In this document: piece by piece, positions 1 to 64,000 of the stretch
How positions within the stretch are numbered: the first letter of the stretch is position 1
Layout of the letters: every line of letters begins with the position of its first letter
Assembly: GCA_051294905.1 (NCBI GenBank)
Contig: CM119378.1
Location: 20,212,001-20,276,000, forward strand
Direction of reading: 5' to 3'
Source of the DNA: Botryllus schlosseri
Lineage: Eukaryota
DNA: 64,000 nucleotides
Program-made: the position numbers and the translations under genes
Notes under the pieces: generated by a model
What the model saw: the letters and a program-made list of their open reading frames with translations, nothing else
The model's database searches: none
Told to the model about the DNA's origin: nothing

Positions 1-1409
1 TTACAGCGATGGGGACTAACGCTCATGACTTATCAATATGACATTCGTTATAAACCGACTAATCAGCACGGAAACGCCGATGGTTTATCTCGCCTACCAA
101 AGGGTCGAGACCCTGAGTTTGACGAACTGGAAACTCGTGAAAACGCGGAGATCGTTGACGCTATTAATATGGCATTCGATGGCTTACCGTTAACTCGCGA
201 TGAAATTCGCGACGCGACGCTGAAAGACAAAACCACGAAACTAGTAAAATTATCCGTTACTTATGGTAACTGGAATCCAAAGACGCACGTTGATGATTTT
301 TCTTGGTTTTCGACCCGCAAACATTCGCTTTCTCTGCACGAAGGCATAGTCATGCTCAATATTGATGGTTTTCAGCGCGTAGTAATTCCGCAGTCATTTC
401 GCTCGCGAGTCTTATCATTGTTGCACGAAGGACATTGGGGCATCGCGAAAATGAAGCAGATGGCTCGACGTTACATCGCATGGCCTTCCATTAATCGCGA
501 CATTGAAAATCTCGTTAAGAGTGGCGACGCGTGCCGTAAAGTAATCAAAGCGCCTGATCGTCAGTATCGAGAATGGCCGAAAATTTCTGAAAGCTATGAA
601 CGAATTCACTTGGATTTCGCAGGTCCAATAAACAATAAACTGCTCCTTGTCATCGTCGATGCGCATTCGAAATATCCTTTCGTTAAAGTAATGAATGTCG
701 GTTCTACCACAACCTTGTGTGCGGTCAACGCTTTGAGAGAAGTCTTTTCTATCGAAGGCTTGCCCATAACAATTGTCACGGATGGCGGGCCGCAATTCAC
801 ATCGAATGAATTCGATACGATTTGTTCGAATTTGGCAATCAGCCATATCGTATCACCGTCTTTTCACCCTGCCCCGAACGGGGAAGCGGAGCGTTTCGTC
901 CAGACTCTAAAAGCTGGATTGATAAAAATTGCGACGGGGGAAAATATCTCAACCTCGCGCTCCAAACACTTTTCGCTACGTACCGATGTGCACCGCACCC
1001 GGGCACAGACTGGAACACGCCTGCTGAGATTTTACATGGTCGGCAGCCGCGCAATTTGTTAAGTTTGTGCTTGCCCTTCGATAAATCGAAACCCGTTACG
1101 CCTAGGCTATCAGTCACTCATTTCGAGATTGGTTCCTCGGTTTACGCTCGCAGTTATCGACGCAGACCAAAGTGGGTTGCTGGCGTCGTGACGGAAATAA
1201 TGGGACGCGTGGTGTACATTGTCAAAACATATCATGGGTATTGGAGGAGGCACAAAAACCAACTCCAACCACGCTTGATTACCACTGATAATAATACAGC
1301 CACACTAGAAGTTGCTCAGCCTCAACGGTCACAAGCTGAGCAACTATTGGTCAGGAATAGGGCACAACGTCTTGCAACTAGTCCTGCTCGAGCGTCGCGC
1401 AGACGTTAA
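1..1409 (+). pseudogene. pol: Ty3/Gypsy LTR-retrotransposon pol 3' part (end of RNase H, integrase), frameshifted
   Basis: YDIRYKPTNQHGNADGLSRLP (RNase H end); HEGHWG...KSGDAC (integrase H2C2 finger, first Cys replaced by Gly); IHLDFAGP, TDGGPQF, HPAPNGEAERFVQTLK (rve core). Frameshift at about 940 continues into ORF 822..1409 (LALQTLFATYRCAPH...TPAEILHGR); stop at 1407-1409. 5' part lies outside the window. Confidence 0.93.
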
Positions 1410-1487
1410 CCGCTTACAATTAGAAAGCAAACTGAGTTCTATCGGCCAACGTGAATTACCTTGTACTCTTGACTTACAGGGGAGGGC

Positions 1488-1739
1488 TGTTATGTTCTTG
1501 CATTTTACGTTGGTATCGTTTGTTTCTTATTTGTCTAGGATTAGTATTACCGCCAATCATTATTTCCTCGTGTGTCGTGCTTCGTATTTATACCCTGTGT
1601 TCTGTTGTCTACTGGTCTTTCGTTTAACTGAACTCTGGCTCGTGTCGCTGCCTTAAAGTTATTCTGCTGATAATATACTGATTTGGTATTGCAGCCTCGT
1701 CGTATGAGTTATTGTTCAAACAAGACCAAGAACATAACA
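1488..1739 (+). mobile_element. 3' LTR of the Gypsy element (252 bp) with upstream polypurine tract
   Basis: PPT AGGGGAGGG at 1478-1486. LTR starts TGTTATGTTCTTG and ends CAAGAACATAACA, a perfect 13-bp inverted repeat with TG...CA ends. Confidence 0.9.
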
Positions 1740-2111
1740 GAAAACTGACGCCTTAACGGTCTAAGCCAAACAGGACAATGTATTCGGCGTCTGAGTGTTG
1801 CTGAGTGTAAAATGGGTTTCTATATACTTGCTACCGATATTACCTTATTAACAAGTAATACAACAGTAGCCAACACCCCAATCGCACGGACTTGGTTTTC
1901 ATGATCTGATAAACATATGAAATCAACATTTACGTAGAGAGTCACTAAATATTCACAAACGGAACGCGTAGAGAGTCACTAAATATTCATAAACGGAACG
2001 CTTAATATTTCGAGTCAAAGTAAATTTTTGAGATTGTCAAGGTACATGGATGTTTAGTGTTGATTTTTCTTTATGTTACCAGCGCTATGCATGGAGTGGC
2101 CCGCATCAAGG

Positions 2112-2345
2112 GGGAGGCGAGTAGCGTAGTTGGTTAAACACTGCAGTCACGGCACCAATGGTTGCTGGTTCCAGTCTCGACTCTGCCATGTTTCTATGTG
2201 TCGGAGGTTTATCTAGGCTTCTCATCGCCGATCCCGCTGTAAATACCACGCATTGAAAAGCTCAGAGGAAGAGAGAGCTAAACTCTTGAAAGATGGCAGC
2301 AAATGAACCGGATAAAGACTAAAGTCAAGTGGACCGAAAGACATT
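2112..2345 (+). mobile_element. tRNA-derived SINE
   Basis: Head GGGGAGGCGAGTAGCGTAGTTGG (A box) and GGTTCCAGTC (B-box-like). The same head occurs split at 24658-24678/25612-25680. 3' end approximate. Confidence 0.65.
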
Positions 2346-2401
2346 ATATGAAATTACATGTGTGGGCACATATGACCAAGTTGTTGAAAGCGCCAATTAT
2401 A

Positions 2402-2760
2402 TGTGCTGCGGGAGTATATGGTAATTGACAACCTCCAAACCTACATGAACCTACCAACCGGCAGCAGATCTCATTCGATCTGGCTTTCATTCGATCAAAA
2501 GCAACCGCTACCAAGCTGTAGCAACTTATACCGCTGATAAAGCTGTAATACAGCTGTGATGCACCTGATTGCGGGAGAGTATGATAAATTGTGTATTTCA
2601 CACCATATTAGGATACGAATATGACTTCCTATTGCAATGATCACGAGTCTATATAAGCGTATGTTTAGCTGACTCGAGACGAGATTCATGTAAACCTACT
2701 TGCAACGTTTGAATAAACTGTGTATGAACAATATATATCGTACGAAGAACTACCACGACA
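2402..2760 (+). mobile_element. Possible solo LTR
   Basis: TG...CA ends, internal TATATAAG followed by AATAAA; no convincing TSD found. Confidence 0.3.
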
Positions 2761-2996
2761 GTGAACAAGGACAGTCTCTTAAGTTAAGCAGGCCTACCAG
2801 ACGGCTTACAGCCTAATATTGGACAGCTACTTTCTGAGTTATACTTCACAGAGACAATTCCTTAAATTGTTGCAGTGCCAATAAAACAAACATATGAAAT
2901 CAAGATTGCCCCGTACGCCTGATAGGTTTTGTTACATCAGACAACGATATCAATTTCATTGATTGTTTGAATAAGCATCATTCGCTGACTATCTAT

Positions 2997-3393
2997 TAGT
3001 GCGGAGCGGATCGACAAATTCTCTGGTCCGACTCCGATCCGGTTTTTCAATTCTCTGGTCCGGCTCCGATCCGGCTTCGGCCGCATCAGGAAAAAGTACT
3101 GATCCGGCTCCGATCTGGCTCCGGCCAAAAATGAAAAAGTCCGGTCGAAATCCGGCCCAACACGGTACTGTGGTTCCGAGAATTTATAAATATGGCTCGT
3201 TTATTTTCGCACTGGCTTGGTGGTTACTTGCGTGTGGTTGGTTGGTAGTTATTTAGTTACAAACGTCATGCTTATCCATAAAGATTCGGTCCTTATCAAA
3301 AAAGTACTGATCCGGCTCCGATCTGGTGCGGCCAAAATCTAAAGAATCCGACCGGATATCCAATCCGGCTCCGCTTCATGCTCCGCACAACTA
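2997..3393. mobile_element. MITE with CCGGAT/CTCCGAT subterminal repeats
   Basis: Imperfect TIR TAGT(TGT)GCGGAGC / GCTCCGCACAACTA and many ATCCGG repeats; TSD not matched. Confidence 0.55.
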
Positions 3394-5459
3394 CCCATAC
3401 ATGTAGTTTCTTTTGCTCGTGGTGTTGATTTTGTTTATCCTGTCAGCCCCACGCATCGAGTGGTGCGAAGTTGACGTTCTAATGACGTGAAAAATGCCAA
3501 TATATGAAAAAGGTTCACAGTGCAGAAACTACCAAGGTTCGTTTGTGGACGTGAACCTCTGAATTTCTGAGGTTAACACACAGAACGCGAAGGTGGACCT
3601 CACGTTCACACCATCCTTATTCACTGGTCCTACTCCGATCTGTTTTTTTTAAAGCTCTGGTCCGACTCAAGAGCCGGAGTCTAGAAATGACCATGATTCG
3701 GTCCGAAAAACTCCGATAATAATTATTTACTCACAGCATGGTATTGAATATTGATTGAAACAATGCAAACAGGAAATTAAAAACTCAAAGTTCAAACCCA
3801 ATACTTATCTGTCCAAGGTAATCATTAGCATCGATTGTCAATTCTCCATCAACTTATTTGCTAATTCCATGTATTTTTCATGCAAGTCGGGGTTTTCTAA
3901 TTAGGACTCACCCAGACCTGTATCTGCGGGCGATTTGAATCCATTCTAAAAGACAATATTTTATAAACTGGAAGCGTTTCAAATGTGTTTTGAATCAATA
4001 CCAATTAGTCAAATTTAAAGAAAAGTCCATGCGTCTCGTGGTTATTTTCTTTAAATCTCAGGATACTGCTTCAAGACGGCATGCAACAAGAGCAAGATTA
4101 TATCACAAGAATTATTCGAGGTTAGAAGTACAGACTTCAAAGTGTACGCTGCGTAAGCTGAGAGACTTGTTATCAAACCGACAGCTATTCCATGTTTGCT
4201 TAACGACGCCTAATGTCAACTTTAGTAGTCGTATCTGTAAGGCAAGTCAACGCAGAGATGGTCAAAATTACCCGTGTTGCTAATGACACAATGGCTTGTA
4301 AGCAAGAGGTTCAACTATACCACTGTTCAGCACGACTGTGCCCGAACTACATGTAAATTAGTAAATAGATCGCATTGTTAATTCTCTTGTTTAAATTTCA
4401 GATAGCTTCCCACTTCACGAACGCCCATGCGAGACCACCGAAAATCACACTTTTACTTGGTCACCTTCTTCAGGCTATTGATTCTGCTAAAGTCCCTGAG
4501 AGTGAGTTTTGTAATGCCTTGGGCCAAGCTCGCATAGTTGAGGGGTTTGGGGTGTGTTATTTGACTTGTATTAGGGGGAGGGGGTTATCGATATGCTGTT
4601 TGGCTTTTGGGGGGAAAACTATAAGTAATACCAATATAGTTCAAATGAATTCCAATGAACGCGTATGCAGCCACATCTATGCATACATAATCGACATTAC
4701 AAATCATGGCTACTTAGTTACATTTACTCCATCATAAACAAGATCTCGAACCCGGCAACTGGAAGGTGCGTAGTGGGCATACAGTTGTTCATATACATTT
4801 TGTCGCGAGCATTACTTGGTAGCCTCGTGTAGTCCGGATTATTCCTCTACGTGGTAGAATTGTTCGTAATAATTTCTGCGAATTCCAAGTTTGGAATTAA
4901 TCCACGATTTCCTACACGTTATGACCGATTCCGATGACATACCTTATTGAAAATGTTTTAATATAGATATCTATCCCAAAATATTGTCAACAATTAAAGA
5001 ATTTTGTTTTACAATATCGTCATTCAACGTCGCGGGTCGAGTGGTGAGTAGCGCAAGGTATGATATGCCGCTGCTAATGCGATGCGACGCTAATTCTCGT
5101 TCCGAAGATCTATTATGTTAGACGTAGAGGCTGATAGCGCAGTGTTATGTCCAAATGCTGCTGCTGCGAAGTCAACTTCTGAATTCCTATGTGTGGAAGG
5201 TGTATTGTCCGGGCTCTATTCATCGCCGACGCGTCCCCGTTATGTTGCACCATAGCATTGTCACAGGTATCAAAGGAAGAAATATAACTCCAAATCTAAA
5301 CAAGGTAGCTAAATTTAAACAAGAGATTTCACGATGTTGTTTGGATGTCCCGTCATTGAGCCGAATTGAATGTTTATGTCAAAGCTGGTATGGTAAGGTG
5401 TTTTTCCTGAGGCCGGCCGTTAGAGAATCTAGGACGAAGTTAGCCGATATACATTAGAC

Positions 5460-6164
5460 CAGGGACGGGAACATACGGCCCGCAGAGAGTTTCCGGTCGT
5501 GCATGATAATGTGGACCGCGGCAACAGTCTGCCGCAATCTCCTACTACTTGCTTATTACGTCAAATGATAGTGACTATGTAGAGGTTAATCTTTCGAATG
5601 CATGTATGAGTGGTGTGCGAGAGTGGAGCTGACGCGTAAGTTCGTCAACACGAAAATGCTTGCTTTGCTGGCATTTACAGAATGTGTTCAATCTCAATGA
5701 CTTGATATCCTGGTAAATTTTAAAAATATCCCAACCCCTCGTTCGTATACATTACGATATACCAGTGGTGCCCAACATACGCGGATCGAGGTCACAGTCT
5801 GCCGCAATTCTCCATTACTTGCTCACTACGTCAAATTATAGTGACAGTAGGTTATTCATTATTTTTTTCGGACAAAAATAATAGTGATTTTTAATTGAGG
5901 CCAGTGTTCAAATAACCTGTTCGCAACTTTGATCGACGACAGATGTCTGATTGACTACAACAGCTATTGAAATACAATACGTTAATATACTCATTGAATC
6001 CTGTTTTGGTTTATATGCTTCAAACATAAAGTTTTCATGAAATAATAGTAATCCTTGTATAGGTGGATAAATGCACGCTTAATGTATAGCTTCAGAGATC
6101 CGGCCCGCCAAATACCTCATTTCCCCATATCCGGCCCGCCGACTGGAGAAGTTGCCCGCCCCTG
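5460..6164 (+). mobile_element. Non-autonomous hAT (Buster/Charlie-like), 705 bp
   Basis: Ends CAGGGACGGGAAC / GTTGCCCGCCCCTG; 8-bp TSD CATTAGAC at 5452-5459 and 6165-6172. Confidence 0.88.
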
Positions 6165-6283
6165 CATTAGACTCTTGAGGAGCGACGGGAGATGGTATCA
6201 TACTGTCGGGCGTTATCAAATATCAATGGAATTACGTCACATCATATTGTCGGCGGTGTTACGCGATTGCCCATTGCCCAGAG

Positions 6284-6642
6284 CAGTGGTTCCCAACGTG
6301 GGCGATTTGGCGGTCTAGGGGGGCGAAAATGACGAAGGGGGCGATAGGGGGCGAAAATGGGCAAAGGGGGTGATGGGGGGCGAAAATAGCGAATGGGGCG
6401 ATAGGGGCGCGACGACGCGCCAAAACAGCTGACCTGTTTTTTTTTTTAGTCAACCCACGGAAATTTAGTTGAAAAAGTGTCAAAATTAGGCTTCGAGCCA
6501 AAAAGTTGACCTTTTTTTTTAGTCAACCCGCCGGTGATTATAGTTTGTATGCCCAATTTTCGGTACACAAAATTTGGGGGGGCGATGATCGGTGTTGAGC
6601 TTGAAAAGGGGGCGATGGGTCGAAAAAGGTTGGGAACCACTG
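6284..6642. mobile_element. hAT MITE, 359 bp
   Basis: Perfect 14-bp TIR CAGTGGTTCCCAAC; TSD GCCCAGAG at 6276-6283 and 6643-6650. Confidence 0.93.
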
Positions 6643-7835
6643 GCCCAGAGCTTCATCACACGTATCTTGTGCTAGCTACAAACTGGACGATTGAGGGGGG
6701 GTCACTGCGAGCACAAGGTGGCGTTATGTACTATAGAAATCATCGTGGGAAATCCATTAAATATTATCAATATATGTGCACTAAGAAGAGATATATGAGT
6801 ATGTTATCACGTCGTTTGCAGTTGTACAAGACGCATTCAATCTGAAATTGTCATTAACGCACTCCCTATATGTTTAATGGCATGCCATCGAAGAGCTTCT
6901 TAGAAGTACAGAACTTCAATATACAATTGAATAGTATATTCATATTAAAATGAACCCGAATATTTTCCGCATGCAATTGCAATATTGAGTTTTCTTACCA
7001 ACTATTCACAATGTGTGCTTATATTAAAATTTGTATACATTACAACATCTGCTCATGATCAAGAGCGCAGTTGATAAACCTTGGCCAGGCTCAAATTGCT
7101 ACTCCACACTGGTAAAAAACCCTGAAGACTAAGCTAATTCATGCCCTGTTACACGGAGAGACCAATATAGCAGTCTGTGTTGCTACTCAAGTATATGCTA
7201 GTAGATGTAAATATCTACTCAATTACAAGTATATAGAAGTAGCAATGTCAAATACATTTCAACACTACTTTAAGTATAAAGATATATCTGAACAGTACTG
7301 AAATTAATAATTTCAAAGGAAGTGGATTTGGTTAATCGGTTACATCTTTTTAGCAGATAGTCTGAGGTTGCCACGTTCGGAATTGCTGGTGCATCTACAC
7401 GACTAACACAAAATGATCAATGACACAAGAAATTACGTGCAATTTTCGGAAAATATATATCCAGTTACCGTGATACCGGGGCTCTTTCGCCGACTTGTCA
7501 TGAAAATTTCACTCATCATAGTCATATAAGCATATTCCAAATCTAATTTACTTTTAACAGAGCACTCGAGTTTCGAGTAGGTCTGTCGTACTCGAAATAA
7601 AAACGTAAGTGTTTATGTTCTTACATTACTTCCATTTATACTTCTACTCAGTTTTTCCGGTAAAACTACTTTTTACATTTTGAAATCCAAACTATAAAAG
7701 TATGTACTTATGCCCAAGAAATGTTTCGTACAAGTAGAAGTAAACATAACCACTTGTGTAAGTAGCGCAAGTAGGAAAAAACTTACTTGATTACTCCGAA
7801 ATACTAGAAGTACTTCTTTACTGAAAACTCACTGA

Positions 7836-8415
7836 CACGTTGGGCAACTTCTCCGGTTGGCGGGCCGTTCATGCGGGAATGTAGTGCTTGGCGGGCAGAT
7901 GCCGGAATCGATACATTAAATGCGTATTTATCCACCTAATCACTAAATCACTAAATCAAAGAGTAACTAAAAATCACTGTTATTTTTTTCCGAAATAAGA
8001 ATGAATAAGCTACAGTCACTATAATTTGACATAGCGAGCAAGTAGTGGAGAAATGCGGAAGACTGTGACCGGGGGCCGTATGTTGCGCGCCCCTGATATA
8101 ATGTATTGTATACGAACTAGGGGTTGGGATTCTTTTAAATTTACCATTATATCAATTCATTAGGTTTCAGTACATGCGTCAATGCCGGCAATGCAAGTCT
8201 TCTCATGTTGACGAACTTACGCATAAGCTCCACTCTCGCACGCTACTGACACACGCACGCATAAGGACAACAGACAGTCAGCCTAGTTTGACGTAATAAG
8301 CAAGTAGCAGGAGATTGCAGCAGACTGTGATCGTAGGCCACATTATCATGTAAGACAGGAAACTATCTGCGCGTCGCTCAAAATCACGTCGCGGGCCCTA
8401 AGTTGCCCGCCCCTG
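7836..8415 (-). mobile_element. Inverted, more decayed copy of the 5460-6164 hAT family
   Basis: Reverse complement matches both ends and internal blocks of 5460-6164; TSD not preserved. Another partial copy starts near 11918. Confidence 0.75.
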
Positions 8416-10287
8416 GTATACACTAACGTGAGACTAAAATTCGCTAAGTAATTCGAGTACGACTAGCACGGTAAAATATGTTTAATTCAACTAACTAAAT
8501 AAGGCCAGTCTATATTGCTAGTCAAGTCTCCTATATTCCTACTAGAGAACATGTTTACCTTGCTACGCGAGTCAACTTTATCGTATGACTTGACTTGACT
8601 CGAATTACTTTGCAAAAATGACCTGACTTGAATTTACGACTCAATTTCAAGTTATCAAGTAAACGGTGTTGATTAAATCACTGCATCCTGTGTACGTTCG
8701 GAATGTTCGTGATACTCCGGCGTTCAACTGATCCTCCATTGTTGCAATGCAAATAAATTGACCGCTAGCGAAATGATCACAGCTTACGAAAGCGAAAATA
8801 ACGTGTATTCACACCCAAAGGGCCGAAAAGGGTGTTGCAACAAAACAGAACCTAACTCAGAATTATATCGCGGTCATAAATCCTATACGTTCCTACGTGC
8901 ATGCATGATTTGGATTAAAATGACGTACTCAAATTAGACCGGAGTAAAGGTCTGAGGTAGGTTCAGGTTTCGTGTGTCAGGGGTGTAGATAGACTAGAGT
9001 ATTGGTAGTGTACTGTACCACATGAATTTGTTTCAACTTCTCGAGGCTTCGTATTCGATCCTCTATTTTGGCTGATAATAACAGACTGTCGCATGTACCT
9101 ATCAGAGGGGATCAAAGTAGTCAAGAAAGCTACCCATTTAAAAGAGGAAGTTTAGCGACGCAATAATCTATCCAAGTACGAGTAGAAGTAATACTTATAA
9201 AAGCAACCTACACCCACTGGAAGTAGAAGTAGAATTAACTGAGTTTAAATCTACTCAAGAAAGTAAGTAAGAAAGTAATTGTGAAAACGGTCTTAATTCG
9301 CTCGCGTGGACTGTCAAAACCTGCAAATTAAGCTATGCGGAAGGTGTGCAGAGCTTGATTCATATGGATGCATCCTAGGAGGTATCAGGTTTCGACAGAT
9401 TAGGCATTCGTCTGCATCATAGAATGCAAATTATAGTGATGTTGTGGAAATGTCATAATAATCTTTTGTTTACTCGAACACCGTTTTAGAAAATATCATG
9501 GCATGGCGCCCTCCCCCCATATTAAAGGCCCATCGTTTAGTCGAAAAGTAATACGGAGAGGTTGTATCAGATGCAGTATTAACACTTTGCGCGATTACTA
9601 TGCGGTAATGAAAAATACGGCGGATCGTAAAAATGCCATATTGCGTAAGAATTAAAACACTGATGTGACGTCCTAATACCGGCAATGCACTCATTACTCT
9701 CAAGACATACATTCAGATTTAATATACGAATATGCAAGTTTGACTTGAGCAAGAACTATATGAGAGTATGGCCTTGTCTATTGAAATCCGATTTCTGCCA
9801 AATTCGCAATTAGTTGAGATTTGATATTGGTGCATACGTTGCCAGTCTGCCCAGCGGCGACCAAGTTAATTGGAATATAGAATATTCCTGTTTAAACGAA
9901 TAGAAAAAAATCTGATATTTGCTGCTGAGAAGTTGATGTAGGCTAATTCAACGCCCTACACTGCACAGTTTCAGCATTTTACGATCAATGTCTGCAAAGC
10001 CCTGTTGAGAAACTATTATGAACAGCAATGCATTGCATTTCGCAGGCATATACACAATAACACAGTGTTAAATTTAAATATCCAATTCAAAAGAAAAACA
10101 GGTACAGTACATCTATCACGAATTAATTTGAACACGGGAATGCGACGCTAATGGGTGCAAATGCAATATAATTTAGAGAAGAGGATCGTGAAGTTTCTCG
10201 TCCGATGGAGAGAGGAGATGGTGTTTCTCAGAGCACTCGGGTTGAAATCAACGGTTCTACCGCGATGGCGTCGCTTCGTCTTATTAG

Positions 10288-10804
10288 TAGGGCTGGGCAA
10301 AATCGAGTACATGAGTGAATCGATTCTGAATCACCTAATATGCTTCGAGTCGAGTCGAGTAATCGAGTATCATTCATTATGACGTCATAACAAAATGCAT
10401 TACGTCAAAGTTCAAATATGTACCATTTATGCCACCACAAAGAATATAATGCCTGTTATCCATCTCATAAAAAATCCTTTCGTATTTTTTGGACCATACC
10501 GATTTCATTCCACTTGGTTACAATGTTGTGGGATAATCATTACTTCGGAAATGTGCTACGTCCAGTAACCTTCGTAGCTTTGTACCATAGATTTCGTATG
10601 CTATGATACCGCCAATCAAGGTTTCAAGGCTTCAACAGTGGAAATTAGTATCGAAACTACAATTCTCGTTGATTAATTAACTTTCAGTGGTGAGAAGCGT
10701 ATAATTTTACTACTCAAAAAAATCTTATTTTGCTACTCGACTCGAATCATTGAAAATAATACTCGATTCAGATTCGAGTACTCGAATCATTGTGCCCAGC
10801 CCTA
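10288..10804. mobile_element. hAT MITE (TAGGG ends), 517 bp
   Basis: TIR TAGGGCTGGGCA / TGCCCAGCCCTA; TSD CTTATTAG at 10280-10287 and 10805-10812; CGAGT/ACTCG subterminal repeats. Confidence 0.92.
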
Positions 10805-11159
10805 CTTATTAGGAATCACTGATTACAAATTAGTGATGTACATTGTACATGTAAAATAGTCGTCAGTTTGGTCAGACGAGATTCAATGCCTTTTGCGGAA
10901 GACATAGTGATATGTCGAACCAGAAGTGGATTACTTTTGCGCGGCAGAGATTTTCTGTATGCGCAGACCGTATCAGCAGTGCCCTCGCGCACACTCGCGC
11001 AGCTTATAGGGAATATTGACTCTAACTATACGTTTCTAATTCCTATCGTATATTGGTAGAATGTAGTTATATCATGACCCTAAACCAGCATTGGATACAC
11101 GGTGATTTCTTCACTGATTGATTGTTCGAATATTTGAATGAAAGTGTAGCCGACTCGAT

Positions 11160-11181
11160 ATGTCAGAAGAGCAAAACGAAG
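11160..11181 (+). CDS. Candidate first coding exon of the NLR gene (MSEEQNE+G)
   Basis: ATG at 11160 with in-frame TGA upstream at 11139; strong phase-1 donor G|GTAAGG at 11181/11182, compatible with exon 18157-18240. Linkage over 7 kb is inferred. Confidence 0.5.
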
Positions 11182-12432
11182 GTAAGGGAAATTATGAATG
11201 TGTCACACTGACAGGCGCACACCGCTCATACGTGTATGGACATTGGACATCAACAATGAACATTGAACAGTCAACACGTACGTATTCAACTATTCATTCA
11301 GACATGTTTCAGTTGTATGAAAAATAATATGAAAATCGCGAGACCTCTGCTCATTATCTAACCTAACATGTTATTAGAATGTCGTCACCAACATAATCGA
11401 TAGCTGAATTTCGCAAGTAGTGTAAGTACACGCTGGTGAGAGGTAAATATAATAAATAAACAAAGAAACCGGAAATGCAAAAAAGGTGCTTTGTTTGCAA
11501 AAATCGGCATGTATCGTTTCGTGAAATATAATAAATAAACCAAACACCGGAAATTCAGAAAAGCGTGCTGTGTTGGTTCGTGGTATGCAAGATGTGTATT
11601 TCGTATTGACTATGTGTAACCGTTGTTTCGGTCACAATAAATCTCAAGTGGCGTGGATATCCGTGCATATGGCTGATTCTCCACGCGCGGATTTGGAAAA
11701 TAGGTGTTGGAAGCGCGCAGTGACCTAAATATTATGTGCAACAAAGGCCTCTGACATCCTGCCGAATCCAATAAATACCTGTGGTAAATGCGATACCGGG
11801 AATTAACGTTTCGCAAGCTGTATGTAGGAATAATCATGCATGCGTTAACATGCACGGCGCTTGCGTAAAGTACACATGATAAATTTACAATCGCTCAACA
11901 CCTAACTGACTCTATAACAGAGGCGGGCAACATACGGCCCGCGGGCCGCATCCGGCCCGCGAAGGGATTTTGTCCGGCCCGCGGACTGTTTCCGTCTTAC
12001 ATGATAATGTGGCCCGCGGCCTCAGTCTGCCGAGATTCCCCACAACTTGCTTACTAGATCCAATTTTAGTGACTGTATGCTATTATGTACGTGTATGCGC
12101 AATTGCGCAGTGCGTCGAAGGTCGAAGCGAGAAGACTTGCATTATCGGCATTTATGATGTACTCAACCCTGATGTCGTTTGTGGTAATCATGGTGTTTGT
12201 CGACTACATTGGTCATTTAAACCAGGCTGATATTTCTTATTTTTGATTCCGCAACTGTCGATATGTAGCACTGCACAGCACACTCCTAGGCTTTTGTAAC
12301 ACACCGCTTATGCCAGTGTTTGCCAACTCGTCAAACGGGTCGCGGGCCACTCTTCAAATTTCATAGAGGACGCCGGCCGCATGAATTCAATATCGAGAGT
12401 AATTAGGCCACACAGTTGAACAACGACGCTAT

Positions 12433-13113
12433 GTATGTATATTGAGGGTTATGGCGCTTAACTGCTACGGCCTTGTGCACGAGGCCAAAGTGTTGTAGGC
12501 ATGTGCGCTGGATTATCCTACTACATTATAGTTGCCTCTCGGTGAGGAAAACGTCATCATATCACAGGCAAAATTGTGTAGGGGTTGCCGAGAAGTGATA
12601 CAACGTCTATTGGCACATGGTTTCGTAGTGCTATCTCCTTAAAATAGTATCGCTCCGAGCTATATCGAGAACATTGCAACAAGAGATGCTCAACCGTCTC
12701 TATGACGCCACATGTTGCACAAAGGCCATCTTTTTGACAACCCATTCCATGTAGGTGCGCGCCCGTTCAGCTTGCAATGCAGTCTGAAGCTGTGACAATA
12801 TTGCTGTTTCCCTTTTTGATAGTCCCAGTGGCTGCGAGATATCATGTGCTGCGTAAATTCGCTTGTAGAGATTTTCGAAATCATTCGTTTCAAATTCGTT
12901 TTTACATCTTGTGTGAGTCAGTTCTTTGATAATTATTTTGGCTTCTTGTAGGGAGAGGGGGATGTCACCGGGATAATCGTTGTGTTGGAAACGTAGCAGC
13001 TTCTTTGGCGAGTTTATCTGCGATACCGTTGAATCCAACCCCGCGGTGACTTTTCAAATGTAGAGGCTTTGCAGGCCCCCTAAAATGCTTTGCGCCGTGG
13101 ATCCCCGGTTGAG
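12433..13113 (-). mobile_element. 5'-truncated non-LTR retrotransposon (I/Ingi/R1-like ORF2 C-terminus), frameshifted
   Basis: LSKRETAILSQLQT / HCKLN / CATCGVIETVEHLLLQCSRYSSER (C-terminal CCHC finger) across three frames; short ATAC tail; 15-bp direct repeat GAACAACGACGCTAT at 12418-12432 and 13114-13128. Confidence 0.85.
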
Positions 13114-13282
13114 GAACAACGACGCTATCTCGTCACCTACTCAACCCTAATGAATTGATATCTTTGTAAATTTGGGGTACTGGACTTATCGAACGCCTTG
13201 AAATCTTAATTAAGGATTGAACCGTGTGTTGATTGATCAGAGAGGACCAGACATGGTGGCGCCTGTATGACGATGCTCAGTG

Positions 13283-13709
13283 CAGAGATGAGCGGATTTG
13301 AAATTTCTATGTCCTAATCCAATCCAAATCCGAACCTTCAAATCCAAATCCAAATCCTAATCCATAACTTTTTCATATTCAAGTCCATGTCCAATCCTAA
13401 TCCGATTCCAACTGGAAATTCAGAAAAAATACTAATTTATGCAATGAAGGGATTCGAAAATTTTCTTTCACAACCAACGATTCACTTGATTCAAGATAAC
13501 TTAGTAACCATAAGTACATTAATAACTGATCTGAATAAAGTTTTACGCCATTCGCCACACGACATTTCAATCTCGCAGAAAATCGGTCAATCCAATCCAA
13601 ATCCTAATCCGTTCTGAAAAAAATGTCTAATCCAAATCCAATCCAAATCCGTCAAAATTTCACAAATCCTGTTTTTTCAAAACCTAATCCTAATCCATGC
13701 TCATCTCTG
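13283..13709. mobile_element. hAT MITE, 427 bp, nested in the left TIR of the element above
   Basis: Perfect TIR CAGAGATGAGC; TSD GCTCAGTG at 13275-13282 and 13710-13717; AATCC subterminal repeats. Confidence 0.93.
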
Positions 13710-14099
13710 GCTCAGTGGCGGCTCGTCCTATAGGGCAACTGGGGCATTGCCCCACCAAACATTCTGTTCAATAACAATTCTTTACCATTTATAAACTCAC
13801 AGCAATCTATATATACCGAAATCACAGCGAAAATCGTATTCTTCTTGTCCTTTCGCTTGTAAATGCCCATATATAGCGAAGTCTCTGCGAAAATCGAATT
13901 CTCTTCTGTGTTTTCACTTTGCGAATGCCTAGCCGGGGCATGCCCCGGTAGCGCTCATAACAAGCTTTCACTGTCTATTCTCTCAAAGCCGCGCACAATA
14001 AAGAAACACTAATTTACTCTCTCATATTCATAAAATTACCGAGCAACCGGGGCACAATAGGTCTGTGCCCCTAAGGTGTGATGTAACAATCGTATCTAT

Positions 14100-15100
14100 A
14101 TCTGAACTCGGTTACCGTCATATGCTTTTCATCGACCTTTGCTGGTATAGGTCGATTTTGATGGTGTTTCACAGCATGAAAACTGTTGAAACTTGGTATG
14201 TCAAGTTGTGATGGTGATATTTAACACTGCCCCAAGTTTCAGGGTTTCTACTTAAAGTTTAGGGTAGTAATTTCGGTTCCGAAGTTGAGTGTGTGCTGAT
14301 CCGTCATGTATCGCAAACAGATTTTACTCCAAAGCCGGTATTGGTATCCATTGATTTTGACGATGTTCAATACTGAGATCGGTTATGACATTTGGCACGG
14401 TAAGTCTTAATGTTAGTATCGAACGCTGTACCAAGTTTTAAGTTTGTCACTGAACTATGTTAGTGGTAATTTCGTTTCCTAAGTCGAGTGAGAGCTGACT
14501 CGTCATTTATCGCTAACAGATTTTACGCAAAGCCGGTATTGGTCTCTATTGATTTTAACGGTGCTCCTTACTTAGATCTGTCGTAAGCTTTTGCAGCGTA
14601 TGTCTTGATTTTAGTATCGAACACTGTGCCAAGTCTCAAGGTTGACGCTCAATGATTAGGGCAGTAATTTCGTTATCCAGGTCGAGTATGGTAGAGATGT
14701 GCTCTGATCTGACACTTTAGCCTACAACGCATTGCGGATTTCTCGCAAAAGCCGGTGTATCGGTGGTAACGTTAACTGTGTTCCATACTGAGAGAGGTGA
14801 AGAGATGATGATATCATTCTCAGTTTGCATTCAAATATTTACTTTGATATTATATTCTCCAATGTCAATTTCACCAAGCCATTTGCTTACAACCCCCTGT
14901 CAAGCGCGATAGCTATTTCGTTTTCGATGGCGGCTAATGGCTGATCACTTGATCAGCCTATTCCTCAGTAAATTTTACGCAAAATTCGGTCGTTCGCATT
15001 AATTTTGACAGTGTACCATACCGAAAAGGGCCATGAGGCTACTTCTCGATGATGTCATGTAACAGTGCACTAAATTTACGGCTTTCATCCACGTATTTAT
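14100..15100. repeat. Diverged ~200-bp tandem array (about 5 units) inside the hAT element
   Basis: Anchor AAAGCCGGT(A/G) at 14331, 14529 and 14748, with weaker copies near 14138 and 14981. Confidence 0.7.
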
Positions 15101-16107
15101 TCGGTAATATATTTTCTAAAGGCGATTTCGCAGCAGACCTATAGACAGCAATAAAGCCGTATGTGTCGTGTTACAGTCTCCAGTTTCAAGGCCAAAATCT
15201 CCTATGCTGTACCGAGACCGAATTTCCGAGGCTGCTATTCTTAGTTCTTCAGAATGATGTTTTGGATTCAATATGGCAGGCCCAATGTATGAGATAACAA
15301 TTGCGTATGTGTGTGTCCGAACTCGTTGACCTTTCCAATTAGGCTTACGGAATCTCTCGAGTTATAGTCATTTCCATTTCTGCAGATAATTAGTCAGGTC
15401 TAGTGCTAACGTCAACCGTGTTGAATCTCGGGATCAGGAAATTCATGTTACCGTACCATCATTAAGTTACTTGTTCACGTTAAGGAAAACGCCATTGTGA
15501 CGTCATCTTGATAAAAAGTCGCATGCAGCCCTTGCCCCACCACCCGATATTGTCACGAGCCGCCACTGACGATGCTATTCTCAAATCCACATTGTCTTCG
15601 TCATTATCGGCGAGAAATGGCTGTGAAGTGACATTGCTGCCGTTAAAATACATTCATTAAATACGATTTATTCCTTGTATAGATGAATAAATGGTTCAGC
15701 AAATTCAGCAATCCGGCCCGCCAAGTACTTAATTTTCCTATATCCGGCCCGCCGACTAGAGAAGTTGCCTGCCCCTGCTCTATAACAACATGACGCGTGG
15801 TACTGTGGTAATTTTTCAACCCGAATTTATGTTCCAACGACCGGTCTTTTTATGCACCTGTAAAAGTAGTTTATATTCCGTGCGACAAATGACTCGGGAA
15901 TCCTGTCGAGTCCAATTATTCACTATGGTAGTTATACCGTATATGGAATCAACGTTTCGCAACCCGGATGTCAGACCAATCGCTTACACGTTTAGTAGCC
16001 ATGATAAATACAATCGATCTGCACCCAACTCACTATGTATGACAATATTACGCCACGATATACAATCACTGTGTTAATTTTCCAACCCGAAATTGAGGTG
16101 GTTTATC

Positions 16108-16719
16108 TCAAGCTCTTAGACATGGTAACATGTTATATTCATTAATTTCAAGTGTTGCTCCGGTGTAGTATATGTCAAAAAATTCACAAAATGATTTGAA
16201 ATTCAACTCAATCGGTGATCTGTTTTTCCCGTATCACAATTGCGTATCGAAAAATGCTGTCGCCATTGCATTCCGAAATATCGACATCTTACAAAACCCA
16301 ACAAGGTCAATTACTTACACATCGCCATGTGTTTTATCCACAAACCTTGCCCATCTAACTGAACCGCTGTTTGTATGATAAGAAGAAAAAGTGGCGCGAG
16401 CATATAGCATGCGTCCGGTTTTGCTTGTTGCAAGTTGAATATTGCTTGAATCTTTTCGTATACTATCTAGCGTGTCCAATGTAAAACATTCTTGGTCAAC
16501 AGATTTATCACGAACACTTCCATCATCACCAAAGCGATTGGTAAAATGTTTATTACATGCATCCTAATCAGGTATACTTAGTATACTTACCTTATATGTA
16601 GAATAAAGAACGGTAAAGTAATCGGAGATTTAGACTACACTGCATTTTGTCTTGATGTTAGTAGTATTGATACAATTTTTCCATTTCTCTCCTCCAAAAT
16701 AATTGTCATCGCAAAATCC
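16108..16719 (-). pseudogene. Decayed coding-like frame of unknown product, possibly a transposase remnant
   Basis: About 200 codons in one frame with only 4 internal stops in AT-rich DNA; longest open part DACNKHF...WARFVDKTHGDV (16319-16563). No family recognised with confidence. Confidence 0.35.
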
Positions 16720-17428
16720 TAAACACTAAAACACTAAAAGGCGTTGCTTGGGTAATATGAATACGAGTTGATATTGGATTTCTAACATTTTACTCCCGGG
16801 TAGGCTGCAACAGTTCTGGTTTAGCGGATGATGCCCACAAGAACCTCACCAACTCAACATGATACACGTATTCAAAAGTATCGCATGCTCACACCGATCA
16901 ATACCGAAAACACGTCGACACAAATTATTGTTTGCAGCGTGATTATTTCCACGATATCACACATCAAATATTGCATGGATGTTTTTGTGTGACACGAGAT
17001 AGAGTTGGATCACACCTAACTCAAAGATACATTTTATTATTTTATTATATTGTTGTCCCCGAAAGCGATTTTCACTCACTTGGTTGATAGCTGCGCGATT
17101 TGGCATACCACTGATTGACTAATACTCAATTCCATTCATCCTCTCTATCCGGCATGCTAGATTTTTACAAACACTTTGATCATCACGAAAGCAAATTGAA
17201 ATATGTTTGCGACGTCGAGCCTGGTCGGATGGACTTGAGTTGTATGTAGAATGCAAAACATCAAATAAATCGCAATATTGACTACTTCAAAATCGGATTA
17301 ATGTGTTTTGTATTGTATCAGTATTGTTCATTGGCTACTGATAAAAACTTTTCTATTTCTATCCATAAAAATATTTGTCATCATCACAAAACTCGATCCA
17401 CCGATAGTATACATTTCTCTTATGTGGC

Positions 17429-17754
17429 GTCTCGCCCCTCTTCTGATGCTTTCACGCCCCCAAGTTTGAGATCCACTGTTATTCCCGATTGGTCGCGACA
17501 GGACATGACAAGGCAAATTCTGAATATCTTCTTCCGTGTTTTGTCATCACGGATAAAACACCGAACAGTAGAAATGGTGAGAACTTGAGGTGTCTCGCCC
17601 CTCTTCTGATGCTTTCACGCCCCCAAGTTTGAGATCCACTGTTATTCCCGATTGGTCGCGACAGGACATGACAAGGCAAATTCTGAATATCTTCTTCCGT
17701 GTTTTGTCATCACGGATAAAACACCGAACAGTAGAAATGGTGAGAACTTGAGGT
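17429..17754. repeat. Perfect 163-bp tandem duplication
   Basis: 17429-17591 is identical to 17592-17754, with GT microhomology at the junction. Confidence 0.95.
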
Positions 17755-18156
17755 GTTCGTGTGCGAACCCCCTAAATTTGGAGGTTCGTTTTCGCAAACG
17801 AACCTTGATAAAGTTCGACATCAGTTAACTATGAACCTTTATAGAAATTTCATTTTTCTTAACCTCTTTGGTTGAAAATATTTCCATTTCAACTTCGGAT
17901 TGCTCTCTATACATGGCGCTGGCAGCACGGAATGAAATTCAGCACTAAACTAATATGAACCTTGCCAAAATCAAAAAATATATGTGCCGTGTAAGAAATG
18001 TTTGATGGAAATAGTCAGCTTTTCCGTATTTGAATATTGATGTTAGCGAGGCCTGACCGGCGCTAGTGTTTAACCATCTGCGCCACTCTCTTCACCTGTG
18101 AACTGCATAGGCTATTGAAAGCACCGCTACGTAATAATGAAATCTTCTGATTACAG

Positions 18157-18240
18157 GTGCCCTCATCAGCGACGTACGCACTGGCGGGGATTTGAACGTG
18201 AGTTTTAGCGGCAATTTCAAGTTTCATGTAGGAAATCAAG
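18157..18240 (+). CDS. Candidate NLR exon 2 (84 nt, phase 1-1): GALISDVRTGGDLNVSFSGNFKFHVGNQ
   Basis: Acceptor TTCTGATTACAG|, donor AAG|GTATGT, open frame, phase matches both exon 1 and the NACHT exon. Confidence 0.7.
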
Positions 18241-18382
18241 GTATGTTGTGTTTATGGATATTGTAAGACTCCAGATTAACAAATTGTATGTATAAATACC
18301 AGTTAAGATCCAAAAGTCCGCGCAATCTTCAGAAGTCATGTCACGTAAGATTTTAATATTTTTTCAATTCATAGGTCTAATG

Positions 18383-19928
18383 CAGCGGTTCTCAATACTT
18401 TTGGACATGCGCCCCCCTTGGCGATGATAAAAAAAATTGCGCCCCCTGAACCTCCCTGCACTTATCGTCATGTCAAAAAGAGCTCATAATCCAATACAGA
18501 GGTGGGCAATCTTTATGCTATTGACGGCCGCATTTCAATTACTTATGTAGCATAACGCCGCATTCCAGGGCATAGCCGTAATGAAATAACCGAACGCAAA
18601 ATCCGTATGTTTTAGTGTCTATATGCATTCCCACTGAACTCGGGACTGTTCTACTTTTCACAACGACCTATTGTGCGCACCGAAATCGTGAGTGGAAATG
18701 ATATGAATAGTTGCTGGGATAGTATATTTTTCAGATCAACGAATGAATTACGTAATTAATAGTAGCAGTATCACATATTACTATCAAATATTTATCCTTT
18801 CTCAGCCCATGCGATCAGATTCACAGGTAGAGTTGATGGAGGGAGTGCTCTCGAAAATTTAGGGCAAGTTATAAATGATAATACATCTTCGGCTGGGCCA
18901 ATTGTTATTAGTCACTTTGTTGAAAGCTGTTATTTCTTGACCCCCCATCTGGATTGTCGATTGTATCGGTAGTGGAAATAGTGGAAATATATTGAAATCA
19001 CTCTAAAGTACCATAAACAAATTTCTTTCGTGAGGAACACGCGATTCCTATTCCGGCTTAGTTTGAGAAGGGCGCTGCTATTCTAAAATCGAAAAATAAA
19101 GTCGTGTTGAATTGCGCGATTAATTAAAATCTCTCAAAAATTCGGAAGTGAGTTCGCAATTTCAATTTGCATGTCGACGGCCGCCAACACATACTAACTG
19201 AATTAGGTGTCGACTGCCGACCAATTCCCTTCTACGGCCGCACGTGGCCCACCCCGAACGGCCCGAAGTCTGCATATGGTATATCCTACGCCAAGTTTGA
19301 ATCCGCACTCCAGTTGTTGAGTCTTTTACATTTCTGACAAATTTCCCCAAACTTGTTTGAAATTAACAGAAAACATTGACAACAGGACATCAATTTATTT
19401 CAAGGTAGGTTGCACTGAGACTATAATCCTAAGGCTGGTTGGGACGACGGAGAGCACGGCGTCGTTCTGTCCAGCCATGCTAAATGTGACCGTATTTGGA
19501 ATTGGATTAAATTGTGTTGATTTAGGGTAGCCTACTTAAGGGCGAAACCGTGCAACCTATATTGCATCCAAGTCCATCTTAGGCAGTGCAGTTCGCAAGC
19601 TGATAACAACAGCGACCCAGCGCACCGAGCTTTAGGCTAATGCCAAAGCTATGAAGTAAAATGAATGACTTACACGTGGGAATTGCTCTATATCTTCGAA
19701 GAATATAAAAAAATCTCAAATGAAGTTGAAATCAGCCTATACTCCGTGGAGCGCAACAGCTGGAGTTTGAATTTGGCAAACCTTCTTGAATACGAAATAA
19801 CTTTGATCTTCAACAATCGTATTTTCAGAATGGTTGTGAAACACATGTTTAGCCACGATTTATAAAGATTTTGTCAATTTTTCGCGCCCCCCTGAGAGCC
19901 TCCCGCGCCACTAGGTTGAGAACCACTG
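18383..19928. mobile_element. Non-autonomous hAT, 1546 bp
   Basis: TIR CAGCGGTTCTCAA / TTGAGAACCACTG; TSD GTCTAATG at 18375-18382 and 19929-19936. Confidence 0.9.
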
Positions 19929-20311
19929 GTCTAATGTAAAGGAGTGGATAACGTTTGACTTTCCTGTATTGAATCACAGACGGCTAATTTAATGCATCTT
20001 ATACTAAATAATATGTATTATACTTTAAAAGCAGACTTGCAAGCGTATCAAATATCGTCTAAAATGGTGATGTATTATGTATGATGACTACGTCCTTTCC
20101 TTCCTGATGTGAAAATTTCGTATCGGAGTAGGTGGAATCGTTAATTCAAATACCATTGACTGCACCAACATCTAGTCGAAATCTACATTTAACAATGCAT
20201 ATCGATTACAATCATTCGGTTTGAGATCGGATATGGAATACGGCAACGCCCGTCCCCCGTCCACGATATTCAAATTCAACCGATAACGACAAACCGATGA
20301 ATACCCACAAG

Positions 20312-20460
20312 ACAGCGTAATGGTGGAGCGTGCGGCTTCTTGATCGGAAGATCGCAGGCGAATCCCGGGCCGGGCCAGAACAAACACCTGGTATGCGCGG
20401 CTTCCCCGCTTGGTATTCATCATTGCGGGATAGCACAAAGGGGTGGTGCAAGACTTATAA
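20312..20460 (+). mobile_element. tRNA-derived SINE (second family), decayed
   Basis: CAGCGTAATGG (A-box-like), GGCGAATCCC (B box lacking TT), head ending GGGCCA; 3' limit approximate. Confidence 0.5.
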
Positions 20461-20492
20461 AGTTTTACATGGCTATTTTTGCACCATCCTTG

Positions 20493-20935
20493 TAAGGTTG
20501 TAATGACTCGAGTCTTGACGCGACTCGAGTATGACTCGATTCATTGCGCATAACTTGACCAAGTCATATGACTCGGCATTCTATACGATTTGATTTTACT
20601 CCCGTCTATCGTCAGACTCATTCTTGTAAATAGGCCGTTGTTGTTGTTGGTATGGAATGTTTGGTGCTCGGCAGCAATGGCCTTGTGCACCAGGTCAATT
20701 AGTTATACATGTATTATTCCATTAAATCGTAAATAGGCCGTCTTACCTCATTTATCTGTTTGAATAAACATGTTGAGAGTGAGAAAAAGGAATATATTGT
20801 GAACGCGAGGTTTTCGATATCACCAAAGTGTTTCGAAAAATTGAGTTGAACCTGACTTGAACTCGATATCGAACAGTGAACAGTCTGAACACTATGACTT
20901 GGACTCGTACTCGAGTCCCAACACTCATTGACATA
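20493..20935 (+). mobile_element. Decayed copy of the GACTCGAGTC-repeat hAT family
   Basis: Starts TAAGGTTGTAATGACTCGAGTC like 54967 and 57965; right end truncated. Confidence 0.65.
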
Positions 20936-21052
20936 GCCAGGAGGGGGCCGAAGGGCCCATGACCCCCGAGTTAGAACCCCGGGCCTATCTTATTTTTTGA
21001 TCTCGATATACCTTAGCATGAATTATATTCGAACTGGTGATTTTTCATTAAG

Positions 21053-22483
21053 ATGAAAAAATATTGGAGACGATTAACCAAAACATGTGGGAGAAAGTAG
21101 AAGCAAAAATCATGGGCCAGCAAATTGCGAACACAGAGGATCTGGAACTTGAAGTTCATCCTCAGATAGTGCGATCTCCAGGATTCTATAGAGGCGAACA
21201 CGCGATAAACGCAACTCAGAGCTCGAAGAATGTATCAGATGGTATCAAGAAGTCGGAATATGTCAAAGAGAAGATGTTTAATTTCAGAATGCCATCGGAA
21301 CGTAATTTGATTTCATTCGAGTCGGTGATCAATGAAATATGCAGTACAGCGGACTTAAAAAAGCATTCAATTCTACATCCCATCGGTCTCTTTTCCCAAG
21401 CTGGTTCAGGGAAGTCAACTTGCATGCGTCGGTGGTGCAAACATATTATGAAAAATGTAGGCATTTCTGAAGGGACCAATTATTTACCCCATGAAAACAG
21501 TCGATTCCAGTTGATTCTTTTCTATGATTTGAAGAGCATCACGTTCGAACAGACAACTTCTCTTCAGGAATTACTTCTCAATGGAATCTTTAGGGACGAA
21601 GATGAGAAAACAGCTTACGATTGGATTAGGGAAAATGATTCTAACGTAATGTTATTCTTTGATGGCCTAGATCAGGCAACGTGGACAATTAACGAAAGTG
21701 ATGAAATCGATATTGGACCTCACAAGAGAGCAAGCACGTCAACCATTATGTACAATCTTTTGTCGCGGCATCTTCTTCCGAAATCTAGGGTAGTGATCTC
21801 TTCCAGAGAATTCAAGGCTTCAGCGTTGCCTGTTGGAACCAGGCCTCGAGAAATATTTACTTTAAATGGTTTCAGTAACGAAGATGCGGAGAAACTCTTC
21901 AATGCATTGGTTACTCAAGACCTGCATGAAAACCCGTGGAAGAAATTGTCGGATTCCCTATCATCGTTACAGCATATTTTGACCATACCAATGTTTTTGA
22001 TATTTTCAGCTCTCGTATATAAGGATTGTAGCGGTTTCATTCCCGATAATGTAACGGAATTGATCGCAAAGATTCTTGACCAGCTGAAGCGAAGTCCAAA
22101 TTTGCGGGCGAAACACAATATATCTGATATCATCTCTAAACTGAAAGGATTAGCTCATAGCGGCATGGAAAAGGGTCAGGTAGTTTTCACTGATTCGGAC
22201 TTGAATAACCATAATCTCACAGCAGAGGATGTACGCGACTTGCTCTTTACTGTCCCTGCACCGCGAAGGTCACGTCATCATCTTTTCAAAGGTGATTTGG
22301 CATTATTTTTCTGCCATCAAAGCCTCCAAGAGTTTCTATCCGCTTGCTACATTACGGAATTGTCTTGCGATGACTTCAAAACATTTGTGCAATCTCATTT
22401 CTGTTTGGGGCAGTGGTCTGTTGTCAGACGTTTTGTTTCCGGAATTCTTCGATCTAATTCCATTAAAAGTGATCTTGTACAAG
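21053..22483 (+). CDS. NLR-family protein, large NACHT exon (NACHT, HD1, winged helix, start of HD2)
   Basis: Walker A SQAGSGKST (21394-21420), Walker B VMLFFDGLDQ (D at 21661), sensor-1 VVISSR, LTIPMFL, FFCHQSLQEFLSA, WSVVRRFVSGIL. Acceptor TTTTCATTAAG| (in-frame TAA just upstream), donor CAAG|GTTGGC; phase 1-1. Confidence 0.92.
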
Positions 22484-22552
22484 GTTGGCATTTGTGAAAT
22501 TGTTAGGTTGACTATTTAATGGTTGCACTTCTAATCTTCATATTTGTTTCAG

Positions 22553-22860
22553 TGTCTGATGCAGATAAGAAAAAACGAGTTCTCCATGAAAATTTAATAT
22601 GTAGCCTAAAGTCTGCACGTGGATATCTGCTGCTTGAACTGTTCGCCGTCTTCTATGAGTCGGAAGACGGCAAATTGATTCGATCAAACGTACACGAAAT
22701 CGACTTGAAAGACACCTCGATTGGGCATGTGGGAGCCCATCTTATCAGTTCACTGATGGGTACTAGCGGACAGCTGGAACTAGTCTCGTTCGTGAGATGC
22801 GACGTCACAGACGAATTGCTGAATACAATGTCAAACAACTGGCGATCGCGGAAAATTCGA
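22553..22860 (+). CDS. NLR exon following NACHT (end of HD2 and first LRR-like unit)
   Basis: 69-nt intron 22484-22552 with branch-like TTCTAAT and TTTGTTTCAG|; phase 1 joins in frame (YLLLELFAVFYES...EIDLKDTSIGHVGAHLISSL); donor CGA|GTAAGG, phase 0. Confidence 0.85.
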
Positions 22861-23180
22861 GTAAGGTTTACTCTAATGCAGTTTTTTTTTATCATGTCAT
22901 ACGCGGAAGGCCAACGCCAACACTACAACAATAAAACTACATTGTCTTTAATTATTAGATTTGTCCTTATCTATGACGTATGTCCTTATTTACAGTAGTC
23001 ACCAGGTCACCATAGCCACACGCAGACTTTTTAAGTTTTGGTTTGGATGATCGCTAAGTAGTTTCAAGAGACCCCGAGTGTTTTATTTAAATCCTAAAAA
23101 ATAGACATATTTTCTTAAACGAAATATTTATTAGGCTACTGGTAGTGCACAATTACAGAACATATTTAACGTTATTTCAG

Positions 23181-23237
23181 ATTTCAAAGGTTAGTTTACG
23201 ACAAACATTAATCTCTAAAGATGCGGTACAAACCTAG
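23181..23237 (+). CDS. NLR exon: either a 9-nt micro-exon (ISK, donor AAG|GTTAGT) or a terminal LRR-like exon ISKVSLRQTLISKDAVQT*
   Basis: Acceptor GTTATTTCAG|, phase 0; read-through matches the LxxLxLxxNxI pattern and stops at TAG 23235-23237. Confidence 0.5.
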   Translation: MSKVSLRQTLISKDAVQT

Positions 23238-24076
23238 GCATTTTACCTACCTATAATAATCAAAGCAACATAAAATGAATTATTCGACAAGGCACAACTT
23301 AAATGATTGTAACGGCGACCAAACAGGCCGCCGAACACGGCCGTCAAACAAGTTTGCTGCACAATCAAACAAAGTGTGCTTGTCGGCTTCTATGCTTATT
23401 ATGTTTCCACACGTAAAAACTGATCATTATGCGCCATAAATCAGAAATAAACATTGGCGAGTATTGAAGGTGCACTACTTTTGTGAATAACTCCTTGGTT
23501 TAGCTATTAGCTGTACCACTACTTACCCTTTTTCCGGACGTGAAATATTATTAATCGTACGCTATATTCGTATTATCAACAAGACATAGCGAGAAACAAC
23601 CATTACTTTTCTACTGTAGTTGAAAATCCAAATTCTGGGAAACTACTGAAGAAATTTCACGTTACCCCAAAACACCTTAAAAAACACCGATTACACGGAC
23701 GACACTAACACAAATAATTGCACTGTAATTGGTCAATGGGCGAACGTGATACCATATTTTCTTTCATCAGTTAACGTCTATGGCAACTGTTCTCGTACTG
23801 GATCACAATAGGGGGCCACGCAGCCACCCATAAAATTGGTGGTCTGCGCAAAAAAAGAGTTAAAAACCGCTTCTCTAATGTATCTTATATCAGATCTACA
23901 TATTAGGCATGCTAGGAAAGGTTTCGTGTTTCGTGAAGCAGCGGTCAGCTACCTTTTTAACGAAACGACCTCGATTTATAGAAAAATGAAATCGATATTT
24001 ACATGTGACCCATTTTGTTTGCCTGATCGGAAAAACATTTTAAGTAATGCTGAAACGAAGTAATGCGTGTTAATAT

Positions 24077-24504
24077 AGGGTTACCATACGTCCTCTTTTA
24101 AGAGGATTTGTCCTCTTTTTTGACTTTTTGAAAGTGTCCTCGGAGGACGCCCTTTTGTCCTCTTTTTTGAGATTTTGTCCTCTTTTTTGAAAATTTAGGT
24201 CGGATTTGCGAGTGATATGCCGTAAATTAGCACAGAAGTGACGCTCCGGCGGGTATATCGGAGTCAAGAACGGTGATTTTAGCTCTGGGCGGAAAGATGA
24301 CCTTTTTTTTTAGTCATCCACCTAGCAATGCGGGAAGAAAAACAGTATTTTGAGTTCTGAGCGGGAAAGATTACCTTTTCTTTAGTCAACCGTTCACAAA
24401 GTGGGAAAAATTCAGCGGTTTCTGAGAATTCTTTTCTGGTTTTGCAAGTTTCAAATTTCTGCAAAAGTGTCCTCTTTTTAGATTTCCAAAATATGGTAAG
24501 CCTA
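24077..24504. mobile_element. hAT MITE with Blackjack-like ends
   Basis: (T)AGGGTTACCATA / TATGGTAAGCCTA; direct repeat GTTAATAT at 24069-24076 and 24505-24512; GTCCTCTTTT subterminal repeats. Confidence 0.82.
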
Positions 24505-24678
24505 GTTAATATGCATATTACAAAATTACAGGAGCATACAAGGTCTGTACAAGTTTATTATTTTGGCCAAAAAGACTCTCGCCCTTAAAAGGGTTACCGT
24601 GCCTCTTTCTCCGATTTCCACACGTTGTATATTGCAAGACACAATACCTAGTTCGAAGGGAGGCGAGATAGCGTAGTG

Positions 24679-25611
24679 CAGTGGTCGGGAACCTTTTTTG
24701 TCCGAAGAGCCATATTGACCCTATTTTTTCCATCTCAACTCCCAAAGAGCCATACATGCCAATGAACTGTTACGTCACTATTGAAAATTCGTCACGTCAT
24801 GGTAGCAGTAATTCGAACTCACTACATGGGATTCCACGGGTGCGTCATATTTTCTCTGTAAAACGGGTATGTATTCTACGGAAATAAAGCTCGAAACGAG
24901 AGGTAAGGCACAGACGGGCCAAGCCTCACCATTGATAACGCAATTCATCGTAAGTACCTTAGAATTTATTATAACTGATATTAATCGAATGTAACTGTCA
25001 CACTGATTCCGAAAATTGAAATAATTCCCGACTTCTCGATTGTCAAGGTTTCCGGCGGTAACACAACATTGCGTTGCACGCATACATTTTATCGCCGGTA
25101 CTACAGAGCTACTTACTAATCAAGAACGTGGATATCTATGGCGTTGTTTGTAATTCGATTTTGTAATTGTGAATGTTACGTCCACGGCAGTTTATTTCGC
25201 GCCGTAGATCAGGAAGACAATGTGTAGTGTATTTGAAAACTGCGTTCTGAAATCGGCGTCAACATGTCTGCCATGCTCTTTGATTAATCAACGTGTCGCA
25301 CTATTCAAGATGTCGAGTCGAGTACATAGAATTCGGGAGTGATATTGACCGCCGGCGTGACAGCAACTTGAATTTTATGATTTTGAAAAGAGGGGGGATG
25401 AGCCCTTAAACATGAAGACGGCATTGTCTTTACCTCTCAAAGACATGTTTATACTGTCACGAGAATAATTATTCCGGTCGTGATGAAAATTTACCAACAA
25501 GTCGCTGCAATATTGATCAATTCAGTACAAAAATAAATATTCGGCAAAGAGCCATATTTTATACCTAAAAGAGCCATATATGGCTCGCGAGCTATAGGTT
25601 CCCGACCACTG
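24679..25611. mobile_element. Non-autonomous hAT, 933 bp, inserted in a SINE A box
   Basis: Perfect 15-bp TIR CAGTGGTCGGGAACC; TSD GCGTAGTG at 24671-24678 and 25612-25619. Confidence 0.93.
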
Positions 25612-28088
25612 GCGTAGTGGTATAATCCACAGCTGCAACATCAATGGATTGCAGGTTCGGGTCCGACCGAGTCCCACTCTAGAAATCCCATATAATTGTT
25701 TATCTGAGCTCCTCCTTGCCATATCATCCATATATGCCGTGTTTTATGAAAAACCTAGAAGTGGGCCTGCTATGGAATAAAAAATGAAGCAAATTGACTT
25801 GGTGTAAATAACCATAACAGTCGACTGGACTGGACTCGAGTCAAAGTTAAGACCCACTGATTTAAAGAGTCTAGTTGATCAGTTATGCCGGCCATGTAAG
25901 TCACATTTGCAGTTGACATTTCTGACCAAACCCTCTATTTTTAGGAAATTAACATTTTCTTTTCACAATGCATAGACCCGCTTTCTGGATACTCGATCAC
26001 GTGACTACCAACACACCTCTGTGTGGTCAGGACCCATCATTTCCCCAAACCAGAAAACAAGCTCTGGTTGATTGCCCTCGCGTTGATATACTTTACACTC
26101 CAGTCACAGAATTCAAAGTATCGTAGCAGCTATATTCGGTTTTCGACCACAATGACATGATGTAGCAGGCTGTACTCACAAACAAATACCACGGTTGCGA
26201 ACGATAACAAACAAGTAACGGTCTTTTTTCCATGATAAATTGAAATGAGACTTGATTATGGCGACCACAGAATTTCACCAAGTTTAGGTTCACCCTGATA
26301 AAAATAACTGCTCTACTTCGACAGTATCTTATACAGACAGGGACGGAGATAGGACGATGAAAAACGCTCTTCCTTAACGCTCCTACAGAACAAGACATTT
26401 CATTCTACAATATTTCATTCTGGATTCTTGTTTATCTTTACAATCGAGGCTGAAAATGCAATATGTATTAATCTAAATCTGTGGTTCTTAACCTTCACTA
26501 ACCCCCCGCGGAACACTTACGATAATATACAAGCCATCGCGGAGCACCAAATTTTTGCCAATAAGTCGCATAAATAAAAATCTGTCATATTACACATCTC
26601 AAATACATTCCGAAAGAATACTCATGCACTAATGAAACTGTGCATCAGCAACATGATTGCCACAGGAAATGACTTTAGCGATTAAATAATGGAGATGCTG
26701 GAATCGACATTGGAAATGGACGCACTGGCACTGCAGACGATGTGCCACCACGGCATTCAAAATTCGACTAGCCTACCCATCGCGTCTAATTAACTGTAAC
26801 CAATGATGACGTGCAATTATAAATTATATGTATGCGTTGCTGCTGTTGTTGGCCTTCATGGAAACCCTGAAACTGGCTTGTGGATCTCCTGGTGTTCTAT
26901 GAAACACCGGCTAAAATCACTATCCTAACTCAACGTAGATTTATGAGCGTAAAATGCGGCGTTATACGCGCGGATGAAGGCACGCGGGGTTCACTAAGTA
27001 CCTCTGTCTACATTTTGGACTATGTCGTTGTGACCATTAGTCATCTCTTGACTTGATGTGACAGTTGCACTTAATTTTAACAAAAGTTGCAGTAAAAATT
27101 TGCACTTATATATTTTTAGAATTATTAGGATATGAGACACTTGGAAGGCTTCGTTGTACAACCTAGCATTCTAAAATTTACAGGATATCTGCTTTTTTCA
27201 TTTCTTTCTTCGCTATTCAATGGACCATGCACACATTTTCATGTTCTTTAGGTTTAAAACCTCCATGACAGCATTTCGTTGTCAGCGCCTACAGAACCAT
27301 GAAATTAGGTACTTCCCTATTTCATGGACGGCCTGGCCAGACCGTCAAAATTACATACACCGCATATACGATACGCAGCATGAAATAACGTAAAACATAT
27401 CCGCAAAGAGCCAAGAATAAAAGAATGGTCCATAAAACAAATCAAATACCATACCCCAAACCCTCCAGGTCTGCAAACTTGGTCCAAGGCAATGCATTAA
27501 AATTCAGTGTTGGCGACCTCACCCAAATCAATAGCCTCAAAAATGTGACCCAGTAAAAATGAATTTCTCGGTGGTCTGGCCTGGGCGTCCGTCAAATGGG
27601 AAAAGACCTCAAATTTTACCGCCTGTGAATCAATCAAGCGACCTATTTACATATAGTCCGGCGTGCTTGTCTGGGGTTGTTGAACTCCTAGCTTGCACGC
27701 CATTGCGTCATAGATAATATTGAGATGCAGCTAATCTACCACATAGCTCATTGTTAAGCAAATCAAAGAGAAAACGATACCAGACATAGTTTTAAAACAT
27801 TTCTATCACTACATTACTACATACATTCCGAGTATTTAAGAAGCTCCCGGCTGCTGTAGAAAAAGTTGCAAAAGTTGCAAAAACGTGCCCTGGTCATCTC
27901 CCATTAAACGCTATACTCTATCCCTCGATGCATTTCTACCTGGAGGAAATGAAAGGTTCGCAATAAACTGTATGACGCCATAAGCAGCCTATGAGTCCAG
28001 GTTCGTCTTCACGCGATCTAGATTAGAACCTTTCACGGGTTCTCATCATCCCTACTAAATTCATCTTCTAATATTGATTTACTGACAG

Positions 28089-28244
28089 GTGAAGGTGAAA
28101 CGAATTCGCATTGAAGAGGATTGGCACCGATCCCGATGTTTCAAGTCATCCTCTTTTACGGATTTCCTCGAAAATATAGAATCTGATGTAGTTGAAATAA
28201 ACAACAAGCAGTTGGCGATAGGATCGGAAGGATTTAGTTGGGAA
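28089..28244 (+). CDS. Candidate NLR distal exon (VKVKRIRIEEDW...GFSWE), degenerate LRR-like
   Basis: Acceptor TTTACTGACAG|, donor GAA|GTGAGA, 156 nt, phase 0-0, open frame. Confidence 0.55.
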
Positions 28245-28565
28245 GTGAGAAGCCGTAATATAAATATTTCCCGGTAGAGGCTCGTCACAGTATCTGGTAT
28301 ATAGTGCGGCGAGGGTGATAAAACTCTGCGAATTATTTTTGATCAAAATGACTTATTCTTACGCGAAGATGTGACTTCATTGCAGTCACGCGAGTTTTGT
28401 ACACCAGCCCAGCACTACTCAATTGGCGCGAAGTTGCACCAAAATATGCGTGCCGTGCACCAGTGCGAAAGGTTACTCAGGGCACTATGAAGCAATGTTT
28501 GATATCCTTTAACTGACGCTGGCGGTGCTGACCTTAACTTTCATTATTCGTGTTTCAGAATAGGC

Positions 28566-29234
28566 CAGTGGTTCCCAACCGGGGAGGAATTCCCCCCTTG
28601 GGGAAAATTTGAAATTTTTAGGGGGGAATCTGGCTTTAATTTTTTTAGGAGAAATCTGGCTTTGTCATAGTATCGGAAGATACACTGGGTTCACAAGGTT
28701 TTTAGATTTTTATGGTATAGAACTGTTCTTTACAATTGTATATTTGTTTGGCGGATTTCAAGCTAGGTGTATGTTTTAATGCCTTCCGTATATATTACAC
28801 CCCTTGATAAAGTGAGGCTCACGAGACGATTTCGTTGGGTCCGCGACAGCCTCTCGACCAAATTGCTACTAAGCAGGAAAACGTCAAGCCGAATTCAGCA
28901 GAAGGCTAACGTGAAAAACATACCGTACGAAATTGATAGATTCAACTCAAGTCCATAGCAAGCGGACTTGGTGACTTATTTTTTGTCAGCAGCTACTCGA
29001 CCGGTCCAAAACAGTTCAAATTTGACTGTACTTTGCCAAAGTTTAGTGCGGTCCGCATTCGCCATAGTTCGGACATATCTGAATATGTTTGGCCATTATT
29101 TGCTCAGTCAACAAATGGTTGCACGTTAAAAAGCACATTTTTAGTCACAGGCAACTTTTTCATAAGGGGGGGGGGGATTTTAGCTCAAATATCGGCCAAG
29201 GGGGGCACGAGACGAAAAAGGTTGGGAACCACTG
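28566..29234. mobile_element. Non-autonomous hAT, 669 bp
   Basis: Perfect TIR CAGTGGTTCCCAAC; TSD GAATAGGC at 28558-28565 and 29235-29242. Confidence 0.93.
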
Positions 29235-31760
29235 GAATAGGCCGTAATCATGCGCGTGCTGACCTGCTTGACCAATCAGGCGGGCTTGGCAGGTAGGCTA
29301 CAGGGAGGACTTTTTGTGAGTCATCAGCGTACGTCGGCGTCGCCTGGGGTGGGAAAACATTTTAGCTTGCGGGCCGAATTCAACCTCTGAATCTATTCGC
29401 GGTCCGCACTTTATAAAATTGGGATTATAAACCAAAACGGAATATTTGTATTTGATTATATAATGAGGACATGATGATATTAAATCTGTATATATTTAAA
29501 ACACACCAAAGTTTGATATGGTGATAATGTTCACGCGTCAGACACATTGCCGAGATTTTATAAGCTGGTCGACCTCAACTCAATATCCAATTTGTCAAAA
29601 ATAATGATTAAAGTCGGTTTTCCCGATTCTAAGAACAGGGTCGAAATTTGAATCTGTGAACAGCTATATGTTCATAGATTTGCTGATTCTACTTTTTGTT
29701 CAAGTCCAGGACACACAAAGCTGACAGCATCATAGCCATGTTAACTTCAAACACGCTTGTAAAATATATACACAATATAAATATAAATAGAGGTGGTCAG
29801 TAACGTAGTACTGCTACTTTTTCGAATACTCAAGTAGTTTTCCGCTTCTTGCAGTACTTAGTCAAATAAATTTAAATTTCCGCTACTTCTACTTCTAGTT
29901 CCTAATATTTTGTGATATACTTACTTATTTTTCGGTATTTTGACATTGTCAAGTAGAGGTAGTTTAAATCTCTAATCAGAAAGACAGACTGAGAACTTTC
30001 GGGGGAATACCAACATTTAATTTCCATAAAAGATAAGTAAATCCAAGAATTTTCGTCGCGCTTCGCGCACAGTAGATACGGAGTGTCAAATATGCTTTCA
30101 CGAAAGTATCGGCGAATATAATTTAGGTAGCGGGTTGTGTGGTTCCGTTCGCACCGCATTGTCGTCCATATGAAATATTTCGTCACAGTAAACATGGCCT
30201 ATACCACAACGCTTGAAGCTACCGTTTCGCAATCTAGCAATTGACTATCATATCGGAATCTAGCAGAACATGGCATGTCCTAATCTGGAGAAGTGACTTT
30301 TTTAGCATTAGACCTGTTTAGGCATACCCCCGTTGAAACTTTCTGGATAGAAGACACGAAATAGAAATAGAAATACTATTTCTAGAAAGTAGAAAATAAA
30401 TTTCATTCCCAGCATCATGCTTTGAGCTCCAATTAGTTTCAGTTCTGTTGTCTGGAAAATATACGGGCTTAAGTGTGGAAGCAAGTGTAGTAATTACTCT
30501 ATTTTCCGAAAATAAAGTTTCGCTATGTGACATTTTTACGATTCACCATATTTTTTATTAATGTATACTAATCGCACAAAGTGTTATAACTTCACCGCAT
30601 TGGTCTTCGACGAAACTACGGGCCTTATAATATGGGGGGCGGCGCCATGCCATGATATTTTTTAAAACGGGGTGTTCGAGTAAACAAAGGATTATTATCG
30701 CTTTTCCATATCAATACTATCATTTACATCCCATTAAGCAGACGCCAGAAAACAGCAAAGCGCTGCTTTTCAACTTTGTGCCGGGAGATTCACTTTCGCA
30801 GGCGTGACGTGACGGACGTTAAATTACCTAAGAGCTATGATCCATTTAGATCGCTGGTTCTCAGCGTGGCCGATATCGCCATCTGTTAGACTATTCCGAG
30901 AAACAAGGGTACGGAAATACCAAAGAGGGCGATTGGGGGTGATAGGGGTGAAAATGTTAGAACGACCAGTGAGATATATTTAATTAACACGGCCGAAAAT
31001 GCACGTGATGGTGGCGAATTCTGCATATGACGCGAAAGCTGACTACAGAAAAGGTCAACTCAACGGAAAGATATTTTTACACAATTGAGTGCTATAATGC
31101 GGCATGAATATGCATGTCCAGTCCAGCCAGTTACAAACAAAAACACATCAAATATCGCTATTTCAATCGTAATTTCTTCACTATTTCATTAGTCTATTCC
31201 TACAAATAATAATTTGCTTCTCGTTTTTTTAGCATAAAAATATAGAAGGCGGCGCAATACCACAGTTGCCCTATGGGACGCGCCGCCACTCATACTTTGC
31301 AAATATGCATCTATTGATCGAGTTTCTACATTACGTAGACCGCGATGAAGTACGCATTAATGCTGCATCAATATGTATTACGGGGTAGAAAAGCGCAGAT
31401 ATACAACGTCCCAGTTACATGACCACCTAAGAATTATATATTGAGAGAGTCGCCATAAATCAGTCAACATATCGCGATAACCATATAGTGCTGCAACATA
31501 ACGCAACGGAAACGGTCACTTCGTATCACAATTGCTAAAAGAAATCGTTAACACTGATTGGCGTCTGAAGTTGAAATAAAATCGTTAAATAATTTGGGAT
31601 CCAATTCTTTAATTCAAATTTCATCTTGACGGCCGCCAACACGCGTCAAGTTAATAGTCGGCCGCAGGCTGCATGGCGTCTCTTGGTGTAGGCCTACACT
31701 GATGTACAGACACGCGTTCAGAACTTAACGATATGCATTTTATAGCCAAAGCCTTTTCAG

Positions 31761-31925
31761 AATATTCGTCATCTTGAGTTACTGTTCTATACTCATCCGG
31801 CTCGATTCCAGCATTCCTCCGTCCTGATTGCCGAAATATTCATGAAGAACGAAGAAGATGTCATAGATTGGAAGATTGTTCCCTGGGAACCATTTGGGAT
31901 AATCGTGGGCAAATTGCTCAAAGAA
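31761..31925 (+). CDS. Candidate NLR distal exon (NIRHLELLFY...GKLLKE)
   Basis: Acceptor GCCTTTTCAG|, donor GAA|GTATGT, 165 nt, phase 0-0, open frame. Confidence 0.6.
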
Positions 31926-32239
31926 GTATGTATATTGTACAATTTCATCGCATGTAAAATACATAAATATACACAGATATTAAATCGTCATATTAATACT
32001 CAAATCACAACATTTGAAGCTGCTTCACATTGCTGGTAACAAGAAATCTAGAAACACATATCTTTTCTGATGGTAGTACCTTTATTTCCCCATGTACCCA
32101 TCGATATTTAAATGGGGTAAATCTGGCTTATACTTAGTAAGCCGATCATTTATGTGGGAAGAAGTGATCAGAAACGAAATACTTTTACTTTTCCTTCTCA
32201 AATAAATTTTGCCTATACTTGCACTACTTACCGAAGTGG

Positions 32240-32640
32240 TTAAGTCTTAGACTACACTTAGACTACACTACACCAATAGCAACCTAACTAAGAGATCTAT
32301 CGACTACTCGGGACCTATCATCTGGAATGCATTACCATCACATATCCGTGAATTGCCTTATAATAGATTCAAAAAAGCCCTACTTGATCACCTCTTGTCG
32401 TTACACTAACACTGTTGCCCTACCTCGCCCAGACATTGCTTCATTGATCATTTGCTACCATTGTTTAATTTTTTTTCTATTTTCCTTTTCTAACTAAACA
32501 TTTTTAACAGCCAGACTGTTCTGAGTCAAGTGTACCTGTTTGATGCTGGTGTGATCAGACTAGATGACCTTCATGGTCTTATTTTGACCAAAGTACACAG
32601 GGCGTTACTCCTACATAATTGAGTATAAACGCCAACTTCT
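32240..32640 (+). mobile_element. CR1/L2-type LINE 3' end
   Basis: 32290-32409 encodes KRSIDYSGPIIWNALPSHIRELPYNRFKKALLDHLLSLH*, a typical CR1/L2 ORF2 C-terminus; a more decayed homologue lies at about 56860-56965. Confidence 0.8.
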
Positions 32641-32882
32641 TTGATCACCGCTGGTTCGTGGGGGCTAGTGATAGTCCACCATTGATTGCAGATATTGGTG
32701 AACCGTCGAAGCCATTGCTGGGTAAACACATTATCATCTAAGCACACAGACTAATCTTCATTCACGAAGTCTCTTACGAAATAGAGGCACTTATGGGGAG
32801 CTTTAATCAATTACGACAATTGAAAACCGAGTTATTAGCAGTCTGGTATACATAATTTAGTGTCATTAAATTACTTTTTCAG

Positions 32883-33080
32883 ACACGAGAATTGCATGCT
32901 CATTTTCGAGTAGGGGTGGAGCGGTGTGACAGCATTCACACTACCATACATGTTCTCCGTCGACTGTCGGATTTTGGCAATACTGATTCCATCAATTGGC
33001 GGGTAGAAGGCATAATTACTCAGCAATATATTTCCCACGAAAATGTTGATGCTATAGGAGGATGGACATGCTGCGGAAAG
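32883..33080 (+). CDS. Candidate NLR distal exon (TRELHAHFRV...WTCCGK)
   Basis: Acceptor TTACTTTTTCAG|, donor AAG|GTGATT, 198 nt; only phase 0 is open. Confidence 0.6.
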
Positions 33081-36000
33081 GTGATTTAAAAACGAATTTC
33101 TACAGACTATATCAGTCACATCTAGTTTCAGGGCTAACTGGGATAAGTCAACCGGAAATGTCTAATATTCAACTTTGTCCCAAAGCTAAAATAAATGACG
33201 GCGAATTTTCGAAAAAATTGAATAAAACTTGTGATGGGGCTAAAACAGCAATGATCCGTACCATTCATGGAATTTCCTTAAAGACATCTACAACACTAAA
33301 CATTAATTTCTCATTAATTTCCAGAAGTGCTTATTTCCGGCGATATCAGTCGGAAAAATGATTTGCCTGATCCATTGGAGCAAGCTTTTCTTGATAAGAA
33401 GGAGAGATATGCTTCCTGAGGCCAAATTGTCATATCGTCACCCCCTGGTTTGACCATTAAGCATTAATGGCAGTGCGGATGAAAATCGTAAATAATTGCT
33501 ACTTTTTTTACATGGAAAAATTTTAATAAACCGAGTAGGAAATTCAAGTGCATTGGCTGCCCAACTTTTACCGTTGCGATCCAAATGTAAAGACTTGTTT
33601 GACTTACGCCGCACCACTAATTGTAGCTTTTACAACAACTTTATGTCACACCACCCGCAGTGAATTAATATTTGCGCACTCTATTTATTACGCAATTAAA
33701 AGTCTTCTTCGAAAGCGGGTGTAGTGGCAGGCATACAGTTCATCAGCACGTCTGTGCCTGCGTCAGGCGGGGAAAATGACGTCAATTTGACTTTCTGCTT
33801 TCTGTATCTAAACAATCATCACATTTTCGTTATAACGGTTCGATTATCACGAGGCACGAAGATAATAGGAAATACCATCAATACAAACTCACACTTGCAA
33901 GGTAGGCCTACTGTAACGCAAATTAAGTATTGGTCGCAAAGGTTATCATTTTGGGTCGCCACGGCACCATAGCGATGTGTTAATGTGTATGTAATATTTA
34001 TTGAGTTTCTTGTAAAATAATTTCTTCACGTTTCGCAGGATTGACTGTGAATTGGTTTTACATATCCAAGGCCACTGTTATGGGTACTACAGCTAATAAG
34101 CGAAACTCAGAAAATATGGTTGATCATGAAAATGGGCCGACCTTTGTAATAAACAAATAGGTTTGAATTTATGATAAGATTTGTCCGACTGGTTTCTCTG
34201 GAGAACACTGTCGATGATCGTTGGGATGCGTTATGGCAGGGCTCACCAACTCAAAACGGGTCGCGGGCCACTTTTCAAATTTTCTAGACGTCGCGCAGGA
34301 ATTCAAAAATATGCCGCACAGTTTAGCAACCACGATTTTAAAACAGTAGGTCAGCACAACGATGTGCTCTGTAAAGTGGGCAACGAGCAATCGGGCATAG
34401 TTACCACAAAAGAAATAATATTTTAATAAAGAAATACAAATGCAACAAAAATATCATGACCATCACTTCCATTCGATTTTGAACTACGAGCTGCGTTCGA
34501 TACCTTGACAAGACATTCTTGCTGGAAAACTATCTTCGCGAAAGGTTTGAGCTTGTGGTGATCCCCAGGTCGTTTTCTAAGCGTCTCGGTCACGCTAGTA
34601 TGGGCATTGGGCAATTGCACGTCGAGGTAAAATGCCCATTCATGTCAGCTACTTCTTCTTCGGTGGAATGCTATCACCATCGCAGAGGCCGCATCAGCTA
34701 ATGAGGAATAGTGATGTTTGGCACAGAAGAATAGCTTGTTTTAAACAATAACAACAATATTTTTCAAGTGAAATCAATTTCAGCATTTCAAAAGATTTAA
34801 GCTGTCTTGCGAAATCGCAAATCAGTTCGAGGGCCGCGGGCCGCGTGCTGCTTACCCCCGCTTTAGGGTATGGGTGTGAAACGGGCGGGTGCGGGCGTAT
34901 GAGACACATTCATTTCGAGGTCAACCCCTTGTGCGTCGGAACACATGACGACGTGAAGTTTAGGAAAAGTACAGGGCCAAAAAGATCATCGGCGCCCAAA
35001 CCGTAATCCAAAATGACCATCGTTGGTTTGGCAAAGCGTTCGATATGGATGTGCTCCGTCGTTGAAATGGTCGGTAATCGGCACCGAATAGTTCCGTATT
35101 TGCAATCTGACTAGACAGTAGTACAAATCCGACGCGCAGAGGAAGCTCACGGAAATTTGAAATCACGTGCGTCAGGCATGGTTAGCAGAGCTGAGTTGCG
35201 TACAATTGTTGCGTTGCGTTGTATGCCATAAATGCCCGTAAAAGCGTAGCATACGAATTCATTTTTATGTGTGAGGCCTGGGCCGCGAAATTCCACTCAA
35301 ACTCAGATTTTTGTCGCAGTCTAAAACTGCTTACTAAACACTTCATTAAAGTTGTTGAACTGCTATGAACGTTCAAGTTAAATTGCGTTAAATAGGGAAA
35401 TTGAAACGAAATCAGACAACAAAAACTTATTTGGCCGAAATTGGTTTTAGTGGGCTATACTTGAAATCAAAACGTGTGAAAGTAGTTGTCTTTTAATGAG
35501 AACCTTGATGACCTAAACCAGTAGCTTACTTCTTGCACACCTGAATGAAATATTATTACGTATCTTCATTTTCTTTTTGTTTTTATCGGTTGGTTTGTGC
35601 GGATGAAATGTTTTATGCAAGTAAAGTGCTAAAAAAAGGTTGAAAAGTATTGGACTATTTCATATGATAGGCTAAACATCGACATTACCATGAGAATAAA
35701 TACCTAATTGAATTCCTGAGCCCCCAAGCAATATCTCACCGAACGAAACACGCTGTTTCATTACGCGATTTGGGGTCAAAGTTAAGATTTCAATGACAAC
35801 GTTTGAATGAAATTAAAACTTTGAGGTTTTGAGGACATAACAAGAGCTTAATTGTAATCAAATTTCATCCCAGTATGCGTATTAGAAGATAACTATTCTT
35901 TAATATTTCGGGAAATACACAATGACGGTAGGACATTTACTTGGTTCCCTACTGCGGTCACGATCAAAACACCGATTTAGCGAAGTTGCCATAAGCGGGA

Positions 36001-36590
36001 TAAGGGAGTGAAAAATGCTATGACCCTAAAAATGATTATGTGTATATCAGGATGGATTCATCAAACCTTTATTTTAGTTTCCGCTTCGTGCGATTTAGTA
36101 TCGTAAGATTTTTGGAACTTTAATGTGGGTACCCATTAACCCGAAGGCGAATACACGTAGCCTATACCTACATAATTGAGTCTAACTGCATTCTCAATTA
36201 TGAGAGAACAAAATACTCAATTGGATCGGTTGAGGTCGCTGGGATGCTTTAGTCTAGAGCAGTGGTTCTTGATCCATACCATCCTGCGTTACCGGTACAC
36301 TAATCTCCAAGCTTCTGCGAAGCCAAAAATTTCGCTTAGCACCAAAAACTGATAAATGAACAGAAGAACGAAACCATTGAAAAATTATTTTCATACAAAT
36401 CGAAAAAAGTATCAAACTCCTGTTTTTTCAAGATACCAGTTCAGAATGCGAGGCATCATCTGGTATAAAACCATAGTATTTGATTTGAGATTTCGGAAGA
36501 AAGCTATAAGAAAACATTTTGAAATGCTGAAATTGACGTTCAATGGCCGAAATACTGCCAAGACCGAGACGCTTAGAAAACGGCTTAGGG

Positions 36591-36910
36591 CAGTGATTCT
36601 GAAACTGGGGGGTGCGTTCCCTTGTAGGGGCGTGAAACCATCTGAAGGGGGCGTGGAGCTGCGCTCAACTGAAAATTTTTCGCGCTCTGCGCGATTTACC
36701 TCGAATTTCTAGTTATAGTTATTGCTCTTTGTATAGTCCAGAATTAATTTTATATAATTCTCTCATCAACACTCATAACCATCCGTGGCATTAAACTATC
36801 CGTTGGGATTGCTAGCTTTATGGATGCATTTTGTAATGTGACGATAAGAGGGGACGAGAATTTTCAGTATCATAAAGGGGGACATGTCTAAGAAGGTTTG
36901 AGAACCGATG
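36591..36910. mobile_element. Decayed hAT MITE, 320 bp
   Basis: Degenerate TIR CAGTGATTCTGAAAC / GTTTGAGAACCGATG; TSD GCTTAGGG versus GCTTAAGG (one mismatch). Confidence 0.6.
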
Positions 36911-38168
36911 GCTTAAGGGCTTCCTCACAAGATCAATGCTTACGTGGAGATAGTCTTTCAGCTAGTTACGTATCTCGCTAGCACCAAAAAGCGTTTCCAG
37001 GTATCTTGCAGACCTCAGAGTTCAAAGAAAAATGAAATTGATGACAGTGATCTTCTGTTGCATTTTTATTGCTCTAATAAAATATTAGTTTTTGTGAGAT
37101 CACTATGCCCATCGCCTATACGTTAGGTAGCACAGCGTTGTATTGACGTAGAGTTTTAAAACGTGGTTGCCTACTTTATATCGATATTGAACTCATGCGG
37201 CCGGCGGCCGCTACGAAATTTGAAAAGTGGCCCGCGACCCGTTTTGAGTTAGCAACCCCTGTTCTATAGACTGCTCACCTCATTCAACCTTCTTGTATGA
37301 AATAATTTGTGATTATATTTCTCGTCAATAATTGCAGCAGGTTATTGTATCTCGTGGATGTGTAGGATATCGCATCGTATCAATTTGTTTCGTATTATAT
37401 CCTAAAGTTTGACTGAGGTGTTGCCGAGCAGTTCTACGTATACGTGATAATACAACGCATTCTAGCATATTTAACTCTATATTCGTCCGTTGATTTAGAA
37501 TGAGTGTCGAATCAATATGAGTTTCAAACATCTAGCAACATGCATTGACTTTGAATCATGCCTCGTGCTAAAACTTTTCGACTTGACTGGAATTTAAATT
37601 TGCGTCGTGATTTGACTTGACTTGATTTTAGTCAAAATGTTCAGTATAATTCGACATTCGATTTTATGCTAGAATATAACCCATATGGTCCGTAATATAT
37701 ATACCATATACATACCATTGTGTTTATATGCTCGATAATAAACTATTTAATTGAAAAACGAGGACATGGATTTTGTGGTAACCTTTCGAAATCATTTGAA
37801 TGGTCTGGCCCACGACCGATATGAATGTTTGAATCCGGCTCGCGACGCAAGTTGAGTGTGATATGCCTGCTTTTGTTTTAGCTATATATTAGTGTCAAAA
37901 TTTTTGGTACCTAATATTCTGCTGCACCCGGATGGCTAGAACTTTATGCAAAACGACATTATGTTACACGCTGTTGTAGTCATTATGGCCATGACTGACG
38001 CACAAATCGAGCACTTCCATAGAAATTCTACTGTGCAATCCTGACCTGACTCAGATCTAGATTCTAATTTTAGATCGGTGTTATCGTAGGCCTATCTATT
38101 TACACAATTCCCGCTCATCTTTCTAAGTATTGTATCAACACAATTTGCCTTATTTATTCATGATGCAG

Positions 38169-38249
38169 GCCAAGGACGTAGTATGCGCTTGTATGTTCGA
38201 TCTTCCTATTCGCGAACAAGCATTCTCGACGTTCGTCAAAGGTTTTGAG
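38169..38249 (+). CDS. Candidate NLR distal exon (AKDVVCACMFDLPIREQAFSTFVKGFE)
   Basis: Acceptor GATGCAG|, donor GAG|GTAAGA, 81 nt, phase 0-0, open frame. Confidence 0.5.
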
Positions 38250-39932
38250 GTAAGAATACTTTAGCGAGAGAGGTCTGCAGCACATGTAGCGGTACTATTG
38301 GGCATCGGGACTTCGTCAGCAGCTCTTTCGGCACCCGGAAACCGCAATTAATATTCATTTTCTGTCAATATGCGTCTCCTCAAAATCCGCTTCCAGAAGG
38401 ATTGACGAAGATAAATCCATGAACCAAAATGACCGAAGCATGTGAACCGAGACCTTTGATATTACTATTGCCACGCGAGGACACAAGGCCCCGAATAGTC
38501 CTGACCTTGCAATCTGACCCCACCCCCATGCGAATGCAATCCCATCATACAAATCTACTTATTAAAACACCTTATTTTAGATTTGAGCATGCGACACAAT
38601 GAAAAACAAAAGTTAATAATGCGACACTCAGGCTAAGTGGTGGGCAATTTTTTTCTCCGCGGGCCAAATGAGAAGCGGAAAATATGTTGGCGGGCCGAGT
38701 GAGATATTTCAGCTGCATTCTGCAGCGTATTGATTTTATTTCTAAATTGAAAGCAGTGAATTACACTAAATGGTGTTCAGTGGATGTGTTGATATTGGGG
38801 AATGAGAAAGTGACGGTAATTACAAGAAAATTATTTATTTGTCGTCATATTTTGAAGCAATGTTAAACATGATACATTTTAAACTCTCTTTACACCTCTA
38901 TCCGATTTTCTCAATTACTACATTAAAATGTACTTGGGATGGCCGATATGCCGCTTACTTGACCGCTCACCGTCTCTGTGCTACCACAAGACGAATGATT
39001 ATGGCCGCTACGAAAATATACGAAAGAGTTGCAGTAATATTGACAAATAGGATGCGAATAATATGCCAAATTATTAAATGTTTCGGTGAGTCATATCATA
39101 ACATCAAAAGAGACCTATGGCAATGTACAATATGACGTTTATAACATATAACATCAAATTTGGGATATCGCATTGAACAATATTTTGCTAGCTCCACGCG
39201 AGTATCGCAGTGTATTGGACTCACGAAGAAGAGGTACATCCATTGGCTGTGATCAAGGCGAATTAATAGTAAAATACATTTACAGTGACGACTATTGGAA
39301 TATTGTTACAACATCTTTTGACCGCGCCCTATAAGGCCCGACTATATCGTTTCAGTTGGAATCTTAGAAATATTTTCACTATCATCTTCACTTTGCGCCG
39401 TCGTAAGATCATAGATGGTGTCTCCTGAAAGATTTGCATTCGTTTTGTGTCGTTGACCACCATGGAATTGTAGGATGTATAAGGCTATGGTATATATAAC
39501 TATTATATAGCAATTTCTTCTAAATGAATACTAGCCAGCCTTCAGTATTACCGGACCACGACGTAACATCGACCTCGCCCTCCGCCACATGCCACCTCAT
39601 TTTGTCGCTTGCGTCTTATATTCTCTGCATTACTTTTCATTCAGTGTGCATGCCTCTTCTTTACTTCGCCTGTAAGGTGCGTCAAAGGGTAGGGAAATGT
39701 TCCCAACACAGGCAGCTACGGAGTAAATACAGAATATTGGCCTGGTGTAAATGACCACTGTCGTCGCAGAGCACCATAAATGCTACGAACAAACAAACAT
39801 TGTCATGATACACTTATGAAGGAAACTATAAAACAAGTAGCCTACGTCAAGTCTAGGTGCACAAGTAGTACATCACAGATACATTTCGTTGTATGGCATT
39901 GAATAGTAATGGTCATCTCATAATCGTCGTAG

Positions 39933-40130
39933 CTGAAGTTAATGTCTATTGAATTCGAACAGGTGGAAGTTTTTAATCTTGCGCTTCCTGTCAACGACAT
40001 TCATTGGATCAATCCTTCTTTCAAAAATGCTATTTCTCAGTATGACTGCAAACTCGTAATTAATGTGTGCGAGAGCGTCGGGAGCGATATACGGGAATTA
40101 CAGGAGCATCTTCTGCCACATTTGAATCAA
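39933..40130 (+). CDS. Candidate NLR distal exon (LKLMSIEFEQ...LLPHLNQ)
   Basis: Acceptor GTCGTAG|, donor CAA|GTGAAT, 198 nt, phase 0-0; followed by an 84-nt intron. Confidence 0.62.
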
Positions 40131-40214
40131 GTGAATATCTGCTTATATTTTACCAAAACAGCAGCATATATGTGTATACTATACATGAATCGGTAAAATG
40201 TAAATATTAACCAG

Positions 40215-40413
40215 ATTGACTGCTTACGACTGATGATAACAGCCGAGAATTCATTGAGCAACCTCATATCGTTTCTTAAAAACTGCAACGTAACACGGCA
40301 AGAATGGGCAATCAGTCAATTTCATCTCGTCCAACTTTCCACTGCCGACCAAGAATTGCTTAAAAAAACTGCGGTTGACGTGGGAGTATCATTGGTGATC
40401 AGAACATTCACAC
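40215..40413 (+). CDS. Candidate NLR distal exon (IDCLRLMIT...VIRTFT)
   Basis: Acceptor ATTAACCAG|, donor AC|GTATGT (phase 1), in frame with the previous exon. Confidence 0.62.
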
Positions 40414-40467
40414 GTATGTTGCAGTTTCTATCATATTCTTTGAACATTTCATCCGTCACTTCCAGAC

Positions 40468-41365
40468 CAGACTTGGACCACTAGAAAATATTCAGCTTTT
40501 CTGAATTAGATTAGAATTAGAATTAGAGCTCCACCGTTTTTTCAAATTAGATTAGAATTAGAATTAGAGCTACACAGTTTTTCCAAAATAGATTAGAATT
40601 AGAATTAGAGCTACGCAGGTTTTTCCAAATTAGATTAGAATTAGAATTAGAGCTACGAAGCTTTTTCCAAATAAGATTAAAATTAGAATTAGAGCTACTT
40701 AGTTCGCAAAAACTTGGGAATTGAATGAAATTGTATATGGGAAATGATTACAGCAAAATTCAGTTCACATCAAATCACATTGCGTGGTGCAAAAGGCCGT
40801 CAGGCGATAAGTGCCACATATTTTTGTTTAATAAACGGCAACAACAACAACATTGCATTCTCATAGCCATGAGAATGGTTAACTCATGTACACCAAGCTT
40901 GGCTCGATTTTTACTATACTTTAAAAAAATATTACTTCTTTTATGGTAACCCTGGGCATCGCCCATGTCAGTCAGAACGGCGATGTAGTAACGTAACGTT
41001 TTAAAAACTAGAATGTTGTTCGCAGACTACAAGCTACTCTAGCAGGCAATTATTCGTCATAATATCTACTATGACTGCACGGGGTAAGTAAGGCGATGGC
41101 GGCTTGGCACTGGATTTCCTTGCGCAAGAGGGATATTCTTGTTAACCCACTGCAATAGTGCAATATGCCTCAGACAAAGAGATTTTCAGGAAAACAATAA
41201 TTAGATTAGAACTAGAATTAGAGCATGGAAACATTTCACAAATTAGATCATAGTTAGAATTAGAGCATGTGAACATTTTACAAATTAGATTAGAATTAGA
41301 TTGCCTGCATTTCGCTCTAATTCAGTGGAATTATACAACTAGAATTATCTAGTTGTCCAAGTCTC
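40468..41365. mobile_element. Non-autonomous hAT, 898 bp, with TTAGAA subterminal repeats
   Basis: About 21-bp imperfect TIR (AGACTTGGAC[C/A]ACTAGA); TSD TTCCAGAC at 40460-40467 and 41366-41373. Confidence 0.88.
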
Positions 41366-41574
41366 TTCCAGACAGGGGCAGTCGTGATTTGGTGCATTTT
41401 CAAGTAACCGTATTAGCAATTGATTACACTCGAAAAAATGTAATCGTAATCAGACTTATAATTATAATCGATTATTTTACGTAATCGCATAATCGCATTC
41501 TAAGCAAAAGAACGATAATTTATTTTCCTTCTTATCATGACCTCTCGAACATCCGGTGTTCTTCAATTTTGTAA

Positions 41575-42505
41575 CCGTGGACCCCTTCAAGTTTTTTGGG
41601 CGGTTGTGCGTATCCCCATCATTTCACATCACATCAAGCTCAACTCCATTCAGGCTATTTCATGCCTAAAATAAACCAACTAATGACTATGGAGAAGGTG
41701 GTACTAGTCCCACTCATGGCGTCATTTTCGAATGATAATAATCTGCTTTTGTTGTATCTGGATGATCTGGTTCAACATTGCCCTTTGACGTGGACCCTAT
41801 GTTAAGAAGCCCTGTCCGAGACAAATCGTTATTGCCAGATTCTTCATTCTACATTTTATTATGCCCTCAGCGATCCGCTTTTTCAGCACATTAGCATGTG
41901 TTTTAGCTACAATGAAAATCGTTCGGATAGGGTAATCATTAATCATAAAGTTTGGCAATGGATATAAAAAGCAAATGTGGTCATAATATTCAAACTTTAG
42001 TTTCTCATTTGGCATTCTTATCGCCATCCTTATAATGTCTATATCGCGGACCCCTTCAGGTTTTTTGAACGGTTGCGCGTATCCCCATAATTTGACATCA
42101 TATCAAGCTCAACTCCATTTAGGCTATTTCATGCCTAAAATAAACCAACTAATGACCAGAGTAGGTATAGTCCCATTACCACTCATGGCGTCATTTCCGA
42201 ACGATAATAATATGTTTTTGTAGTATCGTGATGATTTGACCAGAAGGGGTCCGTGGACCCTATTTCAAAAACCCCTGCCCTAGAAAAATAGTTATTGAAC
42301 GATTCTTCATTCTACATTTGAATCTGCCGCCAGCGATCCGCGTATCCAACACGTTAGCATGGATTGTAGCAACAATGAAAATCATTCGGGTCGGGTAATC
42401 ATTAGCTATAAAGTTGGGCTATGGATATAAAAAACAAATGGGGTCATGATATCCAATAGTTATTGTCTTATTGGGCAGTCTTATCGCAATCCTTACATTG
42501 TCTGC
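41575..42505. repeat. Diverged ~465-bp tandem duplication
   Basis: 41575-42040 aligns to 42041-42505, sharing e.g. GGCTATTTCATGCCTAAAATAAACCAACTAATGAC; each unit contains a hAT-like end. Confidence 0.85.
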
Positions 42506-43231
42506 AAATATGTGTTCAATGCTCAAGTTCAAGAAAGCGTTATAAATATAATCGTGATTACCTTTCCATAACATCGAAATGGAAGATGCTACTTCGAGAA
42601 TTTGCTGTAAACGTAATTATAATCCCACGATGTTGTGTAGAAGTAATAGTAATCAAATCACAATGGATTACATCGATGCCGTAATCATCCTATGCGTTGC
42701 CACCGAGCAACAATGTATATGATGATAATAATAGTTTCCATCAATTGATTAATTAGGTGTATATGTTCTAATGAGTTAAGACCATATGTGTGAAATACCA
42801 CGCGTACCGCTCTCTTAAAATCATACTTCAAACTTTCAAACGCCGTAATGATTTCATATGTTAAGAGAGTGACAAAAGCAATGGCGAGCTTTGATTATAC
42901 AATACTGAAGGGCCTTAAGCGATACCATGAAGTATATCGCTATATCGCAAAATTATTTTGCGTCCATTAAAAAGATTAAAAAAAGGGAAAAGATGTTTAG
43001 ATCCGGAATACCCGTGAACCCGTTTCTCATTTCATGTATTTTATTATAAATTGTAAGGCATGAACCATATGCTGTTGTGATAAACTAAAACCTATATGTA
43101 ACTTTAAAAACCGAAAAATAAATTGGATGATTTTCCGGCATATTAACCTACCCATGGGAACACGCAGGATAAATATCTATTTAATCAATGGGTTTTTGTT
43201 TCGCGGAAGGATTGGTTTATCGTATTGAATT

Positions 43232-43534
43232 CAATTAAATAGTATATTCATATTGAAATGAACCCGAATATTTTCGGCTGACACTCGTCAGGGGTAATCG
43301 TCAGCAACTAGTAGAGAATTGGAAAGAACATTGTATATCAACAATCGTATCACAAAATATGACGTCACCAGCATGAAATTTCGAATGAGAGAGCGTACAT
43401 TGAACGATTGTTGTGATACGATTGTTGATATACAATGTTCTTTCTAATTCTCTACTAGTTGCTGACGATTACCCCTGACGAGTGTCAGCCGAAAATATTC
43501 GGGTTCATTTCAATATGAATATACTATTTAATTG
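43232..43534. repeat. Near-perfect long inverted repeat (124-bp arms, 55-bp spacer)
   Basis: 43232-43355 is the reverse complement of 43411-43534 with one mismatch. Confidence 0.95.
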
Positions 43535-43600
43535 TATATTGAAGTTCTGTACCTCCAAGAAGCTCTTCAAGTATTGAATTCAATTCAATTCTCTTCCCAG

Positions 43601-43659
43601 GTATCGACCATGGTGACGCATGGAGCAAAGTCTATTTCCGAATGCTCGGGAGAAGTTGA
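43601..43659 (+). CDS. Candidate terminal NLR exon (R-IDHGDAWSKVYFRMLGRS*)
   Basis: Strong acceptor CAATTCTCTTCCCAG|; phase 1 matches exon 40215-40413; TGA at 43657-43659. Confidence 0.55.
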
Positions 43660-43740
43660 TCAGGTTGTGGCGATTTGACGCAAGACGTACATATGATTAA
43701 CGATTTTTCGTATTGTATCATCGTGATATTATATATGTTG

Positions 43741-43746
43741 AATAAA
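43741..43746 (+). terminator. Candidate polyadenylation signal of the NLR gene
   Basis: AATAAA 82 nt after the predicted stop; such hexamers are common in AT-rich DNA. Confidence 0.35.
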
Positions 43747-44574
43747 TCACTCGATGGCAATTGAATAATAATGGCTTAACTGAATTATAATATACTGAAG
43801 GAAAATTGCGTCGCAGTACAGAGGGGACATATGAATATCTCGGGTTATTTGCCACAAAATGTTTCGAACCGAAAGGCTGATCGGATTTTCCAAGTATAGC
43901 TTGAGCGCACAAAGGAACGCCTAGGGTGCTTTAAATGGCGCGGGAACACATCGGTATGAGCGTGGATATCTGGATATCTGGACAGCTGGTGCACTGTATA
44001 CGGGTACCAGTACCATTTAAATTTATCAAATTTTCCCGGATTAATTACCAAGTACAATATAAAAAATATATTTAATTTGAGTTGAGCCAAGCGCCGAATA
44101 CCGTTGGCTCTTGAGTTTTAAACCGGAAAGCAGGTGCAACAGGAGTCGGTGACTTAAATCACAATACACGCAACGTCGCAGGTACAGACGGTCTTCACCT
44201 AACTCGGCGTTTCCTAAACTTATCGCGGAACCAGGCAAGTACAATATTACAAGCACACAATATGATTTTATTTATTCCACGGAGAATAACGAGTGCAACT
44301 AGAACCGAGTGCAATGATGCTTACAAGTCTCGGCCTGATGATAAAATCACCGCAGCACCACGTTGACACGATTCACAACATCTCGAACAGCCGATCATCA
44401 TCCTGATCCACGTTTCAGACTCGGGGTTGCAGCTGGAAAAGCCGAGGAATAAATTAGCCGCGTCAAATCATATATATATCGCGAAAGAGCAAAAGGCGAA
44501 TAATGTACTACTACAAACCGTTTCCTGGTCTGATAGCAGACCGAATGTACCCGTGATCAGATCGGAACACAGCA

Positions 44575-44682
44575 ACTTGCCATTACCGAACGTCATCAGG
44601 AGCTATATCAGTAACGGAGGGATAAACCCTCTCCTTTTCTGTGGCGAAGCCGGCTATGCCAATAACCCGAAGGAGCAGTTGC
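44575..44682 (-). ncRNA. Candidate structured RNA motif 1 (copy A); homologues at 52169-52277 (+) and 61540-61645 (-)
   Basis: Closing stem GCAACU/AGUUGC, cUUCGg hairpin, AGG/CCU hairpin, long stem with G-U pairs, GGAG:CUCC pseudoknot, CUGAUGA. Expression unknown. Confidence 0.45.
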
Positions 44683-45059
44683 AATCTACTTCGATCTGCA
44701 CAGCGATCATAGTTAGCGTCGTCGAAAATAAGTATCAACCGGACATCCACCCGTAACACAAATAGCAGACAAACGTAACCAAAAGCACACAAAACACAAG
44801 AAATAAAACAACTTCGACGACGCGGCAATACAACATAAAGCTAAACAACACACTAATACCAATGGGGCATAACAAAGGAGGGGACAGATAAGCATTAAAA
44901 GACACCCACACACACGCCAACAACGATACAAAAAGGTGATTGAAAATCAGGCACTCTATACACACACGCGGGATACACTTGAAATGACATTTGAAATGTT
45001 GAAGAATCGACGACCCTACTATGGCGAAACTATTATTCAACGGCCCAGCGAGGGAGACT

Positions 45060-45720
45060 ATAAACTACACTTGTTGAAGAATGACCTATGTTGATCAACG
45101 AGACAAACGAGGATGAAACTATACGATTTTCGTGAAGAGGGTGAAACTATAATATTCGTTACTACGAGGCCGAAACTGATGGGAGATCTACAAATGTTGT
45201 AAAATGGAACATTTCAACGGTGGTGAAACAGTTGATGAACAAAACAACGATGAAACTACAATTTACGTCATGAGAGTGAAACTATATAATATTCGTTACA
45301 ACGAGGCCGAAACTGATGGGAGATCTACAAATGTTGTAAAATGGAACATTTCAACGATGGAACATTTCAACGAGGGTGAAACAGTTTATCAACGAAACAA
45401 CGAGGATGAAACTACAATTTTCGTTATGAGGGTGAAACTATGTTGTGAAATGGAACATTTCAACGGGGATGAAACCGGTAATCAACGAAACAACGAGGAT
45501 GAAACTACAATTTTGGTTAAAGAGAGTGAATAATGTTGTGAAATGAAACATTTCAACGAGGGTGAAACAGGTAATCAACGAAACAAAGATGAAACTACAA
45601 TTTTCGTTAAGAGGGTGAAACTAAAATCTTCGTGACGAGGGTTAAACTATAATAATCGACAATCAAACTTCATATATTGAAGAATCGACGATGTAACGTG
45701 GGTGGAATTATAATCGACGT
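45060..45720 (+). repeat. Degenerate ~93-bp tandem array inside repeat copy A
   Basis: Repeated AACGAGGATGAAACTACAATT and AACGAGGGTGAAAC blocks; same unit as 63140-64000. Confidence 0.88.
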
Positions 45721-46294
45721 TTTAGCAAGGGTGAAACTGGAATATACAGTTACGGATGTTGAAGGACCGACGATCCAACAACAGACGACCCAACAACAAG
45801 ACTGAAACAAAACATAGCGCTATGCACAAGCACCCAGATACCAACAGACGTACACATACCGAAAAATAGAACAAACACACAAATGAAGAGATCTGCAAAT
45901 GTTTTACTGACCAACAACCACCCGTTCACTTTGCACAAACCCATCTGGAACACGCTTACGATCACGAGGGAATCGACTTGTAATCGAAGGACACTCGCAC
46001 ACTACCCAAATCCAGCATGAACTATATGACAGATGAATCAAACATGACCTCCATAAGACGAGTGTGAGAGCAATGGCGACACTGCACTGATGTCGACACA
46101 AACTATGATCACTATGGCATCGTTCAACCCAACAGTCAGTCCCAAGAAACGATTCGTACTATCGCTGGTAAGCCACACCAAGAACTAGTTTTGACATAAA
46201 AATTTGAAACATCGATTTTTGTTGGAATTCGATCCGTTGATACAATTATGAAAAGCCGAATAGTGAAGCCAGAAACCAGTCCCGGAACACCAGA

Positions 46295-46415
46295 CGATGA
46301 CCGACGAACCATTTACCGCACTTCGTCAGGGGTTATAACGGTAAACGGCAGGGCGCCACCTCCCCTTTTCTGTCGCTTAGCCGGCGAAGCCAATAGCCCG
46401 AAAGGGTCGTTGCGA
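46295..46415 (-). ncRNA. Candidate structured RNA motif 2 (copy A); homologue at 50694-50810 (+)
   Basis: Same architecture as motif 1 with different stem sequences; GGGG:CCCC pseudoknot; CUGACGA or CUGAAGA. Confidence 0.45.
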
Positions 46416-49400
46416 TGTGCATAGAAAATACACACATCGGCGTCATTTCGTCTAGCATTCCTGACCAAACACGATTCATCAACGAACGAGGACAACTATA
46501 GCGTATAGCTCATCAGCGAAACAGCACAATTCACTAACACGACTATCTACGTTCCTACCACCGTGTTACCATTCTTTACCATGGAAGGTACTTAAACTTC
46601 CACGTCGGATTGGAGGCTTTACAGTCCACATACGCCAGAAATGAATGAGAACCGATCGCTATCTCTGCGCTAGTAATATCAAGCTGCGGTGAAAAAAGCC
46701 CTTTTTCTAAAGAAGTCAAGAAACTCTGATTGCTACCTTAATTGGTGACTGCCAATGATAACTCAGTTAGCAATTGTTATCTCGACAAAATCAGAGAAGG
46801 AGACTTTATGATCTAGGTTCCTCATCGCCACCCAATCAGCACTAGTGGTGTCTCGCAATATCATGGAACGGTGGTTCTCGACCTTTATGATATCGTGACA
46901 ATCTCTGACAAGGGAGCATGGTTTGCAGCACCCTAGTAGGCTGCTTGAAATGCAATGGGTGTGATATTTGGGGAGTAGATGACTAATATAATGATCTTAT
47001 ATCTCTGTAATATTTCTGTTCAGCCCAGATTTTCATGCTGTTGAGCAAAATATGTCATCACTTTCGGAAAAGCCCAAGTATCACGCACTGCAGGCGATGG
47101 ACAATGTTATGTCATCTGCTTCCCATTGATTTTAAGAATTCAGATGTCCTTTCAGGATACAATAAATACGGTGTTATCTGTAATTGAAGTAAAATGTGTG
47201 AGTAACATATTGGCACAGCATTTTTCTTAGTAATCCATATATTGGAACTGCAGTGAAATGCAGGTCATCGCAACATTTGCTATATTTATGGCACGTTTTT
47301 CTTCACTATTACCACTTTCTTGGCGCGGTCAAGCCAGAAAATAATTCATAATTGTATTGGTCTAAAACAGTGATTCATAACCGCCAGTCAGTGCCGAGTT
47401 TCCTGCCGGTCGGTCAAATATATTAAAATTTTATATATCAATTTCGAAATGCAATAAGTTGGACTGAAGCCCATTTATTAGAGAAATCAAACATGAAACT
47501 TTAAATTCAATCAGGCGTTTGCAACGTATTTTCAGTATGACGTCATAGTAGTTCATGATCTACATACTTGGATGTCGGTCACAAGCGTTGTAATACCGCA
47601 GTGGTTCTCAACCGGCGTGCCGCGGCACACTAGGGTGCCATTTATGTCTCGCAGGTGCCGCGAGCGTTTTTCTTTTTTAATTTTGAAATTATGCGCAAAA
47701 TAATTCTAGTCTATAGCTAACGATCAATAATCTAAATCGAGCTTGATGTGAAGTTTGTACATTTGGACAATTAAAAATTAATGTTGTGCCCTTAATCAAT
47801 AACCCCCTCGAATTCGCTTTACCGGACATACCGCGTGCCTTGAAGGCTGTATTCAGTTTTTCTATACATAACTAACCTACGGATAGATACCCAACACCCG
47901 CCATCACGCTTGCTTGCCGGGAGGAAATTACTGCTCAGCAATCTGAACGCAGCATTATTGCTAATCCCATAGCAAACCACCTGAACGCTCAAATTAAATA
48001 TAGTTGATCTTATTTGAAAGCTACTGTCGCACTGATTTCGAAAAGGGTGCCGCGAGGTCAAAAAGGTACTAGCGTCACAAGCGTTTTACTAAACCAGTGA
48101 CTCCCAAGCGCGGCTCCAAAGTAGCCTTTTTGCCGTTCTGATTGACATTCAAATATGCCACAAAAATATAATGGGCGGCACTTCTTGTTTGTTTCTAGGA
48201 ATAGTTACAGTCATTTATTGTATATACATGCTAAAATGACAGATATTAGCTATTTCTAAAGGCTGGTCATAGAACTTTATATATCGTCTCTGTGAAGAGT
48301 GAATTTCGACACTATTTTAGTATCATCAAAATAATTGCTCATAGTCAAGTATGAATTGCAATAATTCTACTATTACTGAGCGTATAATCCCCCGGAAACT
48401 TGTCCATTAAGTGCTGGAATGAATGAAAAGCTATCACGTAACGTCATAATAGTATGTTGTAGTGCGTATATCAGGGTACTTTTCAAAGACATGCTGCTGA
48501 GTGCATGGATGCGCTATAGGCTTCATCCCTAGCTGCGTGTTGCTTGGTAAAACAGCCATGTTTTTTTTTGCTTGCTTCGCTAGCAGGACGGCATCAGTGG
48601 AGTGTATGTATTCACTGCGTGATTTTTTCTCATAATGTCGACTCAAATTATAATGCATAAACACGGGGACCTGCTCGGTGCTCACCATAAACTAAAAATA
48701 CCAGTTCACGGCCGACTTCAGTAAATAAATATTTACTACTCCAAATCTCGCTGAAACGTAGGCCGTCAATCTCACCTATCATTGTCTGACATAACATCGT
48801 TTATGAATGAGGATGACCACTAATCAACTGCACTGCTTGCATTACTTTATGAATTGGGATTTGGAAACTTATGACGTAACAGATTAAAGCAGGAGTGTCA
48901 GGCTCAAATTGCGTCGCGGGCAAGATTCAAGCCTTCAAATCGCTCGCGGGCCGGACCAGTCGACTGATTCCAAATTGTTACCTCGTGCTCTTGCTTTTCA
49001 TTTGAATACCTTTGAACAGACAGAGGGATAATACGCGGATCATATGGATTTTAAAGTAGCAAGTCGCAACACTTTTATTCGCGAACAATGGAATTAGCAA
49101 AAGGCGATGATTGTCCGGTTGAATACAGCTATAACAGGGGCGTCAACGACGATGTAAGTTGGCATATTCTATGCTTCCTTTGATTTCGTTATAATCTGGC
49201 GCTAGCCTTGCATACGCTTCGCGACGAATACAAGATATTCAACTGGAAACGCGGACGCTGGAATTTGGTTTATTATTATTAAACCACGAGTCCGGTTTCT
49301 CTAACGTCTGGGGATCTATTGGGTCGGAAGTGACACAGCCGTACGACCATATATATTTCAATATGTGTCTGTGCAACTAATTTATTTCCATAAATTGCAT

Positions 49401-50492
49401 ATAACGGTTCCGCAATGGCGTTTTCGCTTCTGTCAATAACTACTTTTCGATCCATATTTCTATAAAACTCTGACCTTCGTGAGCACTTTTTGCCTTCTTG
49501 AAATTGTATGTCAATTTAACCTACTTGTTACGACATTATTTACTAATCGGCTTTATTTTGAACCTGGATTACTCACACGACGTACATAGGTTACTTAATC
49601 ACGGAATGTCAAAGTAACCGTACTTCCAGTTCACTTTACACAGTAGTTTCTGTCCACGCATCAACATAAACAATTAGATTTTATAGTATAAATTCGAAGG
49701 AACTTGCCGAGGACCGCTTAGAATTGCATCGTGGTTCGCATTTGGCCCGCGGGCCGCACAATGCCCAGATGTGGTGTAGAGCCAAACAAGAGAGGTCGAC
49801 CGGTTCAGTCATATTGTTATCTCATCGTTATGGACGATGTTGTCACGAGCCTCCATTGGTACCACCTCCTGATCTGATCGGTGGAGGAGGTGCACAGATT
49901 AAAAAATCTTAACAACATTCAAGAATAAAAAACTCATGCCAAGTGCTGCTATACAAACTAACCGACTGATTGGGCGTCTGGGACCCATATGCTGTGTACG
50001 CACGTTTGCCCGAGATTTGAGTATGCAACATAATACTTGCCCATGCGACTTTATAACCCCAACTTAAACTAGCCCACAGGCGCCGTTATGGCGTTGGTTG
50101 ATTTTTCTTAGTTGTTGCTGGCTTTCCAGTTCCCGCATCTTGCACTACGGAGCCGCGACTATGTTTCAATTTCGGAGAGTGCCACGTCAAAGAGGTTGAG
50201 AACCACTGTAGTAGAATTTCGTGAGACACCGCTAGAACCGTTTGGATGGCGATGTGGAGCCTTGATTGTATAATGTCCCCTGACATTTTCGAGATTACAA
50301 TTACCACCAGAGCCATTATAGGCAGTTAGGCACTGATCAATTGTGTTAGCAATCACAGTCTCTTGACTGGCTTATAGGAAGAGATTTCTTCGTCGCTGCT
50401 TAATAGTAGGCCTACTAGCGTAACGCGTTCATCTCTTGTGTAACTGGGCTGGGGAGCCTTGGAGCAGCTGCAAACTACTGAGAACCATATTT

Positions 50493-52430
50493 GGTAGACT
50501 ACGGTAACAAGGTTGTAGGGAAGTAGATATTTGTGCTATACATTGACGCTGTCTCGCTCATGTTCTCTGTTATAGTTATGCTTGATGGTCGATCAATCGC
50601 TACAGTACACAGTCAGCAATAAACGGACGACGTGTCTCTTGTCGTGTTTGGTTTGGAACCCTAAACATGACTTCGACGTGTGTATTTTATATGCACGTTG
50701 GAACGAACCCTTCGGGCTATTGGCTTCGCCGGCTAAGCGACAGAAAATGGGAGGTAATACCCTGCCGTTTACCGCTATAACCCCTGAAGAAGTGCGGTAA
50801 ATGGTTCGTTGGTCATCGTTTCGGGTTCCATGACTTGTTTTCGGCTATACTATTCGGCTTTTTCTAATTGAATCAACATTCGAATTTCAACAGAAACATT
50901 TCTTCAAAAATTTCAAGGCGAGTCGTTCTCGATGTGGCTTGTGTACCAGCGATGGTAAGAACTGTTTCTGGGAATTGATCGCGGGGTTAAACGATGACGG
51001 CGATCATAGTTCTTGTCGACATCAGTGTCGTATCGCTATCATCCTTGCACTTATTGTTGTGGACGGTATACGTTTGACCCTACTGCGTTGATAATATTTC
51101 TGAGAGGATTTTGATTGTGTACGAGTGTCGCTCTTCGATTTACAAATCCAATCCCCGTGTAATGATAAGTTCTTGAAAAGGGAGCGAGTCGCTGTTCGTT
51201 GATTCCAACATTTGTGTGATACCGGTGCATGATAGCGTGTTGGTCCGGTAATCTTTCTTCGTTGGTGTCATCGTACTTGGGCCCGCCCCTCATGCTTTGT
51301 AGCATTCATTGTATGTGTGTTGTGATTGCATGATTTACCTGAATGTCATTCTGTGTTGTGACCCCCTGCTTGGATTTAAAGAAGTTTTGTTTTGTTGTGT
51401 GGCCTGGGTGGATCGTCGATCCTTCAACATTTGTAGATATTATTTTGTAGATTTCTCCCGCGTGTGCGAGAGTGCGTGTGTCGGTATTTCAATTCTTTAT
51501 CGCAAAATGTTGTAGGTCCTTCTCAATTCTTGTAAATATCTCACCAAGCTTCTTACGCGTGTGGGCGAGGGTTGGGTTTTTAATCCTTCAGTTATAGTTG
51601 TTGATGTATGTCTGGGTCTTTCGTCCTGTTCATTACGTCTCGCGCATGTCCTCCTGTGCAGGTGTTTTTGTGGGTGTGTCTGTCCCTTGTTACTTTCGTC
51701 CGTTCGTCACGTTTTGTTATCGTTGGTGATGTATGTCTGTGTCCTACGTCCTGTTCATTTAAGTCTCGAGCACGTCCTATGTCTGTCTGTCACTTGTTAC
51801 TTTAGTCCGTTCCATTACGTTTCGTGTCCTTGTGTAGGTGCCTTTGTGTCTGTGTCTGTGTCTGTCCAATATTTTTTGTCCAGTCCGTTACGTCTCGTGT
51901 CCTCTATGCGTAGGTTTTTCCCTATTTCTTTGCTCTCGTCCGATATGCCGCGTGTTCCTTATCGGGCTCCGATCTCGCATGTTATTGCAGCATGGTCCCC
52001 GTATTTATTTCATTCTGTTTTCCATTCGACCTTGGTTTCTGTTCCATAAGTTTCCCCAACGTTTTGTCGTATCATATGTTCGGTGGATTCTTTTCATGTC
52101 CGGTTGATTCTTATTTTCGTTGTTTCTTCGGCACTAACTATGATCGCGGTGCAGATCAAAAGTAGATTGCAACTGATCCTTCGGGTTATTGGCGTAGCCG
52201 GCTTTGGCACAGAAAGGAGAGGTTTGCCCTGTCATTACTGATATAGCTCCTGATGAAGTTCGGTAATGGCAAGTTGCTCTTTACTGATCTGATCACGGTA
52301 CATTAGGTCAACTATCAGACTCGATACACGGTTTGTTTTGGAAACTTCGCCTTTGTTCTTCCGCGAATTCACCAACCGTCCTTTGGTTTGATACGGCTAA
52401 TCGATTCTTTGCTTTTGTAGCTGGACATCA
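50493..52430 (-). mobile_element. Unclassified dispersed repeat, copy B (inverted, lacks the 93-bp array)
   Basis: Reverse complement aligns to about 44440-44740 and 45755-46580; carries different internal repeats at about 51600-51900. Confidence 0.8.
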
Positions 52431-54519
52431 GAATGCGCTGATACCACCGATGCATTGGATCAAGTGAAGGTCGGCTAGTGCCAACCAAGGATCACCTGAT
52501 GGTCGTTTAGTGAATCATGCCCGCGAAGTAAGTGCGGTAATCCCCGCATACCGGATTTCATGTCGTCAGCGTGGGTTAGTTATACACGATTGTGTTGCCA
52601 TTTGCGCCGTAAACCCTGAACATCTGTTATCTCTTCTAGACAGACAGTCTGCGGAGTTCGTTGAAAGGTCATCCCGTCTCGAAGCCTAGGATTTGCCTAG
52701 GATAAATCCTATACTGACTTTCTATTTTGTGAAATTTCTGATCGCTCCGGGTTGTCGTTAACTTGGCCGATTGCATTTTCGCTCGTTGCTCGGCTCGCCA
52801 GCCTTCAGATGTGTCAAGACCAACCATTCCGTTAAACCAGCTGATTTAAATGTGGAATTACGTCGATGTTGTGAAAATGAGCCACTTCATTTGGAAAAAT
52901 CTCGTGTGTCAGTCCACAATCCAATCCGTTGTGATGAATTTCAACAGCTTGCCGTATACTTCTCTTGCTTTTATTGTACGCGTCTTTTACAATGCAATGA
53001 ATAATATGTTATTTTCGAGGTGATATATATATATAGGCTTGCTTGGTTCCAAGACGGAAAGTCGCTGGAAGGATTCAGTTGGTACATGGTGTGCCCTTGC
53101 TGGCGTTAAGTTCTCACTGTTCAATGTTCACAATTTCCCTTAAGCCTGGTTGCAGTGGCTTGTTACTGGAATCTTTAGAAAACGCAATAGAAGCGGCGGT
53201 GCCAGCAGTATTATGTACTCACCGACATTGAAAAAGTGTGCGACTCGCTATTAGTCAGCCGAATGCTCTATGGATAGTTGGTTATCTGAAATTAATTGAA
53301 CGGATTGTCGTCCACACGAGTCGGTGGATATAATTTAGGTAGCGATTTGTCGTCGTTCGCCCATATGAAATATTTCTCAGTATATAAGGCTCATTATAAC
53401 CTTTGAAACTGATGTGTCGCACTAGAATTTACTTATTGACATCGTAATCTACCAGTACACGGCATGTTCTAATCTGAAAAATGGACTCTGACTCTGACTC
53501 TAGTGGACTTGTAGCATACCACCTTTGAAACATTCTGTAATGAAGACATGAAATACATTTTCCGCTTTTAGAAGTAGTATTTATAATTCACTTTCGGTTA
53601 CCAGTATCATATACTTTTGAGTTCTAATTAATATCAGTTCTTTTATCTGGATAACATACGTGTTGAAGTATAAAAGCAAGTGTAGTAATGCTTTTAATTT
53701 GATTTGATAAAAGTTGCTGTAAAAATTGCCATGACAAATACAGAAAAGTTGCAAAATGTTGCACTATAAAATCCGTCCAAACACCTTAAAACATCATAGT
53801 AAATAGATTCTGACTATCTAGGAAGCTGATTGGCGGTATTGTCATAGTATTGTCGACTACAACTTCAATAAAACAAGAGGTTTGGCTATGTTAATAACGC
53901 AGAACAAAAATAAATCTTTTGCTATTAAATGACTTTGCTATACTAGTTTACAACAACGCAAGCTGTGAGCTTCGATCACTTCGTTTGCGGTCATATTATT
54001 TGTGAGAGAACAATGGAGGTTCAGTAAAACGCACGATCATTGAATGATTGGTCGCTCTCACGGGTTACATCAGCGTTTCGCTAACAATACGAGCATATGC
54101 AAGTTAGTGTGATTTTTATCGACCCCGATTACATGGTGACTTGAAATTGACTCGGGAATTTTGCTCCGAGTCATGAGTCAATCCACATTTCTGACACGCC
54201 GAGTCAAGGCAAGTCAACTCATTTTAGCAAAGTGACTCCAGTCAAGTCAAGTCATACGAAAAAGTAGACTCGAATCTTACTAGAGTCAAGTCATGACTGA
54301 AATCATCCCAACACTGGTATGCTGTAGTAATGAGTTGCATTTTCAGTGTATTTCAATGTATAGCACTTGCCAATTTGCGTCTATCAATGCTTAAATAAAT
54401 GATATAGCATCTATAGAAGTCTATGTGCAATTGTGCATGCTTTTGAATTAGGAAGTGTCTAGCCGTCCGGTACCGGACGAATAATATCCTCAGGCTATTC
54501 GTCCGGCGTAAGAACGCCC

Positions 54520-55640
54520 ACGCCCACACACACGCAACCCAATCCTAATCACACAGTGCAACCCCAACCCCACCACCTCCGCACCTCATCTTAGGGCACC
54601 CAATCCTAACCCCACACGTGCCGAAACCCCAATCGTAACCCCACGGTCCAACCCCACCAGCTGATCTTACGGCACCCCACATGCGCCAAAACCCCTGATC
54701 CTAACCCTACAGTCCAACCCCACCACCTTATCTTACGACACCCCAATCCTAACCCCACACGTGCAACCCAGAACCCACATCATCATCTTACGGCACCCCA
54801 ACCCTAACCCCACACGTGCAACCCAGAACCCACCACATCATCTTACGGCACCCTAACCCCACAGTGCAGCCCCAGCCCCACCACCTCATCTTGCGACACC
54901 CCAATCCTTACCCTACAGTCCAACCCCACCACCTTATCTTACGACATCCCAATCCTAACCCCACACCAGGGTTGTAATGACTCGAGTCACGATTTTCTGA
55001 TGACTCGACTTGACTCGAGTCATTTTTTCAAAATACGGAAATGACTCGACTCGAGTCAATCTGTGTATTGACTCGACTTGGTATCGAGTCATTGCGCATG
55101 ACTCGAAACAATTCATATGACTCGAGAATCAGACGGCCAACACCGGCATTTCATTGTATTTTCGAAGAATAGTAAATTAACTACAATATTGGGATTTCGT
55201 CTATTGGTACTGGTATTCAAAAATGCAACCAGAAACTGGTAAAAGTGAAGAAAATTAGTATATTATCAGTGCGAACCATTCGATATCACCAAACAGAGTA
55301 TTAAAAGTCGGTTTAACAAGCCTGTAGCTGGAAACTAAGCAGTCATCACAATGACTTGGACTCGGACTCGGACTCGAGTCATAATACCATGACTCGGACT
55401 CGACCCTCTGCTCGCTGACTTGGACTCGGACTTGACTCGGTGGTGAATTGAAAATGACTCGACTTGACTCGAGTCAAAAGTATAAAAGTGAGATTGACTT
55501 GTTACTTGGTTACAACCCTGCCCCACACGTGCAACCCGAACCCACCACCTCATCTTACGGCACCCCACGCGTGCCGAAACCACAATCCTAACCCAAACAC
55601 CTCATCTTACGACACATTACAGGCGCAACCCTAAATTGAT
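54520..55640. repeat. C-rich ~55-bp tandem array in the MULE left subterminal region, split by a hAT MITE
   Basis: Unit approximately CCCCAATCCTAACCCCACACGTGCAACCCAGAACCCACCACATCATCTTACGGCA; period 55 between 54741 and 54796; about 10 copies. Confidence 0.9.
54967..55520. mobile_element. hAT MITE, 554 bp (GACTCGAGTC family)
   Basis: TIR CAGGGTTGTAA; TSD CCCCACAC at 54959-54966 and 55521-55528. Confidence 0.93.
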
Positions 55641-55719
55641 AACCTAACCAAAAATCAAATATAAACTCTATAAATTTGAACATGATCATGGGGAACATGT
55701 ATGATGGTTGTGGATAAGA

Positions 55720-57170
55720 AAGTCTACTACACCCTTTTTGCTGTCTACTGGACTACGAGCAGCGGCACTGCCACACATACCGTGCATTACGCTTGAAACA
55801 CAGGGTAACGCATCCCATTTCATTGCAGCACTTTCCGTAAAGAGTGCCAAGCTCATATTAGGTTTGGTACAGCAGATGATGGGCAGTATCTCATAGTTAT
55901 GAGTCTGACACTTTTGCCAGCAAAACTGAAGAAAAGAAGATGCCCAAAAGGCTTGGGTTTGTGATTAAGCGGTGTGCGTCACGAGAACGATCGAGAGAGC
56001 GAAAGTAACGAACGAAGAAGAAGAAATGTGACGCTCCGGTTTCATTTAAAAAAAGACATCCTAAAGACACAGACCGATGTAAGTTACTTTCAAGCAGAAC
56101 GTCAGCAAATTTAATTTCTACCTCATTCACAGTGATGCTGTCATGGATCGTATCACCATCCGACGCTAATGAAGAAATGTACAGAAAGAAATTGGGCAGT
56201 AAGTCTGTCACGTCTGACACGTCTTATCCCCAACAGCTGCCTTAATGAGACTGTGAATATACTCAACATCAAGAATTATTTCGCATATGATGTAATGGCT
56301 GCTGTGATGAAGGCATTTCAAAGTAAATAGCCTATAGTCAGAAGGACTGGTACCGTGGAATATGCGACCTTCAACTTTCAAAAAGCAATTCAATTGGCTG
56401 TTACTCCTGTCTCAATCGGGATCATCTCCTATGCGCTGGACTAAACAGTAAACACTTCCCCAAAACAAAAGAAATGGTTCTGTAACTGCTGCAAAAAATA
56501 ATAGATGCCTCTGTTAGAAAAATATGTAGCGGCAACTGTGACATTGAAGGTACTTCAGTGCTATTTTTCATGATCGATGTTCACATTGAAATCACGCTAT
56601 CAATGCTTGAATATCTTGGAAACAGCAAATAAATGCACAGCATTCACTGTCACTCGCAATGCAGAATGTGCTGGGGAAATACCAGCAAAACTTGTTTGAT
56701 GTATTGGACCTTGCTAAATCGTACCATGCGTACCAGATTATCACCCAATGATCATAAACATTGAAAGATATACACAAATATTTTTGCAACAGTTTGTCGT
56801 ATGTATTTGATGACTTTTTCATACCTGCTTAAGATGTTCACTTCCATAATACAAGACCCTCGTCGAAGGGAAATATCTACCTGGGCCCACTTAATAGCTA
56901 GCTACCTAACCAAGAGATTTATCGACTACTAAGACCTATCATTCTGAATGGATAACCATCTGTGAATTGCCCTACCTGATTACCTCTGATAGTCATATTA
57001 ACACTGTTGCCGTACTTCGTCCAGACATTGCGTCATTGATTCATTTGCTACTATCATCTAATTTTTCAACTACAATTCATTACAGAATGATCATGCAGAG
57101 ACAATGTAGGCATATACTTGTTTCATACGGGTTTTATCAGGCCACTTGACTCCCAAGGTTGTATCGATCT
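55720..57170 (+). pseudogene. MULE / ZSWIM3-like transposase remnant
   Basis: STFRKECQAHIRFGTADDGQYLIVMSL (55827-55907) resembles the ZSWIM3/FAR1-like N-terminal domain; later VMKAFQSK*P and QCRHIL (SWIM-like); many stops. Family match from memory, supported by the TIR and 9-bp TSD. Confidence 0.6.
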
Positions 57171-57964
57171 CTACTATCCGACACCAAATACTGTGCATGC
57201 GCATGTTTTCTGTATCATCATTGCTGCTGTCCATTTGTTCTGTATTTCTGTTGTATGAGAATAAAAGCCCCTCGGTCTCTCTCAGTTCGTATTCCAAGCA
57301 TTACTGTGCAGCAACATCAAGTATGGGTACTCGTAGTACAGCAGAGGTGAAAATTCCGTCTTAGTTGTACAATTCACGTATCATTGGTTAGGTCTCCGAC
57401 GCTTGCATTAGTTCAGAAATAGGCGGAGGCAGCAAGCATTTCAACGAATCGTTCGTGTCCTGACTGCATCTGGTTATTTCACGACAGCACTTTGTAACTC
57501 TTCGTATGGCGCAAACATTCCCTCGGAGCTCCAATTATGAGCATATACAAATCAGTATCCTTCGTGTTCTTACTTCATCAAGCGTACGCGAACATCTCTT
57601 GTAAAGGTAAAGTTGGGCGTCATGTTTTGGTATTTTCACGACAGCAACTTGCAATTATTAGTATGGCGTAAACTTTCCCCCGGAGATCCATTTATGAGCA
57701 TACAAACCAGTAACCAGGAATGCGAATAAATAATACACATTACACAACCGGGGCCTGTCAAAAACGCATACAGTCTCCATAGTAACGGGCTTACGTCACA
57801 CAGTGCCGGACGAATAGCCGGAAAAATTATTCGTCCGGTACCGGACGAATAGCCACTGCCTTTGAATTATAGCTGGATGGTGGGACCAAGAGGTAGGCGA
57901 ACTGCCTTTAAATTTTGTTATCAGTATCCAAGTGTTTTCGTGCGGCTCCATAAGAACTCTGAAG

Positions 57965-59979
57965 CAGGGTTGTAATGACTCGAGTCATGACTCGACTCGA
58001 GTCAGACTCGAGTCACGATTTTTTTATGACTCGACTTGACTCGAGTCATTTTCTTGAAATGGGAAAATAACTCGACTCGACTCGAGTCAATATTTGGATT
58101 GACTCGACTTGTACTCGAGTCATTACGCATGACTCGACCCAAGTCATTGACTCGGCTTATTTTATATGACTTGAAGATGAAGAAATTTGCGAATCATAAT
58201 GGCTAGATCAACGCATCCGACGAATTCTGCCGACATCGCTATTTGTCACCACTGCTTTCGTTGCACTTGTCTGATATCAGATATGCCGCCGTAAAAACAA
58301 CAGAAAATGATACATAGTAGCAATGCATTGTACAAAATCGTCCAGTGATGAAGAGGTAATAGATCCTCAGCAATTAAAGTACTCAAGACTTTTCAATTAT
58401 ACAAGCAAACAATTGGATCAAAGTTCAATTAGAGCCAATGAAATGACTCAGATGGTGAAGAGACTGATAAGCTCATGAGTAGATTTGAAGGCGATGATTC
58501 TTTGCATTTTTGGGCGACTAGGAAGAATGAGTATTAAATGCTCTTCAGTGTGGTTCAAAAATGCTTGTCAATTCCTGCATCGAGTGCACTACTGGAGCGT
58601 GTATTCAGTAGATGTGGATTCATTCTACGGCCATGCCGCTTTAACATATTTGAGGATCTCCTTTCCACATTAGTATTTTTGAGGTGTAACTCATTGATTT
58701 GATCTGCTGTCTGTGAAAACACACAATGCCCCTCGTCCATTTGACGTTTTGTTAGGTATGTGCATTGTGCACGTGAGTAATAATGAATGGCTAATGTTGT
58801 GTGATGTTTGTACAATATGGCTGTTCTAAAATAACTTTTTTTTATTTTACTGGGTGGTTGCTTGATAAGATTGTTATGTTGCATAAGAGGAACACTGAAT
58901 CTGGCTTAATTTGAAAAAAGTGGAATCAATGATGTGAGAGGAGAATATTTTGGATTTGAAAATAAATGGAGTATTTTAGTGAGAAATTCTTTCATATAAT
59001 ATAATTACATAGTAGTAAGCCGACTATTTTTTCATATCCAAAACATTCTACTCTAATAACTTCACTTTTTCTAGTTGGAATTGAGTCAAATTTGCTATGA
59101 ATCATATTTTTACACAATGTAACAATATCATGAGATAGCCGGTAAAATTCGAAAATCTCTATTTGTAATTAGTCTAAAATTTTCTTTAATAGCATTGCTT
59201 TCTACTGGTTGGAATTGAGCCAAATTTGATTTTTTAGGCAATCTAGCAGTTTTAAGAAGTAGCCGGAAAATTTGAAAAAATGTTTTTGAACAGCCCCATT
59301 GTACAATTATTTCTCCAATGCTGTAACTGCGATGTAGTCTGTAATGCAATTGGGAAAACCTTTAGTATAATCAAAGGGTATCTGTTCTGTTGTCACTGCA
59401 CAATGCACATAGTTGCATGCACGCTTTTACAGCATGCTGGCCTGTTGTAAATACCTCTACATAAACATGCATCTATTGATTCTCTATCAACTAGTATCTT
59501 GACGTGAATTTGTTGGTTCTCTATCAGCTATTCGTGAACTATCGTCGATGTGTTCATAATAAAAACTGAATGCTTGTATTTGTGATGTATCAGACTGACA
59601 AGAGAGATATTCGATTTTAAGTTCTAAGATTAGTAAAGTTATCTTTAGCATCGGTAAATGAGGCCAGGACTTGTCCGTTATCTGCCTAAATAAACACGTG
59701 CCAAGACTCTGATAGGGACAAAATGAGCATGTTTCGCAAACAAGGAATTCGATATTACCCAAGCAGGATTGAAAACATGAGTTGAACATGACTTCAATAC
59801 TGTGACTTGGACTCGACTCGAGTCATAACACCATGACTCGGACTTGACCCTTTAAACGGTGACTTGGACTCGGACTCGAGTCTGTGATGAATTGAAAATG
59901 ACTCGACTCGACTCGAGTCAAAACCACAAAAGTATGATTGACTCGTGACTCGGAACCATGTGACTTGGTTACAACCCTG
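57965..59979 (+). mobile_element. Internally deleted hAT transposon, 2015 bp (GACTCGAGTC family)
   Basis: TIR CAGGGTTGTAA; TSD CTCTGAAG at 57957-57964 and 59980-59987; ends shared with 54967-55520. Confidence 0.95.
58451..58702 (+). pseudogene. hAT transposase C-terminal dimerisation domain remnant
   Basis: DDSLHFWATRKNEY*MLFSVVQKCLSIPASSALLERVFSRCGFILRP...LVFLRCN; LSIPASSA..ERVFS is the hAT dimerisation signature; one internal stop. Confidence 0.9.
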
Positions 59980-61859
59980 CTCTGAAGTTTGAAATGTAGC
60001 TCCGACATCCAAAAAAGTTGGGTACCACTGATAAAAAGCATTGGCTCTCAACCCTTTTCACCTTGCGGTGCTAAATCAGATGCATCATTAGTTTCATGCA
60101 CTCCGGAACTAGATCATCGTTATGAGGTTTCACCATTTCAAATAACAGTATAGAATAGATCCGAATCAGTTACAAAGTACAATAAAATATCTCTAATTTG
60201 AGTCGCGCTGAATAATGCTGGTTCTTCTTGAATTACACATCGTAAAGGAGGTGCAACATGATTTCAAATACATACGATCTTCACCTAACGCATTGTTTCT
60301 TAACCTTATCGCCAGCGCCCCCAAAGGGGCGATTCGAATTTAAGTAGGAGTTTACCCTCAGGGTCGATATGGGGGTGGGGTTCGAAGGGGTGGTATGGGG
60401 GAGCGCTGAAGAAAAATTGCGCCGCAGTAGAGGGTGCAGTAGCGACATGTGAATATCTCGGGTTATTTACCACAAAATGTTTCGAGCCGAAAGGCTGATC
60501 GGATTCCCAAATATAGCTTCAGCGCACAAATAAAATACCTAAGGTTCTTTACTGGCACGGGAACACATCGACACGAGCGTGGATACCTACGACAGCTGGA
60601 GAACTGCATACATGTACCAGTACCATTTATCAACTTTCCCCGGATCAATTACCAAGTACAATAAAATATATCGAATTTGAGTTGCGCTGAATACCGCTGG
60701 CTCTTCTTGAATAACAAACCGTAAAGCAGGTGCAACAGGAGTCGGTGACTTTACAATCACAATACGCAACAGCGTAGGTACAGACGATCTTCAACTAACT
60801 CAGTGTTTCCTAAACTTCTCGCCATCGCCCCCAAGGGGCTATTCGAATTTTGAATGGGCGGACACGCTCATGGCCGATATGTGGGGGGTCAGAGGGGCAG
60901 TGTGAGGGGGCGCTGAATAAAATGGCGTCACAGTAGAGACGTATGAATGTCTCGGGTTATTTGCAACAATGTTTCGAACCGAAAGGCTGATCCCATTTCC
61001 GAAGTATAGCTTTACACCACAAATAAAACAGCCGGGGTGCTTTGCTGGTGCTGGAACACAGACACGAGTGTGGATACTGATACGACATCATGGTGCACTG
61101 TATACATGTACCAGTGCCGCCATTTATCAACTTTCTCTCTCCTGACGTATCATCTTTATTGCCAGGCAAATACATCTCCCTCCTACCGTCTTTTTATCGC
61201 GAAACCAGGCACGTACAAAATTACAAGCACATAATATGATTCTATTTATTCCATGGCGAATAACGAGTGCAACTAGACCGAGGGGAACGATGCGTACACG
61301 TCTCGGCCTTATGATAAGTACCGCAAGACACCGTTCAGACGATTCACAACATCACGAACAACCGATCGTCATCTTCATCACGTTTCAGACTCGGGTTTGC
61401 AGCTGGAAAAGTCGAGGAATCAATTAGCTGCGTCAAATCATATACATATCGCGAAAGAGCAAAGGCGAATAATGTACTACTAGAAACGCGTTTCCTGGTC
61501 TGATAGCAGACCTAATGTACCCATGATCGGAACAGAGCAACTTGCCAATAACGAACGTCATCAGGAGCTATATAAGTAATGGAGGGATTAACCTCTCCTT
61601 CTGTGGCGAAGCCGGCTATGCCAATAACCCGAAGGAGCAGTTGCAATCTATTTCGATCCGCATAGCGATCATAGTTAGCGTCGTCGAGAATAAGTATCAA
61701 CCGGACATCCACCCGTAGCACAAATAGCAGACAAACGCAACCAAAGGCACACAAAACACAAGAAATAACACCCATTGGACGACGCGGCAATACAACATAA
61801 AGCTAAACACGCGATCCGCATAGCGATCATAGTTAGCGTCGTCGAGAATAAGTATCAAC

Positions 61860-62848
61860 TAGGGATGGTGTGAACCTCTGAAAGGTTCAGGTTCGTGTGA
61901 ACGCGAACCTTTTTGAAAGGTTCTGTGTGAACACGAACGTGAATCTCGTGACGTCACGTGACGTAATATTGCTAATTCCAACCCTTTCTTTCAATGAAGT
62001 GATAGCCTAATATGCCCTATATTAATGTACACGATACCTAGCGAAGATTCGGCCCACATAATGCCACAATGCTGAAGCACATATCGGCGTTTTAAACGTC
62101 GCTAAATGTATCAACCGCGGTAATCAAAGGATATAATAATTGCATAAAATCAGTACATTCCGTCGCTTTGCCAACCATTTCGACGAGGACTTACCAAGGA
62201 ATATAAGCTTACGCCTTAACGGTCTTAGCCAGACCGGACAATGTGTTCGGAGTCTGAGTATTGCTACATTGATATTGAGCAGAGTGTACAACGGGTTTCT
62301 ATACTCGCTACCGATACCACAAACAGCAAGTTATGCAGCAGTAGCACGCACCTTAATCGCACGGATTTGGTTTTAATGATACAGTAAAGATATGAAGCCA
62401 AGATTGACCCAGTACGACCGTTCGATTTTTTACATCAGAAGACGATATCAATGTCATTGATTGGTTGACTAAGCATCATTCGCTGACTACGTATATCGGT
62501 TGCAGGTCAGGCTCACAGCAGAGAGTCACTAAATATTCACACACGGAAAGCTGGATATTCCGAGAAAATTTTTGCAACAAAACAAGTAAAACTTTTAAGG
62601 TTGTCGAGGTGCACGGTGCATGCTCGTTTAGTGTTGATTTTTTATGCTGCCAGCACCATGCATGAAGTGGCCCGCAGTTGAAATGCAATAAATTTGAGCC
62701 AAAGATCTTATAATGGAGTGAAAATTACAATTTACCTAAAGGTTCACAGTGCAGAACCTACCAAGGTTCTGTTGTGAACGCGAACCTCTAAATTCCCGAG
62801 GTTCACACACAGAACGCGAACGTGAACCTCACGTTCACACCATCCCTA
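61860..62848. mobile_element. Non-autonomous hAT, 989 bp
   Basis: Perfect 16-bp TIR TAGGGATGGTGTGAAC; TSD GTATCAAC at 61852-61859 and 62849-62856. Confidence 0.94.
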
Positions 62849-63139
62849 GTATCAACCGGACATCCACCCGTAGCACAAATAGCAGACAAACGCAACCAAA
62901 GGCACACAAAACACAAGAAATAACACCCATTGGACGACGCGGCAATACAACATAAAGCTAAACAACACGCAAATACCAATTGGGGCAAAACAAAGGAGGG
63001 GACAGATAAGCATCCGACACACACGACAACAACGATACGGCACGCCAACAACGATACGGAAAGGCGATTAAAAATCTGGCACACTCTCACACACGCGGGA
63101 GACACTGACAGTGACTGTCCGTCCGTCCGTCCGTCAATC

Positions 63140-64000
63140 AATCAACGAAACAACGGGGATGAAACTACAATTTCCGTTAAGAGGGTGAAACTACGTTGTG
63201 CAATGGAACATTCCAACGAGGGTGAAACAGGTAATCAACGAAACAACGGGGATGAAAGTAAAATTTTCGGTAAGAGGGTTAAATGTTGTGAAATGGAACC
63301 TTTCAACGAGGCTGAAACAGGTAATCAACGAAACAACGATGACACTACAATTGTCGTTAAGAGGGTGAAACTATGTTGTGCAATAGAACATGTCATCGAG
63401 GGTGAAACAGTCGATCAACGAAACAACGAGGAGGAAACTACAATTTTCGTTAAGAGGGTGAAACTATGTTGTGAAATGGAACCTTTCCAACGAGGGTGAA
63501 ACAGGTAATCAACGAAACAACGAGGATGAAACTAAAATTTTCGTTTAAGAGGGTGAAACTATGTTGTGAAATGGAACCTTTCAACGAGGGTGAAACAGAT
63601 AATCAACGAAACAACGAGGATGAAACTAAAATTTTCGTTTAAGAGGGTGAAACTATGTTGTGAAATGGAACATTTCAACGAGGGTGAAACAGATAAATCA
63701 ACGAAACAACGAGGATGAAACTAAAATTTTCGTTTAAGAGGGTGAAACTATGTTGTGAAATGGAACATTTCAACGAGGGTGAAACAGATAATCAACGAAA
63801 CAACGAGGATGATACTACAATTTTCGTTTAAGAGGGTGAAACTATGTTGTGAAATGGAACATTTCAACGAGGGTGAAACAGATAAATCAACGAAACAACG
63901 AGGATGAAACTACAATTTTCGTTAAGAGGGTGAAACTATGTTGTGAAATGGAACATTTCAACGAGGGTGAAACAGATAATCAACGAAACAACGAGGATGA
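63140..64000 (+). repeat. Satellite-like tandem array, 93-95-bp unit, at least 9 copies, open-ended
   Basis: Unit starts at 63601, 63696, 63790, 63885, 63978; each unit has three ~31-bp subunits carrying G(A/G)TGAAAC. Confidence 0.97.

What the first reader, a model, noticed from the sequence alone, without database searches (positions are those of the whole stretch)
11160..22483. NLR whose N-terminus is a short RHIM/cRHIM-like amyloid motif on its own exon, with no death-fold domain
Seen: exons 11160-11181, 18157-18240 and 21053-22483 splice in phase 1 to give MSEEQNEGALISDVRTGGDLNVSFSGNFKFHVGNQDEKILETINQ..., leading into NACHT with no DD/CARD/PYD/TIR-like domain. Known: the RHIM core is (I/V)Q(I/V/L)G, as in RIPK3 VQVG; Drosophila Imd-pathway cryptic RHIMs have VHIG/LHFG-type cores; fungal and bacterial NLRs signal through short N-terminal amyloid motifs. 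Inference: LNVSFSGNFKFHVGNQ (core FHVG) plus ISDVRTGGDLNV form a two-arc beta-solenoid, so this animal NLR may nucleate an amyloid signalosome with a partner carrying a matching motif. The symmetric 84-nt exon could also be skipped or shuffled as a module.
Basis: partly seen in the sequence, partly recalled or inferred. Interest (0 to 1): 0.85.

Follow-up and report, generated by a model that had tools for sequence, protein, structure and literature searches.

The report
Sea-squirt NLR with conserved short N-terminal motif
An intact sea-squirt immune-receptor (NLR) gene carries a short glycine/asparagine-rich peptide on its own small exon in front of its ATPase domain, where relatives carry death domains; the peptide is conserved in related genes, but it is not a recognisable RHIM and nothing yet shows that it forms amyloid.

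Summary
The sequence features are as described: canonical GT-AG sites and consistent phase 1.

**Supported**
- Exon 3 is an intact NACHT plus NOD2-type winged-helix exon of an ascidian NLR.
- The 84-nt exon (18157-18240) looks like a real coding cassette. Homologous 78- and 84-nt phase-1/phase-1 exons lie 1.1-1.8 kb upstream of related NACHT exons in two contigs from another ascidian data set.
- No death-fold domain was found within about 10 kb upstream.

**Not supported**
- Exon 1 is one of 420 possible phase-1 start exons.
- Four bulk RNA-seq runs gave zero reads on exons 2-4, so no junction is confirmed.
- No Pfam family (RHIM included) matches at E<=10. FHVG lacks the core Gln and is IVAG or VIGA in the homologues.
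- No partner with the motif turned up among 1.84 billion proteins or elsewhere in the window.

**Context**
- Styela clava NLR paralogues carry death domains, beta-rich repeats or nothing at this position.
- A RHIM-NACHT protein was predicted in amphioxus in 2014, and tunicates were then said to lack RHIMs.
- Other first-reader notes on this genome make similar, unchecked claims.

**Verdict:** the motif is real and conserved. An amyloid-like signalling role is plausible but untested.

The parts
11160..11181 (+). Putative first coding exon (MSEEQNE plus 1 nt). Unverified.
   Evidence: ATG followed by a strong donor, AAG|GTAAGG. It is only one of 420 stop-free phase-1 ATG...GT candidates upstream of exon 2, and ties with three others for best donor match. 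No RNA support. No counterpart could be found in the short upstream flanks of L001 and L006.
18157..18240 (+). 84-nt phase-1/phase-1 cassette exon encoding the conserved 27-residue Gly/Asn/hydrophobic motif (ALISDVRTGGDLNVSFSGNFKFHVGNQ).
   Evidence: Canonical AG/GT boundaries. Homologous exons at L001:223-300 and L006:576-659 share phase, size and position. A DNA run of a second species holds 3 of the 11 sampled 31-mers from a 123-nt query that includes 39 nt of intron flank, so the match need not lie in the exon.
21053..22483 (+). Main exon: conserved helix-like leader (EKILETINQN...), then NACHT NTPase and NOD2-type winged helix. Open for 477 codons.
   Evidence: Pfam NACHT E 3e-15 and NOD2_WH E 1.7e-6. 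Homologues occur in ascidians only; the closest is P0001 at 81% identity. Walker A residues (G117, G119, K120) and D203/D206 of the FDGLDQ segment fall in the invariant columns of the family alignment.
21085..21087 (+). In-frame ATG inside exon 3 (MWEKVEAK...). This is an alternative start if the upstream exons are not used.
   Evidence: Read from the sequence. The ORF callers' products for paralogues begin at or near this position: P0001, P0005, P0006, and the Styela clava models P0012 and P0015.
22553..22866 (+). Next coding exon (phase-1 acceptor), the helical region after the winged helix (LLELFAVFYESEDG...). Its 3' end is not defined.
   Evidence: Acceptor tttgtttcag| at 22552. tblastn matches to the downstream ORFs of L001, L005 and L006 and to P0012 extend to about 22866.

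Best explanation
Shown:
- This is an intact NLR-type gene of an ascidian (NACHT plus winged helix plus helical region).
- A 25-27-residue motif on its own phase-1/phase-1 exon sits directly in front of the NACHT exon.
- The motif is conserved at about the same level as the NACHT domain itself (25-28% against 35-36% identity) in at least two related genes.
- Its pattern is A-L-[IV] ... G-G-[GD]-[DS]-[LV]-[NS]-[VL]-[ST] ... G-[NV]-[FIL]-x-[FI] ... G-x-N. That reads as three short hydrophobic-alternating stretches separated by Gly-rich turns.

Inferred:
- The motif occupies the slot where Styela clava paralogues carry death domains or beta-rich repeats. It therefore most likely acts as the receptor's signalling end.
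- NACHT oligomerisation would bring several copies of an otherwise unstructured peptide together.
- The copies would then stack into an intermolecular beta-sheet, possibly cross-beta or amyloid-like. That assembly would recruit or template a partner carrying a matching motif.
- It would be a lineage-specific motif that works like fungal or bacterial NLR amyloid signalling motifs, or like the amphioxus RHIM-NACHT protein. It is not a sequence member of the RHIM family.
For: - Exon conservation, phase and position.
- Intact NACHT with conserved catalytic motifs.
- No other domain between the motif and NACHT exons in three loci, and none within about 10 kb upstream.
- Styela clava paralogues carry modular N-termini at the same position. 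These are two death domains (P0014, Pfam Death E 2.2e-6) or Asn/Ile/Val/His-rich repeats, each on a symmetric exon.
- One such repeat region (P0057:1-240) is modelled by AlphaFold2 as all-beta, with pLDDT 79.8 and pTM 0.73.
- The motif profile's only hits in the PDB and in 1.84 billion proteins are strand-turn-strand segments of beta proteins.
- The motif length lies within the 11-30 residues reported for NLR-associated amyloid signalling motifs (PMC12261475).
- Conserved beta-arc glycines and Asn residues are hallmarks of HET-s-type motifs (PMC5485727).
- A RHIM-NACHT-repeat architecture has been predicted in amphioxus (PMC4262963).
Against: - No RNA reads fall on any of exons 2-4 in four bulk RNA-seq runs, so expression and both junctions are unproven.
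- No partner protein with the motif was found in 1.84 billion representative proteins or elsewhere in the window.
- There is no profile similarity to RHIM, HET-s or any Pfam family.
- The AlphaFold2 monomer model is unstructured.
- HMMs of the Styela clava N-terminal modules do not score this peptide, so the link to them is by analogy only.
- Two related loci (L005, L007) show no such exon within 1.4-1.9 kb upstream.
- No amyloid predictor or assay was run.
Confidence: 0.35

Rival explanations
1. The exon is real and conserved, but the peptide is not an amyloid or templating motif. It would instead be a short linear docking or regulatory element. Examples: an N-terminal strand that packs against the NACHT or winged-helix module for auto-inhibition, an oligomer-interface strand, or a peptide bound by a folded partner domain.
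For: - Conservation of the motif is equally well explained by this reading.
- No matching motif was found on any other protein.
- There is no similarity to known amyloid signalling families.
- The monomer is predicted to be unstructured.
Against: - Paralogues place bona fide homotypic signalling domains (death domains) and long beta repeats at the same position.
- The composition (Gly turns, Asn, alternating hydrophobics, no Pro, few charges) is more typical of beta-arch motifs than of helical or charged docking peptides.
Confidence: 0.33
2. The gene model is incomplete at its 5' end. Exon 2 is genuine, but the true upstream exon or exons are not 11160-11181, and they may encode a folded effector domain lying outside the region inspected. 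The protein would then not be 'motif only'.
For: - Exon 2 has a phase-1 acceptor and no in-frame ATG, so some upstream exon is required.
- Exon 1 is one of 420 candidates.
- No RNA data resolve the question.
- Styela clava relatives have long multi-exon N-termini.
Against: - No Pfam domain occurs in any + strand stop-free segment of 55 aa or more between 8.1 and 18.9 kb.
- tblastn with death, CARD and Styela clava N-terminal modules is negative across the window.
- The first 1.4 kb of the window is a retrotransposon integrase, not a host exon.
Confidence: 0.17
3. The gene is silent or decaying, or translation starts at the ATG at 21085. The upstream 'exons' would then be non-functional, and the similarity to L001 and L006 would be a relic or chance.
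For: - Zero RNA reads in four runs.
- The ORF callers' products for several paralogues begin near the position of 21085.
- The two-way similarity score of the real exon only narrowly beats the best decoys (40 vs 38).
Against: - The three-way consistency score is far above all decoys (76 vs 29 or less; z 6.7).
- Phase and size are the same in three loci.
- The NACHT exon is fully open with its invariant residues intact.
- Low basal expression is common for NLRs (general knowledge).
Confidence: 0.12

Closest known systems
Branchiostoma floridae RHIM-NACHT-repeat protein BF82280, among the amphioxus RHIM proteins of Kajava et al. 2014 (PMC4262963)
   Same: An animal (chordate) NLR-like protein in which a short beta-forming motif sits where a CARD- or death-fold domain normally would, directly N-terminal to a NACHT domain. 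That case is also a bioinformatic prediction.
   Different: The amphioxus motif matches a RHIM profile. The motif here does not and lacks the (V/I)-Q-(V/I/L/C)-G core. [quoted passage not shown]
Fungal and bacterial NLR-associated amyloid signalling motifs: NWD2/HET-S (HRAM), PNT1/HELLP (PP), sigma, BASS1-10
   Same: A short motif (11-30 aa) at the extreme N-terminus of a NACHT/NB-ARC receptor, rich in Gly, Asn and hydrophobic residues. The proposed logic is the same: receptor oligomerisation templates an effector.
   Different: Those systems are defined by a matching motif on an effector, usually encoded next door. No such partner was found here. There is no GxQxG or HET-s-type signature, the lineage is different, and the motif sits on a cassette exon.
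Mammalian RHIM (RIPK1, RIPK3, ZBP1, TRIF) and Drosophila cryptic RHIMs (PGRP-LC/LE, IMD)
   Same: A motif about 20 residues long that would comprise three short strands, with a hydrophobic-x-hydrophobic-Gly element followed by Asn.
   Different: The core Gln is absent (FHVG; IVAG and VIGA in the homologues). There is no profile match, the host protein is an NLR rather than a kinase, adaptor or receptor tail, and no amyloid evidence exists.
Styela clava and Clavelina lepadiformis NLR paralogues (e.g. P0022, P0018, P0057, P0014, P0010)
   Same: The same NACHT clade (24-38% identity in the NACHT exon). The N-terminal region is built from short symmetric exons encoding Asn/Ile/Val/His/Gln-rich beta-prone text, or death domains, upstream of a conserved K-I-x-x-I-N-x-N-T-x-EK leader.
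   Different: Their modules are longer, repeated and of different sequence. HMMs built from them do not score the window's peptide, and the window's motif HMM does not score them.

Membership tests
RHIM (Pfam PF12721; RIP homotypic interaction motif) | Core tetrad (V/I)-Q-(V/I/L/C)-G (PMC9444067) | tested here: not met
   The window has F-H-V-G. The aligned positions in the two homologous exons read I-V-A-G (L001) and V-I-G-A (L006). No Gln is present, and only the Gly and the hydrophobic character recur.
RHIM (Pfam PF12721; RIP homotypic interaction motif) | Match to the family profile | tested here: not met
   hmmscan against Pfam-A at E<=10 returns no family for the 59-aa spliced N-terminus or for any of the three motif peptides. 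A profile of the three motifs hits no RHIM or HET-s chain in the PDB at E<=10. HMMER's filters drop most matches above E of about 0.1, so very weak matches could be hidden.
RHIM (Pfam PF12721; RIP homotypic interaction motif) | Forms homo- or hetero-amyloid fibrils needed for signalling | not testable with these tools
   This needs ThT, EM and seeding assays. The AlphaFold2 monomer model is unstructured (pLDDT 63), which is uninformative.
NLR-associated amyloid signalling motif (functional class: HRAM, PP, sigma, BASS) | Short motif (about 11-30 aa) at the N-terminus of a NOD-type receptor, directly preceding the NTPase domain | tested here: met
   A 27-aa motif exon splices in phase onto the NACHT exon in the window and in L001 and L006. 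No other domain lies between them. The true N-terminus (exon 1) remains unverified.
NLR-associated amyloid signalling motif (functional class: HRAM, PP, sigma, BASS) | A matching motif on a separate effector or adaptor protein, often a neighbouring gene | tested here: not met
   An exhaustive hmmsearch of 1.84 billion representatives finds only L001's own ORF and two unrelated prokaryotic beta-sandwich repeat proteins. There is no second copy in the window's six frames. This species' own proteome could not be searched, so absence is not shown.
NLR-associated amyloid signalling motif (functional class: HRAM, PP, sigma, BASS) | Conserved Gly (beta-arc) and Asn/Gln positions interleaved with hydrophobic strands | tested here: met
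   Invariant columns in the three-way alignment are one Leu and four Gly (one of them in the read-through flank). Asn recurs near the exon's 3' end, and hydrophobic residues alternate between the Gly turns.
NLR / NACHT STAND NTPase | NACHT domain with Walker A and Walker B, followed by a winged helix | tested here: met
   Pfam NACHT E 3e-15 and NOD2_WH E 1.7e-6. GSGKST and FFDGLDQ are present, and G117, G119, K120, D203 and D206 lie in invariant columns of the family alignment.
NLR / NACHT STAND NTPase | C-terminal repeat sensor (LRR or other) | tested here: inconclusive
   Coding similarity continues only to about 22866. No LRR or other Pfam repeat is found in 22555-22992. Short relatives of 670-760 aa exist in Styela clava and Clavelina.

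The most novel reading that the evidence does not exclude
Ascidians were reported to lack RHIMs. They may nevertheless use lineage-specific cross-beta (amyloid-like) motifs as the signalling ends of their NLRs. In this species that would be a single 27-residue rung on a cassette exon; in Styela clava, covalently repeated multi-rung beta modules. If so, NLR-coupled amyloid signalling, known experimentally only from fungi and predicted in bacteria and amphioxus, would be a recurrent solution within the sister group of vertebrates. Cassette exons would allow motif swapping or skipping. Unchecked first-reader notes on other windows of this genome suggest the partner proteins may include caspases and PIDD-like proteins with matching motifs.
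Probability: 0.22. Interest if true: 0.8.

Novelty: new variant of a known kind. Interest (0 to 1): 0.55.

Why it matters
Experimental evidence for NLRs that signal through short templating motifs rather than folded death-fold domains comes from fungi. In bacteria and amphioxus such motifs are bioinformatic predictions. In animals the only accepted amyloid signalling motif is RHIM, and tunicates were reported to have none.

A conserved, family-specific beta-prone motif in the effector slot of ascidian NLRs gives a concrete, cheap test of whether this signalling logic exists in the closest relatives of vertebrates. The test object is a 27-residue peptide, and natural variants are available from paralogues.

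It also flags a large, undescribed set of beta-rich N-terminal modules in annotated Styela clava NLRs. If the motif turns out to be only a docking or regulatory tail, the result is an ordinary lineage-specific NLR leader.

Tried and rejected
1. **RNA support.** Read laying on 17400-23399 with four bulk RNA-seq runs gave zero reads on the exons. The only reads were partial matches to intronic repeats.
2. **Closest relative.** The contigs of P0001 (81% identity), P0002 and P0005 could not be fetched because the sample file is too large.
3. **Homology to Styela clava N-terminal modules.** My by-eye alignments (QxEGA..., NVxIxxSNIxI...) were not supported. HMM scores were about 0 bits, and 14-42% of shuffles scored as high. 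Pairwise Smith-Waterman scores were weak or not significant (shuffle fractions 0.04-0.98, none surviving five comparisons). The reverse search was also negative. I therefore claim analogy only.
4. **RHIM, HET-s or any Pfam family.** Nothing was found.
5. **PDB sequence profile.** Only chance strand-turn-strand hits appeared, to GH11 xylanases and HP0035.
6. **Partner search.** The search over 1.84 billion proteins gave no informative hit. The best other window hit (50586-50777, E 0.31) looks like chance.
7. **ESM Atlas look-alikes.** The best score was 0.71, which is uninformative.
8. **AlphaFold2 of the motif alignment.** The model is unstructured.
9. **DNA-level exon-versus-intron contrast.** The loci are too diverged to align. 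blastn between the Logan contigs and the window finds nothing.
10. **Exon 1 counterparts.** None were convincing within the 222-575 nt available upstream in L001 and L006.
11. **Motif exon in L005 and L007.** None was found within 1.4-1.9 kb upstream.
12. **Fold search of the Styela clava repeat model.** No match reached E<=0.001. The top-ranked hits, all non-significant, are mostly beta-helices and include the FapC functional amyloid.

Full report
**What is in the sequence.** The three stretches exist exactly as described.
- ATG lies at 11160, followed by 22 coding bases and the donor AAG|GTAAGG.
- An acceptor (...attacag|) lies before 18157, and the donor CAAG|GTATGT follows 18240.
- An acceptor (...cattaag|) lies before 21053, with an open frame running to the donor after 22483.
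- All junctions are phase 1, and the spliced product begins MSEEQNE-G-ALISDVRTGGDLNVSFSGNFKFHVGNQ-D-EKILETINQ...
- A further exon starts at 22553, also in phase 1. It continues the NLR helical region (LLELFAVFYESEDG...) and is similar to relatives up to about 22866.

**The gene.**
- Exon 3 is a NACHT domain (Pfam E 3e-15) followed by a NOD2-type winged helix (E 1.7e-6).
- Walker A (G117, G119, K120), D203/D206 of the FDGLDQ segment and other family-invariant residues are intact.
- It is the only NACHT gene in the window.
- All informative homologues are ascidian. They are Logan genomic ORFs (the best, P0001, at 81% identity), Clavelina lepadiformis LOC143458630 and many Styela clava 'NLRP/NLRC-like' RefSeq models at 24-38% identity.
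- The window is therefore from an ascidian.

**Is the small exon real?** RNA could not answer this.
- It gave zero reads on exons 2, 3 and 4. Only partial matches to intronic repeats at 18.6-20.8 kb were seen.
- The gene is therefore not detectably expressed in those samples, and no junction is confirmed.

Comparative evidence is positive.
- Two genomic contigs from another public data set (SRR23343704) carry related NACHT exons (35-36% identity).
- Upstream of each lies an exon with the same architecture.
  - L006:576-659 is 84 nt, phase 1/1, and encodes ALVQHEGGGDVNLTMTIVGNLVIGADN.
  - L001:223-300 is 78 nt, phase 1/1, and encodes TLVDSGGGSVSVTNYGVINIVAGGN.
- Both are bounded by good AG/GT sites, lie 1.1-1.8 kb before the NACHT exon, and match its phase-1 acceptor.
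- Global alignments beat composition-preserving shuffles: p 0.0006 (window vs L006), 0.012 (window vs L001) and 0.0004 (L001 vs L006).
It scores 40 against 1 for the next independent candidate (mean -33, sd 15).
- I picked the L001 and L006 exons by similarity, so I repeated the test with the selection step included.
  - I used 1,762 decoy pseudo-exons from both strands of the window. The real exon ranks first again.
  - On the two-way sum the margin is narrow (40 vs 38). On three-way consistency it is clear (76 vs 29 or less for unrelated decoys; z 6.7).
- A DNA run of a second species also holds 3 of 11 sampled 31-mers from a 123-nt query spanning the exon and 39 nt of flanks. The matching words could lie in the flanks.
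- I put the probability that 18157-18240 is a genuine coding cassette of this gene family at about 0.85.

**Exon 1.**
- Exon 2 has no in-frame ATG, so an upstream start exon is required.
- 11160-11181 is only one of 420 stop-free phase-1 ATG...GT candidates, tying with three others for the best donor score.
- The upstream flanks of L001 and L006 are too short to show a counterpart.
- I rate exon 1 at about 0.4-0.5.
- An in-frame ATG at 21085 is an alternative start. The ORF callers' products for several paralogues start near that position.

**'No death-fold domain'.**
- No Pfam family reaches significance in any + strand stop-free segment of 55 aa or more between 8.1 and 18.9 kb.
- tblastn with a Styela clava death-domain pair, vertebrate NOD2 CARDs and all Styela clava or Clavelina N-terminal modules finds nothing in the window.
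- The stretches between the motif and NACHT exons in L001 and L006 encode nothing recognisable.
- The first 1.4 kb of the window is a retroelement integrase.
- The claim holds as far as it can be tested without transcripts.

**Is it RHIM-like?** Not by any test available.
- Pfam-A, which includes the RHIM and HET-s models, gives no hit at E<=10 for the spliced N-terminus or for any of the three motif peptides.
- A profile of the three motifs finds no RHIM or HET-s chain in the PDB. It hits only strand-turn-strand pieces of GH11 xylanases and one other protein, at E of about 0.6-1.4.
- RHIM is defined by (V/I)-Q-(V/I/L/C)-G (PMC9444067). The related fungal PP motif is defined by GxQxG around a conserved Gln (PMC5485727).
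- Here the tetrad is FHVG, and the homologues read IVAG and VIGA.
- What is conserved instead:
  - A-L-[IV] at the exon start.
  - A G-G-[GD] turn.
  - A [LV]-[NS]-[VL]-[ST] strand.
  - A second Gly turn, then a hydrophobic-alternating strand.
  - A terminal G-x-N.
- That composition (beta-arc glycines, Asn, alternating hydrophobics, no Pro) is typical of beta-arch or cross-beta motifs in general. It does not place the motif in a known family.
- An AlphaFold2 model from the three-sequence alignment is unstructured (pLDDT 63, pTM 0.16). This fits a conditionally folding peptide but proves nothing.

**Partner.**
- An exhaustive profile search of 1.84 billion representative proteins returned only L001's own ORF and two prokaryotic beta-sandwich repeat proteins.
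- The window holds no second copy.
- This species' proteome is not in the searchable collections, so a partner is neither found nor excluded.

**Family context.** The Styela clava RefSeq models of the same NACHT clade show that the N-terminal slot is modular.
- P0014 and P0043 carry two death domains (Pfam Death E 2.2e-6).
- Many others begin MADQGQPQEGANVVNIQ..., followed by His/Gln/Asn/Ile octad-like repeats and a module such as NVEIKESNIHIMGGEGMITKGEGATTIIRDSVIIIGE.
- Others carry ETNITD-type repeats, each on its own 183-nt symmetric exon.
- Some have no extension at all.
- Clavelina P0010 has two short N-terminal exons of similar flavour.
- One Styela clava repeat region (P0057:1-240) is modelled by AlphaFold2 from a single sequence as all-beta.
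  - Strands are 14-15 residues long, with pLDDT 79.8 and pTM 0.73. This is the best model only; the other four are poor.
  - It also has a sub-threshold Pentapeptide_4 hit.
  - Its nearest PDB folds, none reaching E<=0.001, are mostly beta-helices and include the FapC functional amyloid.
- HMMs built from these Styela clava modules do not score the window's motif, and the reverse is also true.
- The relation is therefore one of architecture, not demonstrable homology.

**Literature.**
- NLR-associated amyloid signalling motifs are described for fungi, multicellular bacteria and archaea (PMC12261475, PMC5485727).
- Kajava et al. 2014 (PMC4262963) found many RHIM proteins in amphioxus, including a RHIM-NACHT-repeat protein (BF82280). 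[quoted passage not shown]
- My searches found no paper describing N-terminal short motifs in ascidian NLRs.

**Mechanism, and how sure I am.**
- Shown: an intact NACHT gene with a conserved short cassette motif directly upstream, in the slot that paralogues fill with homotypic signalling domains.
- Inferred (about 0.35): on NACHT oligomerisation, the clustered and otherwise disordered motifs form an intermolecular beta-sheet, possibly cross-beta. This recruits or templates a partner with a like motif. It would work like fungal NLR amyloid motifs or the amphioxus RHIM-NLR without being a RHIM.
- Main rival (about 0.33): a non-amyloid docking or auto-regulatory tail.
- Lesser rivals: an incomplete 5' model hiding a folded effector domain (about 0.17), and a silent gene or unused exons (about 0.12).

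**Earlier scan notes.** Other first-reader notes on this genome make parallel claims.
- They describe RHIM-like motifs on symmetric exons of other NLRs, on a caspase prodomain and on PIDD-like genes.
- They come from the same kind of reader, and only their titles were visible. I could not test them.
- I use them only as leads for the genome-wide census proposed above.

**Verdict.** The 'RHIM' label is not supported. The 'short signalling motif in place of a death fold' reading is reasonable and testable. I classify it as a new variant of a known kind, of moderate to good interest.

Noticed in passing
window 25-1409 (+): Long ORFs with retroelement integrase-like text (…HLDFAGP…VIVDAHSKYPF…). 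This is probably an LTR-retrotransposon pol fragment at the start of the window. No Pfam scan was run on it.
   Followed up: no
window 18600-20800 (intron 2): RNA-seq reads from all four runs match here only in part, at 95-99% identity. Loose ends include a poly(A) run after 20788 (run X6) and foreign flanks at 19423 and 20751 (run X10). These are probably transcribed copies of interspersed repeats elsewhere in the genome, not this gene's transcript.
   Followed up: partly
Styela clava proteins P0022, P0039, P0041-P0053, P0060, P0061, P0068 (N-termini); locus L003:11003-12704: A large set of annotated Styela clava NLRs shares a strongly conserved N-terminus. It reads MADQGQPQEGANVVNIQ..., then His/Gln/Asn/Ile repeats ending ...HLHYDNNAPPP, often followed by a second module (NVEIKESNIHIMGGEGMITKGEGATTIIRDSVIIIGE). 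Some copies contain IVQVG. No Pfam family matches, and I found no description of them in the papers searched.
   Followed up: partly
Styela clava P0018, P0034, P0057; locus L004:11708-18089: N-terminal ETNITD-type repeats of 33-61 aa, each 61-aa unit on its own 183-nt symmetric exon. P0057:1-240 is modelled by AlphaFold2 as an all-beta array of 14-15-residue strands (pLDDT 79.8). It also has a sub-threshold Pentapeptide_4 hit.
   Followed up: partly
Styela clava P0014 and P0043 (residues 1-180): The same NACHT clade also contains members with two tandem death domains at the N-terminus (Pfam Death E 2.2e-6). This shows that the N-terminal slot is exchangeable within the family.
   Followed up: yes
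window 21053-21140 and the starts of the NACHT exons in L001, L005 and L006: A leader of the form K-I-x-x-[LI]-x-x-[IV]-N-x-[NS]-T-x-EK sits at the very start of the NACHT exon. It is conserved across the ascidian clade, always behind a phase-1 acceptor. It looks helical, and its function is unknown.
   Followed up: partly
window 18141-18263; run X29 (organism B): A DNA run labelled as a different species holds 3 of the 11 sampled 31-mers of the exon-2 region. This implies near-identical sequence in a close relative.
   Followed up: no
window 21053-23000; runs X1 and X2: Two small 2016 runs of uncertain type ('RNA?', 45-50 million letters) hold about a fifth of the sampled words of exons 3-4. 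If they are RNA, the gene is expressed there.
   Followed up: no

What the first reader, a model, noticed from the sequence alone, without database searches (positions are those of the whole stretch)
44575..46415. Two diverged, directly repeated ~110-nt structured-RNA motifs bracket a non-coding repeat: candidate new ribozyme-like system
Seen: the element carries motif 1 (44575-44682, 52169-52277, 61540-61645) and motif 2 (46295-46415, 50694-50810), 1.5-1.7 kb apart on the same T/G-rich strand. Shared architecture: closing stem (GCAACU:AGUUGC versus AACGAA:UUCGUU), cUUCGg-type hairpin, two GGC-nnn-GCC-like hairpins, ACAGAA(A), an AGG:CCU hairpin, and a 10-12-bp stem whose loop reads UAUA(G/A)-C(U/C)CC-UGANGA-NGU. 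That loop can pair with the segment after ACAGAAA, with a compensatory change (GGAG:CUCC versus GGGG:CCCC). Stem irregularities in copies A and B are G-U pairs on this strand but A-C mismatches on the other, which favours RNA; the long stem is decayed in copy C. Known: CUGANGA and GAAA are hammerhead core boxes, and retrozymes and Penelope-like elements use paired ribozymes to excise unit-length or circular RNA. I could not fit canonical hammerhead, HDV or twister topology. Inference: an undescribed self-cleaving or processing RNA defining a mobile RNA unit.
Basis: partly seen in the sequence, partly recalled or inferred. Interest (0 to 1): 0.8.

Follow-up and report, generated by a model that had tools for sequence, protein, structure and literature searches.

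The report
Paired conserved RNA modules in repeat
A non-coding repeat in a sea-squirt genome carries two old, diverged copies of a ~110-base module that looks like a folded RNA matching no described RNA family. It could be a new self-cutting RNA, but nothing here shows that it cuts.

Summary
The window has five copies of one ~110-nt motif, in two paralogous types about 71% alike. m1 is at 44572-44682(-), 52169-52277(+) and 61537-61644(-). m2 is at 46303-46411(-) and 50702-50810(+). In copies A and B the order on the T/G-rich strand is m2, then 1.36-1.62 kb without an ORF, then m1.

The helices survive the m1/m2 split through compensatory and wobble changes. Wobble pairs are strand-specific (24 against 1). 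An 18-nt loop and an ACAGAA box hardly vary.

The motif cores are the best-kept, highest-depth part of the family. DNA word depth is 334-742 against a baseline of about 19. A-versus-B identity is 84-89% in the cores and 62-75% in the flanks.

No Rfam family matches, and hammerhead topology fails in every copy. The HDV-like active-site features were checked by eye and are missing.

- The repeat unit reaches about 500 nt beyond m2 and about 145 nt beyond m1.
- In copy B the unit lies inside a GT..AG intron (50512-52420) of a same-strand non-coding transcript.
- The pseudoknot strand also has a competing local partner.

Self-cleavage is untested, because only 13 raw RNA reads mapped. One contig from an RNA run joins an m1 5' part to an m2 body, in the order a circle or tandem junction would give.

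Verdict: a real, apparently undescribed structured-RNA module. A ribozyme role is possible at about 0.3.

The parts
46303..46411 (-). m2 core, copy A (closing stem to closing stem)
   Evidence: Pattern and covariance-model hits; stem coordinates.
44572..44682 (-). m1 core, copy A
   Evidence: best covariance-model score, 142 bits.
50702..50810 (+). m2 core, copy B
   Evidence: DNA word depth is 742 in this bin against a baseline of about 19. Joints in DNA contigs land at 50702 and 50810.
52169..52277 (+). m1 core, copy B
   Evidence: DNA word depth is 334 and 265 in the two bins that cover it. A DNA-contig joint lies at 52278.
61537..61644 (-). m1 core, copy C (decayed long stem)
   Evidence: It has 3 mismatches in the 10-bp stem. 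It is 92% identical to m1A, no better than its flanks.
44683..46302 (-). Interior of copy A. It is non-coding and includes a 93/137-nt tandem array at 45097-45653.
   Evidence: No biologically plausible ORF; TRF. The 218 nt next to m2 (46085-46302) are 75% identical to copy B.
50811..52168 (+). Interior of copy B. It is T/G-rich and non-coding. Only the first ~217 nt and short boxes align to copy A.
50172..50701 (+). Upstream part of the repeat unit in copy B, homologous to A 46908-46412. It holds the 5' splice site at 50511/50512.
   Evidence: Local alignment, 62% identity, spliced contig.
50512..52420 (+). GT..AG intron of a same-strand non-coding transcript. It contains m2, the interior and m1 of copy B. 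A/B homology ends at about 52423.
   Evidence: RNA-run contig joint 50509>52419, 'GT..AG cut +2'; sequence read. The splice-site motifs are kept in copy A.
44430..44571 (-). Downstream part of the repeat unit in copy A, homologous to B 52278-52423.
   Evidence: 68% identity.

Best explanation
m1 and m2 are two anciently duplicated copies of one structured-RNA module, about 110 nt in the core and about 220 nt with its extensions. The module is the cis-acting, selectively conserved part of a transcribed, non-coding, multi-copy repeat family in a sea-squirt genome.

Proposed fold on the T/G-rich strand:
- a closing stem;
- two small hairpins, C(UUCG)G and UUGGC-nnn-GCCGG;
- a single-stranded ACAGAA(AA) junction;
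- an AGG:CCU hairpin;
- a 10-12-bp stem capped by an almost invariant 18-nt loop.
The loop can pair back to the junction (AGGAG:CUCCU in m1, AGGGG:CCCCU in m2). That pairing would leave a GA-rich internal loop.

Shown: the copies, their conservation relative to flanks, structure-preserving substitutions, strand asymmetry, same-strand transcription, the intronic position of copy B, and the absence of any Rfam match.

Inferred mechanism, which I commit to as the single most likely at roughly 0.3: both modules process the primary transcript or excised intron at equivalent sites near the UUCG hairpin, just 3' of the closing-stem 5' strand. This would release a unit RNA of about 1.47 kb that can be joined head to tail. 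That is a retrozyme-like cycle using a non-hammerhead motif. Cleavage itself has not been observed.
For: Five copies, none expected by chance.

Core conservation. A-versus-B identity is 84-89% in the cores and 62-75% in the flanks. DNA word depth is 742 (m2) and 334/265 (m1) against about 19 for single-copy sequence and 20-120 for the rest of the unit. Rearrangement joints in DNA contigs land at 50702, 50810 and 52278, which are the ends of the closing stems.

Structure. 88.7% of cells are paired, and 3 pairs change on both sides. Only 2-3 of 500 shuffles reach the observed pairing and covariation. The long stem has a paired U/A insertion. There are 24 G-U pairs on the sense strand against 1 on the antisense strand. 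The ten m2A/m2B differences fall in a hairpin loop, at the N of UGANGA, in the closing stem, or change a wobble to a Watson-Crick pair.

Transcription. The stranded run X23 has 2 reads over m2 in the same orientation as the GT..AG-spliced transcript. Run X5 has contigs over both motifs and the interior.

Chimeric contig. An X5 contig runs from upstream of m1, through an m1-type GCAACTGCT, into an m2-type body from 50709. The crossover lies inside CCUUCGGG. Its depth is 6.5. No such joint is listed for the DNA run X2 (table 5c).

No Rfam family matches.

Copy C is no better conserved in the core than in its flanks, and its long stem is broken. This fits selection acting on propagating copies of a mobile family, not on each locus.
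Against: - No cleavage evidence. One search lists no places where many molecules begin or end, but only 13 raw reads mapped, so this is no real test.
- Folding energies are not better than shuffles. The pseudoknot duplex is only marginally better (p 0.03-0.36).
- Covariation comes from one m1/m2 split among five related sequences.
- The pseudoknot's 5' strand has a competing local partner.
- The repeat unit extends well beyond both motifs, so they are not its termini.
- The chimeric contig is a single record from a run whose library type is not on record. A genomic tandem junction or a gene-conversion patch would explain it equally well, and how far its m2-like part extends is unknown.
- No homologue was found outside this genome.
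Confidence: 0.35

Rival explanations
1. The module is a non-catalytic recognition module. It is a folded RNA bound by a protein, for example the reverse transcriptase or a packaging or transport factor of an autonomous partner element. It sits near both ends of a non-autonomous element, and no self-cleavage takes place.
For: All the structure and conservation evidence fits this reading equally well. The invariant loop, the ACAGAA box and the invariant UUGGC/GCCGG stem, which shows no covariation, point to sequence-specific recognition. GA-rich internal loops are typical protein-binding sites (general knowledge).
Against: No partner element carrying the motif was seen in the window. This reading does not explain the m1-5'/m2-3' chimeric contig unless that contig is a genomic tandem junction.
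Confidence: 0.3
2. The conservation acts on DNA. The module would be a promoter, a transposase or recombinase binding site, or a replication signal of a DNA transposon. The 'RNA helices' would be incidental short palindromes.
For: GCCGGC is a palindrome and the closing stem could be read as a short inverted repeat. Folding energies are not significant.
Against: - The strand asymmetry of wobble pairs (24 against 1) and the compensated indel in the long stem are not expected for duplex-DNA sites.
- No target-site duplication flanks the closing stems, and m1/m2 homology continues beyond them.
- The two modules are in direct, not inverted, orientation.
Confidence: 0.12
3. m1 and m2 are intron-encoded stable small RNAs of a new kind, trimmed out of a non-coding host transcript in the way snoRNAs are released from host genes.
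For: Copy B's motifs lie in a GT..AG intron of a non-coding spliced transcript in sense orientation. The flanking exonic sequence is poorly conserved and the cores are well conserved. Terminal stems bound the cores exactly.
Against: - Box C/D and H/ACA layouts are not met. UGAUGA lies in an internal loop, the CUGA is lost in m2, and no ACA tail is present (sequence).
- Dozens of copies exist, and individual copies decay, as copy C shows. That fits a mobile family better than host genes.
- Two modules share one intron.
Confidence: 0.1
4. It is a disguised member of a known ribozyme class. It could be an HDV-like fold, with a P1 formed by the 5' flank crossing the closing stem, or an aberrant hammerhead.
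For: CUGANGA and GAAA boxes are present, and N is the only variable base. In m1, the 5' flank CGAAGU pairs with GCUUCG just after the second hairpin. Copy B has CAAA(A)GU:GCUUUG, a compensatory G-C to A-U change. This gives the strand order P1-P2-P1'-P2'. From memory only, m1 shares GCCGGCU and UCGGUAAUGGC-AA with the HDV genomic ribozyme.
Against: - No hammerhead three-helix solution exists in any copy.
- No Rfam ribozyme model scores even at E<=10 on 181-191-nt queries.
- The hairpin next to the putative P1 has a 3-nt loop, so no L3/P1.1 can form.
- m2 has no unpaired C before the closing stem and no convincing P1.
Confidence: 0.05

Closest known systems
Retrozymes: plant LTR retrozymes with type III hammerheads, and animal non-LTR retrozymes or Penelope pLTRs with type I hammerheads (PMC4918200, PMC7229834, bioRxiv 10.64898/2026.07.22.740005)
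   Same: The element is non-coding, multi-copy and transcribed. It carries two directly repeated structured-RNA modules flanking a non-coding unit. One RNA contig shows the permuted junction (3' module 5' part joined to 5' module body) that a circle would give.
   Different: - The motif is not a hammerhead.
- The two modules are only 71% alike and stay distinct in copies A and B, unlike LTRs or tandem units.
- No purine tract precedes m1.
- The unit (1.47 kb between the proposed crossover points) is larger than animal retrozymes.
- The element lies in an intron.
- Cleavage and circles are not shown.
HDV-like ribozymes of retrotransposons such as R2, RTE and L1Tc (PMC3774820)
   Same: The context is a retroelement-like repeat. 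In m1 a 5'-flank helix crosses the closing stem, giving the P1/P2 order of a nested pseudoknot. A long variable stem sits in the P4 position, followed by C-A-A before the 3' closing strand.
   Different: No L3/P1.1 is possible. The first pair of the putative P1 is C-G, not G-U. m2 lacks both the P1 and the unpaired C. No Rfam HDV-family model matches.
Hammerhead ribozyme, including the pseudoknotted Penelope hammerheads noted elsewhere in this genome (earlier notes s1-231978, s1-270887)
   Same: It has a CUGANGA box with N variable, and a GAAA box. A helix is replaced by long-range pairing.
   Different: Helices I, II and III cannot be drawn around the boxes in any copy. CUGANGA sits in a hairpin loop. 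No UH site is in register.
snoRNA host genes with intron-encoded small RNAs
   Same: There is a non-coding spliced transcript with poorly conserved exons. Well-conserved ~110-nt stem-bounded modules lie in its intron in sense orientation.
   Different: There is no C/D or H/ACA box layout. Two modules share one intron. The family has many copies, and individual copies decay.

Membership tests
Hammerhead ribozyme | Conserved core boxes CUGANGA and GAAA | tested here: met
   CCUGANGA and ACAGAA(A) are present in all five copies; N is U, C or A.
Hammerhead ribozyme | Three helices (I, II, III) adjoining the boxes, with a UH cleavage site | tested here: not met
   A descriptor scan in any strand order (helix I >=3 bp, II >=2 bp, III >=3 bp) found zero solutions in each copy with flanks of about 75-80 nt.
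Hammerhead, twister, twister-sister, pistol, hatchet, hairpin, HDV, VS, hovlinc (Rfam models) | Score against the family covariance model | tested here: not met
   No hit at gathering score over the window. No ribozyme family appears at E<=10 over 9 kb or over 181- and 191-nt queries.
HDV-like ribozyme | Nested double pseudoknot (strand order P1-P2-P3-P1'-P4-P2') | tested here: inconclusive
   m1 has a 6-bp pairing between the 5' flank and the junction that crosses the closing stem, with one compensatory change between copies A and B. m2 has only a G-U-rich candidate 60 nt upstream. A full descriptor scan was either too lax or timed out.
HDV-like ribozyme | L3 loop forming P1.1, and an unpaired catalytic C in J4/2 | tested here: not met
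   The hairpin next to the putative P1 has a 3-nt loop (AUA, GUA or UUC). m1 has C-A before the 3' closing strand. In m2 the long stem abuts the closing stem with no unpaired C.
Retrozyme | Two direct repeats, each with a self-cleaving ribozyme, flanking a non-coding unit | tested here: inconclusive
   Direct repeats and a non-coding unit are present. The ribozyme nature is untested, and the repeat unit extends beyond both motifs.
Retrozyme | Unit-length circular RNA | tested here: inconclusive
   One RNA-run contig has the permuted m1-5'/m2-3' junction at depth 6.5 (table 5c). Raw reads were too few for a real test (13 laid).
LTR retrotransposon or TRIM | Near-identical LTRs at insertion, and a purine tract before the 3' LTR | tested here: not met
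   m1 and m2 are 71% alike in both A and B, while A and B are 84-89% alike. The sequence 5' of m1 is T-rich, not purine-rich.
Box C/D or H/ACA snoRNA | Box C near the 5' end and box D near the 3' end next to the terminal stem, or hairpin-hinge-hairpin-ACA | tested here: not met
   UGAUGA lies in the apical loop about 25 nt from the 3' end. The upstream CUGA is CCGU or CCGC in m2. No ACA tail is present. There is no Rfam snoRNA hit on the motif.
MITE or TIR transposon | Terminal inverted repeats flanked by a target-site duplication | tested here: not met
   The closing stems are only 6-8 bp, with no duplicated flank. m1/m2 homology continues outside them.
tRNA-derived SINE | Recognisable tRNA-like head | tested here: not met
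   ARAGORN finds no tRNA in 43000-64000.

The most novel reading that the evidence does not exclude
The module is a new class of self-cleaving ribozyme used in pairs. m2 and m1 each fold through their own, mutually incompatible closing stems (AACGAA:UUCGUU versus GCAACU:AGUUGC). Each cuts near the UUCG hairpin, just 3' of the closing-stem 5' strand. The ~1.47-kb product is then ligated into a circle. The chimeric motif in that circle (m1 5' strand plus m2 body) cannot close its stem, so it cannot re-cleave. That would be a built-in way to make a stable circular RNA from an intron-resident mobile element.
Probability: 0.2. Interest if true: 0.85.

Novelty: new variant of a known kind. Interest (0 to 1): 0.5.

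Why it matters
If the module cleaves, it would add a ribozyme class found in an animal genome. It would also extend the retrozyme idea of paired ribozymes releasing a unit RNA beyond hammerheads. The simple design in which the two modules differ would then have a functional reason.

If it does not cleave, it is still a strongly selected RNA structure matching no Rfam family that marks a non-coding repeat family. That family also seeds a 94-nt satellite in the same window. It would then be a handle for finding the protein or partner element that recognises it.

Either way the test is cheap: transcribe two ~200-nt fragments and look for cleavage.

Tried and rejected
- Rfam at gathering score and at E<=10 over the whole window, over 9 kb and over two short queries gave only junk.
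- Exact-pattern scans of metagenome, viral and prokaryote genome contigs with three degenerate motif patterns gave 0 hits. The alignment therefore could not be enlarged.
- A covariance model built from the five copies, run without filters over the window, found no diverged extra copy.
- A hammerhead descriptor allowing any strand order found no solution.
- The first HDV-like descriptor was too lax and gave hundreds of junk solutions. The HDV question was settled by hand instead.
- MFE z-scores on both strands were uninformative.
- Duplex energy of the loop with the junction was only marginally better than shuffles.
- ARAGORN found no tRNA.
- Translation of the spliced transcript gave no long ORF.
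- The earlier-findings index searched by sequence was blank.
- Paper searches found no description of such a motif in ascidians.
- An apparent second m1-type breakpoint (an X5 loose end at 51027 containing GCAACTGCTC) is ordinary family interior, homologous to copy A. I dropped it.
- I compared the motif from memory with twister, hairpin loop B, K-turn and C'/D' K-loop, U6/U6atac boxes, TPP riboswitch, 7SL Alu domain, 5S, vault and Y RNA. None holds in both m1 and m2.

Full report
**What is there.** The window is eukaryotic, about 40% G+C, and earlier notes of this scan call the genome a sea squirt. It holds five copies of one motif. Two degenerate patterns of 24-25 nt each hit exactly five places, with none expected by chance. 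A covariance model built from the five finds them at 122-142 bits, and the next hit scores 11 bits.

Measured from closing stem to closing stem, the cores are:
- m1A 44572-44682(-)
- m1B 52169-52277(+)
- m1C 61537-61644(-)
- m2A 46303-46411(-)
- m2B 50702-50810(+)

m1 and m2 are 71% identical. Copies A and B are inverted relative to each other. On the T/G-rich strand both read m2, then 1.36-1.62 kb, then m1. No biologically plausible ORF lies in the interior, and no tRNA is found in 43000-64000. Copy C runs off the window end into a 94-nt satellite.

**Structure.**
- The closing stem is GCAACU:AGUUGC in m1 and AACGAA:UUCGUU in m2. One aligned pair changes from U-A to G-C.
- There is a C(UUCG)G hairpin and an invariant UUGGC-nnn-GCCGG hairpin.
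- There is an AGG:CCU hairpin.
- The long stem is 10 bp in m1 and 12 bp in m2. It differs by a paired U/A insertion, by U-G changed to C-G, and by A-U changed to U-G or C-G.
- Its 18-nt loop (UAUA-R-C-Y-CC-UGA-N-GA-M-GU) and the ACAGAA box are nearly invariant.
- The loop can pair with the junction, AGGAG:CUCCU in m1 and AGGGG:CCCCU in m2.

On the five-sequence alignment 88.7% of cells are paired. Three pairs change on both sides. Only 2-3 of 500 shuffles reach the observed pairing or covariation, and sliding the partners destroys the signal. Wobble pairs are strand-specific, 24 G-U on this strand against 1 on the other, from about eight independent positions. The ten differences between m2A and m2B fall in a hairpin loop, at the N of UGANGA, in the closing stem, or turn a wobble pair into a Watson-Crick pair.

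There are limits to this evidence.
- All double changes reflect one m1/m2 split.
- Folding energies are no better than shuffles (z from -1.2 to +0.6).
- The loop-junction duplex is only marginally better than shuffles.
- The GGAG/GGGG strand also has a local partner that co-varies, so the pseudoknot is plausible but not established.

**Conservation and copy number.** Between A and B the cores are 84-89% identical, while the flanks and alignable interior are 62-75%. I laid the contigs of a DNA run of the same species on copy B at 85% likeness or better. Word depth is about 19 over single-copy sequence and 20-120 over most of the unit. It is 742 over m2 and 334/265 over m1. Joints in those DNA contigs land at 50702, 50810 and 52278, which are the ends of the closing stems. 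So the stem-bounded core is the part the family keeps.

Between the younger pair A and C the core (92%) is no better kept than its flanks (88-92%), and copy C's long stem is broken. This is the pattern of a mobile family in which only copies with an intact module propagate. It is not the pattern of a host gene selected at each locus.

- Homology between m1 and m2 extends about 45 nt 5' and about 60 nt 3' of the core.
- A and B remain alignable from B 50172 (A 46908) to B ~52423 (A ~44430). The motifs therefore sit inside a unit of at least 2.25 kb and do not bracket it.
- Run X5 shows GT..AG joints that the RNA run X23 also shows, so I take it to be RNA-derived. One X5 contig splices 50511 to 52421. 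The intron 50512-52420 therefore contains m2, the interior and m1 of copy B.
- A/B homology stops within 3 nt of that 3' splice site, and both splice motifs are kept in copy A.
- The spliced transcript has no long ORF.
- The stranded run X23 has two reads over m2 in the same orientation as the spliced reads.

**Is it a ribozyme?** No Rfam family matches at any threshold tried.

The hammerhead boxes are real, and N is the only variable base in CUGANGA. But no arrangement of helices I-III exists in any copy.

An HDV-like reading was tempting. In m1 the 5' flank CGAAGU pairs with GCUUCG just after the second hairpin and crosses the closing stem. Copy B carries a compensatory G-C to A-U change. 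From memory, m1 also shares two strings with the HDV genomic ribozyme. However:
- the adjoining hairpin has a 3-nt loop, so no L3/P1.1 can form;
- m2 has no unpaired C before its closing strand;
- m2 has no convincing P1.
So membership fails.

Read ends could not test cleavage. Only 13 raw RNA reads mapped, and a second RNA run gave none.

One positive hint remains. An X5 contig runs from the sequence upstream of m1, through an m1-type GCAACTGCT, into an m2-type motif body from 50709. Its depth is 6.5, and no such joint is listed for the DNA run (table 5c). This is the permuted junction expected if both motifs are cut at the same place, within CCUUCGGG, and the unit is joined head to tail. A genomic tandem junction or a gene-conversion patch would look the same, and contigs cannot show absence.

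**Verdict.** The best-supported statement is that this is a selected, strand-specific, apparently undescribed structured-RNA module. It is present as two old paralogues in a transcribed, non-coding, multi-copy repeat.

I rate an RNA-level function at about 0.7. The specific retrozyme-like cleave-and-join mechanism I rate at about 0.3. The main rival is a non-catalytic protein-recognition module, also at about 0.3.

No homologue was found outside this genome, and no paper describing the motif was found. A 2026 preprint reports about 150 new ribozyme classes, which lowers the surprise of any single new class. The decisive experiments are simple and are listed under next steps.

Noticed in passing
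window 63140-64000 (and 45097-45653): There is a 94-nt tandem array of 9.2 copies, 91% matching, that runs off the window end in copy C. The same monomer occurs as about 3 copies inside copy A's interior. The repeat family appears to seed a satellite. An earlier first-reader note (s1-262685) says the same.
   Followed up: partly
window 52421-52574, 52644-52890 (+): These are exons of a spliced non-coding transcript. The second intron is 52575-52643, with an alternative acceptor at 52639/52640. RNA reads and contigs support it. No long ORF is present.
   Followed up: partly
window 46758-46830 (-): There is a weak box C/D snoRNA-like match (SNORD26 model, 21 bits, E 0.79, far below gathering score). 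It lies in the conserved upstream block of copy A. The boxes are degenerate in copy B, so it is probably chance.
   Followed up: partly
window 43229-43537: There is an almost perfect inverted repeat, with 127-nt arms, 98% complementary and 55 nt apart. It is a foldback or MITE-like element just outside copy A. A related 78-nt piece lies at 6890-6967.
   Followed up: no
window 54609-54966 and 55515-55582: There is a C-rich tandem array with periods of 48, 55 and 66 nt (CCCCA/CCCTAA-like units) and strongly negative GC skew.
   Followed up: no
window 54979-55057 and 58005-58083: Two 79-nt copies, 87% alike, are built from GACTCGAGTC palindromes 3 kb apart.
   Followed up: no
window 44990-45016, 45678-45700, 45756-45796; 51392-51478: A short box (TCGTCGATYCTTCAACA on the RNA strand) recurs at the edges of copy A's tandem array and once in copy B's interior. 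It is the only interior sequence shared by A and B besides the block next to m2.
   Followed up: no
window 50144-50254: A further conserved block sits at the start of the A/B homology. DNA word depth is 272 against a baseline of about 19. Other genomic copies continue upstream of it, so the true 5' end of the family unit lies further out.
   Followed up: no
The look-up of sequencing runs: Runs labelled with two other organisms, and one seawater metagenome, hold a few exact 31-mers of the 390-nt m2 region (share 0.09-0.12). The core may be conserved in related species.
   Followed up: no
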